Positions 1 through 64,000 of a stretch of 64,000 bases of DNA are shown in pieces; positions within the stretch are counted from its first letter, which is position 1; every line of letters starts with the position of its first letter. Position numbers and translations under genes: made by a program. The notes under the pieces are model-generated. The model was not told the DNA's origin and searched no databases. It saw nothing but the letters and a program-made list of their open reading frames with translations. Where the stretch lies: contig OZ025659.1 in NCBI GenBank assembly GCA_964019335.1, positions 682,001-746,000 of the forward strand. Reading direction: 5' to 3'. Source of the stretch: Diplonema japonicum (lineage: Eukaryota > Protista > Euglenozoa: Diplonemea).

Positions 1-1
1 G

Positions 2-751
2 GCTTTGCAGGAACTGCAGTTGGGGAGGCTTCGTGCGGCAAGGGCACCAACATCACATCCTCTCACACCGCCCCCTCCGGTGGTTGTCCCACCACCATCT
101 TCGTCACCACCGTTGACTAAATCACTGTTGCGAGAAGTGGAAGGAAAGCCTGTTAGTAAACAAAGTTCGACGAGATCCACAGCACAGTCTAAAGGAGCGG
201 GTTTTGGGTTGGCGTACGCGTCTCGGAGGGTGCATTACCCTAAATGGCCGCGGGGCGATATGGCGGGAAGAAGCACTAGCGGCACTGCGATGGTGACACC
301 CAGCCTTGCCCCGTTGACACCCGGTGTGTCTCTTATTGCGAAAGGTTCTGGGTTGCGGTCCATTCCTTCGCTGCTCTCATTGGAAGGCGGTAGTTATTCT
401 ACGCTCAACGCACCGTCTTCGCCTACAACTTCGATTGCTACAAATGAACATAAGTCGCCTGAAAGACGTGTATCAGGTTCCTGTGTCAGCTCCTCGTTGC
501 AGGATAAGAAGAGCATTGAGCTACGCGTCACCTTTCGAGGCACTCCTGAGATTGACTTTTCTCTTCGCACTAATTTCTTCTCTCTTAAGGGTGCGGACGA
601 CCAGATTCGCGCCATCCTTAAGTCGCTTTTGAAGCCAAAGCTCGAGATGCTTGCGAAGGGCATCGTCGTGCACTTGCCCGACGGGCAGGTCGAGTTCGGT
701 CCCCCTGCAGTGCCCCATGCGCCGGAGTCCCACAGTGACCTGCATATTTAA
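2..751 (+). CDS. 3' part of a gene (5' end outside window): Ser/Pro-rich region followed by a possible SMP/TULIP (Mdm34-like) C-terminal segment
   Basis: Open frame from window start to TAA at 749-751 with coding-like composition. The segment LRVTFRGTPEIDFSLRTNFFSLKGADDQIRAILKSLL resembles the last strands and helix of SMP lipid-transfer domains (weak, by eye). Confidence 0.5.
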   Translation, partial: ALQELQLGRLRAARAPTSHPLTPPPPVVVPPPSSSPPLTKSLLREVEGKPVSKQSSTRSTAQSKGAGFGLAYASRRVHYPKWPRGDMAGRSTSGTAMVTPSLAPLTPGVSLIAKGSGLRSIPSLLSLEGGSYSTLNAPSSPTTSIATNEHKSPERRVSGSCVSSSLQDKKSIELRVTFRGTPEIDFSLRTNFFSLKGADDQIRAILKSLLKPKLEMLAKGIVVHLPDGQVEFGPPAVPHAPESHSDLHI

Positions 752-997
752 GCTGAGACTTTTATGATAGATTTTGATAAGTTTTTGTTCTCTATTTTAT
801 GTTTTTTTTTTTTTGTTTTGTTAAGTCTATGAACCCCCCTCTCCGATGGCCCGTCTCGATCCTCACCTTGGCATCTAGACACTCAGAAAATGGTGATTTT
901 AGATGTGGCCTAGATGTTTGTCGGAAATACGTGTTTGAGGGGGGAGGAAAAAAAAACAAAAAAACCAAAAAATAAAAAAAAAGGGTAACAAAAAAAA

Positions 998-1999
998 ATG
1001 TCGGTGTTCCACAAGCTCCGCCCGCAGTGGCAGCAGACGATGCTTAGGATCGCATCGCCGGAGGCGACGATCAAGTACTACAAAGAGCACTTCGGGTGCA
1101 CGCTGCTGGACGAGATTCACTTCCCGAAGATGAACTTCAGCCTGTACTTCATGGCAACGCTACCAGGAGGGGTCGACTACAACCTGAAGCCGGGGACGAA
1201 AGAAGCACATGACTATGTGTGGAACTTCAAGGGCGTGACGCTGGAGTTCACCCACAACCACCCTGCAGAGGGGGCAGAGCCGTTCAAGGCGAACAATGGA
1301 AACGTGGAGCCGCACAGGGGGTTCGGGCACATCGCAATGCTGTGCAACGACGTGTACAAAACATGTGAAGACCTAGAGGCGAAAGGGGTGGGCTTCCAAA
1401 AAAAGCCTGACGAGGGAAGAATGAAGGGTCTGGCGTTCTGTCTGGACCCTGATGGTTACTGGATCGAGTTGGTGAAAAGGTCGGAAAAGCACAACCTGAA
1501 GACGGACTACAACCTCGCACAGACTATGATCCGAGTTAAGGATGGGAAGGCCTCCGCTACATTCTACGAAAAGTATTTCGGGATGACCCTTATCCGTGCC
1601 TCTCACTACCCGGAAGCTAAATTCAGCAACTATTTCATGGCTCAGCTTGATGACGAACAAAAGAAAACGATGCCCGACCCGTCGTCCCCAGAGGCAAAAG
1701 ACTTCCTCATGTCGCTTCACGACCCTATCCTCGAACTCACTCACAACCATGGGACTGAGACCCAAGAGGGGCCTGTGTACCACACTGGGAACACCGACCC
1801 CAAGGGGTTCGGCCACATAGGGTTCCTTGTGGACAACATTAAGGAATTCTGCGCAGCCTTGGAGGCAGATGGTGTTGCCTTCCAGAAGAGGCTTGACGAG
1901 GGCAGCATGAACATGCTCGCGTTCGCCAAGGACCCCACCGGGTACTGGATCGAGGTCGTTGAGAGGGGAATGGTCATCCCGGAAAAATTCCTTGAGTAA
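998..1999 (+). CDS. GLO1: Glyoxalase I (lactoylglutathione lyase), internally duplicated two-domain type
   Basis: Two copies of the motif set QTM(L/I)R ... LE(F/L)THN ... GFGHI ... DPxGYWIE, carrying the Q/E/H/E metal ligands; 333 aa, no introns. Confidence 0.95.
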   Translation: MSVFHKLRPQWQQTMLRIASPEATIKYYKEHFGCTLLDEIHFPKMNFSLYFMATLPGGVDYNLKPGTKEAHDYVWNFKGVTLEFTHNHPAEGAEPFKANNGNVEPHRGFGHIAMLCNDVYKTCEDLEAKGVGFQKKPDEGRMKGLAFCLDPDGYWIELVKRSEKHNLKTDYNLAQTMIRVKDGKASATFYEKYFGMTLIRASHYPEAKFSNYFMAQLDDEQKKTMPDPSSPEAKDFLMSLHDPILELTHNHGTETQEGPVYHTGNTDPKGFGHIGFLVDNIKEFCAALEADGVAFQKRLDEGSMNMLAFAKDPTGYWIEVVERGMVIPEKFLE

Positions 2000-2196
2000 G
2001 AAAAAAAAAAAGTGTGAACGTCTTTTTTTTTATTTTTTTTTATTTTTTTAATTTTTCCCCCTTATTCTTGGGTGGGGTAAAAAAAGGACTGCATCTTTTT
2101 CTTGGTGTGGACTGTCGAGATTTTTTTTTTTTTTTAAAACAATGGTTTCGCTTCGCCATAAGAATTACAGGGAAACCCCCTCCCTCCCCGTCCCAA

Positions 2197-2592
2197 ATGT
2201 TATCTATCTATATGTGGGCAGCCCTTTGGTTCTTTGTGGGTTGGTGCACTGGGGCGCATCGGTTCTACGCGGCGTGGGGCTTCTTTAAGAATGAAGACAA
2301 GAAATCAGGATGGTGGAACATCTCTCTCGGCCTGCTGCAGATCGTATGCTTCCTCTCATTCGCTTTCATGGGGCACTATGTTCTGAACAACTGCAAATCG
2401 TGCAAAGATCCATCAAGTAACCCCATCGCAGGAGGATGCTGGGGTGACCAAACATTTCAGTACCAGTCCTTCTACATCTTGCATTACACTGGGGTTGCAA
2501 TCGCCATTCTTCGGTGGATCTGGGACGGACCTTGCTTTCCTCATATTTTGCGTTTGGTGCACTCGGCTGACTACACCATTCAGTTGCCCTAA
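2197..2592 (+). CDS. Small TM2-domain membrane protein
   Basis: ATG at 2197. LWFFVGWCTGAHRFY matches the TM2 GxHRFY motif. Further hydrophobic segments and a WIWD motif follow. Confidence 0.65.
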   Translation: MLSIYMWAALWFFVGWCTGAHRFYAAWGFFKNEDKKSGWWNISLGLLQIVCFLSFAFMGHYVLNNCKSCKDPSSNPIAGGCWGDQTFQYQSFYILHYTGVAIAILRWIWDGPCFPHILRLVHSADYTIQLP

Positions 2593-2927
2593 AAGAAGGG
2601 GTGGAGAGGAAAAAGAAAGAAATTTGTATCCGTTGAAATCCTCATATGCGGGAGAAAAAAGAGAAACAACTTGTAGGAGAAAAAAAAAAAGAAAAGAAAG
2701 AGGTTGAAAAGGAAAGGGGGGGGGGGGGGGGGGAACTGGTGCTCTCTCTCCCCCCATCCTCTCCTCTTTTTTCTTAAATTCTTCTCGATCAAATGTCTCT
2801 GATTTCTTCCCAACATTCAAAATAATTAGGATTCTTTTCTTTTTTTTTTTTTTTTTTTTTTCAGTAAAAAAAATGAAACCGCGGGTTTTTTTTCCCCCCC
2901 TTTCCATGATATATTCATCACAAAAAA

Positions 2928-2967
<40 letters not shown>

Positions 2968-2993
2968 GGGGGGAAAAAAAAGAGAAAAAAAAT

Positions 2994-4636
2994 ATGAGAT
3001 CGGCACTGACAAGGCGATGCGTGGAGGGAATGAGGAGGTACAAGGGGAGCTTCCCGTCTCTGGTGATCAACACAAAAGGGTACCACCCGCAGGGGGTATT
3101 CGCGGAAGCGCAGGCGGAGTTCTTGGAGCCTGACAGGGACACGGTATCGAAGCTGCACAGCCAGCTAAAGGCCGCAAACGCCGGTGTGGTGGCCCACTTC
3201 TACATGGACGCTGAGCTGCAGGGTGTTCTGGGGGCAGTAGACTACCCGCACATCTTCACAAGCGACTCTCTTGCGATGGCAGACGCGGCAGTGCAGATGG
3301 CAGAGCAGGGTGTCGACAAGATCATTGTCATGGGTGTGGACTTCATGTCCGAGAATGTGCGTGCGGTGCTTGACTACAAAGGCCACACCAACGTCCAGGT
3401 CTTCAGGCTCAGCGACAGCGAGATCGGCTGCACACTTGCCGCCTCTGCCGAGTCAGCGGGCTACAAAGCATGGCTGAACAAGGCTCGCAAGCACGGCAAC
3501 TCCCTTCACGTGGTGTACATCAACACCAGCCTGCTCACCAAGGCCTCCGCCCACGACACCGTCCCCACCATCACCTGCACCTCTTCCAACGTCGTGCGTA
3601 CCATCCTCCAGTCCTTCGACCAGATCCCCGACCTCACCGTGTGGTACGGCCCCGACACGCACATGGGGCACAACCTTGTGTCTCTGTTCACCGCGATGAG
3701 CAAGATGTCGAACGAGGACATCCAGAAGATCCACCCCGCCCACACGCAGGAGACCATCAAGGCGTTGATCCCCCGCTTGGAGGTGTACCCGCAGGGGACA
3801 TGTGTTGTGCACGAGATGTTCGGCGATGATGTTGTGAAGACGCTGCGCAACGAGTACCCCGACTGCAACCACACTGCGCACCTGGAGGTCCCGGGTGAGA
3901 TGTTCGCTCTTGCGTCGGAGGCGAAGCTTGCGGGCAAGGGTGCCGTGGGCTCCACGTCGGACATCCTGAACTTCATCAAATCGAAGATCGACCATGCGAT
4001 CACACAGGAGGGGCCGCAGACCATCCGTGTCACGCTCGGAACAGAGGCAGGGATGACAACACCCATCGCAAAGCAGATCAAAGCAAAGCTGACCGAGACA
4101 GGGAGGGATGACATCGACCTGGAGGTGATCTTCCCTGTGGCGTCGGAGGCTGTGGCTGCTGACAACACCATCGGCACAGGGATCGTTCCGGGTGTGGCAG
4201 CAGGTGAGGGCTGCTCCACCGCAGGGGGCTGCGCCACGTGCAAATTCATGAAGATGAACGACATGGACGGGCTTATGGACCTGCTCAAGGACATCAACAG
4301 CAACAAGGTATACAAAAAGAAGAAAAGAAATGTGTATTTCAAAATGATTGTCTTGTCTTTGTCCCCTCTTAGTAGTCTCTTTGGGGGGAAGGGAGAGGTG
4401 GGGGCACAAACAAAAATAACGTAACAAAACAAAATAGTCGCCCGCCTTCCTCAAAGCCTACCACCCTAAGAAGTACAATGAGACCATCTCTGGCCGATCC
4501 ACTGCTGATGTTGGTGGCGAGACAATTCTGCACATGAGGGCTTTCCAGGTGTGTTTTATTATTATTTTTTTAAACTTAATAACAGGCGACATCTACCCTT
4601 CCTGATGAGCTTGTGCAGCACGTTAAATCCATCTAA
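2994..4636 (+). CDS. nadA: Quinolinate synthase (plant-type NadA, [4Fe-4S]); exons 2994-4307, 4438-4548, 4586-4636
   Basis: Motifs VVAHFYMD, SDSLAMAD, GVDFMSEN, IGCTLA, HVVYINTSL, TITCTSSNVV, WYGPD, CVVH, CKFMKMN. Removing GT-AG introns 4308-4437 and 4549-4585 restores the plant-like ending ADVGGETILHMRAFQATSTLPDELV. Arg-rich N-terminus. Confidence 0.92.
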
Positions 4637-5532
4637 AAAAGAAATAGGAACAAATGGCAGGGTAGGTAAATTCACCACCGGCTTTCTTTTTTTTCTTTTT
4701 TCTTTTTTTTTTTTCTTTTTTGGATGCTCAGTGCTTTTTCCCCCCGCTATTTTTTTTTTTTTTTTTTTTTTTCCCTCTGTTCTTGAACTCCCGTTCCCAT
4801 CCTTCCACCCCTCTTGAAAACAGTTTTTTTTTTTTTTTTTTTTTTTTTATGGCTTTGCACGGGCCAGTCAGTCACGATGCACATTCTTTTCTTTAAAAAA
4901 AAAATCACTTTCTAGACATTCAGTTTTTCTTCGAGAGCACAAAAGAAAAAAAGGAAATAATAGGGGGGGGGAAGCACTTCGAAGCAAAGGAAGAAATAAA
5001 AAAGAGGTGAGGGCGTTCCCTACTCTTTTTAAGATTTTAAATCAGTTGCAAAAAGAAAAAGAAGGGCGGGGGTAAACAAAGTGTAATTTGTGAACTTTCG
5101 GAGGAGGCAGGGAGCTATTCGAGTTTGCACCCACCTGTCCTTGCTTGGGAGGGTGCTGAGAGACACTTCTACTCCCCCCTTCATTCATCTATTCTCAAAA
5201 TCACAAAAGTTTCCCAGCCCTGCTTTTTTTTTTAAGGAAGGAAAGAAAATTACCACACCCAACGTCACCCTGCCAAAGCCACGTTAAAAGAAAATGCTTT
5301 GATACCTCACTAGCCGTGGACAAGCAATCCCCCCCCCCCCCCCCCATTCCTTTTTTTTGAAAAATCATTTGACAGTGTGTTTTTTTTTTTTTTTTTTTCC
5401 TCCCATCTTTCCACCATATTCGCATTTGTTATTCCCTCCCGACCCAAAGAAAAAAAAAAAAACAGATATTTTTTTCTTCTAAAATTTTTTTATTTACACA
5501 AAAAAAAAACACCCCCCCCCATTCCCCTTAAA

Positions 5533-6627
5533 ATGAAAAGCAAAAAGCTAACGGCCGCGCTACTAGCAATAACAGCGGTGGCCGCAGCGACGACGGGAAC
5601 AGGATGCACGAGGGATGAAGATTGCACGGGCGACGCGTGGAAATGCGGGAAGGGGGCCAAGGACGAGACGGTGAAAGACTGCTCCCTCCCATCCGACGAG
5701 GGCACCGGGCTGACCTCAAAGTGCACGTGCTTCCAACCAGCATGCAAGCCCGTCGAGGTTAGTGTCAACGACACAAAATCAAAAATTTTATTCATCGGAG
5801 ACATGAAGTTTGCCCTGCTCTCCGACACCTTTGGAGTTCGGTACAGAAACACCCACAGCACCTACACGGCATCTCGCGAGGTTGGCATGAACGCCCGCTG
5901 GGCAAGAAAATGTGTTTCAACATGGTTGACCACCCCAAGCCCCTTCAGTTACATCGTGATCCAGCTAGGCAGAATGGATTCATCAAACGCGACAGCTGTA
6001 ATGTCATCTCCTGAGACTTTCCGTGATAACCTCAAAGGTTTGATCAACACTGTGAACGAGAGGTCTCCCAGTGCCAAGGTGGTGATTCTCCCTGTGATGC
6101 CCATGTTCAAGGAAGCTAAACTCAACCATTGGGACTACAACAGAATAATGGCTTTTAACAACATATCAGAATCCATGAACACATTGGCAAACATATGCCC
6201 TATCCTTGACTCCGATCACTTCGGGTCGCCGAAATTATGCGGAAACGTGAATTGGAGTGATGTGTGTGTTGTGCAAGAAACAGACCAGCTGTACCCTCAA
6301 GAAACAGCGCTTCAACATGATGAGGAGGGGCTTGCGATGGATTTGGCCTTTGGGTTCAGCAGCAAGGAGGGTGATATGATAACGTTGACATTTATCAACA
6401 AGTGCCTCCTTTATTCGCAGCCCTTGGAGGTCGTTGCAAAAGGCAATGTTGTTGTAAAGCCCCCTGACGTTCCCATACATTTCTCCTACAGAAGTAATAG
6501 TAACGTGATCTGGATCCGTAAGAAGGTCCGCGTCAGGGTCCGTATTCGAGTCCGCCGTAGGATTCGCATCAGGGTACGCCGGTATGTTCGAGTCCGTAGA
6601 AGGGTCCGGGTTAGATACTACTGGTAA
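5533..6627 (+). CDS. Secreted SGNH-hydrolase-like protein with degenerate catalytic motifs, Cys-rich N-domain and Arg/Val-rich C-terminal tail
   Basis: Signal peptide MKSKKLTAALLAITAVAAA. Block I ILFIGDM (Ser replaced), block III VIQLGRMD, then SPETFRDNLKGLINTV...PSAKVVIL, typical of SGNH folds. Confidence 0.7.
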   Translation: MKSKKLTAALLAITAVAAATTGTGCTRDEDCTGDAWKCGKGAKDETVKDCSLPSDEGTGLTSKCTCFQPACKPVEVSVNDTKSKILFIGDMKFALLSDTFGVRYRNTHSTYTASREVGMNARWARKCVSTWLTTPSPFSYIVIQLGRMDSSNATAVMSSPETFRDNLKGLINTVNERSPSAKVVILPVMPMFKEAKLNHWDYNRIMAFNNISESMNTLANICPILDSDHFGSPKLCGNVNWSDVCVVQETDQLYPQETALQHDEEGLAMDLAFGFSSKEGDMITLTFINKCLLYSQPLEVVAKGNVVVKPPDVPIHFSYRSNSNVIWIRKKVRVRVRIRVRRRIRIRVRRYVRVRRRVRVRYYW

Positions 6628-6855
6628 AAAAAAAAAAAAAAAAAAAAAAGTTTTTTCTTTTTTCTATATTGATCCTCCTCTCCTAATAATTCGTCCCCTC
6701 CATTTTCTATTTCACTCTTTTTTTAAAAAAAAATACTCCCCCCTTTCTAATTTTTTTTTATATCTCTATTCTATTCTTTCTTTTTTTTTTATACTTTTTC
6801 TTGCTTTCCAAGTATTTTTTTTTAAAAAAAATAGAAGGGGGGGGTGAAAAAGGAA

Positions 6856-6975
6856 ATGCAGAAGGTGAGGACGTTGGCAAAACACGGCCCGGCTGCGGAC
6901 TTTGCAAAAGGAAAACAGCCGCCTTCTTATGCTGTCGTGTCGGAGGTAATGTCGGGGGTCCCTACTTTATTCAAG

Positions 6976-7007
<32 letters not shown>

Positions 7008-8350
7008 AGTCTGAACTGCGGAACCTGAAAAACTTCTTGGAACACGACCCATCGGTTGGCGTAAAGGAAGCACAGCATGAGAGGTCTCGACTCAAAGAAG
7101 CATCACAAGAGAGAGTGAAGCACTGGCCCGATTTGATAGAGACAATGAGGCTGAAGAAGGAAAAAGACAGAGTATCCCGTCTGGAGGAGGAAGAAGAAGA
7201 ACGCAAGAAGATCGACACAAAAGAAGCTGAGTACCAGTCCGACATACGCAGCAAGGCCTTAAACACGGCGAACCACATTCTGTACCAGCAGGACGACCGT
7301 GTGAAAACATTCTCCTCCAAGTTATTCCTGTCGCACGTGTTGGACGAACGCGCAAAGCAAGTCTTGCTTGAAAGACAGAAGAAAGAACTCGCCAAGCAGA
7401 AAGACTACGAGTGGTCCGTCATCCAGACAGAACAAACCAAACGTGCTAAGGACGAAGAGGAGGAAAAACTACAAAAACAACGAAGCAGCGCGTCCAAGCT
7501 CAAGCAGGAACAAAAAGCACAGCTTGCAGAAATCCGGGCCAGGAAGATAAAGGAACGCGAGGAAGAGCGCGAGGAAGGCCGGCAGATCCGAGAAGCCGCA
7601 GAGCGCGCGATTCTAAAGGAAAAAGAAGCCGAGGAACAAAAGAGAAAGAAAGCTGTGGAGATAAACAGGCAGTATATTGACGACAATAAGAGGCAGCGGA
7701 CGGTCCGTGAAGCGAAGATGAAGGAGGAGGAAGAAGAGCTGAACAAAATCAGACTCTTCGCGCGGCTGAAAGAGGAACAAATGTTAGAGAGGAAGAGACG
7801 AGCAGAGGAGAAATTCAACGCACAGCTCGGTGCGAGGCAAGCCATGATCGACAGACAAAGCGCACACTTAGAAGCCCTTGCTGACGAAGCAGAAGAAAGA
7901 GTCTTAACGCAAATGAGAGACGCAGAGAGGGAAAGGGACGCCCGAGAACTAAGAGAAAGCGACAAGCGGGCTAAACTATGGAACGAAATCCACACCTCGA
8001 GACAGAAACAACTCGCTATGAAGGAGAAAGAGAAAGAAGCGCAGAAAGTGCGTAACGGAAGAATCCAAGAAATCCAACACCGGCAGCAAAAATGTTTGGT
8101 GGACGAAGAGATCAAGGAGAAGGAAACAGCAAGGTCGAAAGCGGGGAGGCTGCAGTACTTCCAAAAACTGCAAATGAACGACAAGGAACACCGCAAAAAG
8201 GCGGAAGCTGAGAGGGAGCTGCAAGAGGGGCGCATGATGCTCGATTCGCTGCAAAAGGAAGAAGACATCTTTCAAGAGTACATCAGCAGCGTGATGACCA
8301 ACTTCGCAAAGCGGTCCCCCACGGGCCACACACCACAGCCCCCACCGTAG
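6856..8350 (+). CDS. CFAP210: Cilia/flagella coiled-coil microtubule inner protein, CFAP210/CCDC173-like (TPH domain); exons 6856-6945, 7010-8350
   Basis: SQERVKHWPD...EEEERKKID...YQQDDRVKTFSSKLFLSHVLDER matches the CCDC173 pattern, followed by a long E/K/R coiled coil. Intron 6946-7009 (GTAAT...AAACAG) joins in frame. Confidence 0.8.
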
Positions 8351-8564
8351 GCAGTGTCCTGTTCTCATTCACGGCGTACATATGTTAATAGTCAACCCTT
8401 CATGCCCCCCTCTTTTTTATCTTCATTGTACTCCTACGGCATAGGGGAAAGGAAACATTTCTCTTTTATTTCTTCTTTTTTTTTCTGCTTCTCCAATTTT
8501 TTTATTTTTTTATTCAACACCCCTTCCCCCATGTTACCTTAATTAAAACCAGGCCGCAGCCATC

Positions 8565-11500
8565 ATGGCCGATGCCCTCTATGTTGTTGCTGTGTGGTAT
8601 GACTATGTCGTGCTCGGCATCCCGCGGTTTGCGAATGGAGGGATGCCGGAGGAGTATTACGTGAAAGTAGAAGGGGGCGAAAAGGGGTTGGAGAGGAAGT
8701 TTGAAAGGAGCGAAGCAAAGAAGAAAGGATGGGAGATCATCTTTGACAACCTGACACCGGGCACAACGTACAAGGCCAGCATATGCTGCGGCAGGGACCG
8801 ATGCGGTGGGGAAGTAGGGTTTGAAACGGCGAAGATGCCTACAGTCAAGCAGGGCGTTGTCGCACACGACAGTGTTAACATAATTTGGGACACGGGCACC
8901 GAACAATACTCCCCTGCAAGCGAGCTCCATGTGGAACTTGATATGTGCACGAAGCCCACCCTCGTCCTCAGCTCACATGTCCGTGCCTTGTGTTTCGTCT
9001 CTACGGTTACCCACGGCGAGCAGTGCCTCACTGACCTCACCATCAATGAGGTTTATTATGTCTCAGTTCGCTGCGGCTACAAACCACCTACCGATTCCAA
9101 GCCACACTGGGGACCGTGGTGTACCCAGATCCCTATGGTCACCCTTCCTCCCGTCACTTTCACTTTTAAATCAATCGGGCCCAACTACGTCAGATTCTCG
9201 TGGTCGCGGCCTGTTAGGCACGTCCAGTCCACTGGTTTCCACCCACCCACTCATGCTGCCATCCACAACCTCACCGTTCAAATCTGGGAGCAGCCGACAA
9301 GTACCTCAACACAACTCTTCCGAAGGGAGGTGGTGTGTCCGGACAGTGAAGACCCTTACACGGAGAAATCAAATACCGTTTCAGGGCTTGCGCCCGGTAA
9401 AATACACCACCTCGTGGTCTTCTACAGCAACTTCACAGGAGAAGTGTCTGCCCAGTGCTTGTACAGGTTCAGCACTCTGAGCGAACTGGAGATACGGACA
9501 ATTCACGTAAATCAATCTGTGATAACAATACTGGGTGCGATGCGGCAGATGGCAAGGCTCAGGTCATGCAACCTGCAGCTCCACTATCCCGCTGACGATG
9601 TACAGAACAGGTACGGGGCGGCAGGGACACCCATGCCGTGCTCTGAACGTTGGATTAACATCGCTAGCGTAGAACCTGAGCGGTACGCCGTGCGTTGCAT
9701 AGAGATCGACACCGGAAAGACCTGCATCCGTTCATGGCGGGACTGCACTGAGATGACCATACCTGACCTGACCCCAGGTGCAGCTTACTCCCTTACTACA
9801 AGGATGCTCGTTAATGGCTGCTGGAGTTGCTGGGGCAACCACTTTATCGTAGGCACTTTGCACGAGATGGGCATCCGTGTTGTGGGCAGGACATCCACTG
9901 AGATGCGCGTGATGTGGGGCAGACCTGAGCCATGGCCACCCATCCCCATCCCACGTGAGAAGGCTGACTACGTGTACACACATGTGGCAGATGAACAGGA
10001 AGACTACGAAGGTTCAGAAGATAATGAAGAGGGTTCTGTGGAGCATATCTGCGAAGACGTCGATGAGGTGGGCGTGACGTTGTGGAAGGAGGGTGGTCTG
10101 TTGCCTGAGAACGACGACGACTGTCGAATGGCAGGGTCGCACGAAAGCGACGCGTCTAAAGCAGACATAATCGTGCCCCGCGAAAAGCGGACTCATGTGT
10201 TCACGGGGCTAGAAGAAGAATCGTTGTACTCGTTTAGACTGGCAATAAAACAGGCCGGAAGGTGGGTAACGTGCGACTCGTCCTGCGCTATGACACTGTC
10301 TAAGGCAGACGAGGTGCTGCCGTGGGATGCGGAGGACGGTATCTGGTACCATTCGCCACGTGTCAAGGAAGGGGTGGCGGATGTGCCACCGGTGCTGCAC
10401 CTGCTGAATGTATCCGAGTCGTATGTAGGATTGGAATGGAAACTGCCTCCTGTGAAACATCAGATCTGCTCTGAGACAGGCAGAGAGTCGGTGTCAGCGT
10501 TGCTGTCTGGAGCAAGGCAACTGGAGGGCAAGAAACGGGTCCGGATCGTGGACCCTGTAAACAGCGTAGTGTCAGGGGCCACCTCAAGCGCCAGCTTACG
10601 TGAGTACAAAGCAGTGCTACACCAGGTCACTAAGCCAGAAACCACGCGCACTTTGTACTTCCGTGCCGTACTAGCTAAGGTGCACCTGACAGGGCTCAAC
10701 CCCGACCACGTATACACGGTCACCCTTTGTTCACACGACCCCGTGAGCTGCTCGTGGGGCAAGCCGTCAAACGCCATCACTTTCCGTTCTTTGCAGCCCA
10801 CCGTGCTGCAGATCTTCGACATCCACAAAGACCTCATCAGCTTTTCATGGACACGCTCCCGCAGCACCGACAAAGACGTGGACTCCAGCATCGGTATAAA
10901 ATACCACAAAGTGGTTCTAAGGAGCGACAGGGAAACTGTGGAGAAGAAAGTGGTAAACAAGAACAGTTACAATCATCACCTGTACTCGCTCGTTCCGTGG
11001 ACTTTGTATACGGCCTCTGTGAGCCCATTTTACTCCGGAGAGCTGTGGGGGACGCCTTCCACTATGCTATCCTTCTTTTATGCATACATCGAACCACGAA
11101 TAGATGTTGTGACGTGGGACCAAGTCCACCTCTCGTGGGAACCTGTATTGACGTCACTCCCAGAGGCTCCTGGGAAGTGGATCCTCAACATCTCCGGCCC
11201 TAATGTGGATTCTTGCATCGAGCTCCCGCCCAACGCCAGTGGCTACCACATAGCAAGCCTCGACCCTGACACAGAGTATGCTGTGGTGCTTGTTTTCGCT
11301 CACCAACTGTCTCGCGAAGCCTTTGCTGATGCAAAGAAGCCCGCAAGTGCTAGCAGCGAGCCTCTTAGCACTTGCCTCCGAACTGTCTCTGTCCCTGTTC
11401 CTAAGCTGGTGTCAGTGGGTGAAGACTTTGCTGTTGTGTCGTGCCCCCTGACATACTGCCATGGAGAAGGAAGGAAGCCCCACATCAACCAGGTGGCGTA

Positions 11501-14500
11501 TACCAACGAGCAGAAGGCTGATGAAGAGTTTGGGTATGAAGCGGACCCCGAGTGGGCGGTTAGGTCTGTTGTGCAGGTGGTACCTGAGGGGGGGAGTGAG
11601 GGATTGAAACTGCACGTCCGCATCACACAGGTTGACACGCGCACATCGCGCATGGATGTGGCAGAAGTGCAATGGGAAGGCGTGCAGAACCCTGCCCAGT
11701 GTCACAATGCACGTTCTCTTCGTCCAAACACCTCATATGCCGTCGAGTTCCGTCACGAGTCAAGTTGCGGCGCCCTCACTTCGTGGAGCGCTTTATTGCA
11801 GATCAGCACGCTGCCCCCTTTGGTGCCTTCCACAGATTTCTTAGGCGAACAGTTCGCCTTGCTCTCCTGGAAGCGACGGGAGACGGGACTAGAAGAATAC
11901 ACCAAATACATGCCACATCTCTATCAGGTGCGGGTCAAGGAAGTATCACTCCAGCCACAGAACAGGACTGTCGCATGTACCACACACAATGAAGTGTCCA
12001 CAGAGCTTTTCAGCACAACTATCGAGACCTCGTCTAGGTGCACGGTGGTAACAGGACTGCAGGCACGATCGCATTACATGGCGCAGGCAAGACAGAAAAC
12101 TTCAACACAGGAAGGCGGGTGGGGTGTGTGGTCTGACCCCATACGGTTCAACACCCTGCCTGTGATGCGTCCCAGTGTCGTCAGCAAAGGACAAGATTAT
12201 CTGCATGTGTCATGGGAAAGGGAAGGAAAACATGCAGGACCAACGCACCCGATCTTGGCCATTTCGCATAAACCAGATTGGCAGCAACGGATGTCACCCT
12301 TGGTGGGCGCCACCGTGCGTGTTGTCGAGCACACCACAGGTGCGGTTATCGAGGAGGCTGACGTACAGTGCACGGAGACCGACAGCGCCAGCAGGGAATA
12401 CATCACTACCATGAGCCTTACTCACGATACTGTCTACGCGGTGTCTGTGAAGATGCACTATCAGCCAGAGGCGGAGCTTCTCCCAGAACGTGTGTTCTTC
12501 ATCAGCGACTGGGGGCCAAGCACCTTTATCCCAACGCTTCCTTGCATATCACTCGGCATCAAGGATGTGCGTGAAACGTGTGTCGTGGTGAAATGGACGC
12601 GCCCACCAGTCAAAGAGATGAGTATTTACAAAACTCTAAAGAAAAACGAGGCAGCAAAGCTGCAGGGCACATCAAATGAGTTGCAGGTGAGTTGCAGCGA
12701 AAGTGTGATGGAGATGTACACTGGTTGTGATTTCCTTCCCGACACTGGTACTGTGATGCTTCCGAAGATCGACTTCAGTGGGCACATACCCGACGTGGAG
12801 ACTTGGTACTTGGAGGTGGAGGCTATCGATGGGGACCCTGCGAAGCCGTTCAGCTTGGATGAGTGTCTTGTCGAAGGCATCGAGTCCACCGTTCCTTGGA
12901 ACGAGCGCACCAAGAAATCCGGAACGAAGGTGCTTTATGCAGAGCTCAAGGGCAGCATGACAGCGTGCTGCAACAATCTGCCCGTGATGCGGCTCCTTCC
13001 GGACAGGGTGTATACTATTCGGATAAAGCTGCTCGACTCCGAGGGCCGGGACGCACCGTGGTCGCCTGCTGTGACGGCTGTGACCTTGCCTATTCCGAAG
13101 GTAGAAGTGCTCAGCGTGTCGGAGACATATGCAATGCTGTCATGGCATCGGCCGAGGTTCAGCTCGGCATTAGTCCGCAACAAGACAATACAGTGTGACT
13201 ACGGCACAGACACTGCGTGCCAGTTACTAGTGGTGTCCAACGCGGGGTACGGCGGGGTCACTGAGGCAAAGTGCATTGTGGACACAGTTCTCGAGGTGAA
13301 CTACGGGACTTTCCGGGTTCAAGGCCTCGTTCCTGGTGGCAGATACTCCGCGCTCATACGGTATAAGAATGCTTGGAGAGACAGACCCTCTCTGAATGGC
13401 CCATGGTCGCCGGTTGCAAGGTTTGGCGCATTGACGGGGGCATGGGCCAAGCTGAAGGTAAGCGATATTGGGCAAGACTTTTGCAGGTTAGTATGGATGG
13501 TCCCACAACCTTCGGTGACAGAGCAGTGTAAAGGGTGGATGGAGTGCCTGCCCGACGAACAAGGCGACTGTTTTCAAAAGCTGTACAGCATAAGCTACTA
13601 CCGAGGCAGCCCTTTGAAGTTCTCCGGATCGAAGGCTTTCATCGCAATGCCTGTCCCGGAGCAAATAAGAAGCTTCAGAGTCCGAGCGGTTCCCGAAGGC
13701 GGTGGGGAGACCGGGGAGCACGTCGTCGATAACCCGATGGTAGAAGACTCACAGGCAACATTGATAAAGTACAACATTCCGAACCTTGTACCAGACACCA
13801 CATATGACGTCGGAGTGATTTCAGTATATGAGGGCGGGTCCGAAGGTGTGTGGGGCGGCGGGATGGGGAAGGAGTTCTTGCGCATGGCAACAATGCAACT
13901 GGCAGAGTTCCAGGTTATTAGTATTGGGGAGACATGGGGGCATTTCGGGGTGAGGATACCGGTGCAAGAGAGAGAAGCAGGTTGCCAAAGAGTGGCACGG
14001 AGCAAGCCGTGCGTGTTTGAGATTTCACTTAACGAGACATTACTGCCGCAGTATCTGACGATGAATGAAAAACCTGAGGAGTACAGTGACTTGCGGTTGC
14101 TGAAGCTGAAGAGAGACACCATGTACTCTGTGATGCTGAGGGAGACACGCTACGGTACTGCATGGGGGGGATGGCAGGCCATGGCGACATTTTCCACACA
14201 ACCCCATCCCCCACAAGTAGGCGAACTTCTAGCATGCAAAGATGGTTGGGTGACATTTGACTGGGGTGTGTACGACCCCAAACGCGGTGTAGGTGTAAAA
14301 CTAACCGGCAACAACGTCCCTGAGGAGTACATGTTCAACGTAGAAATGCGCAAGGTGAAGCCTGACAAAGTGGAACCTCCAGACAGCACGCTAAAACAAA
14401 CCTCTTCAACCTTGATGAATTCAGAGGACTCTGTGTTCCATACAATGGCAAAGGGGTACCGACCTCCTAAAGAGGGTAACGGCCCTCCATTACCTTACAT

Positions 14501-15479
14501 TGAGTGGGACGGTGAATGGAAGGAGGTTGGCGTGACAGAAAAGCCTCAAATCACGATGCCGATGAAGGGAAAGATATCGGAATATTTTTTCAAGGTCAGG
14601 CTGTCGAAGCACTTTGTTGGCCAGGCCGGCAGGCTAATCCCGACGTGGGGGGAGTACTCCACAATGTTTCATTGGGAACCGCCGCCCTTTCCAAAACCCG
14701 CAACAAGACTACGTGTCACCGAGATGTCTGCTCATCACGCGGTCATACAGTGGGACCTTCCGAAGAACTATAAAAGACAACCAGGGCTAGTTTTTAACGT
14801 ATTCGATGATTTGTCGCTTACAGGGTGCCCCCCGCAGTGGGCTCTGATACACACGACGCCGACGACATCCTTTACGTATGAGCGGCTTTCCCCTGCCACG
14901 AACAAACGGGTGATGATACACGCAGAGTCCTCCTTTGGGAAAGCACAGAAAAGCAACTGTCTGTCGTTTACAACTCACACCTCTTCACCGGTTGAGGAGA
15001 GTTGCATACGGCCCTCTACGGCGCCCACTGTCACGGTCGTTTCACCGCATCGGAGGAGAGTTGAAAAACTGTGCAAGATTGAGTTGCAACAAAGAAGCCT
15101 GGTGACGAAAGGTGTCCCAGGCGTCCCGAAGCCGGTGAAGCCGACCAACCTCTTCGACAAGTATCGCAAGGCAAACAGCAGGATGACCAGTGTAGTCCAG
15201 CGTCTGAGCGTGACCCGCCCTATTTCAAAAACTGGTAAGCGTATATTAGCGGTGGTTCGGCGTGGCCGTGGAGCGCTGCAACCCCTTGCTGAAGACGTAA
15301 CTCCTGAACCTGACGCGCTTCAGAACCCGTTCCAACGGACTTCATCCTTCATGCTTTCCTCGTCCATGCAACTAAGCCCCGAGCCGGACTTGCCCTTGTT
15401 GAAACGGAGAAACACCGAGCTTCTGCCAGCCGTGGAATCTCAGGATTGCGTGCTGCAGCGTGCCTCAAGCGTGAGATGA
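8565..15479 (+). CDS. Giant multi-fibronectin type III repeat protein (2304 aa), apparently intracellular
   Basis: Recurring FN3 signatures (xxSW, LxPxTxY as in LTPGTTY, LNPDHVY, LDPDTEY, LRPNTSY, LVPDTTY, and WGxWS/WSP). No signal peptide or TM segment seen; no introns. Confidence 0.8.
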   Translation: MADALYVVAVWYDYVVLGIPRFANGGMPEEYYVKVEGGEKGLERKFERSEAKKKGWEIIFDNLTPGTTYKASICCGRDRCGGEVGFETAKMPTVKQGVVAHDSVNIIWDTGTEQYSPASELHVELDMCTKPTLVLSSHVRALCFVSTVTHGEQCLTDLTINEVYYVSVRCGYKPPTDSKPHWGPWCTQIPMVTLPPVTFTFKSIGPNYVRFSWSRPVRHVQSTGFHPPTHAAIHNLTVQIWEQPTSTSTQLFRREVVCPDSEDPYTEKSNTVSGLAPGKIHHLVVFYSNFTGEVSAQCLYRFSTLSELEIRTIHVNQSVITILGAMRQMARLRSCNLQLHYPADDVQNRYGAAGTPMPCSERWINIASVEPERYAVRCIEIDTGKTCIRSWRDCTEMTIPDLTPGAAYSLTTRMLVNGCWSCWGNHFIVGTLHEMGIRVVGRTSTEMRVMWGRPEPWPPIPIPREKADYVYTHVADEQEDYEGSEDNEEGSVEHICEDVDEVGVTLWKEGGLLPENDDDCRMAGSHESDASKADIIVPREKRTHVFTGLEEESLYSFRLAIKQAGRWVTCDSSCAMTLSKADEVLPWDAEDGIWYHSPRVKEGVADVPPVLHLLNVSESYVGLEWKLPPVKHQICSETGRESVSALLSGARQLEGKKRVRIVDPVNSVVSGATSSASLREYKAVLHQVTKPETTRTLYFRAVLAKVHLTGLNPDHVYTVTLCSHDPVSCSWGKPSNAITFRSLQPTVLQIFDIHKDLISFSWTRSRSTDKDVDSSIGIKYHKVVLRSDRETVEKKVVNKNSYNHHLYSLVPWTLYTASVSPFYSGELWGTPSTMLSFFYAYIEPRIDVVTWDQVHLSWEPVLTSLPEAPGKWILNISGPNVDSCIELPPNASGYHIASLDPDTEYAVVLVFAHQLSREAFADAKKPASASSEPLSTCLRTVSVPVPKLVSVGEDFAVVSCPLTYCHGEGRKPHINQVAYTNEQKADEEFGYEADPEWAVRSVVQVVPEGGSEGLKLHVRITQVDTRTSRMDVAEVQWEGVQNPAQCHNARSLRPNTSYAVEFRHESSCGALTSWSALLQISTLPPLVPSTDFLGEQFALLSWKRRETGLEEYTKYMPHLYQVRVKEVSLQPQNRTVACTTHNEVSTELFSTTIETSSRCTVVTGLQARSHYMAQARQKTSTQEGGWGVWSDPIRFNTLPVMRPSVVSKGQDYLHVSWEREGKHAGPTHPILAISHKPDWQQRMSPLVGATVRVVEHTTGAVIEEADVQCTETDSASREYITTMSLTHDTVYAVSVKMHYQPEAELLPERVFFISDWGPSTFIPTLPCISLGIKDVRETCVVVKWTRPPVKEMSIYKTLKKNEAAKLQGTSNELQVSCSESVMEMYTGCDFLPDTGTVMLPKIDFSGHIPDVETWYLEVEAIDGDPAKPFSLDECLVEGIESTVPWNERTKKSGTKVLYAELKGSMTACCNNLPVMRLLPDRVYTIRIKLLDSEGRDAPWSPAVTAVTLPIPKVEVLSVSETYAMLSWHRPRFSSALVRNKTIQCDYGTDTACQLLVVSNAGYGGVTEAKCIVDTVLEVNYGTFRVQGLVPGGRYSALIRYKNAWRDRPSLNGPWSPVARFGALTGAWAKLKVSDIGQDFCRLVWMVPQPSVTEQCKGWMECLPDEQGDCFQKLYSISYYRGSPLKFSGSKAFIAMPVPEQIRSFRVRAVPEGGGETGEHVVDNPMVEDSQATLIKYNIPNLVPDTTYDVGVISVYEGGSEGVWGGGMGKEFLRMATMQLAEFQVISIGETWGHFGVRIPVQEREAGCQRVARSKPCVFEISLNETLLPQYLTMNEKPEEYSDLRLLKLKRDTMYSVMLRETRYGTAWGGWQAMATFSTQPHPPQVGELLACKDGWVTFDWGVYDPKRGVGVKLTGNNVPEEYMFNVEMRKVKPDKVEPPDSTLKQTSSTLMNSEDSVFHTMAKGYRPPKEGNGPPLPYIEWDGEWKEVGVTEKPQITMPMKGKISEYFFKVRLSKHFVGQAGRLIPTWGEYSTMFHWEPPPFPKPATRLRVTEMSAHHAVIQWDLPKNYKRQPGLVFNVFDDLSLTGCPPQWALIHTTPTTSFTYERLSPATNKRVMIHAESSFGKAQKSNCLSFTTHTSSPVEESCIRPSTAPTVTVVSPHRRRVEKLCKIELQQRSLVTKGVPGVPKPVKPTNLFDKYRKANSRMTSVVQRLSVTRPISKTGKRILAVVRRGRGALQPLAEDVTPEPDALQNPFQRTSSFMLSSSMQLSPEPDLPLLKRRNTELLPAVESQDCVLQRASSVR

Positions 15480-15679
15480 GCAACTTTTTCATTGCAACAA
15501 CCTTTGTTACCCCCCTTTTTATCTTTTTAGTACGAAACGGTCCATCTCTCTCTCGTCTTTACTTCCGTAAATGAAAGGGAGAAGGGTTAAGGTCTTTTCT
15601 TTGTTTTTCATTTGGCGCTACGTTTTCTTTTAAAAGCACATGTCATGCTGTAAACCACCACAGAACTGTGACAAAGTAG

Positions 15680-17314
15680 ATGGCAGAACCCAAGAAAAAA
15701 ATGTCTGTGAAGGAGGGGAAGGAAGAACCCAGCAGACGAGGACGGGGCAGAGGGGGCGTCGGGCGCTCCAGCCGAGGAGGGGGCAGGCGAGAGGACGACT
15801 GGGGCGAGAGCAATGGAAAGATCTACGACAAGGAATACAAGAATTATGACTACGGCAACGATTATGATTACGACTACAACTACAACTATAGTTACGAGAG
15901 GCGCCGGACGCACAGGGAGCGGGATAGAGAGAAAGACGACCATAGAAGAGACAACTACGAAGGGAGAAAGGGTGGTGACAGAGACAGGGAGCGTGAAAGG
16001 GAACGAGAGCGGGAACGGGAGAGAGAAAGGGAACGGGAAAGGGAGAAAGAAAAAGACAGAGGAGACAGGGACAACAGGCGGGATCGAACACGGTACGACT
16101 ATGACTATGAAGGTTACGACCGATCGGCGAGGGGCAGGGCAAGAGGAAACGCTGGTCGTTACGCGCCCAACCACTACCGAGAGGACAGGGAAGACAGGAA
16201 GGGGTCTGGGTGGCGAGGGAACAGATACAACGACGACGCACCGAAGAAATCTGACCGCCGAACGAACAACAACGAGTCGCGAGACCGCTTGCAGAAAGAA
16301 TGCCTCTTGGACAAGGGTCCCAGCCTTCCTCATGACGTCTGCCTCTCGAACCTTCTGATAGACGAGCTCACTGAGGAGACTATCGTCGAGGTTCTTGACG
16401 AGGGTTACTGGTGGCCGCACGACACCGCCAAGGGTAGAGCCATGCAGTATTTCGGTTGGCAGTACGACGAAGACAAACGGTTAGCCCACCAGGTGGATGC
16501 CTCCATCCCTTCCTACTTAAAGAAGGAGGTCCTTGCACCGCTCAGAGAACTCCCTCAGGGCGGCATGAACACCTTCCCACTCACGGTAGAACCTGACCAT
16601 GTCCTGGCCTTCGAGCAAGACTGGAGAAGTTCCGAAACAGAAGTCAGCTTGGACCCTGCTCTCCCTGCAAATTCCTCTAACGCCTTCGCTCCGTGCGTTG
16701 CCCTCGTGTGCCTCAACAACTCATGCTCCATCACCTTCAACAAGGATTCAAAGCCCATGACAGTGAACATACCCAGGAGAAGCGCTGTCATCTTGCGCGA
16801 CTCTGCTCTGGAAGGCACCCACTGTCTCCTCCACCAAGAAGACACACCTAAGGAACTCCGCACGGTTTTCTTAGTGTTCAGGCTCCTCAGCGACTCAAAG
16901 AAAACTAGGCTCAAAGAAGGGAACGTGTGGTGCGGCCCTAACAAGTTAGAAGTATGGACGTCAGCAAAGCTACAGCGCCACTCCGACATGATCCAAGAGA
17001 TGAAGGAACGATGCAAAAACTATGCAGAGCTGAGAAAGAAGAAGATAGAGGAGCAAGGGGCGATACTTGAAGCGATTGAGAGGGAAGAAAAGGAGGCACA
17101 AGAGCAGCTTGAGGCGAGGCAAGCAGAAATAGAGCATCAGCATGAGCTGCAACAAAAGGAACACGAACAGCTCCAACAGCAACAGCAACAACAACAGCAA
17201 CAACATCAGCACCAACAGCAACAGCACCAGCAGCCTATGCATCACCCACAGCAGCAAGCTCCGCATTTCCAGCACCACCAGCCTCCGCAGCCGCAGCACC
17301 CGATGCACCCGCCT

Positions 17315-17349
<35 letters not shown>

Positions 17350-19429
17350 TGGCGTGGTTCCCAACAACGAGCTGTTTGGCGAGAACATTCCTTCACCGCC
17401 GCGTGAAGGGGATGAAAAGTTGCTGACCGCCATGTTTGCCTCTCTCAGTTCTGACCCGGCACACCCCCAGGACTTCCCTGACCCACCTCACGCTCACGAC
17501 GACCGCAACTACGGTGGCCTCGACAGCTTCGACTCCTACGCACCCCTCTACCAGTCTTCTCAGCATCCTGACCCTGCGCCTAGGGAGCAGCACGAGCAAA
17601 ACTACCCGAAGCCAGGACCTGGTGACCAGCCTGCTGCGTGGAACCCAAGTATGCACGCCCGCGAGTCCGTGCAGCCCAACGCAGGCTACTATCAGTCGTC
17701 TGGGCCGGGCTACCAGTCAACTCCTCAGCACCGCCCTGCTGGACAGGCACCACCGGGGCCTCCAGGGCAAGCACCTCCAGGCCCTCCCGGACAGGGTATT
17801 TCTGGGCAAGGACCCCTCAGACAAGGCCCTCCGGCACAAGGACCACCGAGCCAAAGCCTTGGGATGCACCAGCAGCCACAGCTACGTCAGGTTGTCATGC
17901 AACAACAACCTCCTGCTCAACCCATGCACCAGCAGCGTCAAATGCAACCACCTCTCATGCAAGCAGTGCCCCAAAGCTCTTCTTCCTTTGGTCCTCCTGG
18001 TCCACCTGGACAAGGAATGGGGTCTCACCCTGGGGCGCCACCTAGTCAGAGCTCAGCTGGTCAAAGCCAAGGGATGATGCAAGGCCCTCCGCTTCCGCCC
18101 TCCGAACGCCCTCAGGGCAGGGAACGCTGGGGACAGAACCTTTCCCGTGAGAAAGAGATGGAGATGAAAGGCTACGGCAATGTGGGTGGATTGAACGTCA
18201 ACGCGAAACCCTTCACACCGCCGCCTCTTGCGGACATGCCTGCTAGGCAGCCACCACCCATGCCAGGTGTGCGGGGAATTCAATCAACAACACTCACAGA
18301 GTACGAAATGCAAGACGGGCCGAGGCAAGGCTTTTTGGGAGGGCAGCAGCAGCAACAACAACAGCCACCCCCGCAGCAACAACAACAACAACAACAGCCG
18401 CCCCCTCAACAGCAGCAGCAGCAACAGCCACCCCCGCAGCAACAGCAAGGCCAACAAATTGTGCAAAGGCCTGCACCTGGCCCTCAAAGGCACCCCCAGC
18501 ACCCCATGGCCCAGCAGCCGGTATGATAGTTTGTGGTTTTATGTCATTCATTGCAGATCGGTGGAGGCAGCCAGCCGATGTACAGCTACGGCAGCCAGGG
18601 CGGCCAACCACAGCAGCCCCCGCCGCCCCCACCCCCACAGCCTCAGCAGCAAGGTCAGGGACAAGGTCAGATGATAGGGATGGATCAGAGCAGAATGCAG
18701 GTATGATATTACTGAACTGCTATAAAATTACACATTCCACAGTATACTTTCAAGTCTCAGGTGTCGAATGTGCCTACTGGTGACGCGCAGGGGCAGGGGC
18801 AGGTCCAGAGGGTTCAGGTATGCACGGTCGTATATTGGAATCCTTCGCTACAGTACATGCCGGCGCAGCAGCAGCAGTCTCAACATAGGAATATGAACGT
18901 GAGGCCTATTGCGACGCAGAGCGGGCCGCCGATGCAGCTGTCGGCGATGATAAGAGGCAAGCAGCAGATGACGGTGGCGGCACCACAGGGAGCGCCCATG
19001 CCTGTGAGGCAGCAAGCACCTCCGCCGCCGTCGCAGCAGATGAGATACAGCATGGCACCTGTAGGGCAGCAGCAACAGCAGCAGCCGCCACCGCCGCCGC
19101 AGCAGCCACCGCAACAGCAGCAGCAGCAGGTCCCGCAAAGTCAGGTTCCGTCGAGTGTATTCATGCACGGGAGTGAGTATGGGTCTGGTGCTGCTCAAGG
19201 ACCGCCTGCGGGTGGCATGGGCGAGCCTCTTTCAAGGATGTCCCAACCACCCCCCATGCAGCCGGCCCACCCCTCCCGGCAGCAACAGCCTATGACCGCT
19301 CCAAAGCCCTCTCCCCCACAGCAATCCCCACCAACTCAGCCCCCCCCGCCTTCGTCCAGCGGGCTCTTCAACAGATGTGTAAGCCAGCAGCCACAGCCCC
19401 CACAACAGCCGCAGCCTCCTCAGATGTAG
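15680..19429 (+). CDS. RE/RG-rich protein with degenerate AlkB (2OG-Fe) domain, coiled coil, PAM2 motif and Q/P-rich prion-like C-terminus; exons 15680-18520, 18557-18700, 18743-18817, 18854-19429
   Basis: AlkB-like GRAMQYFGWQY...PDH...VALVCLNNSCSITF...IPRRSAVIL...TH...RTVFLVFR at ~16330-16885. PAM2-like LNVNAKPFTP at 18191-18220. Three GTATG...CAG introns (36, 42, 36 nt) keep the frame. Confidence 0.75.
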
Positions 19430-20502
19430 GCGTAAAAAAGATTGGAAGAAAAAGAATGAGTGTTTTCCCCATTGATGTCACCCAGTTATTATTCCCCTTT
19501 TTTTTAATAGTGTGTATTTTGCTCTTCAGATGAAGGCATAATGAAATAAGCAATAACGAAAACATTAACATAGAAGAAGGGGGGGGGAGAAGAAAAAATA
19601 TTATGTGCATTATAACTGACTCCACCCCATTCCCTTGTTCCCTTGGACGTACCTCTCTCTCCTTTCCTCCTCCCTTTCCATTATTGAGGTAAATAAAAGA
19701 GTAGTGTGTGATGTAAGTACCGGCACAGGTAAAAATAAATAAGAAAAAAAAGATATTCCCTGCCCCCCCTCCCCGTCTCCTTTGTCAAAAATAGGGACAA
19801 TGGCAGCTACAAATTACGCGAACTGCTTTCACCCCCTTCCCCCCCTTTAAAATTTAAGAATAACAACACCCTTGTATTTTTTTTTCAGAATAAGAATGGA
19901 AGAGATGAAGAAAAATAAATGAATTCAAAAAGAAAAAATGAAATAAATTTTGCTAATAATCCAAACACTCCTTCCTTTTCTTATTTAATGACACTGGTAA
20001 AATGGTATTCTGTAAATCTCTTTATCCTTTCCCGGAAAAAGGAGGACACTCTTTCCGGATCAAATTAAGAGATTTACAGTTCTTCTTTTTTCCTCTTCAC
20101 GAGGGTGAGAGTCAGTAGCTGGTGACCTGACTCTTATACCAGTACGCCGTACTTTGGGATCAGCAGCCCCGCTCCCAGCTGACCTTTTACCGGTTCACTG
20201 TTTTTTTTTCTCTCTTTTTTTCCTTTGACTAGAAAAAGAACCTTTGGGTAGTGAACTTTGCCCCCCCCCATTTTTTTAAATGGAAATTGGCCAAGGAAAA
20301 AAAGCGCACACACACACACACACACACAACAAAATAACCGGGGGGGGGGGGGGGGGGGGCGCAGTGGGGCATTAGTATTGGCGCATTGTTTTCATTTCTT
20401 TATGGTGCATTCTAACAAAAAAAAGCTTTTTTTTCTTCTCCCCTTCCACCACGGTATTAATAATAATATATAAAAAAAGGATTTTCTTTGTTTTATTCTT
20501 CA

Positions 20503-20569
20503 TCCACCCCTCCCCCTTATTTTTTCTTCTTTTTTCTCTTTCATATTTTCTTTCTAACCACCCACACAG
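20503..20569 (+). promoter_or_regulatory. Putative trans-splice acceptor upstream of the Sfi1-like gene
   Basis: Long pyrimidine tract ending CCACACAG, 13 nt before ATG 20583. Confidence 0.5.
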
Positions 20570-20582
20570 TACACCTGCCCAA

Positions 20583-22631
20583 ATGAGCATTCATGGACTT
20601 CAACACCTACAGTGTAGTAGCGTGAATCACATGCTAGGGGACTCCGAAGGCGATGCGTTTAGAAGGGCTCAAGTACAGTGCAAATTCAAAGGCGGGAGGT
20701 GGAAGATGCAACCTGGGGAAACTGTGGGGCGTTTGGAAAAAATGCACGTTCCTGAACAAAAACCGAAAGCCATGACCCCGCCAGTACCGGGGAGCCATTC
20801 TAACAAGAAAGAGGCAGTACGTGTTCTGCTACCACCACTTGCTGAAAAAACCTATGTAACAACCTCACACACGGACCTGCAAGCATGGGTTGCCAGCAAG
20901 CGCAACCTGCAGCTAGCTGACGAAGAAGCCGTCAAGAGACGCAAACTGCAAGCCTCATCTTGCGCTGCCCTTAACACGCTTTTAGGTTTCTTTTCCCGAG
21001 AGACTATTTGCATCCTCGAAGCCCGTAACCGTGATGCGGTGACTCACAAACAAAATCGGCATCGTGGCAACATCTCACGGTACATAGGCCGCCACCTGCA
21101 AGCCGTGTGTCTTCGCGTCAAGGTACATGTGCAACACAGACGAAGGTATTTTCACGTGCTGAAGCTGTTCCGCCGTCGGATGCTCCAAGACCGTGCTGAT
21201 GCTGAGCTCAAACATAACCTTTTCAAGCAGGCCCGGAACATCAACGCCAAGAAGCTGCACATGAAGCGCATCGCGCTCGAAGAGACGGACAGTCGCACGA
21301 CTCTATCGAAAGAGGAGCACACGCTGTACACCAAAAACCTGCTCCTCCCTACGAACACCGCCCTCGACCTTATGTTCAAAAGCATCGAAATCACTCAGCT
21401 CATCGAGCTGCTCTTCAAAGGCGAAGCATCCCGCAGGCAGGAACTACAGGACATGGAGGAGTCGTCGAGAAATGATGTCCACGGAGCGAAGGTTCAATAC
21501 ATGGCACTGCGTTTGAAGAGGGTCACGCATGCCAAAGGGCTGCAGGGGAGATCGATGGTAGTTCACATGAACCTGCGGTACTGGAAGCTGGTGAGACACT
21601 GGGTGTACGTACGGAAGATCAGGAAGCTAGGTGCAATCGGCAACATATTACACCTGCAACAACGGTACAGAACACTGCAACAACATCGTGCCTACTGCGT
21701 GCGCATAAGGATGAAGAAACAACACTTCCTGTCGCGGCAGCTGCTGCACCAAACAACGGTAATGACCATCGGCAGGTTCTGGGTGCTGTGGGACAGGTGG
21801 TGCTACAACAGGGTGCGGCGCCGTGACACGGCACAGGCGGTACGTGCGATGCAAATATCTGCGATGCACCGCCTGACAACAAGGTACTGGAAAGCATGGG
21901 TCGCACGACCGTTTCAGGAGTTAACCTTCAGAAGAATACGAGCTGAGTGCGCGATTGCACTGCAAAAAACGTATTACAAAAAGTTGGCAACGAACAAATT
22001 GCTGCGGTGGGTGGCACGGACGCCGGAGCAACGTGTGCGGAGGCTGCAACAAAAGCTGTCCCGGCCGTTGTTCGGGAAGACGTATACGGTACTGCAGTGC
22101 CATGCGATGGAGAAGGGGCACCTGAAAAGGTTGGTGCGAAAGATGTACAAGAGGCTAGTGAGGAAGGTGGTTGTTCTTTCGCATCTGAGGGAAGAGAGCA
22201 AAACGTCACTGCTTCGCCAGCGATTCAAGACACTTAAATGCTCTGCACAGAGAAAGCCGCTGTCCCTTTGTGCCATGCTGACACGAAACAACGAGGCGCT
22301 GATGAGAGACCGATTGGAGGCGTGGGAAGCGAAAACGAGCAGGGCAAAGAAGATACGGATCATGACCCTGACGGCCAGCATGCTGCAGCGCAGCTTTGAA
22401 CTCAGCAAGTACAGGCTAGCCTGGTCGAGACTGATGCTTCCCGTGCTCATCAAGAAGCTGTGTGAACAAGACGCTTTCATCGCTCTGCATTGGAACTCAC
22501 AAAGGTATAAAAGAGGGAGGGAGGACAAGAAAAGAAGAAAAAAAACTCAAAGTATCATTATCCGCCGTTACCTGACATTGTGGATGACATGGTGCACCCT
22601 GCGTGAGGACACAAGTGATGACAGCAATTGA
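20583..22631 (+). CDS. Basic helical protein with Sfi1-like (centrin-binding-type) Trp repeats
   Basis: 682-aa ORF after a pyrimidine tract and CAG. Repeats RYWKLV, RFWVLWDRW, RYWKAW, RLAWSRL, RRYLTLWMTW. The family call is tentative. Confidence 0.55.
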   Translation: MSIHGLQHLQCSSVNHMLGDSEGDAFRRAQVQCKFKGGRWKMQPGETVGRLEKMHVPEQKPKAMTPPVPGSHSNKKEAVRVLLPPLAEKTYVTTSHTDLQAWVASKRNLQLADEEAVKRRKLQASSCAALNTLLGFFSRETICILEARNRDAVTHKQNRHRGNISRYIGRHLQAVCLRVKVHVQHRRRYFHVLKLFRRRMLQDRADAELKHNLFKQARNINAKKLHMKRIALEETDSRTTLSKEEHTLYTKNLLLPTNTALDLMFKSIEITQLIELLFKGEASRRQELQDMEESSRNDVHGAKVQYMALRLKRVTHAKGLQGRSMVVHMNLRYWKLVRHWVYVRKIRKLGAIGNILHLQQRYRTLQQHRAYCVRIRMKKQHFLSRQLLHQTTVMTIGRFWVLWDRWCYNRVRRRDTAQAVRAMQISAMHRLTTRYWKAWVARPFQELTFRRIRAECAIALQKTYYKKLATNKLLRWVARTPEQRVRRLQQKLSRPLFGKTYTVLQCHAMEKGHLKRLVRKMYKRLVRKVVVLSHLREESKTSLLRQRFKTLKCSAQRKPLSLCAMLTRNNEALMRDRLEAWEAKTSRAKKIRIMTLTASMLQRSFELSKYRLAWSRLMLPVLIKKLCEQDAFIALHWNSQRYKRGREDKKRRKKTQSIIIRRYLTLWMTWCTLREDTSDDSN

Positions 22632-22665
22632 GAGGCTTCCGTCTCTTTTCCATTTTCAGTTTTTT

Positions 22666-22702
<37 letters not shown>

Positions 22703-22761
22703 TGTTGTTTGTTTTTGGTTTGTCCAGCATATGACAGTGGTGGTGGAAGAAGAAAAAGAAA

Positions 22762-23167
22762 ATGTCCGGGAAAGGTAAAAGTAGAAAAGATGTAGTGCAC
22801 CACATTGAGAAGCTGCTGGAGCAGCCTGTGAATGTTTCGCTGATAGGGGGCCGGGAGGTGACGGGGATACTGAAGGGCTTCGATTTGTCGTTGAATATCG
22901 TGCTGGATGAGACGCGTGAATATGTGCGGGACTTAACGGTATGCCTCCCCCCCCCCCCCCCCCCCCCCCCGTTTTCCCTTTATCCTTTCTCCCATTCAGG
23001 ACTTTTCAAAGCGCAATTTGATACCCGACCCAGAAGAACCCGACACGCTAGTTGAGGAAACAAGATTTTTGGGGGTCGTCGTGTGCAAAGGGAGTTTGGT
23101 AACAGTAGTGTCACCCTATGATGGCACGGAGGAGATTGAAAACCCGTTTGCGGTTGACGAAGAGTGA
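22762..23167 (+). CDS. LSM7: U6 snRNA-associated Sm-like protein LSm7; exons 22762-22938, 23000-23167
   Basis: Sm1 GGREVTGILKGFDLSLNIVLDET. After intron 22939-22999: Sm2 TRFLGVVVCKGSLV and the LSm7-type end PYDGTEEIENPF. Confidence 0.9.
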
Positions 23168-23402
23168 GAAAAAAAAAGAGAAAAAAAAATCAGGGGACAT
23201 AAAAAAGTGTACTGTAGCTATGGGTTTCCTTGCCCACCAGTATTATTTCCCCCCCCCCAAAAAAAAGCAAAAACAACAAAAAAAACGGTAAAAAAAAACA
23301 CCACTTTTAAAAAAAAGGTGGGGAAAAGGGGAAAGAGAGGGGGAGGAGGAGGAGGCGGGCGAGGGTTTTTCTTCTTTTAAAAACACGCACACACAACACT
23401 AA

Positions 23403-24651
23403 ATGACGTCAGCGCTCCCCTCCCTGCAAGGCAGCAATGCCGGGAGGTTCAACAACGTGGCACCGTGGATACCTGCAGCGGGGAAAGTTCAAAGCGACCC
23501 TTTAGACAATGTAGGCACATGTGTGAAACACACGGGAGACAGACCGGACACACCGGAGAGAGTAATGCCGTTTCGAAAATCCAGACAGGAGGTTGGAAGA
23601 TCCGTACAACCAAGGGGAAAGGCAGGCGACCCAGGGCCGCCAGACGTACGGTTTGGGAAGAGAAACACTTACGACGACAACGCGTTGCTGCTGATCCAAC
23701 CGGACACCCGTTGCGTGTTCCTCCAAAAACAACAAGCTTTAAGCGAACAGATCTACCACACCACTCGCAACGAGCCCTTGGGCACACGCCGGGTGACAGG
23801 ACAGACACCTGAAAAGGTGAACGACCCAAAAACAAGGTTCGGAAAGGTCACAAAAACATCCGAAAACTCGAAAGCGGTGATCTACCCGTACCAGAACGAG
23901 GACGACGAGGAGGAGGCGAAGAACCACCATAAATACTGCAGAACGCACAATTCGTACCACGCGGGAGAGCAAAAAAAAAGGGACTACCACTGGGCAAAGG
24001 GCATCAACCCGAAGGAGCACCGCTTTGGCTACGTGGAGCAGTCTGAGGTGAACGGTGTGAAAGGCGCCATGTCGTATGGGGGCGAGACGGGGACTGCCAT
24101 TGTTCAGAAAACAATGGAGGACTTCAAGGACATCACGAGGGACACCCTCGGCAAGCCGAAGAACCACGGCTTTGGGAACGAACGGACCATCGACAGGAAC
24201 TTCACCTTTGGCAAGAAGAACACCTCGGATGACTGGGGTGTCCGCGAGTGCATGGTGGGGAACCTCGCAGACACCGACATGAACGACCCGAAACTGGGCG
24301 TCTCAACCCGACCCGGCTTCAGAAACGTAACCCACTCTTCTGAAGACGCAGAAAGGGCATTTGGCATCCCCTCCGTTAGAATCGACAAGAAACGGCCCAC
24401 TTACAGAAAGGTAACAGACAACAACAACTACGGGGACGACTGCAACGCACTGAGTCTTATCTGCCCTTCAAAATATGCCAGTAAGAACGTTCATGAAGAG
24501 GTGTGGAAATGGGGATAAAGGGTGTTTTATCGATTCTTTTTTTTATTTTACAGGATTTCTTGCAGCCGATCTTGAAGGAGGACATGTACCATCTTGCTCA
24601 GAAGTCTTGTTTCGGGCTTGAAGACGATGAGTTTGATGAGGTATGGGTCAC

Positions 24652-24716
<65 letters not shown>

Positions 24717-24805
24717 AGGCATGGGCCCTCGCGTCTACTTACACGCAGAACGGCTCTGTTTCAATTGAGACATTTAGAAGGGCGGTGGAAGCGCTCGATT
24801 TGTAG
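23403..24805 (+). CDS. EFHB: EFHB/CFAP21-like axonemal protein; exons 23403-24500, 24554-24640, 24719-24805
   Basis: EQIYHTTRNEPLG, GEQKKRDYHW, HRFG, FGIPSVRID, NNYGDD...LICPS. Introns 24501-24553 and 24641-24718 give the EF-like end DFLQP...DEFDEAW...VSIETFRR. Confidence 0.8.
24655..24714 (+). repeat. ~60-nt poly(A) run making up most of EFHB intron 2
   Basis: A-run directly followed by the CTAG acceptor. Confidence 0.85.
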
Positions 24806-25043
24806 GTTCCCCCCTTTTTTTTATATCAGCAGAAAGGGGGGAAAGATGAGGCGCGGGGGGAAAAAAAGATTTCCCCCCCTTCCCCATGCTCCCTGTTCAA
24901 CCACCCTCCATCCCCACCCTTCTTTTTCTTCTTTATGTTACATATGTGGGTCTTCTTTTTTTTATACCTTTTTTCAAACAGATTTTTTTTTTTTTTTAGC
25001 TACGACTGTTTAGAACAATTCTCAGGTTACAAAAAAGAAGATT

Positions 25044-25487
25044 ATGCCACACCCAGCGCAGTTTATTGGGTGTAAAGCGCCCCATCCTGCGGAGATGGCG
25101 GCGGGCAGTAGTAGTGCAGATGGAACGAGAAAGAACTACCACGCGTTTGCCTTTGGGAACAAGGTGACGGGGATTGGGCTGAGAGCGCAGATTGCAAGAG
25201 TGGCTGAAGCAAGACACGTGACGGGTTGGGCACAGAACCTCTCCGATCACACACTAGAGGTGGTTGGGAATGGCCCTTCCAAAGGCATGAAAACCCTGAG
25301 TGCTTACGTCCGGCGGCAATCTGGGGTTTCACGCGTCGCAGAACAGTTCCAACCCACACACCACAAGGGCGCCTACCATCACTTTTACACAGTAGGCCAT
25401 CATGGCCATGCGACCTCAACTGGAAAATCGTGGCCTTACCAAGCAGATTATGTGGGCGACATCCCTGCACGAAAGCTGCATAAATAA
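25044..25487 (+). CDS. Acylphosphatase-like protein with His-rich tail
   Basis: GNKVTGIGLR...A...VTGWAQN..D.TLEVVG matches the acylphosphatase signature, with catalytic Arg and Asn retained. Confidence 0.65.
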   Translation: MPHPAQFIGCKAPHPAEMAAGSSSADGTRKNYHAFAFGNKVTGIGLRAQIARVAEARHVTGWAQNLSDHTLEVVGNGPSKGMKTLSAYVRRQSGVSRVAEQFQPTHHKGAYHHFYTVGHHGHATSTGKSWPYQADYVGDIPARKLHK

Positions 25488-25581
25488 TGAAAGATAGTTT
25501 TTCTTTTTTACACGGAGCGGAAGAAATATAGAAACGTTATTGGGGGGGTTTTTTTATCCATACTGTTCGACACTGTCTGCT

Positions 25582-25614
<33 letters not shown>

Positions 25615-25911
25615 CCTTGTTCTGAAGCTGGAGATCGGTATACCCACGAAGGTGCGGGTTGTGTGTACGCTGTAGTCTACTATGGGCAGCACGGTTTCAT
25701 TGGGCTCCCACCCCGACGACTCGATCAGGTTGTCACGGAAGGGGAGGAACAATTCCGAAGCTGTTAAACTCCAGCCTTCCTGGGGATTTTTCACACACGG
25801 GGACAGACACGGGGTACTTATCGCCAGTCAAACACAGATTTGGCAAATTCCCGATTTTCAAAAAAAAAAAAAAAAAAAGAAAAAGGGGGGTAAAAAAAAA
25901 AGAAAAGAAAA

Positions 25912-26779
25912 ATGGGGATGTGCTGCACAAAAGACCAGGTCGCCCCAAACGAAAGCGGCAGCAGCAACGGCAACCTGAACGCCAAGACTGAAAAACCGCC
26001 GAGGGAGGTCAAGCAACTTGCAGGACCTGCAAAGGAAGCACAGTCGCCGCCGAAGGTCAAGAAATTTGTGCACGAGAGCGTGATCCCCTTGCACGTGGAG
26101 AAGAAAACAGGACACACCTGTGTGTGTGTCTCGGCGAACAATTCGGTGTGTGCTCCCTTCTTTAAAAAAAAAAAAAAGAAAAAAAAAACAGGATACGTTT
26201 GCACTGTCGGAGAGGATAGCCGGCCTAAACCTGCGGGATGGGTTGACGTATGAAAAAGAAGAAAAAAAAAGAGGAAAAAAAAAAAAATTCAAACACAGGA
26301 TCCAAGAACTGGTAGACAGCGTGGATGAGGGCGTACCGGTGCGGCTGTGTAAAAGCAAGAACTTAGATGTGAATGATATCCGGTTTACGTGCGATAACCC
26401 CTTTGGCGGTCTCTTCGGGATGGGTCTTTGTGTTTCTGTCGGTAAAGAAGGTGGGCGAGCCGCCACCACCCAAGGCGCAGTGCAGTCGTGGCTCGTAAAC
26501 AACGGCTGGACGGCCTCCGACTCCGTCACAGTTCTGAACAACCCCTCCAGGGAAAAGCTGGATAGCTCTCTCTCAGCCCTCATGTCCACCCCAGGTATAG
26601 ACGCATTCTGGTTCTCGTTCACCGGACCTTCCGATGATCAAGGCAACCTCCTCCTCAGTGATGGAGCGCTCCCCCTATCCTCCTTGCTCCCTATGCTTTC
26701 CCGGATACCAAAGACTTCCACGGTTACAGCTGTTATTGACATGCAAGGTAATCTGCCTCAGGTTAAGGAGACAATCTGA
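25912..26779 (+). CDS. N-acylated pseudo-metacaspase (p10-p20 order); exons 25912-26145, 26192-26247, 26299-26779
   Basis: MGMCC start. p20-like NPSREKLDSSLSAL...AFWFSFTGP (His absent)...VTAVIDMQ (Cys absent). Two GT-AG introns (46, 51 nt) with A-rich 3' ends. Confidence 0.65.
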
Positions 26780-27676
26780 AAAAGATTTTTTTTTTTGTTT
26801 TGTAGTTTTTTTTTGTTTTGTTTTTGTTTTTGCTTTGTTTGTTGTCTTAAACAAAGTACTGCCCAGTTTGTACGGGAAAGAAAAAAGAGTAGTGGTAGCA
26901 AACAACTTTTTTTTTTTTTGTTGTTGTCTTTCGTTTCAGTTTCACACTGCGAATACCTGACCCCCCCATTCACGATTTCTTTCTGTTTGTGAATTTGCGT
27001 TTGGCTGCTGTGGGCAGGGGGGAACGTCTGTATACCGAGCCTTACGATTTTACTTTTGAGTGCTACACGAAGAAGGCGTTGTAGCTTACCACTTCGTTTC
27101 CTGATTTTTTTTCTTCTTTTTTTACTTATTATTGAATCTTACATTGGGTGGGCTCGTTGCTGACTATTCTCCTTTCCCCCCATCATCAGCGATCTTTCTT
27201 ATGAACAGTGCCGCGCCCTCGAAGGGTTCATCGTGTTGTGGTGGGGCTCGTTGCTTACACTGCCCCATCATCGTGAATTACTTCTTTTTTTTTTTCCCCC
27301 CTTAGAAGGGGTCCGGTTCTCCGCTACTTTGTCATTGGCTTTTCTCCCCGAAAAGAAAAAAAAAAGGTATGGCGGGGTAGGGGGGTGGTACTGTTTGTGG
27401 TTTCACAAGGTGCAGGATTCCGTGTTTACGTGCGGTGTAAGAAACCCCAGGCATTTGGTTTCGTAGGGTTTTCCCCCAAGTTGAGGGAGGAAAGGGCAGA
27501 AAAGCTGATCTTTTCTTTTTATATTCCTTACAGTTTGTCTTTCTCCCATACTCATTTTCCTATTAATCTTTTTTAAAGCCTTATCTCCTGATCGCCCCCA
27601 CAAAAAACACAGGGAAGAAGAAAAAAAAAAAAAAAAAGAGAGAGAGAAAAAGAGAGTCAAATGCCTGAGAAGCAAA

Positions 27677-29364
27677 ATGGATAAGAAGCTTCCACTTTTG
27701 GAAACTAGGGCGAGGACCGCAGATGTGTCAAAGGTGCGTTCAAAAACTGCGATTGTGAAGGGAAACGAGAAGTTGGGGTTGACTCTACCACTTCCTGGGG
27801 TGCGGCTACCAAAGAAGCGGGCTCTCGTTACCCACTATGCTTGCAGTAAGGCTGCGGTGCACTCTTTACAGGTGCATCTCTCCCAGCTGTTCTTCAAGCC
27901 ATTCTTCTCCTACGCTGTTGACATCTTGATCAAGTCAGGTGCCTTCATCAGTCCTTATTGCTGCATCGTGTCGAAGATGACTCCTGACTTCCTGTCGTTT
28001 TCAGACATATCTGGCATCAACCATGTACTGTATTTCTTAGCACAAGCTTTGTCCCCTTCCTTCTTTCAAAAGCTCCCGACGGTCGCTTCTTGTCAGATCG
28101 TAAGCCACTTCCCCAGAACAGAACTAATTTGCGATAAGGTATAAAAACAAAAACAAAAAACGAATTTTAAAAAAAAAAAGGTCTCCCTTGCCGTTCTCAT
28201 GGAAGAACTGCGATCCAAAGCACCCTCGGAGTGGGATTTTGTGCCAGCAACATGCACGACATACAAGGCCTTTAAGGTATCGTATTTTTTCTTTTCTTTT
28301 CTTTCTTTTTCTTTTTTTCAAAAAAAAGAAAATCTTAGGAAATGAAGCTTCTCTACCCGAACACGGCATGGGTGGTGAAAGAGGACAGAGGCCTTGGGGG
28401 GCAAGGGATACAGATTACATTCGATGTCAAAGAAGAGGACTTCACCGACGGGAAGCGGCTGGTGCAGAGATACATAGAACCACCGTTGTTGATCCAAGGA
28501 AAACGGTTTGACGTGAGAGTATACGTGGTGGTCCTTAGCTTCAGCCCGCTTCGGGTCTGGATGGGAAAAGAGGGGATTGTACATTTATGCGCTGACCGAT
28601 ATACAAGCCCAAGTGCAGACGGGGAGGTGGGCCCGATGTCGATGCATGTTACCAACCACTTCATCAACAGCAAGGCGAAGGGCTACACCAGCGGGAGCAA
28701 GGACGGGTCCACAGGGAACAACAGATCTTTCGAAAATCTGAACAAACACTTCCCCGGTGACACGGAGGACCTTTGGAGGGCGATCCGGGTAATCGTGCTC
28801 AAATCGCTTGCTGGTGTGAAACCATTTGTCGATGCAGGGCTTGAAAGGGGGTTCGAGGATTTTGAAAAAAAGAAACGTGTCCGGTGCTATGAGGTATTTG
28901 GGTACGATCTCATCATCAGCGGTGAACCGGAGCTTCGACCTTACTTGTTGGAGGTGAACCAGTTCCCCTCGTGGATGGTGAGTGGTGCTTGGTACGCACA
29001 GATTAAGAGCAGGCTTTTAAGGGATGTTTTAAATTTTTGTAGGGTGTTGCATCACTACCCTCCCCCTGCGTCAGAGTGCCCTGAGGCAAGTACTTCTTTC
29101 CTCAACCAAGTGGAGAACAAAGCCATCAAAAATTCCGAAACCCCTCTCCTTGAACGGATCTGGCCTGTCCAGACTTCTCGTTCGTGGGCAACTCCAGATG
29201 ACATTGCTGCCGTCACATCTGCGATTACGCTGTCGAATGTTGTGTTCTCACCTCATGCCGCCACTCTCCCCACCAACACTACCGCTGCGCTCAGCCCTGA
29301 TTCACCTATAACATCTTACACAGAGGTGGAGGGACCGCAGGTCCTTAGTTTTGATACTGAATAG
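27677..29364 (+). CDS. Tubulin-tyrosine ligase-like (TTLL) protein; exons 27677-28138, 28181-28276, 28339-29364
   Basis: HFPRTELICDK, WVVKEDRGLGGQGI, VQRYIEPPLLIQGKRFDVRVYV, MHVTNHFIN, YEVFGYD, LLEVNQFPS. Introns 28139-28180 and 28277-28338. Confidence 0.9.
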
Positions 29365-29685
29365 AAACTGCTTTTAAAAAAAATGGGGAGGGACGAGAAA
29401 CAGTAAGGCTTTTTTTTGTTTTTCCTTCCCCCTCCCGCTCTTTTTTTTTTTTTTTTTTTTTTTCGTATTAGTACCCGAACTCACGATTTTTGGTTTTTTC
29501 TTTTAAAACCACGTGTGTGCAGGGAGAGAGAAAAAAAAAGGGGGGAAAAAAAAAACAAGTTTCCAACCTCCATGTATTTACATTTCCCCCCTCCCCCTTT
29601 TTTTGTTTGGCAGAAAATTGTATTGTTTTCTATTTTTCCTATTTTCTGACATTTCTTACACCCTTATAATAAAAAAAAAAGTGAC

Positions 29686-30750
29686 ATGACAAATGCCTTA
29701 TTCAAGAAAACATGTGTAGCAAGGCAAGGGAAGAGAGCTGCTGACTGGTGGGGCGGCGGGGACACAGGAGGAAGAAGTGATGAAGACGGGGCAAGGGTGG
29801 TAGCGAAGAATGGATGGAGGGTACGTGAGCTAGAGGAACGAGGGTACACCGTGGGGCCTGATACAGTGGCAGCCGGGGTGGAGGGAGGCGTCATAACGGT
29901 CAAGGAAGCTTACAGAGCCATGGGAAAGGAACGGAAATGGAGCAAAGCAGCATATGCCATTCTTAAGAAATGGTCCATCGCAACACACCTAACAGACCCA
30001 GTGTCGCGCCATCACGTGACAACCACTGCATGCGACCACGCCACATCTACATGGGGCCCTTCATTGCCTGTTCTAACAGCCAAGCTGTCCCTAGCAGCGA
30101 CACTGGATGAAGCCACTACACGCTTCGCTGAGATCAGTCAAGCTGGCTTCCAGCCGGGGCTGGAGGCGTACTTCACCTTGAGTAGCTTCCAAGACCCTAA
30201 GGTTTGCATAGAAACCTTGCAGGCCGCATCCAAGAAGGGGTACAAGATCACGCCTTCCCAGTATAAACGGGCCTTCCTGCGGTGTCTGTCCCACAGCGAG
30301 CCGATGCCAGTTGAGCGCCTCCTCGAAGAGAAGCTAGACGATATAGAGTGGGCGTTTGTCTTCTCTGCGTTTTGCGCGTGGGGTCGGTTCGACCTTGTTG
30401 AAAGGTACTGGGGGGATGTTCCTTGTCATTCGGAGCACAGCTACGCTGCCGTTTTGCACTCCTGCGCACAGCGAGCACGCAACCCGCATGACGTCTGGGC
30501 ACGGCTCGCAACCAGCACGCTGCAGACCGCGGATTTTGCTTCCAAGACGCACCCTGCGCACTACGCGTATGCCATGCAGCTTCACACCGCTACGGGCAAC
30601 GTCAAGGCAGCCACGTCCCTCAAGGAGTCCTGTGCGAGGCGGGGTAGCGCAACACCCCTCCTGCTCACCCATTTCAAGCGAATGCTTGACAACCCAGACG
30701 CCGCGGACATCGTAGGCCGCGAGATAGACGTCCTCCTCAGCAAGCTTTGA
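29686..30750 (+). CDS. PPR-like helical-repeat protein, possibly mitochondrial
   Basis: Degenerate PPR-like units GFQPGLEAYFTL, GYKITPSQY, SYAAVLHSCAQ, HYAYAMQLHTATGNVKAA; basic N-terminus. Confidence 0.55.
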   Translation: MTNALFKKTCVARQGKRAADWWGGGDTGGRSDEDGARVVAKNGWRVRELEERGYTVGPDTVAAGVEGGVITVKEAYRAMGKERKWSKAAYAILKKWSIATHLTDPVSRHHVTTTACDHATSTWGPSLPVLTAKLSLAATLDEATTRFAEISQAGFQPGLEAYFTLSSFQDPKVCIETLQAASKKGYKITPSQYKRAFLRCLSHSEPMPVERLLEEKLDDIEWAFVFSAFCAWGRFDLVERYWGDVPCHSEHSYAAVLHSCAQRARNPHDVWARLATSTLQTADFASKTHPAHYAYAMQLHTATGNVKAATSLKESCARRGSATPLLLTHFKRMLDNPDAADIVGREIDVLLSKL

Positions 30751-30785
30751 AAAACTATTGTCTCTGAGCAGACACCTATGCAAAC

Positions 30786-30820
30786 CTTTTTTTTTCCTCT
30801 CTCTTGCCACGCTATCATAG
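30786..30820 (+). promoter_or_regulatory. Putative trans-splice acceptor in a 77-nt intergenic spacer
   Basis: T/C tract then TAG, 7 nt before ATG 30828; the previous gene stops at 30750. Confidence 0.5.
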
Positions 30821-30827
30821 GGTACAC

Positions 30828-31778
30828 ATGGGCTGCCTCTGCGCTAGGCCGCATGTAGAGGAGGTCGCGGGGGGTGTTGAGGAGGAGGAGAGCCGTGGTG
30901 GGTTGGTGGTGGCGATGGTGAGCAGCACAAGGGTACGCGACGTAGACTCGCAGCGGAAGTATTTGAAAGCTGTGACGGAGCTCGAGGCCTCGGAAGGTGC
31001 CTCGTACGCAGACACGCTGCACAGGATGGACGGCGTAGGGGTGCAGAGCGTCACCATGAGCTACAACATGGAGTTCGACCCGTACACGGCTAGGTACACA
31101 CCGGACAATCACATCTCGGGGGGGCTGGTGGGGGTGGGGGTGGTTGCTGCCGTGGAAAGCCTGACCATGAAAGGCACCGTGCAGAGCGTAGGGGCACCAG
31201 AAACACAACGGGACGTCATACGATGGCTGAGAGCCAACGGGTGGGGGGAGAACTCGATCAATGTGATGTTCGAGGAACCGGGGCTTGTGGCACCCACAGT
31301 GGAGAACATACGCTCGAGCATACGAAAAGCCGTTTCCTGCTGTGCAGATGCTGTGTGGATCTCGTACAGTGGGTACTGCACCAAGCTGGAGGGCGAGCCA
31401 TGCCTTCTGGGCTGCGACGGGGCCACCTTGTCCTTTGCGGAGCTGCGGTCGTTGCTGACCTTCTCAGCAGGGACAGTTGTCAATGTGCTGCTTGACCTTG
31501 TGTGTTTGAACGACTCATGCTTTCCTATACCCCCGCTGTACTCAATGCAGTACCACAAGCCCGCGAATATCAACACCTCAACTACCATCGAGCCTCCTGT
31601 GAACAACCCTGAGGACGAGTTGTTCAGCGCCTCTGCACGGCTCAACTCGCTAAATTCTGAGCGGGACCAGCTCCTCGCTAGTACAGAAGACCTGCGTTCG
31701 CAGCTCCAAAACTCTGCTGCAGAGCTCTCGAAGCTGGAAACCCTTCTTCGGGAGTCCTCCCCTGACATGGGTGCATAA
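30828..31778 (+). CDS. N-acylated pseudo-metacaspase (p10-p20 order) with C-terminal coiled coil
   Basis: MGCLC start after pyrimidine tract and AG (30819-30820). p20-like DVIRWLRANGW...SINVM...PTVENIRSSIRKAV...VWISYSGY (His->Tyr)...VNVLLDLV (Cys->Leu). Confidence 0.7.
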   Translation: MGCLCARPHVEEVAGGVEEEESRGGLVVAMVSSTRVRDVDSQRKYLKAVTELEASEGASYADTLHRMDGVGVQSVTMSYNMEFDPYTARYTPDNHISGGLVGVGVVAAVESLTMKGTVQSVGAPETQRDVIRWLRANGWGENSINVMFEEPGLVAPTVENIRSSIRKAVSCCADAVWISYSGYCTKLEGEPCLLGCDGATLSFAELRSLLTFSAGTVVNVLLDLVCLNDSCFPIPPLYSMQYHKPANINTSTTIEPPVNNPEDELFSASARLNSLNSERDQLLASTEDLRSQLQNSAAELSKLETLLRESSPDMGA

Positions 31779-34191
31779 CACTGAGGGAACTGTTCAGGTG
31801 ATGAGGTGATGTCACCAACAAAGTGCACACGCGACACCCTCAGTGCTTGATTGAATACACAAGGAACGGGGCGTGACCAAAGGTCCTACACTGATGCATA
31901 CTGCCGGGTTACTCACCCACCTTACCTCGATCGGTTTTTTTTAAAGGGGGTTACTGGGTAAACTATCAATCATTCAAAAGTGACTGGCTGGCGGAGATTG
32001 GGTGAATACTACGCCCTGAAGAAAGACGTGAACGGGCCCGATGGCCTCATGACGACCAACCCGACCAGACCTAGTTCAACCAGAAGCCGTCTCTCCCGAT
32101 GATCGCCAGGAGGGAACCCTCCCCTCCAAAATTCGCGAACCTGAGATGGAGGTACCCCATCACCACCGACATCATCGGCGTTGCGGGGGGCAGCTGTGGT
32201 GTCACCTCATTGAATGAGACAAAGTAACAACACAAGATAGACCCTTCACCACGCTGCGCACTTAACGCCAAATAGTGTTGCAACCAAAGCCCCATTTTTT
32301 TTTTTTTTTGAAAACTCCTGGTGTGTTGTATAAAGAGGATGCGGGGGGGGGGGGGGGGGGGGGGGCGAAGATTTTAAAAAAATGATGGAGGAAGAAAAGA
32401 AGAAGAAAAAGAGAAAAAAAAAGGAAACCTGTTAAGTAACAAGGTTCCGGAAAATTTTTGTCTCTTTTTTTCCCTTTTTTTGGTGCAGGTAGAAGAAAAG
32501 AACAAGGGGGCGTCTCACAAAGACTTCCTTTAACTCATATGTTTTTCTTTCTTTTTTTCTTCAGGTGGGGATAACATGGAAATATAAGAAGTACATCAGA
32601 TGTGTTGTTCGCTGTTGACCTCCTCGTCGGTCATTACCGGTAGCGCCCGAGTGGAAGAACGTATTGCAGATGCTCAGGGTGACGAAGCAAACTGCACGAA
32701 CGCCGAATCTTGGTTACCCGGATCGCCCCGGCTGAGGTTGAGCTGTACACCGCACGCATTAAGGACACGAGGCAGAACGCAACTCGGCCGCGGTGCGCCC
32801 CTGTAATCAAGTAGACAGTTCTTGTGCAGGGCGCCGCCAACACTGGCCTCCTTTAACTCTTATATATTCTTTTTTGTTTCGGTTTTTTCTTCTTTTGTTT
32901 CAACTTTTTTTTTCTCGGTTGCTATTATTCCTTGTTCTTTCAACGTCGAGGACAGAGGTGTGCTGCCCGAAGGGAAGTTGTTGGCTATCTGGACGCCTAC
33001 GAGCGGCACGGGGCCCCCTCCCCCGCTACCACCAGTTTGTCCTCACTTGCAAAATGGTGCAACAGGGCTCTGGCTAAATTACTGTTTTGTCAGTCCGTCA
33101 CTTTTACGTTTTCTCTTTTTTTGAGGGGGTCTAGGTGAGCGGGTCATCTCACGGAAGTCTGTTCCAAACATGCGGCTTCAACAAAAGAAAAAAGATGCCC
33201 CCCCCCACGCCATGTCGGAGTGGCATCACACAGGTTAGATGACTAAGTACACCAAGCCGACTGTGAGTAAAAAGATCGAGTTTTTTTTTTCTCTTTTTTT
33301 TAGATAAAAAGGTACTTTTACCGTGCCATCCCCTCTCTTTTGCCTTTGCATGGTTAAGATCTAGTTTCTTTTTTAATCTCTATTATCACCCCCCCCCCCC
33401 CCCTCCCCCCCTGCATCTTTTGCGCAGTAATAAAGAATAGCTTGCCTATTCTTTTTTCTTTTTTCCTTTCTTCCCCGGTGCTGAAGTAGTGCAGATCCCG
33501 GCAGGCCGAGCCGTTTTCTTTTTTTCTTTTTTTTTTTTATCCTTGATTTAATTGCATTGACCGATACATTATTCCTATGCTGAGACCTAGCTCGTGCTGG
33601 GCCCTCTTCGTTACCCTTGGCAACTGAAGAGACTTTGCAACAATCAAAGTCTTTCTTTTTTTTGTACTTAAGAAGGTAGAGTTCAGATAGTTCAATTTTT
33701 TCTTCTTCCGGCTGTGCAAATTTAAAAAAAAAAAAAAAAAAGCAACAATCAACTGACTCTTTTTTCTTTTTTATTTCTTCTTTGTTCTGGTTTTGTTATC
33801 CCCCCCCCAAAAAAAAACGAGCTGAAAAAAAAACAAAATAAAAAAATAAATAAAGGAAAAAATAATCAGGAGAGGGAACTTTGCATTTTCTTCCCACCAG
33901 TGATTCGGCTCTTCCCCCACGCCCCTCCTCCCCCCTCCCCTTTTTTTGTGTCCCTTAAATCTTCTCATGATGCCTTATTCTTCTGGTAAGGCAAAGGAGA
34001 TACACAAAGGGTGGGGGCTTTCTTTTTTGGTTTGTTATGGTTTATCTTCTTTCCCCACCCCCTTTTTTTCTTTCTTTCCCTGAATTTTTTTTTTTCAAAA
34101 AAAAAAAACACACAAAAGTGAATTAAAAAAACCGCAGTAAAAAACAGGACATCACACCCCCCCCCACAAAAAACAAATTCAAAAGAATAGA

Positions 34192-37100
34192 ATGCCAGGC
34201 AACGAGCCCATCGACGATACTCTTGCTAAGGAAGTCTATGTGAACGCAGGGAAGTACAGCAGAAGGGAACATGCAAGCTGCATGGAAGAGGTGACGCTTT
34301 CTTACATCACCCCGGTCATGCAGAAGGCGCGTGACGGTGACCTCAAGCTGGATGACCTGGACCCCATCCTTGACAGCGAGAAGGCCATCAACCAAGACGA
34401 GCGTTTCAAAGAAGCTTGGAATGCAGCCCTTGCGAAGGTAGATTCAGCAAGCTTCAAACGGGCCATGACCACTGTGACCCAACGGGACAAGGACCGACTC
34501 CTGTTCAAGGACGAGTCAGCTTGGGCTGATTTGAAGGGCCGTGTTGATGCTGGTGAATTTTCCGACCACACACATCTTCAAGCCTTCCAAGAGGAATGCA
34601 GCAAGGTCATTGATACTGCCTATAAGGCAATCGCCCCAGACTGCGTGAGGTGCATGTGCAAAATGTGCCCTCTCCCAGAAGGGATGCCCGAGGCTAAAGG
34701 TCTCCCCCCCGCCGATCCTGCTCACCAAGGCAAGATGGCCCTCCTGATCTCTTCCCTCAACTATGCAGTGCTCTCCTCGCAGCCCAAGCTGTCGCATTTG
34801 CTGTACGGTGTGTATATTAAGGAGATCATTTATTCGGCATTGCTTGGTCTCGGGCAGGCTCTGCCGCCGTTCGTGCCCATTTTCTTGTACCCCAAGCTCA
34901 TCGACTGTCTGATCCCCACGGAGATCCCCGATGGTAGGGTCGCAGGCGCACCTTACGAGCTTGAAACCATCGACCCCACATGGTACGGGTACATCTATGC
35001 AGGCATCATCGCCGTTGCTATCTTCTTCATGGCCCTCTGCATGACAAGGTCCTTCTTGACGGCCTACAGCGTTGGTACCAAGCTGCGATCGTGCATGGCG
35101 TCTGCCATCACCGACAAGGCCCTCAGGATCTCCCAGAAGGGGTGGCTCTCTGCTGGCGGGCATTCGAAAATCTTCAACCTTCTCCTCGGTGACGTGGAGA
35201 GGATCTTCCAGCAGTGCCAAGGGCTTCTTGGGATGGTCTTCTTCATCCCCATCTCCACGCTGTTCGCGCTCATCTATCTGTTCTACGTCATGTCGTGGCC
35301 CACTGTGGGCGGGCTTGTGATCCTGTGCATTGCCATCCCTTACAACTACCACATCGCTGACACGTTCATCAAGCTGTTCGTGGAACGCATGCTCAAAGCA
35401 GATGGGCGCACGAAGAAAGTTCACGAAATGATCGAGAACATCCGTGGGGTGAAATTCTACCAATGGGAGCAGCAGTACGTAGATGAGATCATGGAGGTGC
35501 GTGAAGGCGAGTGCGAGATCATCTTTGTCCTCATCGCAAAGATCGCACAGCTCGTGACTTCATCCACTTTCTCTCCCTTCCTGTTCCAGACAGTGATCCT
35601 CGTCATCTACGCCCTGTGGGACGAAGAGGGGCTTGACACTGAAAAGGTGTTCTTGTCTCTGTCCCTAACCCATGTGTTGCGAGGCAGCTTCATCTTCCTC
35701 CCCTTCATCTACGCAGGCTATGTCCAGGCTGAAATCGGGTTCACACGTGTGCAGGACTTCCTTTGTAAGGTGGAAGCAGCCCCCCAGCCATTGGGTGAGC
35801 AGGACGGTAAGATTACATGCAAGAACGGCAAGTTTGGGTGGGAGAAGGGCAAGCCCGTTCTGTCAAACATCAACCTGGACATCCAAAAGGGCGATCTGGT
35901 GATGGTGGTCGGGAAGGTGGGGGACGGCAAGTCCTCGCTTATCAGCAGTCTGCTGCAGGAGATTACCGAAATGGAGGGAGAGATCCACCTGGGGGGCACT
36001 ATCGCATACTGCCCGCAGACACCGTGGATCGTGAGCGGGACTTTAAAGGCGAACATCGAGTGGTCCAGGAAGGGGAAGGGGAAGGGGGCCCAGAACGCGC
36101 GAGACTACCACCAAGCGGTGAAGAACGTTGCACTGCTGCCCGACCTCCAGACACAGTTGCAGGACGGAGACGGGACAATCATCGGCGAGAAAGGGATCAA
36201 CATTTCTGGCGGGCAGAAGGCTCGTGTGGCCCTTGCGCGTGCCCTTTACAGTGAGGCGGACATCTACCTGCTTGACGACGTGCTGTCTGCTGTGGATGCT
36301 CACGTTGGGAAGCACATCTTCGACAACGCACTGCAAAAGCAGTTGGGCAACAAGACACGTATCCTCTGCACAAACCAGATCCAGTTCCTTCAGCACGCTA
36401 CCCGCGTGTACTCCCTCGAGAAGTGCGAAGACGGGGGGAACACGCTTGTCGAGGTCGATATCAACGAGCCTGTCCCGGGCTCCCACTTCGAGGAGCTGAT
36501 GAACGAGTTCAAACGGCAACAGGCAAAGGCGGTCGAAGCCAGAGACGACGAACTGGAAAAACAGTCGGCAATCTCTTCTGCATCGTCCTTCGACGCCGAG
36601 AATGAAGTGACGGCCTTCAGAAAGGATGGGTTCGAGGGGAACAAACTGCTGGAAGACGAAGTGGTGGAGGACGGCGAGGTAACATGGGCGACGTACAGGG
36701 CGTACTTCAGTCACTTCGGAGGCTTTTGGTGGTGGGCTTTGTATATCTTTGGCCACGTGGTCTTCAACGTGTCCGACAAGTTCTCGCAGATCTGGATCGG
36801 GTGGTACGCGGCACAGGGCCAGGAGCAGTCCATCGCATGGCACAACGCACGCATCATCACCGATGAGCCGACCGCCATGTGGTTCGGTGTGTACATCGGT
36901 TCCATCGCATTCGGAAGCTTGGTCCTCGCATTGCGCGAGTACATGTACGCATACGGTGCTGTGAGGCCATGTCGTACCCTGTACAGGGAGGAGCTTGTCC
37001 GCGTACTGAAATCCCCGACACAGTTCTTCGACACCACCCCCGTGGGGCGCATTCTGACCCGTTTCGTGAACGACTGGGAGGCCGTTGACTTCATGGTGCC

Positions 37101-38463
37101 GCTCTTCATGGCGCAAACATTTATTCAGTTCAGCTTGCTCGGCGGTGCTGCAGTCATGATCGCCCTGACGCTTCCATGGTTCACCATCATGTTCATCCCC
37201 ATCGGGCTTAGCATCTGGTACGTGGTGCATCAGGATGCCGCGTCACTGCGTCTTAGAAGGCTCTTTAACGTAACAAAATCGCCTGTGTCGAACATCTTTG
37301 CGGAGAACCTGCGTGGGTTGTCGTCGATCCGTGCTTACGGGCAGGGCGCGGTTGTGGCGCATGACCAGCGGGAGGCGATCGACCTGAACCACGCGTGCTT
37401 CATGGGGGAGCGTATTGTCTTCGAATGGGTGCGTCTGCGTGTCAACATGCTCGCAGCAGCCATCATGGTGTCCACCGTTCTTATCATCATCTTTGTAAAG
37501 GACGAGCTGACACCGACGGATCTGGGCCTTGCCATCTCGCAGGGGGTTTTCATTGTTCTGTCGATTGCGAACGCGTTCCTCATGAGACAGCAGATGGACA
37601 TGTCGATGAACAGCACGGAGCGTGTCTTGGAGTACACGAGGCTGCCCGAGGAGGAACCGGAAGAGGTCAGCAAAAACTGCGCGAAAATGCCGGAAAACTG
37701 GCCGAAACACGGCGAGCTCGACATCGAAGAACTGTCGGTGAGGTACAGAAAGGAGCTACCGCTTGCAGTCAGAGACGTTAACATCCACGTTGAGGGAGGA
37801 TGGAAGGTAGGCATTGTGGGCCGTACTGGAAGCGGGAAATCAACATTGTTGAAAACACTCTTCCGCCTCATGCGTCCTGAGAAAGGCTTCAAGCTGATGA
37901 TCGACGGTTTCGATGCCAGCACGTTGAGCATTAACGACCTGAGAAGTATATTCGCCATCATCCCTCAGGAGCCGGTTTTGTTTGCGAACACTGTGAAGAA
38001 GAACATCGACCCCTTCAACAACAGTACCGAGGAAATGTTGAGGGATGCTATTAAAAAATGCCACCTTCACGATTATCTGCAGGAACGGGCCGGGGAGGAT
38101 GGTGATGTTCTGGAAGTTATGATCACTGACGACGCACTCTCTATCGGGCAGAGACAGATGTTATGCCTCGCTAGGGCGTTGGTCTTGAACAGGAAGTTCC
38201 TTCTTTTAGATGAAGCCACAGCTTCTGTTGACATCCATACAGATAAGCTTATTCAGGAAACGCTAGTTACTGCGTTCGCTGATTGCACTGTTCTTACTAT
38301 AGCGCACCGTCTGAATACGATTACTCATTCTGACAGGATCCTCGTTATGACTTCTACAGATGGTGTTGGCCATGTTGCCCAGTATGGGACTTATGGTGAA
38401 CTGCTTGAGGACACTGAGGGTATTTTCCATACCTTGGCCAAGCAGGCAAAGCTTATCGAGTAA
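34192..38463 (+). CDS. ABCC/MRP-family ABC transporter (TMD-NBD-TMD-NBD)
   Basis: NBD1 GKVGDGKS / ISGGQKAR / YLLDD; NBD2 GRTGSGKS / LSIGQRQ / LLLDEATA; FFDTTPVGRI; two TM bundles; 1423 aa. Confidence 0.95.
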   Translation: MPGNEPIDDTLAKEVYVNAGKYSRREHASCMEEVTLSYITPVMQKARDGDLKLDDLDPILDSEKAINQDERFKEAWNAALAKVDSASFKRAMTTVTQRDKDRLLFKDESAWADLKGRVDAGEFSDHTHLQAFQEECSKVIDTAYKAIAPDCVRCMCKMCPLPEGMPEAKGLPPADPAHQGKMALLISSLNYAVLSSQPKLSHLLYGVYIKEIIYSALLGLGQALPPFVPIFLYPKLIDCLIPTEIPDGRVAGAPYELETIDPTWYGYIYAGIIAVAIFFMALCMTRSFLTAYSVGTKLRSCMASAITDKALRISQKGWLSAGGHSKIFNLLLGDVERIFQQCQGLLGMVFFIPISTLFALIYLFYVMSWPTVGGLVILCIAIPYNYHIADTFIKLFVERMLKADGRTKKVHEMIENIRGVKFYQWEQQYVDEIMEVREGECEIIFVLIAKIAQLVTSSTFSPFLFQTVILVIYALWDEEGLDTEKVFLSLSLTHVLRGSFIFLPFIYAGYVQAEIGFTRVQDFLCKVEAAPQPLGEQDGKITCKNGKFGWEKGKPVLSNINLDIQKGDLVMVVGKVGDGKSSLISSLLQEITEMEGEIHLGGTIAYCPQTPWIVSGTLKANIEWSRKGKGKGAQNARDYHQAVKNVALLPDLQTQLQDGDGTIIGEKGINISGGQKARVALARALYSEADIYLLDDVLSAVDAHVGKHIFDNALQKQLGNKTRILCTNQIQFLQHATRVYSLEKCEDGGNTLVEVDINEPVPGSHFEELMNEFKRQQAKAVEARDDELEKQSAISSASSFDAENEVTAFRKDGFEGNKLLEDEVVEDGEVTWATYRAYFSHFGGFWWWALYIFGHVVFNVSDKFSQIWIGWYAAQGQEQSIAWHNARIITDEPTAMWFGVYIGSIAFGSLVLALREYMYAYGAVRPCRTLYREELVRVLKSPTQFFDTTPVGRILTRFVNDWEAVDFMVPLFMAQTFIQFSLLGGAAVMIALTLPWFTIMFIPIGLSIWYVVHQDAASLRLRRLFNVTKSPVSNIFAENLRGLSSIRAYGQGAVVAHDQREAIDLNHACFMGERIVFEWVRLRVNMLAAAIMVSTVLIIIFVKDELTPTDLGLAISQGVFIVLSIANAFLMRQQMDMSMNSTERVLEYTRLPEEEPEEVSKNCAKMPENWPKHGELDIEELSVRYRKELPLAVRDVNIHVEGGWKVGIVGRTGSGKSTLLKTLFRLMRPEKGFKLMIDGFDASTLSINDLRSIFAIIPQEPVLFANTVKKNIDPFNNSTEEMLRDAIKKCHLHDYLQERAGEDGDVLEVMITDDALSIGQRQMLCLARALVLNRKFLLLDEATASVDIHTDKLIQETLVTAFADCTVLTIAHRLNTITHSDRILVMTSTDGVGHVAQYGTYGELLEDTEGIFHTLAKQAKLIE

Positions 38464-40500
38464 AAAAAAAAAAAAAAAAAAAAAAGGATAACTTTTTTTT
38501 TTTTTTTTTTATTTCAAAAAAAGTTTTTTTTTTTTTTTTTCCCCTCCACTTTACGATTTCATTCGCTCCAAGATTTCTAGCTGCTGTACCTTTGAGAATG
38601 AGAACACTTTATTTTTCAGTTTTTTCTTTTTCTTTTTTTTTTTTTCCTTCTTCTTCTTTTTTTGTTTCTCAGAATTCCGGGGAAATAAAATAAAGAAAAG
38701 AAAGAGAGAGAAAAAAATGAAGAATAGGAAAAAAAAAAGAACGGAAAAAAAAAAAATATGAAAATATATATTGTGTTGCTCCTTTTTTTTAAGAATTCAT
38801 TGTTTTCTTTCCAAGAAAATAATTGCTGTTTAAATGGGAGAATTCCAGAGGCAGATGTTTCCCCCCCCCCCTTTTTTTTCTTCGACGCCTATATCTCTAA
38901 TTCATTGCACAAACCAAGTACAGATGGTGTTTTGTAGAAGATTTTCCGGAAAGGTTTTTTGTCCCGGGTTCACGGGTGAGGAATAGAGCAATTTTCTGTG
39001 TCCCCCTGGCGTAGGGGGGAGTACCAGATGTGTTTTAGAGATATGGCGCGCGATTTTTTTTTTTTTTTGTTATTGTTGCTGTTTTTCTTTTTTTTTTTAA
39101 AAAATGAAAGGTAAAAAAAAAAGAAGAAAGATCCGATGGGAGGTTTTACCTTCACTCCCTCTACCTCCATCTTTTCCCGCATTTTTTTTTCTTCCTCCTC
39201 TCTCCCTCTCCCTTTCACTTCTACAAAAAAAGAAAATAAGAAAAAAAAGAAGAAGAAGAAAACTAGCTCTTATTTGTTCCTTTATTATTATTTTATTTTA
39301 TTTTTAAATATTTACTTTTTCTTTTTTTTTTTTTTCTTTTTTGAATTGTCCGAGAGTGCTGTAAAAAAAAAAAAAAAAAAAAATTACGACAAGAAACAGG
39401 GGAAAACAACAAAAAAAGAGAATTTAAAAAAAAAAAAAAAGAAATCCCACCCCCACGACCCGCTTTTTTTTATCTATGTGATGTAATATCTGAAAAAAAA
39501 ATCTTTTTTTTTTCTCCAATGGGAAGGACGTGTGTTGTTTTAAGAAAACTTCGGTTCTTTTGGTCGGGTGTGCCAATATGTTTATCTCTGTGGTACCAAA
39601 TGTTTCAGTACTACGATTTTTGCTCTTTTTGTCGCGAGACGTGCTAGACCATATTTTTCTTTTTGAACAAAACAAAAAGAAAAAGAAAACGACCACCTCC
39701 CCTGCCCCAATTTTTTTTTTCTGTTTACTTTCCATCATGTGCCCCTAGCCTTTTTAAAAAAAAAATGAGAGAGTATGCTATATTTTCTCTTTTTCTTTTC
39801 ACCCCCCCCCCTTAGAAAAAAATGTAAAAGATCTCTTGATTTCCCTTATCCTTGAACACACTATTTATCAGGTACTAAAAAAAAAAAAAAACTTCTATTT
39901 TTCTTTTTTAAAAACACACTCTCGCCCATTTTCTTGACAAAAAAAAAATGAAACTACAAAAGAATAGCCGACGTTCCTCCATTTCCCCACCCCTGCAAAA
40001 AAGAAAAAGAGAAAATAAAAAAAACACACGCGTTCAAAATCCTTGCCTCAACTACAGCTTTAGCTCATTTTTTTTTTTTTTTGCCAGCCTTTCTTTTGGG
40101 AAAAACGAAAAAAAGAAAAAGAAAAGAAAAGGTAGTCTCTCAAAAAGAAAAAAGAGAAATGGTGCAAGAATCCGGTTTCCGAATTCTTGTAATTTGTGAT
40201 TTAAAGCGTGCGATTAAAAAACAACTGGCGTAACACTCTCCTTCTTCCCCATCCCTTCTTTTTTTTCTTTTTCTTTTTTTCTTTTTTTTTTTTTTTCGTT
40301 CACGTGGTCTCCACTTCCTCCACTCGAAGGCTTGCTTGCCCCCAGCCTGGCTGTTGCAGGATTTTTTTTCTGTTTCTTTTTTTGCAATCGACAACACGGG
40401 GACCACCGTAAAAAAAAAAAAAAAAAAAAAAAGAACAAGAACACAAAAAAAAAAAAAAAAAAAAGAAAGAAAGAAAGGGAAAGAAGAAGAAAGAACACCC
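38464..40500. repeat. ~2 kb low-complexity poly-A/poly-T spacer (long UTR/intergenic)
   Basis: Dense A and T homopolymers; ORFs here translate to poly-Lys/Phe artefacts. Confidence 0.7.
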
Positions 40501-40681
40501 AGCCCCGGTAACCAGATATCATTTGACATCATACGAACACACAAAATGGCTTGAGAGCGCGGAAGGCACCCTCACCCCCCCACCCCACCCCCTTTTTTTA
40601 CTCTCTATTTCCCTCTTTTTTATTTCCCGTCAACACCCCCTTTTTTTTTTCAATGTCAATTTCTTATGTAACTACAGGCGA

Positions 40682-41206
40682 ATGGATGGGTCACCGGAGA
40701 TACTGTTTGGCTCCCCACGCCATGGTGCTGGGTCGCCAGAGGTGGTGTTGAGGAGCGAAACAGGCAGCCCTCGGGTGGAGGAGGAAGTGATGGGGCAACA
40801 CGAAGCTTCTCTGCTCTACCATGAGGATATCGTGAGCAGCATGCTAAGAGGGGTGCGCGAGTGGCAGGGCGAAGGGAGAACAAGCAGCCCCCTCTTGGCC
40901 CGGGACCTCCTCACGTGGGCACGGCATCTCGCATCTCAGTCCCGCGCCGCCCGGTCCCTCTGCACAGCACAGATAGACATGCTGCACAACCTCTACTCGG
41001 AGATCGAGGTACACGAATCGCACCTCTCCACCACTCCTACACCGCTTCTTTCTGAGCTCCGGGCTGCCGTTTCTCAAGCTGCCTTCACCATTGAGCCCGC
41101 TGACTCGACTGACGCAGTGTCGAACAAGGTACGCATTCTTGAGGGCGAGCTCCAAGGTGCGAGGGACGAGCTCGCAGAGTTGCGACATTTGCTGAACAGG
41201 CGATGA
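40682..41206 (+). CDS. Hypothetical protein with C-terminal coiled coil
   Basis: GC-rich ORF starting 4 nt after a pyrimidine tract and CAG (40675-40677); heptad-like end VRILEGELQGARDELAELRHLL. Confidence 0.6.
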   Translation: MDGSPEILFGSPRHGAGSPEVVLRSETGSPRVEEEVMGQHEASLLYHEDIVSSMLRGVREWQGEGRTSSPLLARDLLTWARHLASQSRAARSLCTAQIDMLHNLYSEIEVHESHLSTTPTPLLSELRAAVSQAAFTIEPADSTDAVSNKVRILEGELQGARDELAELRHLLNRR

Positions 41207-41348
41207 AATTACGGAGGAAGGGTGAAAAAATGTACTTTTTTTTTTTGTATTGTTCTTATATTTTTTTTTTTTGTGTTTTTTTTTTGTGTGTTTCTTTGTT
41301 TAAGTCCTCCCTGTCCCTGTAGAAAAAAAGAGAGAAAAAATAATAATA

Positions 41349-42656
41349 ATGACTGCAGTGCGTGATCATTATGAGGTGCTCGGTGTGCTGCACAATGCAC
41401 GGCAGGAGGACATCAAAAAGGCTTACAAGAAAGCGGCCTTCAAACACCACCCCGACAAGAACCCCAATGGGGAGTCCATGTTCAAGAAGGTGGCCGATGC
41501 CTACGCCGTGCTGGGCAGCCCCGACCAGCGAAGGAAGTACGACACAAGGCTGGAGGCAGACAGGTTCAAAGGGTGCAAGCCGAAACAGCAACAACAGCAA
41601 CGGGGCAGCGACTGGTACCAGCATTTCAGACCGCAAGGAGAACCGGCGCAAGCGTTTAAGCGACAGCACACATCAGAAGCGCAGGAGAAGCTTTACGAGG
41701 AGATGCTGCGAAGGCGGCGGGAAAAGGAGAGGGAAGAAAAACGACACGCGCAGGAATTTCAAAAACAAGGAATGCAATTTTCAGAATGGTACAAGAGGAA
41801 ATATGCTGAAGCAGAGCAAGCCCTCAAGAAGGCGAAGAACGCCGCACCACAGGCACAGGCACAGGCACAGGCTTCACCACGAAGAGCACACTCCACACCA
41901 CCACCATCAACGCCTGCTACACCAGTCACACCATCGACAATAAGGAGGCAGAGGGCGAAGGACTTCAAGGACAAGGAGGCGAGACGGCAGAAAAAGAAAC
42001 AACAAGCAGAAGAGACCGAAAGGGTTCAAAGGGAAGCTGTAGACAAGGCAGAAAAGGTGGTGCAAGATGTGCGGAGGCAAAAAGAAGAGCTCCGAAAGGA
42101 AAAACAACTGCACAGGCAGAAACACGACGACCACGTTGAAAGAATGAACATTAGACAGCTTCGTGAGCAGCGCTTAAGGGAGGCGGAAGAAGAGGTTGCC
42201 AAGGCTGAGCGACGGATGGAGGAGCTGCAGCGTCGGCAACAGGAAGAGAAGGAAGAAATTGAAAAATTAAGAAAGGCGCGGGAGGAAGCTGCAAAACGAG
42301 AGGAAGACGAGCACAGAAGAAAGCTTCAGAAGATCAGCGAGAATGTAAGAGCGCAGCAAAGACTGTCAGAGGAGCACGCACGGGGACAGCTCAAGAAGAT
42401 GGTATCAGATGCCTCGCAGGAGTCCCGCTGCTTTCGCCAACACATGCAAGTAAAAAAGAAAAAAGTAGAAGAGCAAGAGCAACAGTACAACAATGACCCT
42501 CTTGATGAAGAAGAGCGCATCCTCATGGCTAAGCTCGAGGCTGTTCGTCAGGCTAAACGGGAGGGGCGATTCCCTACCTCTCCTCCTAAGAACGCAGCAC
42601 CATTCCCTCGTGTTTTGTCTCCCATCAGCCATCCCAGAACCCCTAAGAGGGAATAG
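41349..42656 (+). CDS. J-domain (DnaJ class C) protein with long coiled coil
   Basis: DHYEVLGV...IKKAYKK...HHPDKNP...[19 protein letters not shown], followed by an E/K/R/Q coiled coil. Confidence 0.9.
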
Positions 42657-43788
42657 TGATCCTCCTTTTTTATTTTTTTTTATTTTTTTTTTTAATAAAG
42701 ACTGTGTTAATGATTTTCTTTTTTTCTTTTACTCGCTTTGTTCTTTGTTTCCTAAAGATTAGTTTTTTTTTCCTTTTTTTTTTCTTATTGTATTGCTTTT
42801 TTTTCCCTTTTTTTTTTCCCTGTTGAATATAGGGAGAATTAGAGGATTTAAAAAAAAAAAGAAAGTGTAGGAGGGAAGGATAAGAGAGGGAAAATCACTT
42901 TTTTTTTGTTGTTTTTTTTTTTGTTGTTTCCCCCTTCCCTCAACACTTATTTTTTATTGTAGAGACAAGGGGGACGTTCCAAGACTGGAACCTCCTTTAT
43001 CTCATCTCTTTTATTTCTTCTTTTTTTTTTTTCTATTATCTTTTTTTTTTTTCTCTCTCCACCTCACCAGTTCGTGGAAAAATTTAGATTTAGTTTTGAA
43101 GACCTTTTGAGGTTTGTTATTTTTCTTTATGGCAGGGGGTTGAAAACCTTGCCCTCAGCATAGTTCGATTTATTGTGTTTTTTTTTTTTTAAACTTTTTC
43201 CTGCTACTCTTCACAAGCAAAATAAAGTGTAGGCACGAAAATGCAAACCCTTTTACCTTGTGGAGAATAGAATTAAAGAAATGCGCCCTTTCCCCCCATT
43301 CTCTTATACTTTTTTTTTTTAAGCTATGGACCTTCAGTTTTTCTTTTTCTTTTCCTTAATAGACTTGCTTCTTCTTTTTTTTTTTTTTTTTTTCATTGAG
43401 TGCTATTGAAAAGTCGCACTCCCAGTTTTCATCTCTCTCTTGTGGGGTGCCGGTCAGCGCGATGTATCTAAAGTCCGCCATAGGCCCGTCACACACATCC
43501 CCCCCACCATTACCCGCATTTTTTTTTTTTTTGGCAGCTCGGCCGGTGAGCGCAAAAACGCATACCTTAAAAGAACAGTTTTTTTTTTTTTTTTTCATTT
43601 ACACCTTTGCTTTCTCTCCCTTTCCTGCCTTGGTCATATTTTTTATGCTTCCCCCCAAAACTCCTCTCCTTGTGATTTTTTTCTTCTTCTTTTTTTTTTT
43701 TTTTTGTTTTTGTTTTCTTATGTTGATATGGGTGATGACAGACAATTGTTTTTTTTTTCTTTTTTTTCTTGCATGGGTACTGCAAAGG

Positions 43789-43823
<35 letters not shown>

Positions 43824-43833
43824 CAAAACACTG

Positions 43834-43908
43834 TTTTTTCTCTCTTTTTCTTCATCATACTCTTCTTTCTGTTTGCTCTCTTGACGCTTCCCTCAATGCC
43901 AACCACAG
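43834..43908 (+). promoter_or_regulatory. Putative trans-splice acceptor (polypyrimidine tract + ACCACAG) for PARP1
   Basis: Long T/C tract ending AACCACAG 7 nt before ATG 43916. I found no coding exon upstream to pair with it. Confidence 0.5.
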
Positions 43909-43915
43909 ACACAAC

Positions 43916-46270
43916 ATGGCAGAGCCGGAGTACACAGGGAACTTCAAGGTGGAGTATGCCAAGTCAGCGAAGGGCAAGTGCTTTGCATGCAAGCAGCAGG
44001 TGGACAAGGACGCCCTACGCATAGGCGCCATCATACAAAGCACGAAGTTCGACGGCACGTACCCCCAGTGGCACCACGAGACCTGCTTCGAGGACACATG
44101 GATGCCCAAGAACCCAGGCTTGTTCACAAGCAGCTTAAAGGTAAGCGGCATGAACGAAATCCGCTTCGAGGACCAAAAGAAGGTGCAGAAGCTGATCAAG
44201 ACACAAGGGGACGAGGAAGAGGGCGACGCGTCCATGGAGGAGGAGACAGAGCTCGACAAGGAAATTGCCGAAGAGTCCAAAAAACTGTGGGAGATCAAAA
44301 CCAGCTTGAAGCACCTCACCAACAAGCAGATGAAGGACCTCCTCGAGCACAACAACCAGCCCCATGCCGGCAAGATCTTCGGCGGTGCAGTGTGCTTGGA
44401 ACGAATCGCAGACGGCATGCTCTTCGGTGCCCTTCCCAAGTGCGACGAGTGCGAGGACGGCGACTTCCGCTTCTCCAGTGGCGAGTACAAGTGCACAGGC
44501 AACATTGACGCCTACACAAAATGCACCAACATCCTGAAAGACATCTCACGCACCCCTTGGAAGATCCCATCCTCACTCAAACAGGAAGACGGTCTCAAAG
44601 GCTACAAGTACAAGAAGCCCAAGAAAGACAAGATCACTGAAGTCCTCGAGGTCGAGAAACGCAAGCGCGACAGTGACAGTGACACGGAACGGGACTCCGC
44701 CTACGCCTCATCAGAAGACGAGGACGCCAAAAAGAAGAAAATTGAGAAGTTGAAGAAGGCCATCAAGAAGCCAAAGAAGGGCTGTTTCGCAGGGCTGCGG
44801 ATCGGGTCTGCCGGGAAGCTGAAGTTGCACACAGTAGACAAGCTGAAGAAGATCGTCGAAACCAACAACGGGACCTTCTCTAAGACAGCGGCCTGCGACT
44901 ACATGGTGACGACGGAAACAGAGGCGGATAGCGGAAAGAAGAAGGTACAGGAGGCAATCAACAACAACACCCCTCTTGTTTCTGAGGAATGGGTCACAGT
45001 GGCCGTGCGTGATGGGAAGATCCCCATGGGCGACGACCTCGAAGAGGTGTGCATCGAGAACATGCCTGAGGAGTCGGAACGGGACAAACGAAAGAGGCTT
45101 GCAGAAGAGGCGGAGATCGAGTACAGGAAGAAGGAGCTGGATAACGAGATGGAAGAGAACTACACAGAAGCGACCAGAGCCCCTGTCGGTGGGAAGACTA
45201 AGGTGAAAGTCAAAGGCGGCGCCGCAGTAGAACTCGACTCGGGCCTTGTAGAAACAGGCCATGTGATGACAGAAGGGAAGGAAATCTACGCTGTAACCAT
45301 GAACAGGGTCGACATTTCAACAGGAAGGAACAGCTACTACATCCTCCAGCTCATTGTGCACGAAGACAAGAAACAGTGGTCCGTGTTCAGAAAATGGGGC
45401 AAAGTGGGGACAACCATCGGCGACAAGAAGCTCGAGAGCTTCCCTGTTCTGTCGACTGCGAAGAGGGACTTCTGCAAGCAATTCAGCGACAAGACAGGCA
45501 ACACTTGGGAGGAGTACATCGACGGAGACTTTGAAAAGAAGCCTGGCCTCATGGAGGTTATCGACATCGACTATGGTGACGAGGAGAAGATGCGCAACCA
45601 AAAGGAAAACAACGAAAAAGAGTACAAGGGCGACCTGCACGCAACGACACAGGAGTTGATAAGGAACATCTTCGACATCCGGGCGATGGAGGACTGCCTG
45701 CTGGAGATGGAGATCGACACCAACAAGATGCCGCTAGGGAACCTCTCGAAGACCACGCTTAAGAAAGGCCTGCAGGCACTGACCGCCATACAGGACTTCC
45801 TGAAGAACAACCCTGACATCGAAGACCTCGACGACAACGAACGTAGAAAAGTAGAGGCAAGGCTCGTAGGACTGTCAAACCAGTTCTACACAAAGGTCCC
45901 CTTATCGAATGAGGGTGGTCCCGAACCGCTAGACACCATGGAAAAGGTGAAAGCGAAGAACACATTAGTGTCCAACTTGCTCGAGCTAGAGATTGCCACG
46001 AACCTCATGGAAGGCGTCGACGACGACACGCACCCCATCGACCACCACTACAGCAATCTAAAGTGCGACTTCAAGGTGGTCCCCAAGAAGTCTAAAACCT
46101 TCAAGACTATCTACAAATACCTCCAAAACACCCACGCCACTACCCACGATATGTACACCTTGGAACTCGAGGCCCTGTGGGAAATCGACAGGGAGGACGA
46201 GGCGGAGAGGTTCGAGAAGTTCGAAAACGACGACAACAGGAAGCTATTGTGGCACGGGTATGATATTCTT

Positions 46271-46311
<41 letters not shown>

Positions 46312-46828
46312 TCACGTATCACCAACTGGGGTGGTATCCTCTCCCAAGGGCTCAGGATCGCACCCCCTGAAGCGCCCACCACCGGGTACATGTTCGGGAA
46401 GGGTGTGTACTTCGCTGATATGTCTTCGAAGTCCGCGAAGTATGTATTTAGTAAACCATGTTCTCACCCCTCCATTTCCTCACAGCTATTGTTACACGAC
46501 ATCTGAAAAATCGACTGGTGTGTTGGTGTTGTGTGAAGTCGCGCTTGGGAAGATGATGGAGTGCACGGAGGCAACCTACGTCGAGAAGCTTCCGAAGGGG
46601 AAGCTCAGCTGCTTCGGGAAGGGACGCATCGCACCGAACCCCAAGGGGGACGTTGTGATGGACAACGGCACCGTGATCCCCTGCGGGAAGCCCAAGGATG
46701 TCATGAGCAGCGAGGACACCTCCCTGCAGTACAACGAGTTCATCGTGTACGACGTCAACCAGGTGCGCATGAAGTACCTCCTTCAGGTGAAGTTTCACTA
46801 CAACAAGGAATGCGGTACCTTCTTCTAG
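43916..46828 (+). CDS. PARP1: Poly(ADP-ribose) polymerase, PARP1-type (zf-PARP, PADR1, BRCT, WGR, regulatory, catalytic); exons 43916-46257, 46311-46439, 46486-46828
   Basis: [14 protein letters not shown] zinc finger; [15 protein letters not shown]; WGKVG; MPLGNLS. Splicing restores [55 protein letters not shown] completes the H-Y-E triad. Confidence 0.95.
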
Positions 46829-47128
46829 AGTGCGGCGCTTGCGTTACGCAAAAAAAAAAAAAAAAAAGAAGGAAAAAAAAAAAAAAAAGAAAACACAATT
46901 TTTCCCAATTTACTTTTTTTTTTTTTTCCCCTCTTTTTTTTTTTCTCTTTTTTCGTCCGACGTCCCGCCGTATATCTTCTATCCTTTTGGTAGTGTGTCT
47001 CGATTTTTTTCTTAAGTTTCTTTTCTTTTTCAATCGTTTTCCTCCCACTTCTAGATTGCTCTTTAAAAAAAAAAATCTTTTTCACGTATTGCAACCCTAA
47101 GCTACCGCAGGTATCAAAAGTAGTAAAC

Positions 47129-48890
47129 ATGGGCTGTTCGGAGAGTAAGGAGGCGCCGGTATGTTACTTTCGATTGTTTGTTCAAACCCAAAAACCATCC
47201 AGAAGAAGCAACCTGTGAAGCAGGAGGCTAAGCCCAAGGCTGAGCCCAAGACGGAGGAGCCCAAGAAGGCTGAGGAACCCAAGGCTGAGGAGCCGAAGGT
47301 CGAAGAGAAGAAAGAAGAAGCGGCTGAGGAGAAGAAAGAAGAGACCCCGGCGCCGGCAGCGCAGGAGAAGAAAGAGGAGAAGAAGGAAGAGAAGAAGGAG
47401 GAAGTACCCAAGGTCAAGGCTGACATGAGGCAGCAGGTGCTGCTCCGTATGGAAATGGCGCTCATCACTGGTGACATCTCGAAGGCGTGCATTGACGCCT
47501 TCAAGGTGCAGTACGATGCCCTCGTCGGTGGCGACACTGGTCTCATCGCTGAGGCAGACATCGCGGCCGCTGACGAAGTTGAGAACCTCCAGCAGCTCGA
47601 CGCGACCGAGATGTCCGAGGTCGCTGAGCTCCTCAACAAGACCGTCATCCTCAAGCTCAACGGTGGCCTCGGAACAGGCATGGGCCTCAGCAAAGCAAAG
47701 TCCCTCCTCGAGGTCCGCGACGGTGAGAAGTTCCTTGACTTCATCGTGAAGCAGATGGAGCACTTGCAGAAGGACTCCAAGGATGTCACCTTCATGCTGA
47801 TGAACTCTTTCAGCACCAGTGGCGACACGAGGGCCCACCTGAGGGAGAAGACTGACATCCAGCACATCATGCAGAACAAGGTCCTGAAGATCAACCAGGA
47901 GACCCTGGGGGTATGTCGCAAATTTTGACAACTACGAAATTTCAAACAGCCTGCGAAACACAAGACAGAGGCGCTGAACTGGTGCCCCCCCGGACATGGT
48001 GACGTGTACGCCGCCCTTCTGGGCAGCGGCAAGGTATCTAGGTCATTCATAGTCAAAAACCACCGCAGCTTCAAGAGCTCATCGACGCCGGTAAGAAGTA
48101 CATCTTCATCTCCAACAGCGACAACCTTGGCGCCACAATCAACCCTGCTATCCTCAGGAACCTTGCCGAGGGCGACAAGGACTTCATCATGGAGGTGTGC
48201 GAGAGGACTGAGGCTGACAAGAAGGGCGGCCACCTTGCGAAGAAGGGCGACGGCCTCGTGCTCAGGGAGAGCGCGCAGTGCCCCAAGGACGACGAGGCCG
48301 AGTTCCAGAACGTCTCGAAGCACAAGTACTTCAACACGAACAACATCTGGCTGAAGATCCCTGCCTTGAAGGCGAAGATGGAGGAGAACGGCGATGTGAT
48401 GAAGCTTCCTCTCATCAGGAACTCGAAGACTGTGGACCCTGTTGACAAGGAGTCCGAGAAGGTGTACCAGCTGGAGTCCGCAATGGGTGCGGCAATCGAG
48501 ACCTTCGGGGAGAAGGCCAAGGCAGTGTGTGTTGACAGGAGCCGTTTCGCCCCTGTGAAGACTTGCAACGACCTTCTGTCCCTGAGGAGTGACGCTTACG
48601 AAAAGACTGCGGACAACACCCTTGTCCTTGTGGCATCCAGGAACGGCATCCCCCCCACCGTCGTCCTGGGCGACAACTACAAGATGGTTGCTGGCTTCGA
48701 GGAACTTATCTGCAACGGTGAAGCCATCCCGTCTCTGAAGGAGTGCGACAAGCTGGTGGTGAACGGTACCTGCCCTCTGAAATTCTCCCCTGGGACTACT
48801 TTCAAGGGTGAGGTGACCATCAATGTGGGTGAGGGGTCCGAGACCAAGACGCTTCCTGCGGGTGAGCACACCGGTGAGGTGAACATCTGA
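47129..48890 (+). CDS. UGP: UTP-glucose-1-phosphate uridylyltransferase with acylation-type N-terminal extension; exons 47129-47158, 47203-47910, 47950-48033, 48069-48890
   Basis: LKLNGGLGTGMGLSKAKS, LMNSFSTS, WCPPGHGDVY, SNSDNLGAT, DKKGGHL, FNTNNIW, QLESAMGAAI, RFAPVK. Three GT-AG introns (44, 39, 35 nt). Confidence 0.93.
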
Positions 48891-49621
48891 GCCTGAAGGC
48901 TCTGTTCGAGGTTTAGTGTGTATTTTTATTATTACTGTTTTCTTATTTTATCCATGTATCTCCCATCTCCCCGATTTGTAACCCCGGACACTGCATCTTG
49001 GGACCTCAACTGGATGCAATCCGACCCGCTTTATCGACCTTCAAAAAAATAACCTAAGCAGATGCTGTATTCAGTGACGCTTGGTATTCTTTTTATTTTT
49101 TATTTTCTTGAAGTTCTTCCTCCCTTTGCTCCGCTCATTTCCCCCCTCATATTATTGTGTTTTTTTTCTTTAATCTCAGTGTTCCTCTGTTTTTTTTTTT
49201 TTTTTTTAACCTTTCTTTCTTTTTTCTTCTTGTCTTTTTTCTCTTTCTTTCCTCGGTTATTTTTGTCTTTTCATGTCTCCTTGGAAAAAAAAAAGAAAGA
49301 AAGAAAAGCAAGAGAAAAGAAAGGATCATGCAACGTACTTAAAAAAAGAAAAAAAAATAATAATTACCTCACTCCTTTACCCCCCCCATTCTTGGGTCCC
49401 TCAGTTACCTTATTCTTTCCAACCCCTCTCCCTGCCCTTTTAAAAAGGGCCCATTAGAAAAATGAACAATGAAAAAAAGTGACACTGCACATTGGCCGGA
49501 TCCGGCTAAAGGCACGTCATCACTCCCGCTTATTCCCCCTCCCACTATTTTTTATTTTTTTTGAATGGGTTGTTTTATCAAACAAGTCACAAAAGATTTA
49601 CTTAGGTTAACACAAAGCACA

Positions 49622-52124
49622 ATGCCTGTTTCGACTAGAAGCAACAGATACCCTTCGTCGCCTGTGAGTGCATCGGGTCGGCCTTCTCTGGGGCAGGCTG
49701 TGGTGCCTCCTGTGAAGATGCCCCTGCTCCAGGCATTGCTGAGGGGGCAGAGCCCAGGGACTGGATCTCCCAGGTTTTACCCCGGAACACCCACCAGCAG
49801 ACGGACGGGTAGCAACCCTGCTGGCATGAGGATGAGAAGCGACAGCAATGCCGCCATGGCCCAGAGCACCCCTGCAGAGAAGAAGTACCTTGCTTCCCCG
49901 TGCACTCCTGTGTCCCCCAGGCTCAACGCGCTTTCAAGGGTGTCGAGCTTCGGTACTAGCAGCTTTCAGCGAACCCCGATGTCCCCCAGGTTCACGCCCC
50001 TCCAGCTGTCCAGGAAGTCTTCCACGGTCTCTTCGAACACCGACACCATTGGCTACAGTGAGGACTCACTCACCAGCAGGAGGTACAACACCCCCAGGAG
50101 GGCTCCTTCCCCTGGCGTCAATTACTACGACAAGCATCACGCCCAAGCACCTATTTCTACAGCGACCCCGGGGTCTGAGCGTCAGGAAAGGAGACGAGCC
50201 CTGTCAGCGCACGCAGGAAGCCGCAACAACAAGGCCCTTCCCTCGAGCGCCTCGACGCAAGAGCTGTCCTCCCTCTCCTCCTCGACCTCGTCGCTCCTCA
50301 AGGGGCTGCTCGACGCCTCGCGCAACTTGTCGTCACCTAAGAAGACAAGCTACATGCCCGCCACCCCTGTGAGGAACCAGACACCTACCAAGCGCACAGA
50401 GGCGACTCTAAGGTCCCCTCTCAATGCCTCTTTCACCTCGTCCTCCGGCTGGTCCACCCCCTTGGCGTCTATGACCACACCCATGGCCTCTGTGGCAACA
50501 CCCGGTGTTGCGTGCTCTGGTATCTACTCCTCGCCATCCACGGCGACGCCTGCCACCCCCGTGCCTGTGTCCACCCGCACGCCTGATGCTTCTTCTTTGG
50601 TATGCCAGCAACCACCTGCAACACTTCTACAGCTCAAGCACGTCGCGCAGTCGCAGCCGCAAGCTGCCACCACCCCAGGCGCAAGGAAGGTGCCGTCGCA
50701 CATCAGCAACATGGTGTGCAGCTGGACAGCAAATGGTCAGGAAGACCAGAACAAGTACTCAGAGAACGGGTACATGAAGGTGAAGAAGGGGATGGTTCTG
50801 GACCAGAGGTACCACGTTATTTCGAAGCTGGGCTGGGGCGAGTTTGCAACAGTGTGGCTGGCATGGGACCAGGAGAGCCTGAAGAAGAAGCTTGACCATG
50901 TCACTCAACAGGTATGTGCTGCCGCCACTTACAATGCATTACAACATTACAGTTCGTTGCGATCAAGATCTCGAAGTGTGCGGAGCACGTGTCCAATGCT
51001 GCCAGAGAGGAGGCGGCGCTGCTAAAATACATCACAAAGCACGGCAGGGGGAGCGGTAGCACAGCACTGTCCTCCGTGCTGAACGTGTTCAACCACATGG
51101 GAGACTACGGCAACCACGTGTGCATGGTGTTCCCTGTCCTGGGACAGAACACCCTGTGCCTAGTAGAGCAGGCACACAGACACAGGAACAAGATCAGAGG
51201 CATCAGCAACCCCATGTCGTGCCCGAAGAGGCCATCGGAGGACGTGGCGTTCGTGAAGTCGTGCCTGCGTGCATGCCTCAGGGCACTCAACGAGCTGAAC
51301 AGGATCAGCGTCGTGCACACAGATCTGAAACCCGAGAACATCCTACTGACGACTGTTTCAAAGAAGACACGTGAGGCGATGAGGGACTGGCAGGAGAGCG
51401 TCGCGAAGCTGCGAGGCACCCCATGGGAGCCAAGCAGGCTGATCGACGCAAGCGACATCCCCGACATGACAGGCGAGAAGGAAGCATCGTACGTGAGGAT
51501 CAGCGACTTCGGGCTCTCGTCGTTGCTGGACCCCAACGCGAAGGAGCACAACATTGGCACCCACGCCAGGAGGCTGCAGTGCAAGAAGAGAGGGGTTGCA
51601 AGCAACCCTTTGGGTGTCATCCTGCAGACCAGAGAATACAGGGCGCCTGAGGTTCTGTTCGGGAACACCATCACACCCACCACAGATGTGTGGTCCATCG
51701 GGTGCATGGCATTTGAGCTGGTGACAGGGACCTTCTTGATGGACCCGAAGAAGGACCCTAAGAGACGCGCCAAGCCTGAGGAGGAAATCAACAACGACCA
51801 CATATCGATGATGCAGCAGCTTATTGGACGTGTTCCCTACACTGTGTCCAAGGGGCCTGGCAAGCATCTCCCGAAATATTTTTCGGCTGATGGTGGCTTC
51901 CTCCAGCAGGACAAGGCCGACAGGTGCTTCCCGAAGAGAAACCTCAAGCAAGAGCTGTTGTTTTTCTTGCATGAAAAGGATGCTGAACTCATGGCGTCTT
52001 TCATTACAGAGTGTCTCGGTTCGTATGATGCCACAGACAGGGCTAGTGCGGAGGTGATGCTTAAGGTGTGTTGATGATATTTAAAAAAAAAAAAAAAATA
52101 CAGCACCCATTCCTTGCGAGGTGA
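49622..52124 (+). CDS. SRPK: SR protein kinase (SRPK family) with long S/T/P-rich N-terminus; exons 49622-50911, 50953-52065, 52104-52124
   Basis: RYHVISKLGWGEFATVWL, FVAIK, VHTDLKPENILL, DFG, QTREYRAPE, DVWSIGCMAFELVTG. The last intron restores the kinase end HPFL. Confidence 0.9.
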
Positions 52125-52165
52125 TCTAAGGAGAAGGATTTCCCCCTCCCCCCTCCCCTTAGAGC

Positions 52166-52205
<40 letters not shown>

Positions 52206-53163
52206 TACTATTCTTTTTTTCGTTTGTATTGTACCTGTCTTCTCATCGTTTCTCCTCGGAGAACAAGGTTTTTTTTTTTTCTTCAGTAAAAAAAAAAAAA
52301 AAAGACTTCCTATATTCCTTTGTTTATGTAATTGTACGGGTTTTTTTTTTTTTTTTGCTGTTTTCTTTGTAGATCCTTTCCTTAAGACTTTAAAAAAAAA
52401 AAAAAAAAAGAAAAGAAACGAGTTTCTTGCAATTGTACATCTTTTCCCAGTTTTTATTTCATATTTCCCCCCCTTTTTTTTAATCCCCTTTTTTGCTTTC
52501 AAGATCTCTTGTTGTTAAAGTCTTGTGAAATAGACGCCCTCCCATCCCCCATTCCTCGCCCCCTCCATTTCTTGTTCCCATTATTTTATTGTATCGAAAT
52601 CTACCTCTCTCTTCTTTTTTTCCCCCCCTCTTTTTTTTCCCCTTACTCTTCCCCTCTTTTCCTTTGTTGCTTTTGGGTGGTGCATGTATGAGGTCAGAGG
52701 CACGCACAATTTTCTTTTGAAGAAAAAAAAGGGATGAAACCAGTTGCCAGGAGGAGAGAACAGAAGAGAATACAAAAAGAAAGAAAGAGGAACAAAAGAA
52801 GCGGCGCAAAAAAAGAAAAGGGAGGATAGAAAAAATGTTTCCTTTTTTTTTTTGTTGTTGTCCTCTTCTTTTTTCCTTGAAAAGAAGGGCCTCCCTACCC
52901 CTCTCCCACCCCTTTTGTACAGAACACGGCCCATCTTTGTTTTTTCTTATGTGTCGTTCTTAATTCGAATTTACTTTTCTCCAAAAACCCTCTTTTTTCT
53001 TGACATATACCAAAAAAGAACAATAAGGGAGGGGAAAAAAAAAAAAAAAAAAAAAAAAGAACCGCCCCATTTTTATTTTCTCTTTTTTATTATTATCGAA
53101 TTCTACTTTTTTTTTCTTTCTATTCTCCTTTTATTATTTGTCGGCTTTCTAGGGGGGAAATCC

Positions 53164-53194
<31 letters not shown>

Positions 53195-53231
53195 GTGGGA
53201 AAGAAAAAAAAGAGGGAAAGTGGAAAAAGAA

Positions 53232-53921
53232 ATGTCCCACAAAAGGAAGTTTAACGAGACGGTGGTGGAAGAGAATGCAAGCGAGTTTGAAAAGAAACAC
53301 GTGCACGACGTGTACAGCAAGATAGCAGGGCATTTCAGCGCAACTAGATACAAAGCATGGCCCAAGGTGGGGGAATTCGTGGGCAGGATGGAAAAGGGAA
53401 GCTTTATCTGTGATGTCGGCGCAGGCAACGGGAAGTCCTTAGCAGGACCGTTAGAAGAAGGGGGTCGTGTCCTGATGGCCACCGACGCAAGCAGAGAGCT
53501 CCTTAGCGTAGCAGACGAGAAAGGAATCGAAGCACAAGCAGCCAATGCTCTACAACTGCCTTACCGACCGGGGACAATGGACTGTGCCATCAACATTGCC
53601 ATGCTGCACCACCTTGCCACCCCTTCTCGGCGTAAGGCCGTGCTTGTCGAGATGGGACGTGTCCTGAGGCCCTCAGGCCGTCTTCTTATCTATGTTTGGG
53701 CCGCAGGTCAGAAACGGTTTGCAGCTGCCGCCTCGCAAGACGTCACTGTCCCGTGGACCCTTCATGACCGCTTTGACGCTGCCACACCTACCCATGACAG
53801 GTACTACCACTTGTTCACGAAAGGGGAGCTTGAAGAGCTCATTGAGTCCACCGGTGCCTTCACCATCACAGAGTCTTACTATGACTGCGATAACTGGTGT
53901 GTTGCTGCTGTAAAGAACTGA
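53232..53921 (+). CDS. TRM9: tRNA (carboxymethyluridine) methyltransferase, Trm9/ALKBH8-MTase family
   Basis: HVHDVYSKIAGHFSATRYKAWPKV, DVGAGNGK, IAMLHHLAT..RR, QDVTVPW, RYYHLF, DNW. Confidence 0.88.
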   Translation: MSHKRKFNETVVEENASEFEKKHVHDVYSKIAGHFSATRYKAWPKVGEFVGRMEKGSFICDVGAGNGKSLAGPLEEGGRVLMATDASRELLSVADEKGIEAQAANALQLPYRPGTMDCAINIAMLHHLATPSRRKAVLVEMGRVLRPSGRLLIYVWAAGQKRFAAAASQDVTVPWTLHDRFDAATPTHDRYYHLFTKGELEELIESTGAFTITESYYDCDNWCVAAVKN

Positions 53922-54121
53922 ACAAGCGCACGCCCCTTCTCTCTGCTCTCTATCCATTGTTGTCGCATGCAGGAGATCAAAAAAGAAAGTCTTATTATTC
54001 TTTTTTTTGAAAGCATAAAAGGGGGGTGAAAGAAGCAAAAAAAAAAAAAAAAAAAGGAGTGCGGGAAGAAGGGGGGAGGGGGGTGGAAGGGGAATTTTAG
54101 TTAGCTGTACCAAAAAAGAAA

Positions 54122-54685
54122 ATGAATTACAAGCTGCACGAGCTACCGAAGATGAACATTGAGGAGCTGCAGGCGAGGGACACGCTGAACTGCCTGCTGC
54201 ATTCTGTTCTGTTCCACAGGCAGCTGGGGGCGGTGTTCCCGCAGGAGGAGAACCTGATGGACGAGCTGGGGATCAACCTGAGCTTCACGAAGGTGGGAAG
54301 CGATGATAGCGAAACACATAAAAGGGTGAAGAAGGGCGTCGACGGCTTCTGCTCTACGCTGCAGAAAGTGAAGTACGACCAGAAAATAAACAAATGCTTC
54401 AGCGTCACGCTACGGCTGCTGCACAACACCGGCGCACACAGCACGGAGTGGGAACGGTGGGTCATCCCCTTGCAACTGCAGTCCATGGGCTCCAAGTCGG
54501 ACCTGCAAGCAACTCTGTTGAAGAGTTTGAACTACATCTCCAAGTCCACCGACACCGCCATCCTCGAGGGCTACGTCCCTGTCAACGACGGCTCGCATTT
54601 CGAGTTCCAGATCCTGCACGACGTGGGGGGCACCACCATCATGGAGACGGTGGGCAACCTGCTCTCTTATCTCACATACCGATAG
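54122..54685 (+). CDS. ATG101: Autophagy-related protein 101 (HORMA fold)
   Basis: MN...LLHSVLFHRQLG.V.P and WERWVI match the ATG101 pattern; length 187 aa is consistent. Confidence 0.75.
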   Translation: MNYKLHELPKMNIEELQARDTLNCLLHSVLFHRQLGAVFPQEENLMDELGINLSFTKVGSDDSETHKRVKKGVDGFCSTLQKVKYDQKINKCFSVTLRLLHNTGAHSTEWERWVIPLQLQSMGSKSDLQATLLKSLNYISKSTDTAILEGYVPVNDGSHFEFQILHDVGGTTIMETVGNLLSYLTYR

Positions 54686-54895
54686 GTTCCTAGCCCATGC
54701 CGTATATTATTTTTTTTCCAGTCTTTGCTTTTTCCTTTCCGGTTTGAGTGGTTATTCGCCATTGCTTTCTTTGTGCCATATAACTTTTTTTTCCTTTTTT
54801 GAAATTGAACTTTTTTTTTTTCTTCTCCTTAAAACGCTCTCCTTACTATTTTTATAATTTGCCACACAAAACCATCACCACAGTCAGAGGGTCGC

Positions 54896-55738
54896 ATGGC
54901 CACGAAGGACCGCCCCGTTTGGTTCGAGCTCCTTGCAGGCGGTGCTAGCGGCGGCGCGGCGAAAACAGCAACAGCACCAATGCAGCGCCTAGTCATCCTG
55001 CAGCAGGTGCAGAAGGTAACGGAATCCCGTATGACCCGCGCACTAAGGAGCGTCATAAAAAGGCAAGGCCTGATGTCCCTATGGCGAGGAAACATGGTGA
55101 CGGTCCTACATAGGTTCCCATACTCGGGGGCGAGCTTCACCCTGTATGAGAGCTGTAAGAAGGTAATAGGGAACAGGGAGGGGCTGACAGGGAACATTGT
55201 CCTGGACAGGGCAGCCGCGGGATGCGTAGCAGGCGGCGGTGCGGTCGCACTAACATACCCGCTAGACACACTGCGGACACACCTTGCTGTGGGAAGCCAT
55301 ACCAAGGTCCTGTCAGCCTGCAAGAGCATCATGAAGCATGGGGGTTACGCTGGGTTTTTCAATGGCATCAGCGTGTCTATATTCCAAAAGGTGCCGGAGG
55401 TGGCTTTGCAAATGTGTGTCTACGAAACCTCGAAGGACTACCTGAAGACAACCGCTATACGGGAGTACCCCACGTGCCAGATCCTTGCTTCTGCTGTGGT
55501 CGCTGGGGCCTCGTCACTTGTGGTGTACCCGTTTGATGTTGTAAGGAGAAACCTGCAGATGGCCACCACCCGTTCCTCTCCCCTTGCCGCCACGCTTCTC
55601 ATTGTGAGGCAGGATGGGGTCGTCAGTCTGTTCCGTGGCGCGAAGGCAGAACTCGCACGCACTTTGCCCTTTGTCATGATCATGTGGTTTACTTTGGAGA
55701 CGATACGAGATCTTGGCGACAAGTTTATTATTGTCTAA
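54896..55738 (+). CDS. Mitochondrial carrier (SLC25), CoA/adenine-nucleotide-carrier-like
   Basis: Three repeats with Px(D/E)xx(K/R)-type motifs (PMQRL, PLDTLR, PFDVVR); LWRGN...RFPYSG. Confidence 0.9.
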   Translation: MATKDRPVWFELLAGGASGGAAKTATAPMQRLVILQQVQKVTESRMTRALRSVIKRQGLMSLWRGNMVTVLHRFPYSGASFTLYESCKKVIGNREGLTGNIVLDRAAAGCVAGGGAVALTYPLDTLRTHLAVGSHTKVLSACKSIMKHGGYAGFFNGISVSIFQKVPEVALQMCVYETSKDYLKTTAIREYPTCQILASAVVAGASSLVVYPFDVVRRNLQMATTRSSPLAATLLIVRQDGVVSLFRGAKAELARTLPFVMIMWFTLETIRDLGDKFIIV

Positions 55739-56965
55739 TTTTTTTTTTTTTCCTTTTCTGTTGAATTTATTTTGTATTTTTTTTTTTTTTAAGAAAATGA
55801 GAGGAGAGGAGGGGAGGAAGGGAGTTTTTTTTTTTTTTTTTTTTTTATTTGCAAAGAACAAGCCTTCGACTTGTCTAAACAAAAAAAAGGGGGGGAATGT
55901 TGACAACGTGTTTCGGCTTTACAAGCTTTCTCCAGGTTTTACCCGGCACGTACAAATCTGTCTGAATAAAAAAGGGATTTAAAAAAAAAGAACAAGAGAA
56001 AACCAACGAGTTTCGATGAAGGTGTGCAGGTTATTAAACCCAGGGAGAATTTTTTTCTCCCTGCCACATCTTTCGATTCTTATGGCTCGGTTTTTCGGAT
56101 TATATAGTTCTGCGTGGATATACACTTCAGTTTGTTTTTTTTAGCCTTTTCACGAAACCCCAAGGGAAATAAGGAATGAGCTCTAACTTTCAATGCCGAG
56201 TGGCTTTTTTTTTTTTTTTTTTTTTTCCGCTATAAAGAAAATGGGAGAAAAAGAATGAAGAAAAAGAAAACCCAAAGAAGAAGAAAAAAAAAATGAAAGC
56301 AATCACCTCCTTCGCTTTGGTGGCATTGTTTTCTATTTTCTTTTTTTTTTTTTGTTCCATCCCCCATCCTTTCCCTTCCCCCTTTTTTTTTTTTGCTTCT
56401 CTACCTCTGCTTAAAACCTAAACCATGGAAGAAGAGAAGAGGGAGAAGAAAGAAAAAAGGGGAGGAAAAAAAAAAAAAAAGAAACACGTCTGTTGTTCCC
56501 AAAAGCATTTCCCAAACTTTTTTTTTTTCCTTCTTCCCTAGGATGCTGATGTATTATATTGTCCATTTAAAGCACTTCCAAGGAATCCTTTTCTTTTTTC
56601 CCCTCTAACAATGTACTCTTTCTTCTTATTCCTTCCTTTTTCTTTTCTCTCTCTCTCTCTCCTCTCTTAAGAAACCCCTTCTTTTTTTTCCTCTGTCCAT
56701 TCACCCTTTCTCCTTTTTGATGACGACAAACTCCCAGACGCGACAGAAACCCGGATGTTTGTCCGTCCGGCATTTACTTCCACGGGCGCTGGTAGGCTAG
56801 GGAAACCTTTTGTTGTATTTTTTAGCCCGGCAAGAGGGGGACAACGAATTTTTTGGCAAGGAAGAAACATCCAAGGTTTTTGCATGGAACCTCACGGCTT
56901 TACCCAAATTTCAAAAAAAAAAAAAAAAAAAAAAAAAGGGTGTTCCTAACAAAAAAAAAAAAGAA

Positions 56966-59908
56966 ATGCCGGGAAAGAAAAAAAAGTCAGGCGCGGATTC
57001 TGTGCAGGTTGCCATCCGTGTGCGACCACATACCTTTACAGATGGCGGTGACAACAGAGACTGTCTGTCGATTGACGACAAGTATGGTGAGGTCTGTGCT
57101 AAGGATCCTGATGGCAAGAGGGCAGAGAAGACTTACGCCTTTGACACTGTCTTCCCGACCACCGCAGAACAGAAAGATGTTTTCGACGCCATCGGCGCAC
57201 CAATGGTCGACACAGTGCTGGACGGGTACAACACCACTTTGTTCACTTACGGTCAAACCGGGTCTGGGAAGACCTACACGATCCAAGGTCTTCCGGGCGC
57301 CGGTGTGCGTATGGGCCAGGACTACGACATCGAGAAGCACAAGGGTCTGACCCCTCGTATCGCAGAATACCTGTTAGAGAAGGTTGGGGAAGTCATTGAA
57401 GAAGACTCCACTGCCAACGCCATGATCGAGATGGCCTACTTGGAAATCTACAACGAGAACGTACGTGACTTGCTGACCCCCAACGGCAAGTCCGAATCCC
57501 TTGAGGTGAGAGAGGACGCCAAGAAGAAGCCCTTCGTGCAGGGCCTCACCTGGAAGAAGACCATCAACTCCGAACAGATTCTGAAGCACTTGTTGCTGGG
57601 CAACACCCGCCGTCAAACTGCCGCCACAAAAATGAACGAGGTCTCCTCAAGATCCCACGGTCTTGTGTCGATCAGGGTGAAGATCAAGTACGACCCCCCC
57701 AATGTCAAGAAGGTATTCTGTTTGTTCCTCTTTTCCCCCCAACATCCAACAGCCCGACACTGAAGGTCTTCTGTACATCGTCGATCTTGCTGGGTCCGAG
57801 CGTCAGGACAAGACTGGTGCCGAAGGCGACACCCTGAACGAGGCCAAGAACATCAACAAGTCGCTTCTCATGCTTGGGCGAGCCATCCACGCCTTCGGTG
57901 AGAAAGGGTATGCCTTCAAGACGTGAGACATGTTACAGGGCAAATGCGCACGTTCCCCTTCGTGATTCCAAGCTGACGAGGCTTCTGAAGGAGTCCTTTG
58001 GTGGGAACTCGAGAACTTGGATGATTGCCACCTGCTCTGCATCCCCGTACAACATGGTGGAGACCAAGTCCACTCTGGACTACGCTGCGAACGCGAAGGT
58101 ATGGTAAACCACGCCAAGCACCACCGCCACAGCTCATCACCAACAACGCAGAACAGAATAGGATGGCCAGGCAGCTCGAGCTGGGCGAGCAGAAGGAACT
58201 TAACATTAAGCTTGAGGCGGAGGTATGCCCCCGTACCGTTGATTCTCAACAATCTGCAGATCGCTGAACTGAATGACAAGCTCGCCAACGCGAATGCGAA
58301 GGCAGAAGCCAAGGCTAAAGCCATGGCCTTGGAGATGGCCAAGGAGGAGAACTCTGTATTCCTTGCTGACATGGACGAGCTGAAGAAGGAGATTGAAAAG
58401 CTGAAGGAAGAGAACCGACAGGCAAAGGAGACAGAGGAGGAGCTGCGACACACCATCGCCAAGGGCCTGAGCTCAGACGTTGCCGACCAGCTGAGGGCAG
58501 AGCTCGACGCCATGAAGGCAGAGAACTCGAAGCTCAAGAAGGAGAACGAGGAGCAAGCAGCGGCCATCGCCAACGGTAAGGGGGCTGGTGTAGCCGCCGG
58601 TGGTGCAGCAGCAGCAGCATCAAGCCAGCACCTCCGCGCACGAAGCCCCACAGGCATGGGGAAGAAGAAGCTCTCGAGACAAATGAATGACCTTCTGGAC
58701 GACCCTCTCGCCACGCCAGAGGAGCGTATCAAGAGTATGCACACACACGCACAACATGTCCACAGGGATGGAGGGCCGTGCTCTTATTGAGTCCGCAGGA
58801 TCCTTCGTGCGCAAGAAGTCCTTCAACGACATGTACCAGCAGGCTACGGTATGCATGGCGCTGAAGCAGAAACAACCAATAGGGTGCTGCTCCTAGGGGC
58901 TCGTGGGGTGCGAATTCCGCCGGCGGGCACAGATACGCGTCTGTGTCTCAGGGGTCAAACGTCGCCGACCTGAATAAGGCAAAGCAGCGTGCCATCGAAA
59001 ATGAAGACTTCACGGAAGCACAGAGGCTCACGGAAGAAATCAAGGCGATGCAGGCGACGCCGAAGGTCTCCCTTGAGGAGCTCATGAATGCCAGGCAGCG
59101 TGCCATTGCATCAGAGGACTTCACAGAGGCGCAGAAGATCCAGGCACAGATCAACTCCCTCAAGATGCAGCAGGGACAGCAGATTGCTTCAACACCGCGT
59201 GAGCCGCAAATGATGGGCATGCCAGGGCACGACGTCTCGCAAACACCAAGGTCGCTGGGTCAGGAGGACCTCACCATGGGGGGCACAAGACAGGTTTGTT
59301 GTTTTTAGATATATTTTATTTCATCAATTACAGGTGTTCATCGGCCGTGCTTCTATCTCGCTACGCTTCTTGGTCCAGGGCAACTCTCCCACCAAGTACT
59401 TCACGCTCCCTTTGGAGGTATGCCTGCTGTCTATACACATCTTCACTAGTACGACTCGGGTATCCGGGTAGACAGCGGTGCCCCACCGCAGCTGCTTGTG
59501 AGCATCTACCAGCTGGACAAGAAGGGGAAGCCTGATGATGGGAGGATGGACTTTGTAGTGCACGTGCTGCAGGCAAAGGGGATCCCTAAGGCATACTGCA
59601 ATGCTGTGCACTGCAAGTACGTGTTCAAGTGGGGTGAGAAGGACTACTACAAGTCCAATGAGGTGAAGATGAGCACTGACCCAGAGTTCGATTACAAGAA
59701 GAGGTACGCCTTCCCCCAGCTTACCGAGCAGCTTTACGGTTGGTTTACATCAGAAAATGTGATGACCTTTGAGGTTATTGGGCTTGGTGCTTCTGGAAAT
59801 TCTGCCCCTGCTGGTGGGCATCACGACCCTATGACTGGTAGCAGTGGGAGCCTTGACCCTAGGGACGCAGGACCCCCTACTGGTCGTAGGTCTGGGCCAT
59901 ACTACTGA
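56966..59908 (+). CDS. Kinesin (N-terminal motor, coiled coil, two UVR-like motifs, C2-like C-terminus); 9 exons, introns 57713-57752, 57908-57938, 58099-58132, 58223-58259, 58735-58765, 58849-58882, 59294-59333, 59418-59449
   Basis: [54 protein letters not shown]. Eight 31-40 nt GT-AG introns chain all segments in frame. Confidence 0.92.
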
Positions 59909-60143
59909 CCAGACCGGGTTTAGTCATTACTATAAAAAATAGCAATACAAGATGAAAATATATAAAACTGCAAACCTTGGACAGTGGATTTTAAGGGGAT
60001 ATGGGGAAAGGTAAAAGGAGTTGGGGAAAAAAGGGAGACGAATGAAAAAAAAATAAATAAAAAAAAAAAGAAAGAAAAAAATGAAGAATCCTTTTTTCCC
60101 CCCTTCTCCCTCCCCCTCTATTCCTTGGCCCTTCCCTTTTTTT

Positions 60144-60182
<39 letters not shown>

Positions 60183-60958
60183 CTGTTTAAAAAAAAGAGA
60201 AAGAAAAAGGTTTTACAAACACCATTGATGTGCGATATATACCTTATTTTAACAAGCAAAAGTTTTTTTTTTTCCCCCGAAATTTCCCTGTTTGGTACTG
60301 TAGATGTGGAGGAGAGGTGATGACTAGTGCTCCGAGAGGGTCGGACTCTTGGAGCCATTTTTTTACTTTTTCTCTCTCTCCTCTCATTTTTTTTTTCAGT
60401 TGCTTTTTTTTTATTTTTTTTTCTTCAGCACTTCCCGCCCCATTCCACTTTTTTGTTTTTTTTCTTACACAGAGAGAACAAAAAGGGGTGAGACGACTAC
60501 TGCCGAAGAAAAACAAAAAGAATTAAAAAAAAAAAGAAAAGTGTGACAAGATATTTAATAAAAACAAACAAAATGCCCCCCCATCCCCAATCCATGTAAC
60601 ACCTCGGGATATATATATATATTTTTTTTCGTTCTACCCCCTTTTTCTCTTTGGGAAAAAAAAAAAAAGCAAAACAAAAAAAGGTACCATAAGGCAAATT
60701 TCTGCTCTCTTCCCGCCCTCCCCTTTTGCTTCCCCCCTCCCACTTTCCACCTCAGAAAAACATGTCTCTCAGAAATGTTCCTTTTTTTTTTCTCCCTCTT
60801 TTTTTTTCGATAAAAAATACGAGAGCCACCACCCCCTTTTTATTTTTTTCCCCAACACCCTTCTTCCCCACTCCCTTCCCGAGATCCCCTCTTTTTTTTT
60901 TGCCGTGTGGTTTTTTTTTCTTCCCCAGAACATAACCAGAGAGAAAAAAAAAAGCAAA

Positions 60959-63304
60959 ATGAATCGTAAAGGGATTGTACAAGAAGTATTCAAACGATGT
61001 GTAGAGGTACCAGACCGCAAGGCAATTGTAACACGCGAGAAAGAATGGAGCTACAAGGGGCTCAAGAGTGAGGTAGAAAGGGTGGGAGAGGAGGTGAGAC
61101 ACATGGTACCGGAAGGGGGTGGGGTGGCGGTGGCAATTGAGGTGGGAAGAAGCGCGCAAATGGTGATTTCGCAGCTTGCTGTATGGTACGCAGGGTGCTG
61201 CTGTGTGATGATCGACAGCAGTTGGCCACGAGCACGTAAAGAAAAAGTCCTCAATGACTGCAAGCCTGCTGCTGTGCTCTGTAAGGCACGCATCACACCC
61301 TACGCCATGCCACTGCCGAACCCTTATCTCTATCTATCTTACACATCAGGCTCCACTGGCGTACCCAAGGCTGTGCTTGTCAGGGAGGACAGTGTCTTGA
61401 ACACCCTGGACACCGTCACCTCCCTCCTCCCTCCCATCCCTCCTCGTGGTGTCACGCTCCTTGCCGTCTCGCCCGAGACCTTTGACATTTCATACCTGGA
61501 GCTCTACCTGCCCCTTCTTGTTGGGGGAACAGTTGCGATCCACGTCCCTTCTGAATCCCCCCTGGTAGCAGACATCCAGAGGTACACTCCATGGGCCCTC
61601 CAAGCCACCCCTGCCACATGGCAGCTCCTTCTCGCAGCAGGGTGGGACCCCCTCACACTCCCTAGTACCCGTCTTGTCGGCGGCGAGACCTTTCCTCCCT
61701 CCCTTGCCGCCTCTTTGGTGCAGCACAACAGCATCGTGTTGAACCTCTACGGGCCTACCGAAACCACCATCTGGGTCAGTTCGCACAAGCTGCGCACAAG
61801 CTCATACAAAGAGGGCGTTCCTATCGGGGACCCGTTTCCCGGGAACACGTTCACGCTCACACCGCAGCCTGGCGGTGGGACGTCCTTCCTCACTGTGCGT
61901 GGCGTCAATGTTGCTGAAGGTTACCTACACGGACAGTCCTTTGAAGGGAGCTACAACACAGGGGACACGTTCGTAGAAACAGCAGAGGGCCTTGTGTTCA
62001 AAGGGAGAAAGGACTCACAGGTTAAAGTGCGAGGGAACAGAATAGAGCTGGGTGGTATTGAGAGCCATGCGCTAGCGGTCGATGGTGTGCAGCAGGCTGT
62101 GGCTGTGGTACAGGGCGACAGTAGTGAAGCGAGAATCGTACTCTATGTGACCCCAGAGGTGGAAAAGAAAGTAGTTATGGCCCACCTTGCTGCGTCCCTA
62201 CCTCAGTACATGCTCCCGACTCTGGTACACGCAGTGGACTCCCTCCCCTTGAATCCAAGCACAGGCAAGGTTGACCGCTCTGCTCTCCCTGACGTGGAGG
62301 ATGCCTACAAAGCTCCCGCTGGGACGTCCCTCCCTGACATCGTGCAGGGTCTTGTCTCAGATCTGCTCGACGCACCTGATTTTCCTTGGGACGCACCACT
62401 GCACCCTACATTGGACTCCATCAGCATCATTATCTTATGTGAACGGCTGGAAAAGCAATTCCTAAAGCTCAATATCGGTGACTGGCACGGGATCAGCGAC
62501 GGTGTGCCCGTGGTGTTAGCTGCGACATCTATCGATGACCTCTGCGGCAAGCTGTGCGGAGCTGTGCCGGAACTAGCTCAGTATAACAGGCGAGGGACGA
62601 AGAAGAAGAAGGCAGGGACCAAAAAGCAAACACCACCCTTGATCGATGCCTGCAAGGCAGGCGATGTAGCGACAGTCACAGAGCTGCTTGCGGGCGGTGA
62701 ATGCATAGAGAGTGCCGACAGGTTTGGGTCGACTGCCATACACTACGCAGCTGGGGCGGGGCATCTGGAGCTGTGCATGCTGCTGGTAGCGAAAGGCGCT
62801 GATGACAGGGTGCCTGATAAAAAAAGTGGGCGGACCACGCTGCACTGGGCAGCTCGCCAGGGGAAGACCGATGTCTGCAGGTGGCTGGTCGAGGACAGAG
62901 AACACGGTGTAGAGGTGAGAGCCAAGGACGACACCACACCTTTGCAACTCGCTGCATGGGGAGGGCACATCGAGACGTGTAAATGGCTAATGACGCAGTC
63001 AGCAAACGTCATGTTTATCAACAAGTGGGGGTGCACTGCTGTGCACTTTGCCTCACTCGCAGGAGAGCTCGACACCTGCAAGTGGCTGCACTCTTTAAGC
63101 CTCGACCTTTCACACGCCAATTACCAAGGTCACAACGCACTTCATAAAGCTGCGTACGGGGGGCACAGGGAGCTGTGTGAATGGCTGCACACCGGACCCC
63201 CTTCAATACCCATCACAGCTGACGTCAGGGACCAGCTCCCTTCAAGACTGGCTGCAAAAGCAGGACACGCAGAGCTTTCAGCCTGGTTATTGTCATTAGA
63301 ATAG
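60959..63304 (+). CDS. Stand-alone NRPS-like protein: adenylation domain (Gly code), carrier (T) domain, 7 ankyrin repeats
   Basis: A-domain cores YTSGSTGVPK, FDIS, NLYGPTE, YNTGD, GRKDSQVKVRGNRIELG, LPQYMLP, TGKVDR. Carrier Ser in LDSIS (62417-62419). Ankyrins TAIHYAA, TTLHWAA, TPLQLAA, TAVHFAS, NALHKAA. Confidence 0.9.
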   Translation: MNRKGIVQEVFKRCVEVPDRKAIVTREKEWSYKGLKSEVERVGEEVRHMVPEGGGVAVAIEVGRSAQMVISQLAVWYAGCCCVMIDSSWPRARKEKVLNDCKPAAVLCKARITPYAMPLPNPYLYLSYTSGSTGVPKAVLVREDSVLNTLDTVTSLLPPIPPRGVTLLAVSPETFDISYLELYLPLLVGGTVAIHVPSESPLVADIQRYTPWALQATPATWQLLLAAGWDPLTLPSTRLVGGETFPPSLAASLVQHNSIVLNLYGPTETTIWVSSHKLRTSSYKEGVPIGDPFPGNTFTLTPQPGGGTSFLTVRGVNVAEGYLHGQSFEGSYNTGDTFVETAEGLVFKGRKDSQVKVRGNRIELGGIESHALAVDGVQQAVAVVQGDSSEARIVLYVTPEVEKKVVMAHLAASLPQYMLPTLVHAVDSLPLNPSTGKVDRSALPDVEDAYKAPAGTSLPDIVQGLVSDLLDAPDFPWDAPLHPTLDSISIIILCERLEKQFLKLNIGDWHGISDGVPVVLAATSIDDLCGKLCGAVPELAQYNRRGTKKKKAGTKKQTPPLIDACKAGDVATVTELLAGGECIESADRFGSTAIHYAAGAGHLELCMLLVAKGADDRVPDKKSGRTTLHWAARQGKTDVCRWLVEDREHGVEVRAKDDTTPLQLAAWGGHIETCKWLMTQSANVMFINKWGCTAVHFASLAGELDTCKWLHSLSLDLSHANYQGHNALHKAAYGGHRELCEWLHTGPPSIPITADVRDQLPSRLAAKAGHAELSAWLLSLE

Positions 63305-63349
63305 TTTATTTAAAACTGATGCAGCTTGTTTACCACACTGCAGGGATGA

Positions 63350-64000
63350 ATGGCGACTAGTGATGCAGAATGCAAGTGGGTGAGTGGGATACCAGGGCAG
63401 CTGAATAGTGCCCTCGTCGATGGGTTCATGGTCAAGAAGAGCGGGTGCCAGCATAAGTTTCTGACGCACTTTCACGGCGACCACACAACAGGGTTGTACA
63501 AAAGCTTCAATGAAGGTATCATCTATTGCTCGGAAGTGACGAGGAACTTGGTGATTAGCGAGATTGGCGTCGAACCTAAGAGGGTGGTGGCCTTGCCTCT
63601 GGAGAGGGGGCGGGTCATCGAGACGTTGGGCTTGAAGGTAACTCTAATCGACGCGAACCACTGCCCGGGTGCCGTGGTGATACTGTTCGAGTCGATGCGC
63701 CCGCATGCAGCGTTCTTGGGTGTGCATACAGGGGATTTCAGAGCAGGATCACAACTGATTACCAAGATACAGTCTGCTGTTTCCGCCACTAGAGCTGCGA
63801 AGATAGACAAGCTCTGGCTTGACACGACGTACGCACTCCCTCCTGACAAGTGGCGGCTCCCCCCAATGGGTGACACACTGGATGCAGTGAAGAGGGTTTG
63901 CCTTCAGGAGCTGGAGCGTGACAAGAACACCGTATTCGTGATCGGGATGTATACAATAGGTAAGGAAAGGGTCCTCAATGCGGTGGTCGAGGCCACAGGC
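63350..64000 (+). CDS. SNM1: SNM1/Pso2/DCLRE1-family metallo-beta-lactamase/beta-CASP nuclease, 5' part (runs off the window; missing from the ORF track)
   Basis: Manual translation from ATG 63350: VDGF...FLTHFHGDHTTGL...IYCSEVT...DANHCPGAV...HTGDFR...LWLDTTY...YTIGKER. Confidence 0.92.
   Translation, partial: MATSDAECKWVSGIPGQLNSALVDGFMVKKSGCQHKFLTHFHGDHTTGLYKSFNEGIIYCSEVTRNLVISEIGVEPKRVVALPLERGRVIETLGLKVTLIDANHCPGAVVILFESMRPHAAFLGVHTGDFRAGSQLITKIQSAVSATRAAKIDKLWLDTTYALPPDKWRLPPMGDTLDAVKRVCLQELERDKNTVFVIGMYTIGKERVLNAVVEATG

Follow-up and report, generated by a model that had tools for sequence, protein, structure and literature searches.

The question raised by this locus is what a eukaryotic protein would do with activated glycine when its adenylation (A) domain is followed by a carrier domain and ankyrin repeats. 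The gene lies in a 64,000-nucleotide stretch of the Diplonema japonicum contig OZ025659.1, hereafter the window, as a single uninterrupted open-reading frame of 781 amino acids on the forward strand (60959-63304), with its ATG at 60959 and its stop codon at 63302..63304. An NRPS adenylation domain, a divergent thiolation/carrier (T) domain, a lysine-rich linker, and seven ankyrin repeats follow one another along the protein, joined without an intervening stop or frameshift, and this single frame, together with full-length alignment to orthologs, agrees with the gene having been called intronless in a preliminary description of the window. The open-reading frame, the A domain, the HPTLDS motif of the T region, and the seven ankyrin repeats given there were all confirmed by reading of the frame, Pfam matches, an AF2 model, and alignments. 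The same description held that condensation, thioesterase, and reductase domains are missing, and a Pfam scan at E up to 0.01 indeed gave no match in the protein to Condensation (PF00668), Thioesterase (PF00975), or NAD_binding_4 (PF07993); by Pfam, the protein lacks the C and/or TE/R domains of a canonical NRPS elongation or termination module. The AF2 model of the full protein (pLDDT 87.7) superposes over ~600 columns, spanning A domain and PCP, on holo-EntF, LgrA, and PA1221 in the thioester-forming state.

The large N-terminal subdomain of the A domain (aa 1-340; 60959..61978, + strand) carries, in the alignment, the cores A3 (YTSGSTGVPK), A4 (FDISYLE), A5 (NLYGPTETTIW), A6, and A7 (YNTGD) along with nine of the ten specificity residues, while the small C-terminal subdomain (aa 341-445; 61979..62293, +), assigned from the AMP-binding_C match at aa 367-434, the alignment, and the fold model, carries A8 (GRKDSQVKVRGNRIELGGIE; GRKDSQVKVRG in the alignment) and the A10 lysine K437 (TGKVDR). 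With AMP-binding (PF00501) at 153.8 bits against a cut-off of 29.9, AMP-binding_C (PF13193) at 29.6 bits, and cores A3-A10 present, the domain belongs with the NRPS adenylation domains of the ANL type. TIGR01733 (AA-adenyl-dom) was the best NCBIfam match yet scored 214.4 bits, below its curated cut-off of 317.4, in keeping with a diverged eukaryotic clade that carries two deletions, placed by alignment to bacterial domains in the A2-A3 and A6-A7 intervals.

D176 and K437 are the equivalents of Asp235 and Lys517, which bind the alpha-amino and carboxylate groups, and the full Stachelhaus code (D176 I177 L180 Q215 L239 G241 L263 I271 W272 K437) reads DILQLGLIWK from both MAFFT and hmmalign alignments, identical to what had earlier been read by eye. 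This is a ten-residue code of the DILQLG(L/M)IWK type that marks glycine-specific A domains. It is shared exactly with 59 bacterial A domains among the matches, DILQ/DIVQ-type codes occur in 267 of the 353 bacterial matched domains, and one match bears the source name glycine-[glycyl-carrier protein] ligase. The code is also kept in the orthologs P0001, P0176, P0261, and P0002, as the variants DILQLGLIWK, DIVQLGLIWK, and DILQLGCIWK. In the PDB, the A domain is matched best by residues 1235-1728 of LgrA (6mfz; E 4e-63), a segment that we take to be the second, glycine-activating module of that enzyme, and the identical code is found among the bacterial matches. Such bacterial glycine modules sit in C-A-T assembly lines, whereas the diplonemid protein lacks a C domain, carries a T domain that has diverged, and shares only ~40% identity with them. 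From its motifs, the A domain is supported as catalytically intact and is predicted to be glycine-specific, consistent with the earlier assignment and with bacterial glycine A domains as the nearest relatives outside the family. We infer that glycine is the true substrate. A different small acid (sarcosine, beta-alanine, or alanine, for instance) seems unlikely: code-based prediction was trained on bacterial and fungal modules, and a bacterial glycine code may not transfer to a eukaryotic clade with long branches, 40% identity to its bacterial counterparts, and two deletions in the domain, but all ten pocket residues match many bacterial glycine domains and are kept in the orthologs, and the bulky L, I, and W filling the pocket would, judging from the code, admit only a substrate without a side chain.

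The T domain (aa 455-540; 62321..62578, +) had been flagged as atypical. Its motif is LDS instead of GGxS, and it falls below the gathering score of Pfam PP-binding (PF00550; 12.9 bits, E 0.14, against 20.8). In the AF2 model, it nevertheless forms a four-helix carrier bundle (helices at 458-470, 487-503, 511-521, and 525-535) in which the HPTLDS motif (62402-62419) sets the putative phosphopantetheine-attachment residue, Ser487 (codon 62417-62419), at the N-terminus of helix 2. A model of the T domain alone reached a pLDDT of 83, and the top Foldseek matches of the domain were all ACPs or PCPs (for example, 6rcx_B, prob 0.99, rmsd 2.4 Å). Comparison by hhalign of the T region with 80 bacterial PCPs gave 93.8% (E 1.8e-7) with the serines aligned, and Ser487 is invariant in 8 of the 8 family members compared, as is the corresponding serine in bacterial PCPs. 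Taken from models and profiles, this evidence supports a real carrier-fold domain with Ser487 as its predicted phosphopantetheine site. A genome search for a phosphopantetheinyl transferase (PPTase) had been suggested, and two Sfp/AASDHPPT-type genes were found, on C43 and C23, each with AASDHPPT_N and ACPS domains.

A less favorable reading of the same domain is that it is a degenerate, unmodified relic, and that the protein acts only by forming an adenylate or binding glycine, or as a sensor, with its ankyrins anchoring it to a scaffold. The sub-threshold Pfam score would agree with this, as would the low conservation of the T region, the least conserved of the folded parts (35-40% identity, 5% invariant columns), and the behavior of an HMM of bacterial PCPs, which by itself did not pick up the T region of the glycine subfamily and listed only the paralogs and P0002. 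We consider a relic improbable, given that P0002 (27.6 bits) and the paralog on C20 (21.0 bits) exceed the PP-binding cut-off, that the serine is invariant and aligned with that of PCPs, and that the carrier-bundle fold is confidently predicted.

The linker that follows (aa 541-558, NRRGTKKKKAGTKKQTPP; 62579..62632, +) is rich in lysine and modeled with low confidence (pLDDT <50 at aa 546-554), and alignment places a basic linker at the equivalent position in orthologs too; it is a flexible tether or, possibly, a nuclear-localization-like patch. Beyond it, seven helix pairs (aa 560-780, pLDDT 93-98) make up the seven ankyrin repeats (aa 559-781; 62633..63301, +), a tandem array also recognized by Pfam (Ank families at aa 555-750; Ank_2 148 bits, Ank 90.8 bits). 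This module is the best-conserved part of the protein, with 60-68% identity to orthologs versus 39-46% for the A domain and 31% invariant columns versus 16%. Invariant residues occupy groove and loop positions outside the ankyrin consensus (R625, W630, R633, W667, F697, H725, N726, K730, and Y733). This strong constraint on the groove, as read from sequence conservation, is a new observation here, and it supports the ankyrins as a constrained interaction module, in keeping with the earlier suggestion of a protein-binding output. We infer that what binds there is a partner protein and not a small molecule.

The order A, T, Ank recurs in P0001, P0176, and P0261, which are assumed to come from other diplonemids, in P0002, which carries an extra GGACT/AIG2-like domain, and in three further paralogs of the same genome, whose codes differ from the glycine code and whose ankyrin modules have low identity to, and no special similarity with, that of the protein studied here. 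The genome also encodes an FkbH-T-Ank protein, in which an FkbH domain of the glyceryl-carrier loader type (TIGR01686) precedes a comparable T-Ank cassette. FkbH is a HAD-family enzyme that uses a glycolytic acyl phosphate, and its loading chemistry is unrelated to that of an adenylating enzyme. The high conservation of the ankyrin module, the three A-T-Ank paralogs with other codes, and the FkbH-T-Ank protein are new observations of this work, and together they point to a docking role for the T-Ank cassette in stand-alone loaders; the FkbH-T-Ank sibling in particular suggests a docking logic shared among loading modules.

Our preferred interpretation, to which we assign a probability of roughly 0.55, is that the protein is a stand-alone cytosolic glycine loading module whose ankyrin repeats dock the glycyl-S-carrier on a partner enzyme acting in trans. 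The A domain would convert glycine to glycyl-AMP and move it onto a phosphopantetheine arm at Ser487 of its own T domain, the arm having been fitted by one of the two Sfp/AASDHPPT-type transferases. The seven ankyrin repeats, working through the flexible basic linker, would then dock the loaded carrier on a conserved partner (candidates are PKS/NRPS components, tailoring enzymes, and transfer enzymes), which would accept the glycyl group either as a starter or as a building block. We know of no natural product from diplonemids. The preliminary description had proposed a condensing enzyme in trans, of which there was no sign, as a genome-wide search recovered no free-standing C domain. A C-like-A-T-R protein on C94 was considered as such a partner and rejected because it is a true Lys2-type aminoadipate reductase, encoded by a separate gene; likewise, the giant PKS-NRPS on C96 was rejected as an enzyme in need of a glycine starter in trans because it has its own AMP-binding-T-KS-AT-KR loading part. 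Inspection of twelve other large ankyrin open-reading frames for hidden A or T domains found none, and a region-limited search with the T domain and linker found nothing. A bolder and doubtful extension of the loading-module interpretation is that T-Ank is a protist-wide docking cassette whose single conserved ankyrin groove connects loaders of differing chemistry (glycine A domains, other A domains, and FkbH) to PKS/NRPS systems that are dispersed and not clustered, replacing the docking domains and operons of bacteria, and that the glycine A-T-Ank protein is the long-sought trans loader of glycine starters for protist polyketides.

The conserved groove could also be read as an acceptor site. 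The protein would then be a self-contained amide synthetase resembling Ebony, which joins an A-T unit to a non-C, amine-selecting domain: a small amine or alcohol bound in the aromatic and basic ankyrin groove would attack the glycyl-S-T thioester and an N-glycyl conjugate would leave without any partner. This would account for a family conserved despite the lack of C, TE, or R domains and for the groove being lined by W, Y, F, R, and K at invariant positions, and the additional domain of P0002 belongs to a family acting on gamma-glutamyl-amines. We know of no ankyrin repeats that catalyze or template acyl transfer, however, and both the FkbH-T-Ank sibling, which is better explained by generic docking than by a substrate-specific acceptor pocket, and the low ankyrin identity between the paralogs and this protein weigh against such a pocket, leaving the self-contained synthetase with a small share of the probability. 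Protein glycylation, in which a protein recruited by the ankyrins would receive glycine from the thioester and which the preliminary description had also entertained, is very improbable, since only the general protein-binding role of ankyrins and the missing release domain speak for it, whereas the protein glycylases known belong to the ATP-grasp TTLL enzymes and not to ANL/carrier enzymes, the FkbH-T-Ank sibling would imply a protein glycerylation without precedent, and a literature search found no support.

Among known systems, the loading-module interpretation is closest to PA1221 (PDB 4dg9), PltF/PltL, and DltA/DltC, in which an A domain and a carrier without a C domain pass an aminoacyl-S-carrier to enzymes in trans, and the AF2 model can be superposed on both 4dg9 and PltF complexes. 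These systems differ in lacking C-terminal ankyrins and in having their partners encoded nearby in an operon, whereas the context of the diplonemid gene is uninformative; gene order in Euglenozoa carries no functional information. Lys2 (A-T-R), Ebony, and AASDH/ACSF4 (A-T-beta-propeller) likewise follow a lone A-T unit with a C-terminal domain other than C, and the C-terminus of AASDH is also a repeat scaffold, but by Pfam the protein described here has no reductase, AANAT-like, or propeller domain, its C-terminus being ankyrin only, and TIGR03443 matched it weakly and partially (68.8 bits).

The preliminary description knew of no characterized A-T-ankyrin enzyme, and our literature search found none either, but the layout itself is already cataloged. 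'A-PP-Ank-Ank' and 'A-Ank' genes are tabulated for Symbiodiniaceae (Beedessee et al. 2019, Suppl. Table S4, PMC6361889), and the same work describes dinoflagellate trans-acting PKS/NRPS domains joined to repeats (ankyrin, HEAT, or PPR) as well as free-standing A domains predicted for Gly, Trp, or Phe (PMC6361889). Likewise, two clusters of eukaryotic AMP-binding+Ank proteins are present in the ESM Atlas under the name 'Ligase/ankyrin repeat fused protein family protein'. Cataloged members come from green algae as well as from Symbiodiniaceae. The Symbiodiniaceae A-PP-Ank-Ank genes are likened to the diplonemid gene by domain order alone (AMP-binding, PP-binding, Ank, in a eukaryotic protist), and it is for the diplonemid gene that the strongest constraint is shown to lie on the ankyrins. 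As far as literature and database searches show, this would be the first A-T-Ank report from Euglenozoa.

A bacterial derivation of the A domain, also proposed earlier, is plausible; the closest outside relatives are bacterial glycine A domains. In wider searches for the family, the profile and representative searches were dominated by multi-module bacterial NRPSs, a metagenome scan yielded only bacterial glycine A domains, and an ESM Atlas search with T-Ank alone returned generic ankyrins. In the A-domain tree, all eight A-T-Ank proteins fall, on long branches, on one side of a branch with SH-aLRT 89-90. This grouping may reflect a single origin of the ankyrin fusion, although the long branches and the unremarkable ankyrin similarity of the paralogs to this protein weaken that reading. 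No bacterial group encloses the clade, and the tree thus points to neither a donor nor a direction of transfer.

NRPS and PKS pieces with repeat domains have been noted in dinoflagellates before, none with an assigned function. The diplonemid gene is compact and intron-free and should be easily expressed, its predictions (glycine, Ser487, and the ankyrin groove) are specific, and the lineage includes culturable species; a relative, Paradiplonema papillatum, is genetically manipulable. If ankyrins do dock loaders on megasynthases, the gene would reveal how secondary-metabolite pathways are wired in eukaryotes that lack gene clusters and could bear on how glycine starters enter protist polyketides; otherwise, it encodes an orphan NRPS-like enzyme.

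At the gene level, a search for sequencing runs turned up none registered as RNA. Data from four runs were compared as Logan contigs; three appear to be DNA from the same strain, whereas the fourth (X1) resembles a low-depth near relative, and 8 of the 10 differences from this relative were synonymous, indicating purifying selection. Upstream, a long polypyrimidine tract (60780..60928, +), read from the sequence and ending in AG ~30 nt before the ATG, is plausibly a spliced-leader acceptor region, as expected in a euglenozoan gene. Downstream, the neighboring open-reading frame starts 46 nt past the stop codon and encodes an SNM1/DRMBL-type nuclease, a DNA-repair enzyme.

A single intact open-reading frame of 781 codons occupies window positions 60959–63304 on the forward strand, which corresponds to G000:C12:742959-745304 in genome coordinates. 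The encoded protein matched the AMP-binding, AMP-binding_C, and ankyrin families in Pfam, and no condensation, thioesterase, or reductase domain was returned by the same search. The single reading frame, these Pfam results, and the seven ankyrin helix pairs modeled at residues 560–780 confirmed the A-T-ankyrin organization lacking those three domains that was given in the preliminary description. An AlphaFold2 model built from an alignment of 21 sequences was confident (pLDDT 87.7) and superposed on holo-EntF, LgrA, and PA1221 in the thioester-forming state over ~ 600 columns covering the A and carrier domains.

The best solved-structure match to the adenylation domain (E = 4e-63) was residues 1235–1728 of LgrA, the linear gramicidin synthase; we take this stretch to be the second, glycine-activating module of that enzyme. 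The top NCBIfam model, TIGR01733 (amino-acid adenylation domain), scored 214 bits, below its cut-off of 317. Alignment with bacterial A domains was used to place the ten pocket positions, giving D176, I177, L180, Q215, L239, G241, L263, I271, W272, and K437, so that the code DILQLGLIWK, previously read by eye, was borne out. This exact code was present in 59 of the 353 bacterial A domains among the hit proteins and a DILQ/DIVQ-type code in 267 of them; one of the matches carries the source name glycine-[glycyl-carrier protein] ligase. The catalytic cores A3, A4, A5, A7, A8, and A10 are all intact in the alignment, with two deletions relative to the bacterial domains in the A2–A3 and A6–A7 intervals.

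The region between A10 and the ankyrin repeats scored only 12.9 bits (E = 0.14) against Pfam PP-binding, which is under threshold. Ser487 (HPTLDS; codon at 62417–62419), however, is invariant across all family members and shares its alignment column with the PCP serine, and a profile of the family T regions matched a profile of 80 bacterial PCPs with 93.8% probability (E = 1.8e-7) and the serines aligned. Both AF2 models, full-length and T-only, form a helical bundle in which Ser487 caps helix 2. Foldseek matches to the T-only model were nearly all ACP or PCP chains, with probability up to 0.99, TM 0.73, and rmsd 2.4 Å; the E-values were weak, as is customary at ~ 80 residues. In addition, a more distant relative (P0002) and a paralog in the same genome (on contig C20) pass the Pfam cut-off. 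These observations together indicate that the unusual T domain is a real carrier, as predicted from sequence profiles and models.

Full-length relatives from independent assemblies, the orthologs P0001 (851 aa), P0176 (827 aa), and P0261 (982 aa), share 45–48% identity with the protein. By domain, identity to the orthologs and to P0002 is 39–46% and 34–38% for the A domain (16% invariant columns), 35–40% and 22% for the T domain (5% invariant columns), and 60–68% and 50% for the ankyrin module (31% invariant columns), and on this comparison the ankyrin module and its groove are the most constrained part of the glycine-subfamily proteins. Ankyrin residues invariant in the subfamily include R625, W630, R633, W667, F697, H725, N726, K730, and Y733, which lie outside the structural consensus and are sited on loop tips and inner helices, the customary ligand-contact surface of ankyrin domains. 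This placement argues for one conserved binding partner. The lysine-rich linker at 62579–62632 (aa 541–558; RRGTKKKKAGTKK) has a similar basic patch at the same position in every ortholog and could be a nuclear-localization-like signal and not merely a tether. The nearest relative of the ankyrin module within the genome is an ankyrin-only protein of 282 aa (G000:C75:146031-146879; L002:1324-2172), with 37% identity over 215 aa.

Three further A-T-Ank genes, with unassigned codes unlike DILQLGLIWK, are present in the genome, on contigs C20 (L011:1694-4012, 772 aa, DPGTSGLVYK), C60 (L012:1597-4182, 861 aa, DPGTSGVVYK), and C75 (L013:2274-5156, 960 aa, DPVCTGTGYK). Long inserts separate helices 2 and 3 in their T domains, and the C75 paralog may also bear an Arm-like repeat. 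P0002 (1122 aa, 36% identity) continues the A-T-Ank order with a C-terminal GGACT/AIG2-like domain; four tandem ORFs of this type (278–304 aa) lie at G000:C20:235565-241246 (+), with further single copies on C95 and C106. A 982-aa protein encoded at G000:C84:217082-220030 (+) (L104:1583-4531) carries an FkbH domain (TIGR01686, 207 bits, over cut-off) followed by PP-binding (aa 567–606) and ankyrin repeats (aa 770–945). Carrier proteins receive a glyceryl unit from FkbH enzymes; thus, two unrelated loading chemistries are joined to a like T-Ank cassette, which points to a docking-cassette logic.

In the proposed mechanism, the A domain would adenylate glycine and load its own holo-T domain, the basic, disordered linker (aa 541–558) would give the carrier its reach, and the ankyrin module would dock the loaded carrier to a trans-acting partner enzyme. 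The preliminary description had suggested searching the genome for a phosphopantetheinyl transferase and for free condensation domains. Two Sfp/AASDHPPT-type transferases are encoded, and none of the 21 condensation domains found is free-standing, all being within large ORFs. Eighteen belong to one 21,455-aa protein in a single open frame (G000:C96 ~ 227,400–292,640 (−); loci L003–L007, L009, L019–L022, and L117), in which an AMP-binding(FAAL-like)-T-KS-AT-KR starter precedes the condensation domains with their A and T domains; it is a lipopeptide-type giant hybrid PKS-NRPS in a diplonemid. A further one forms the C-like head of a Lys2-type L-aminoadipate-semialdehyde dehydrogenase (G000:C94:66271-71127 (−); L103:2271-7127; then A, T, and R; TIGR03443, 888 bits; code DPRCMVMRAK), a gene that implies lysine synthesis via the aminoadipate pathway. 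The remaining two are half domains in NRPS-like A-T-X proteins on C19 (L014:2020-7068, 1682 aa) and C107 (L015:35-5890 (−), 1951 aa), which share the code GIWTICLYWK without Asp235 and end in a hexapeptide-repeat-like region in one and a carboxylesterase domain in the other. Several other carrier-containing ORFs were found on C72, C113, C23, and C10. Gene order is no help in finding the trans partner; an SNM1/DRMBL-type nuclease ORF begins 46 nt past the stop codon.

Beyond its own family, the A domain is most closely related to bacterial glycine domains, with which it shares ~ 40% identity. A quick maximum-likelihood tree grouped the four close eukaryotic proteins in one clade (SH-aLRT 97) and placed all eight A-T-Ank A domains on the same side of one branch (SH-aLRT 89–90), with long branches that warn of long-branch joining. 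They are separate from the assembly-line A domains of the genome, the C96 giant included, which nest among bacterial non-glycine domains. Given the long branches, the suggested bacterial derivation is plausible, with no donor nameable. The earlier interpretation, a bacterial glycine module fused to partner-recruiting ankyrins, is as a whole partly supported.

A literature search found no characterized A-T-ankyrin enzyme, in agreement with the preliminary description. Beedessee et al. (2019, PMC6361889) catalogued 'A-PP-Ank-Ank' and 'A-Ank' genes of Symbiodiniaceae, described free-standing A domains with predicted Gly, Trp, or Phe substrates, and noted that probably trans-acting PKS/NRPS domains often carry HEAT, ankyrin, or PPR repeats. 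FabD-like acyltransferases with ankyrin repeats and thiolation domains with TPR repeats have also been described (Williams et al. 2021, PMC8283056). Two eukaryote-only AMP-binding+Ank clusters (66 and 60 members) are present in the ESM Atlas, and one of them bears the automatic name 'Ligase/ankyrin repeat fused protein family protein'. The architecture is not new; the protein gives a catalogued, functionally unstudied protist architecture a new member in Euglenozoa, and to this we add a glycine code verified across orthologs, the carrier identity of the T domain, the constrained ankyrin groove, and the FkbH-T-Ank sibling. A partner megasynthase or glycine-started product, if found, would raise its significance sharply.

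The assembly surveyed comprises 62.5 Mb; the genome note reports 62.30 Mb, without annotation so far (PMC13598402). Upstream of the ORF, a long polypyrimidine tract with a terminal AG ~ 30 nt ahead of the ATG looks like a putative euglenozoan spliced-leader acceptor. Public sequencing runs, none of them recorded as RNA, were compared as assembled contigs. The intergenic positions 60364–60504 and 60387–60422 upstream showed, in run X6, ~ 50-fold the word depth of the flanking sequence (less in X7), with many loose ends; this stretch probably represents a dispersed repeat or an element of low complexity. Run X1, from a near relative or strain, showed 19 single-letter differences over the pieces compared within 59800–64000 (4.2 kb); ten lie inside the ORF, eight of them synonymous, and this relative is a possible resource for dN/dS surveys of the D. 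japonicum genome.
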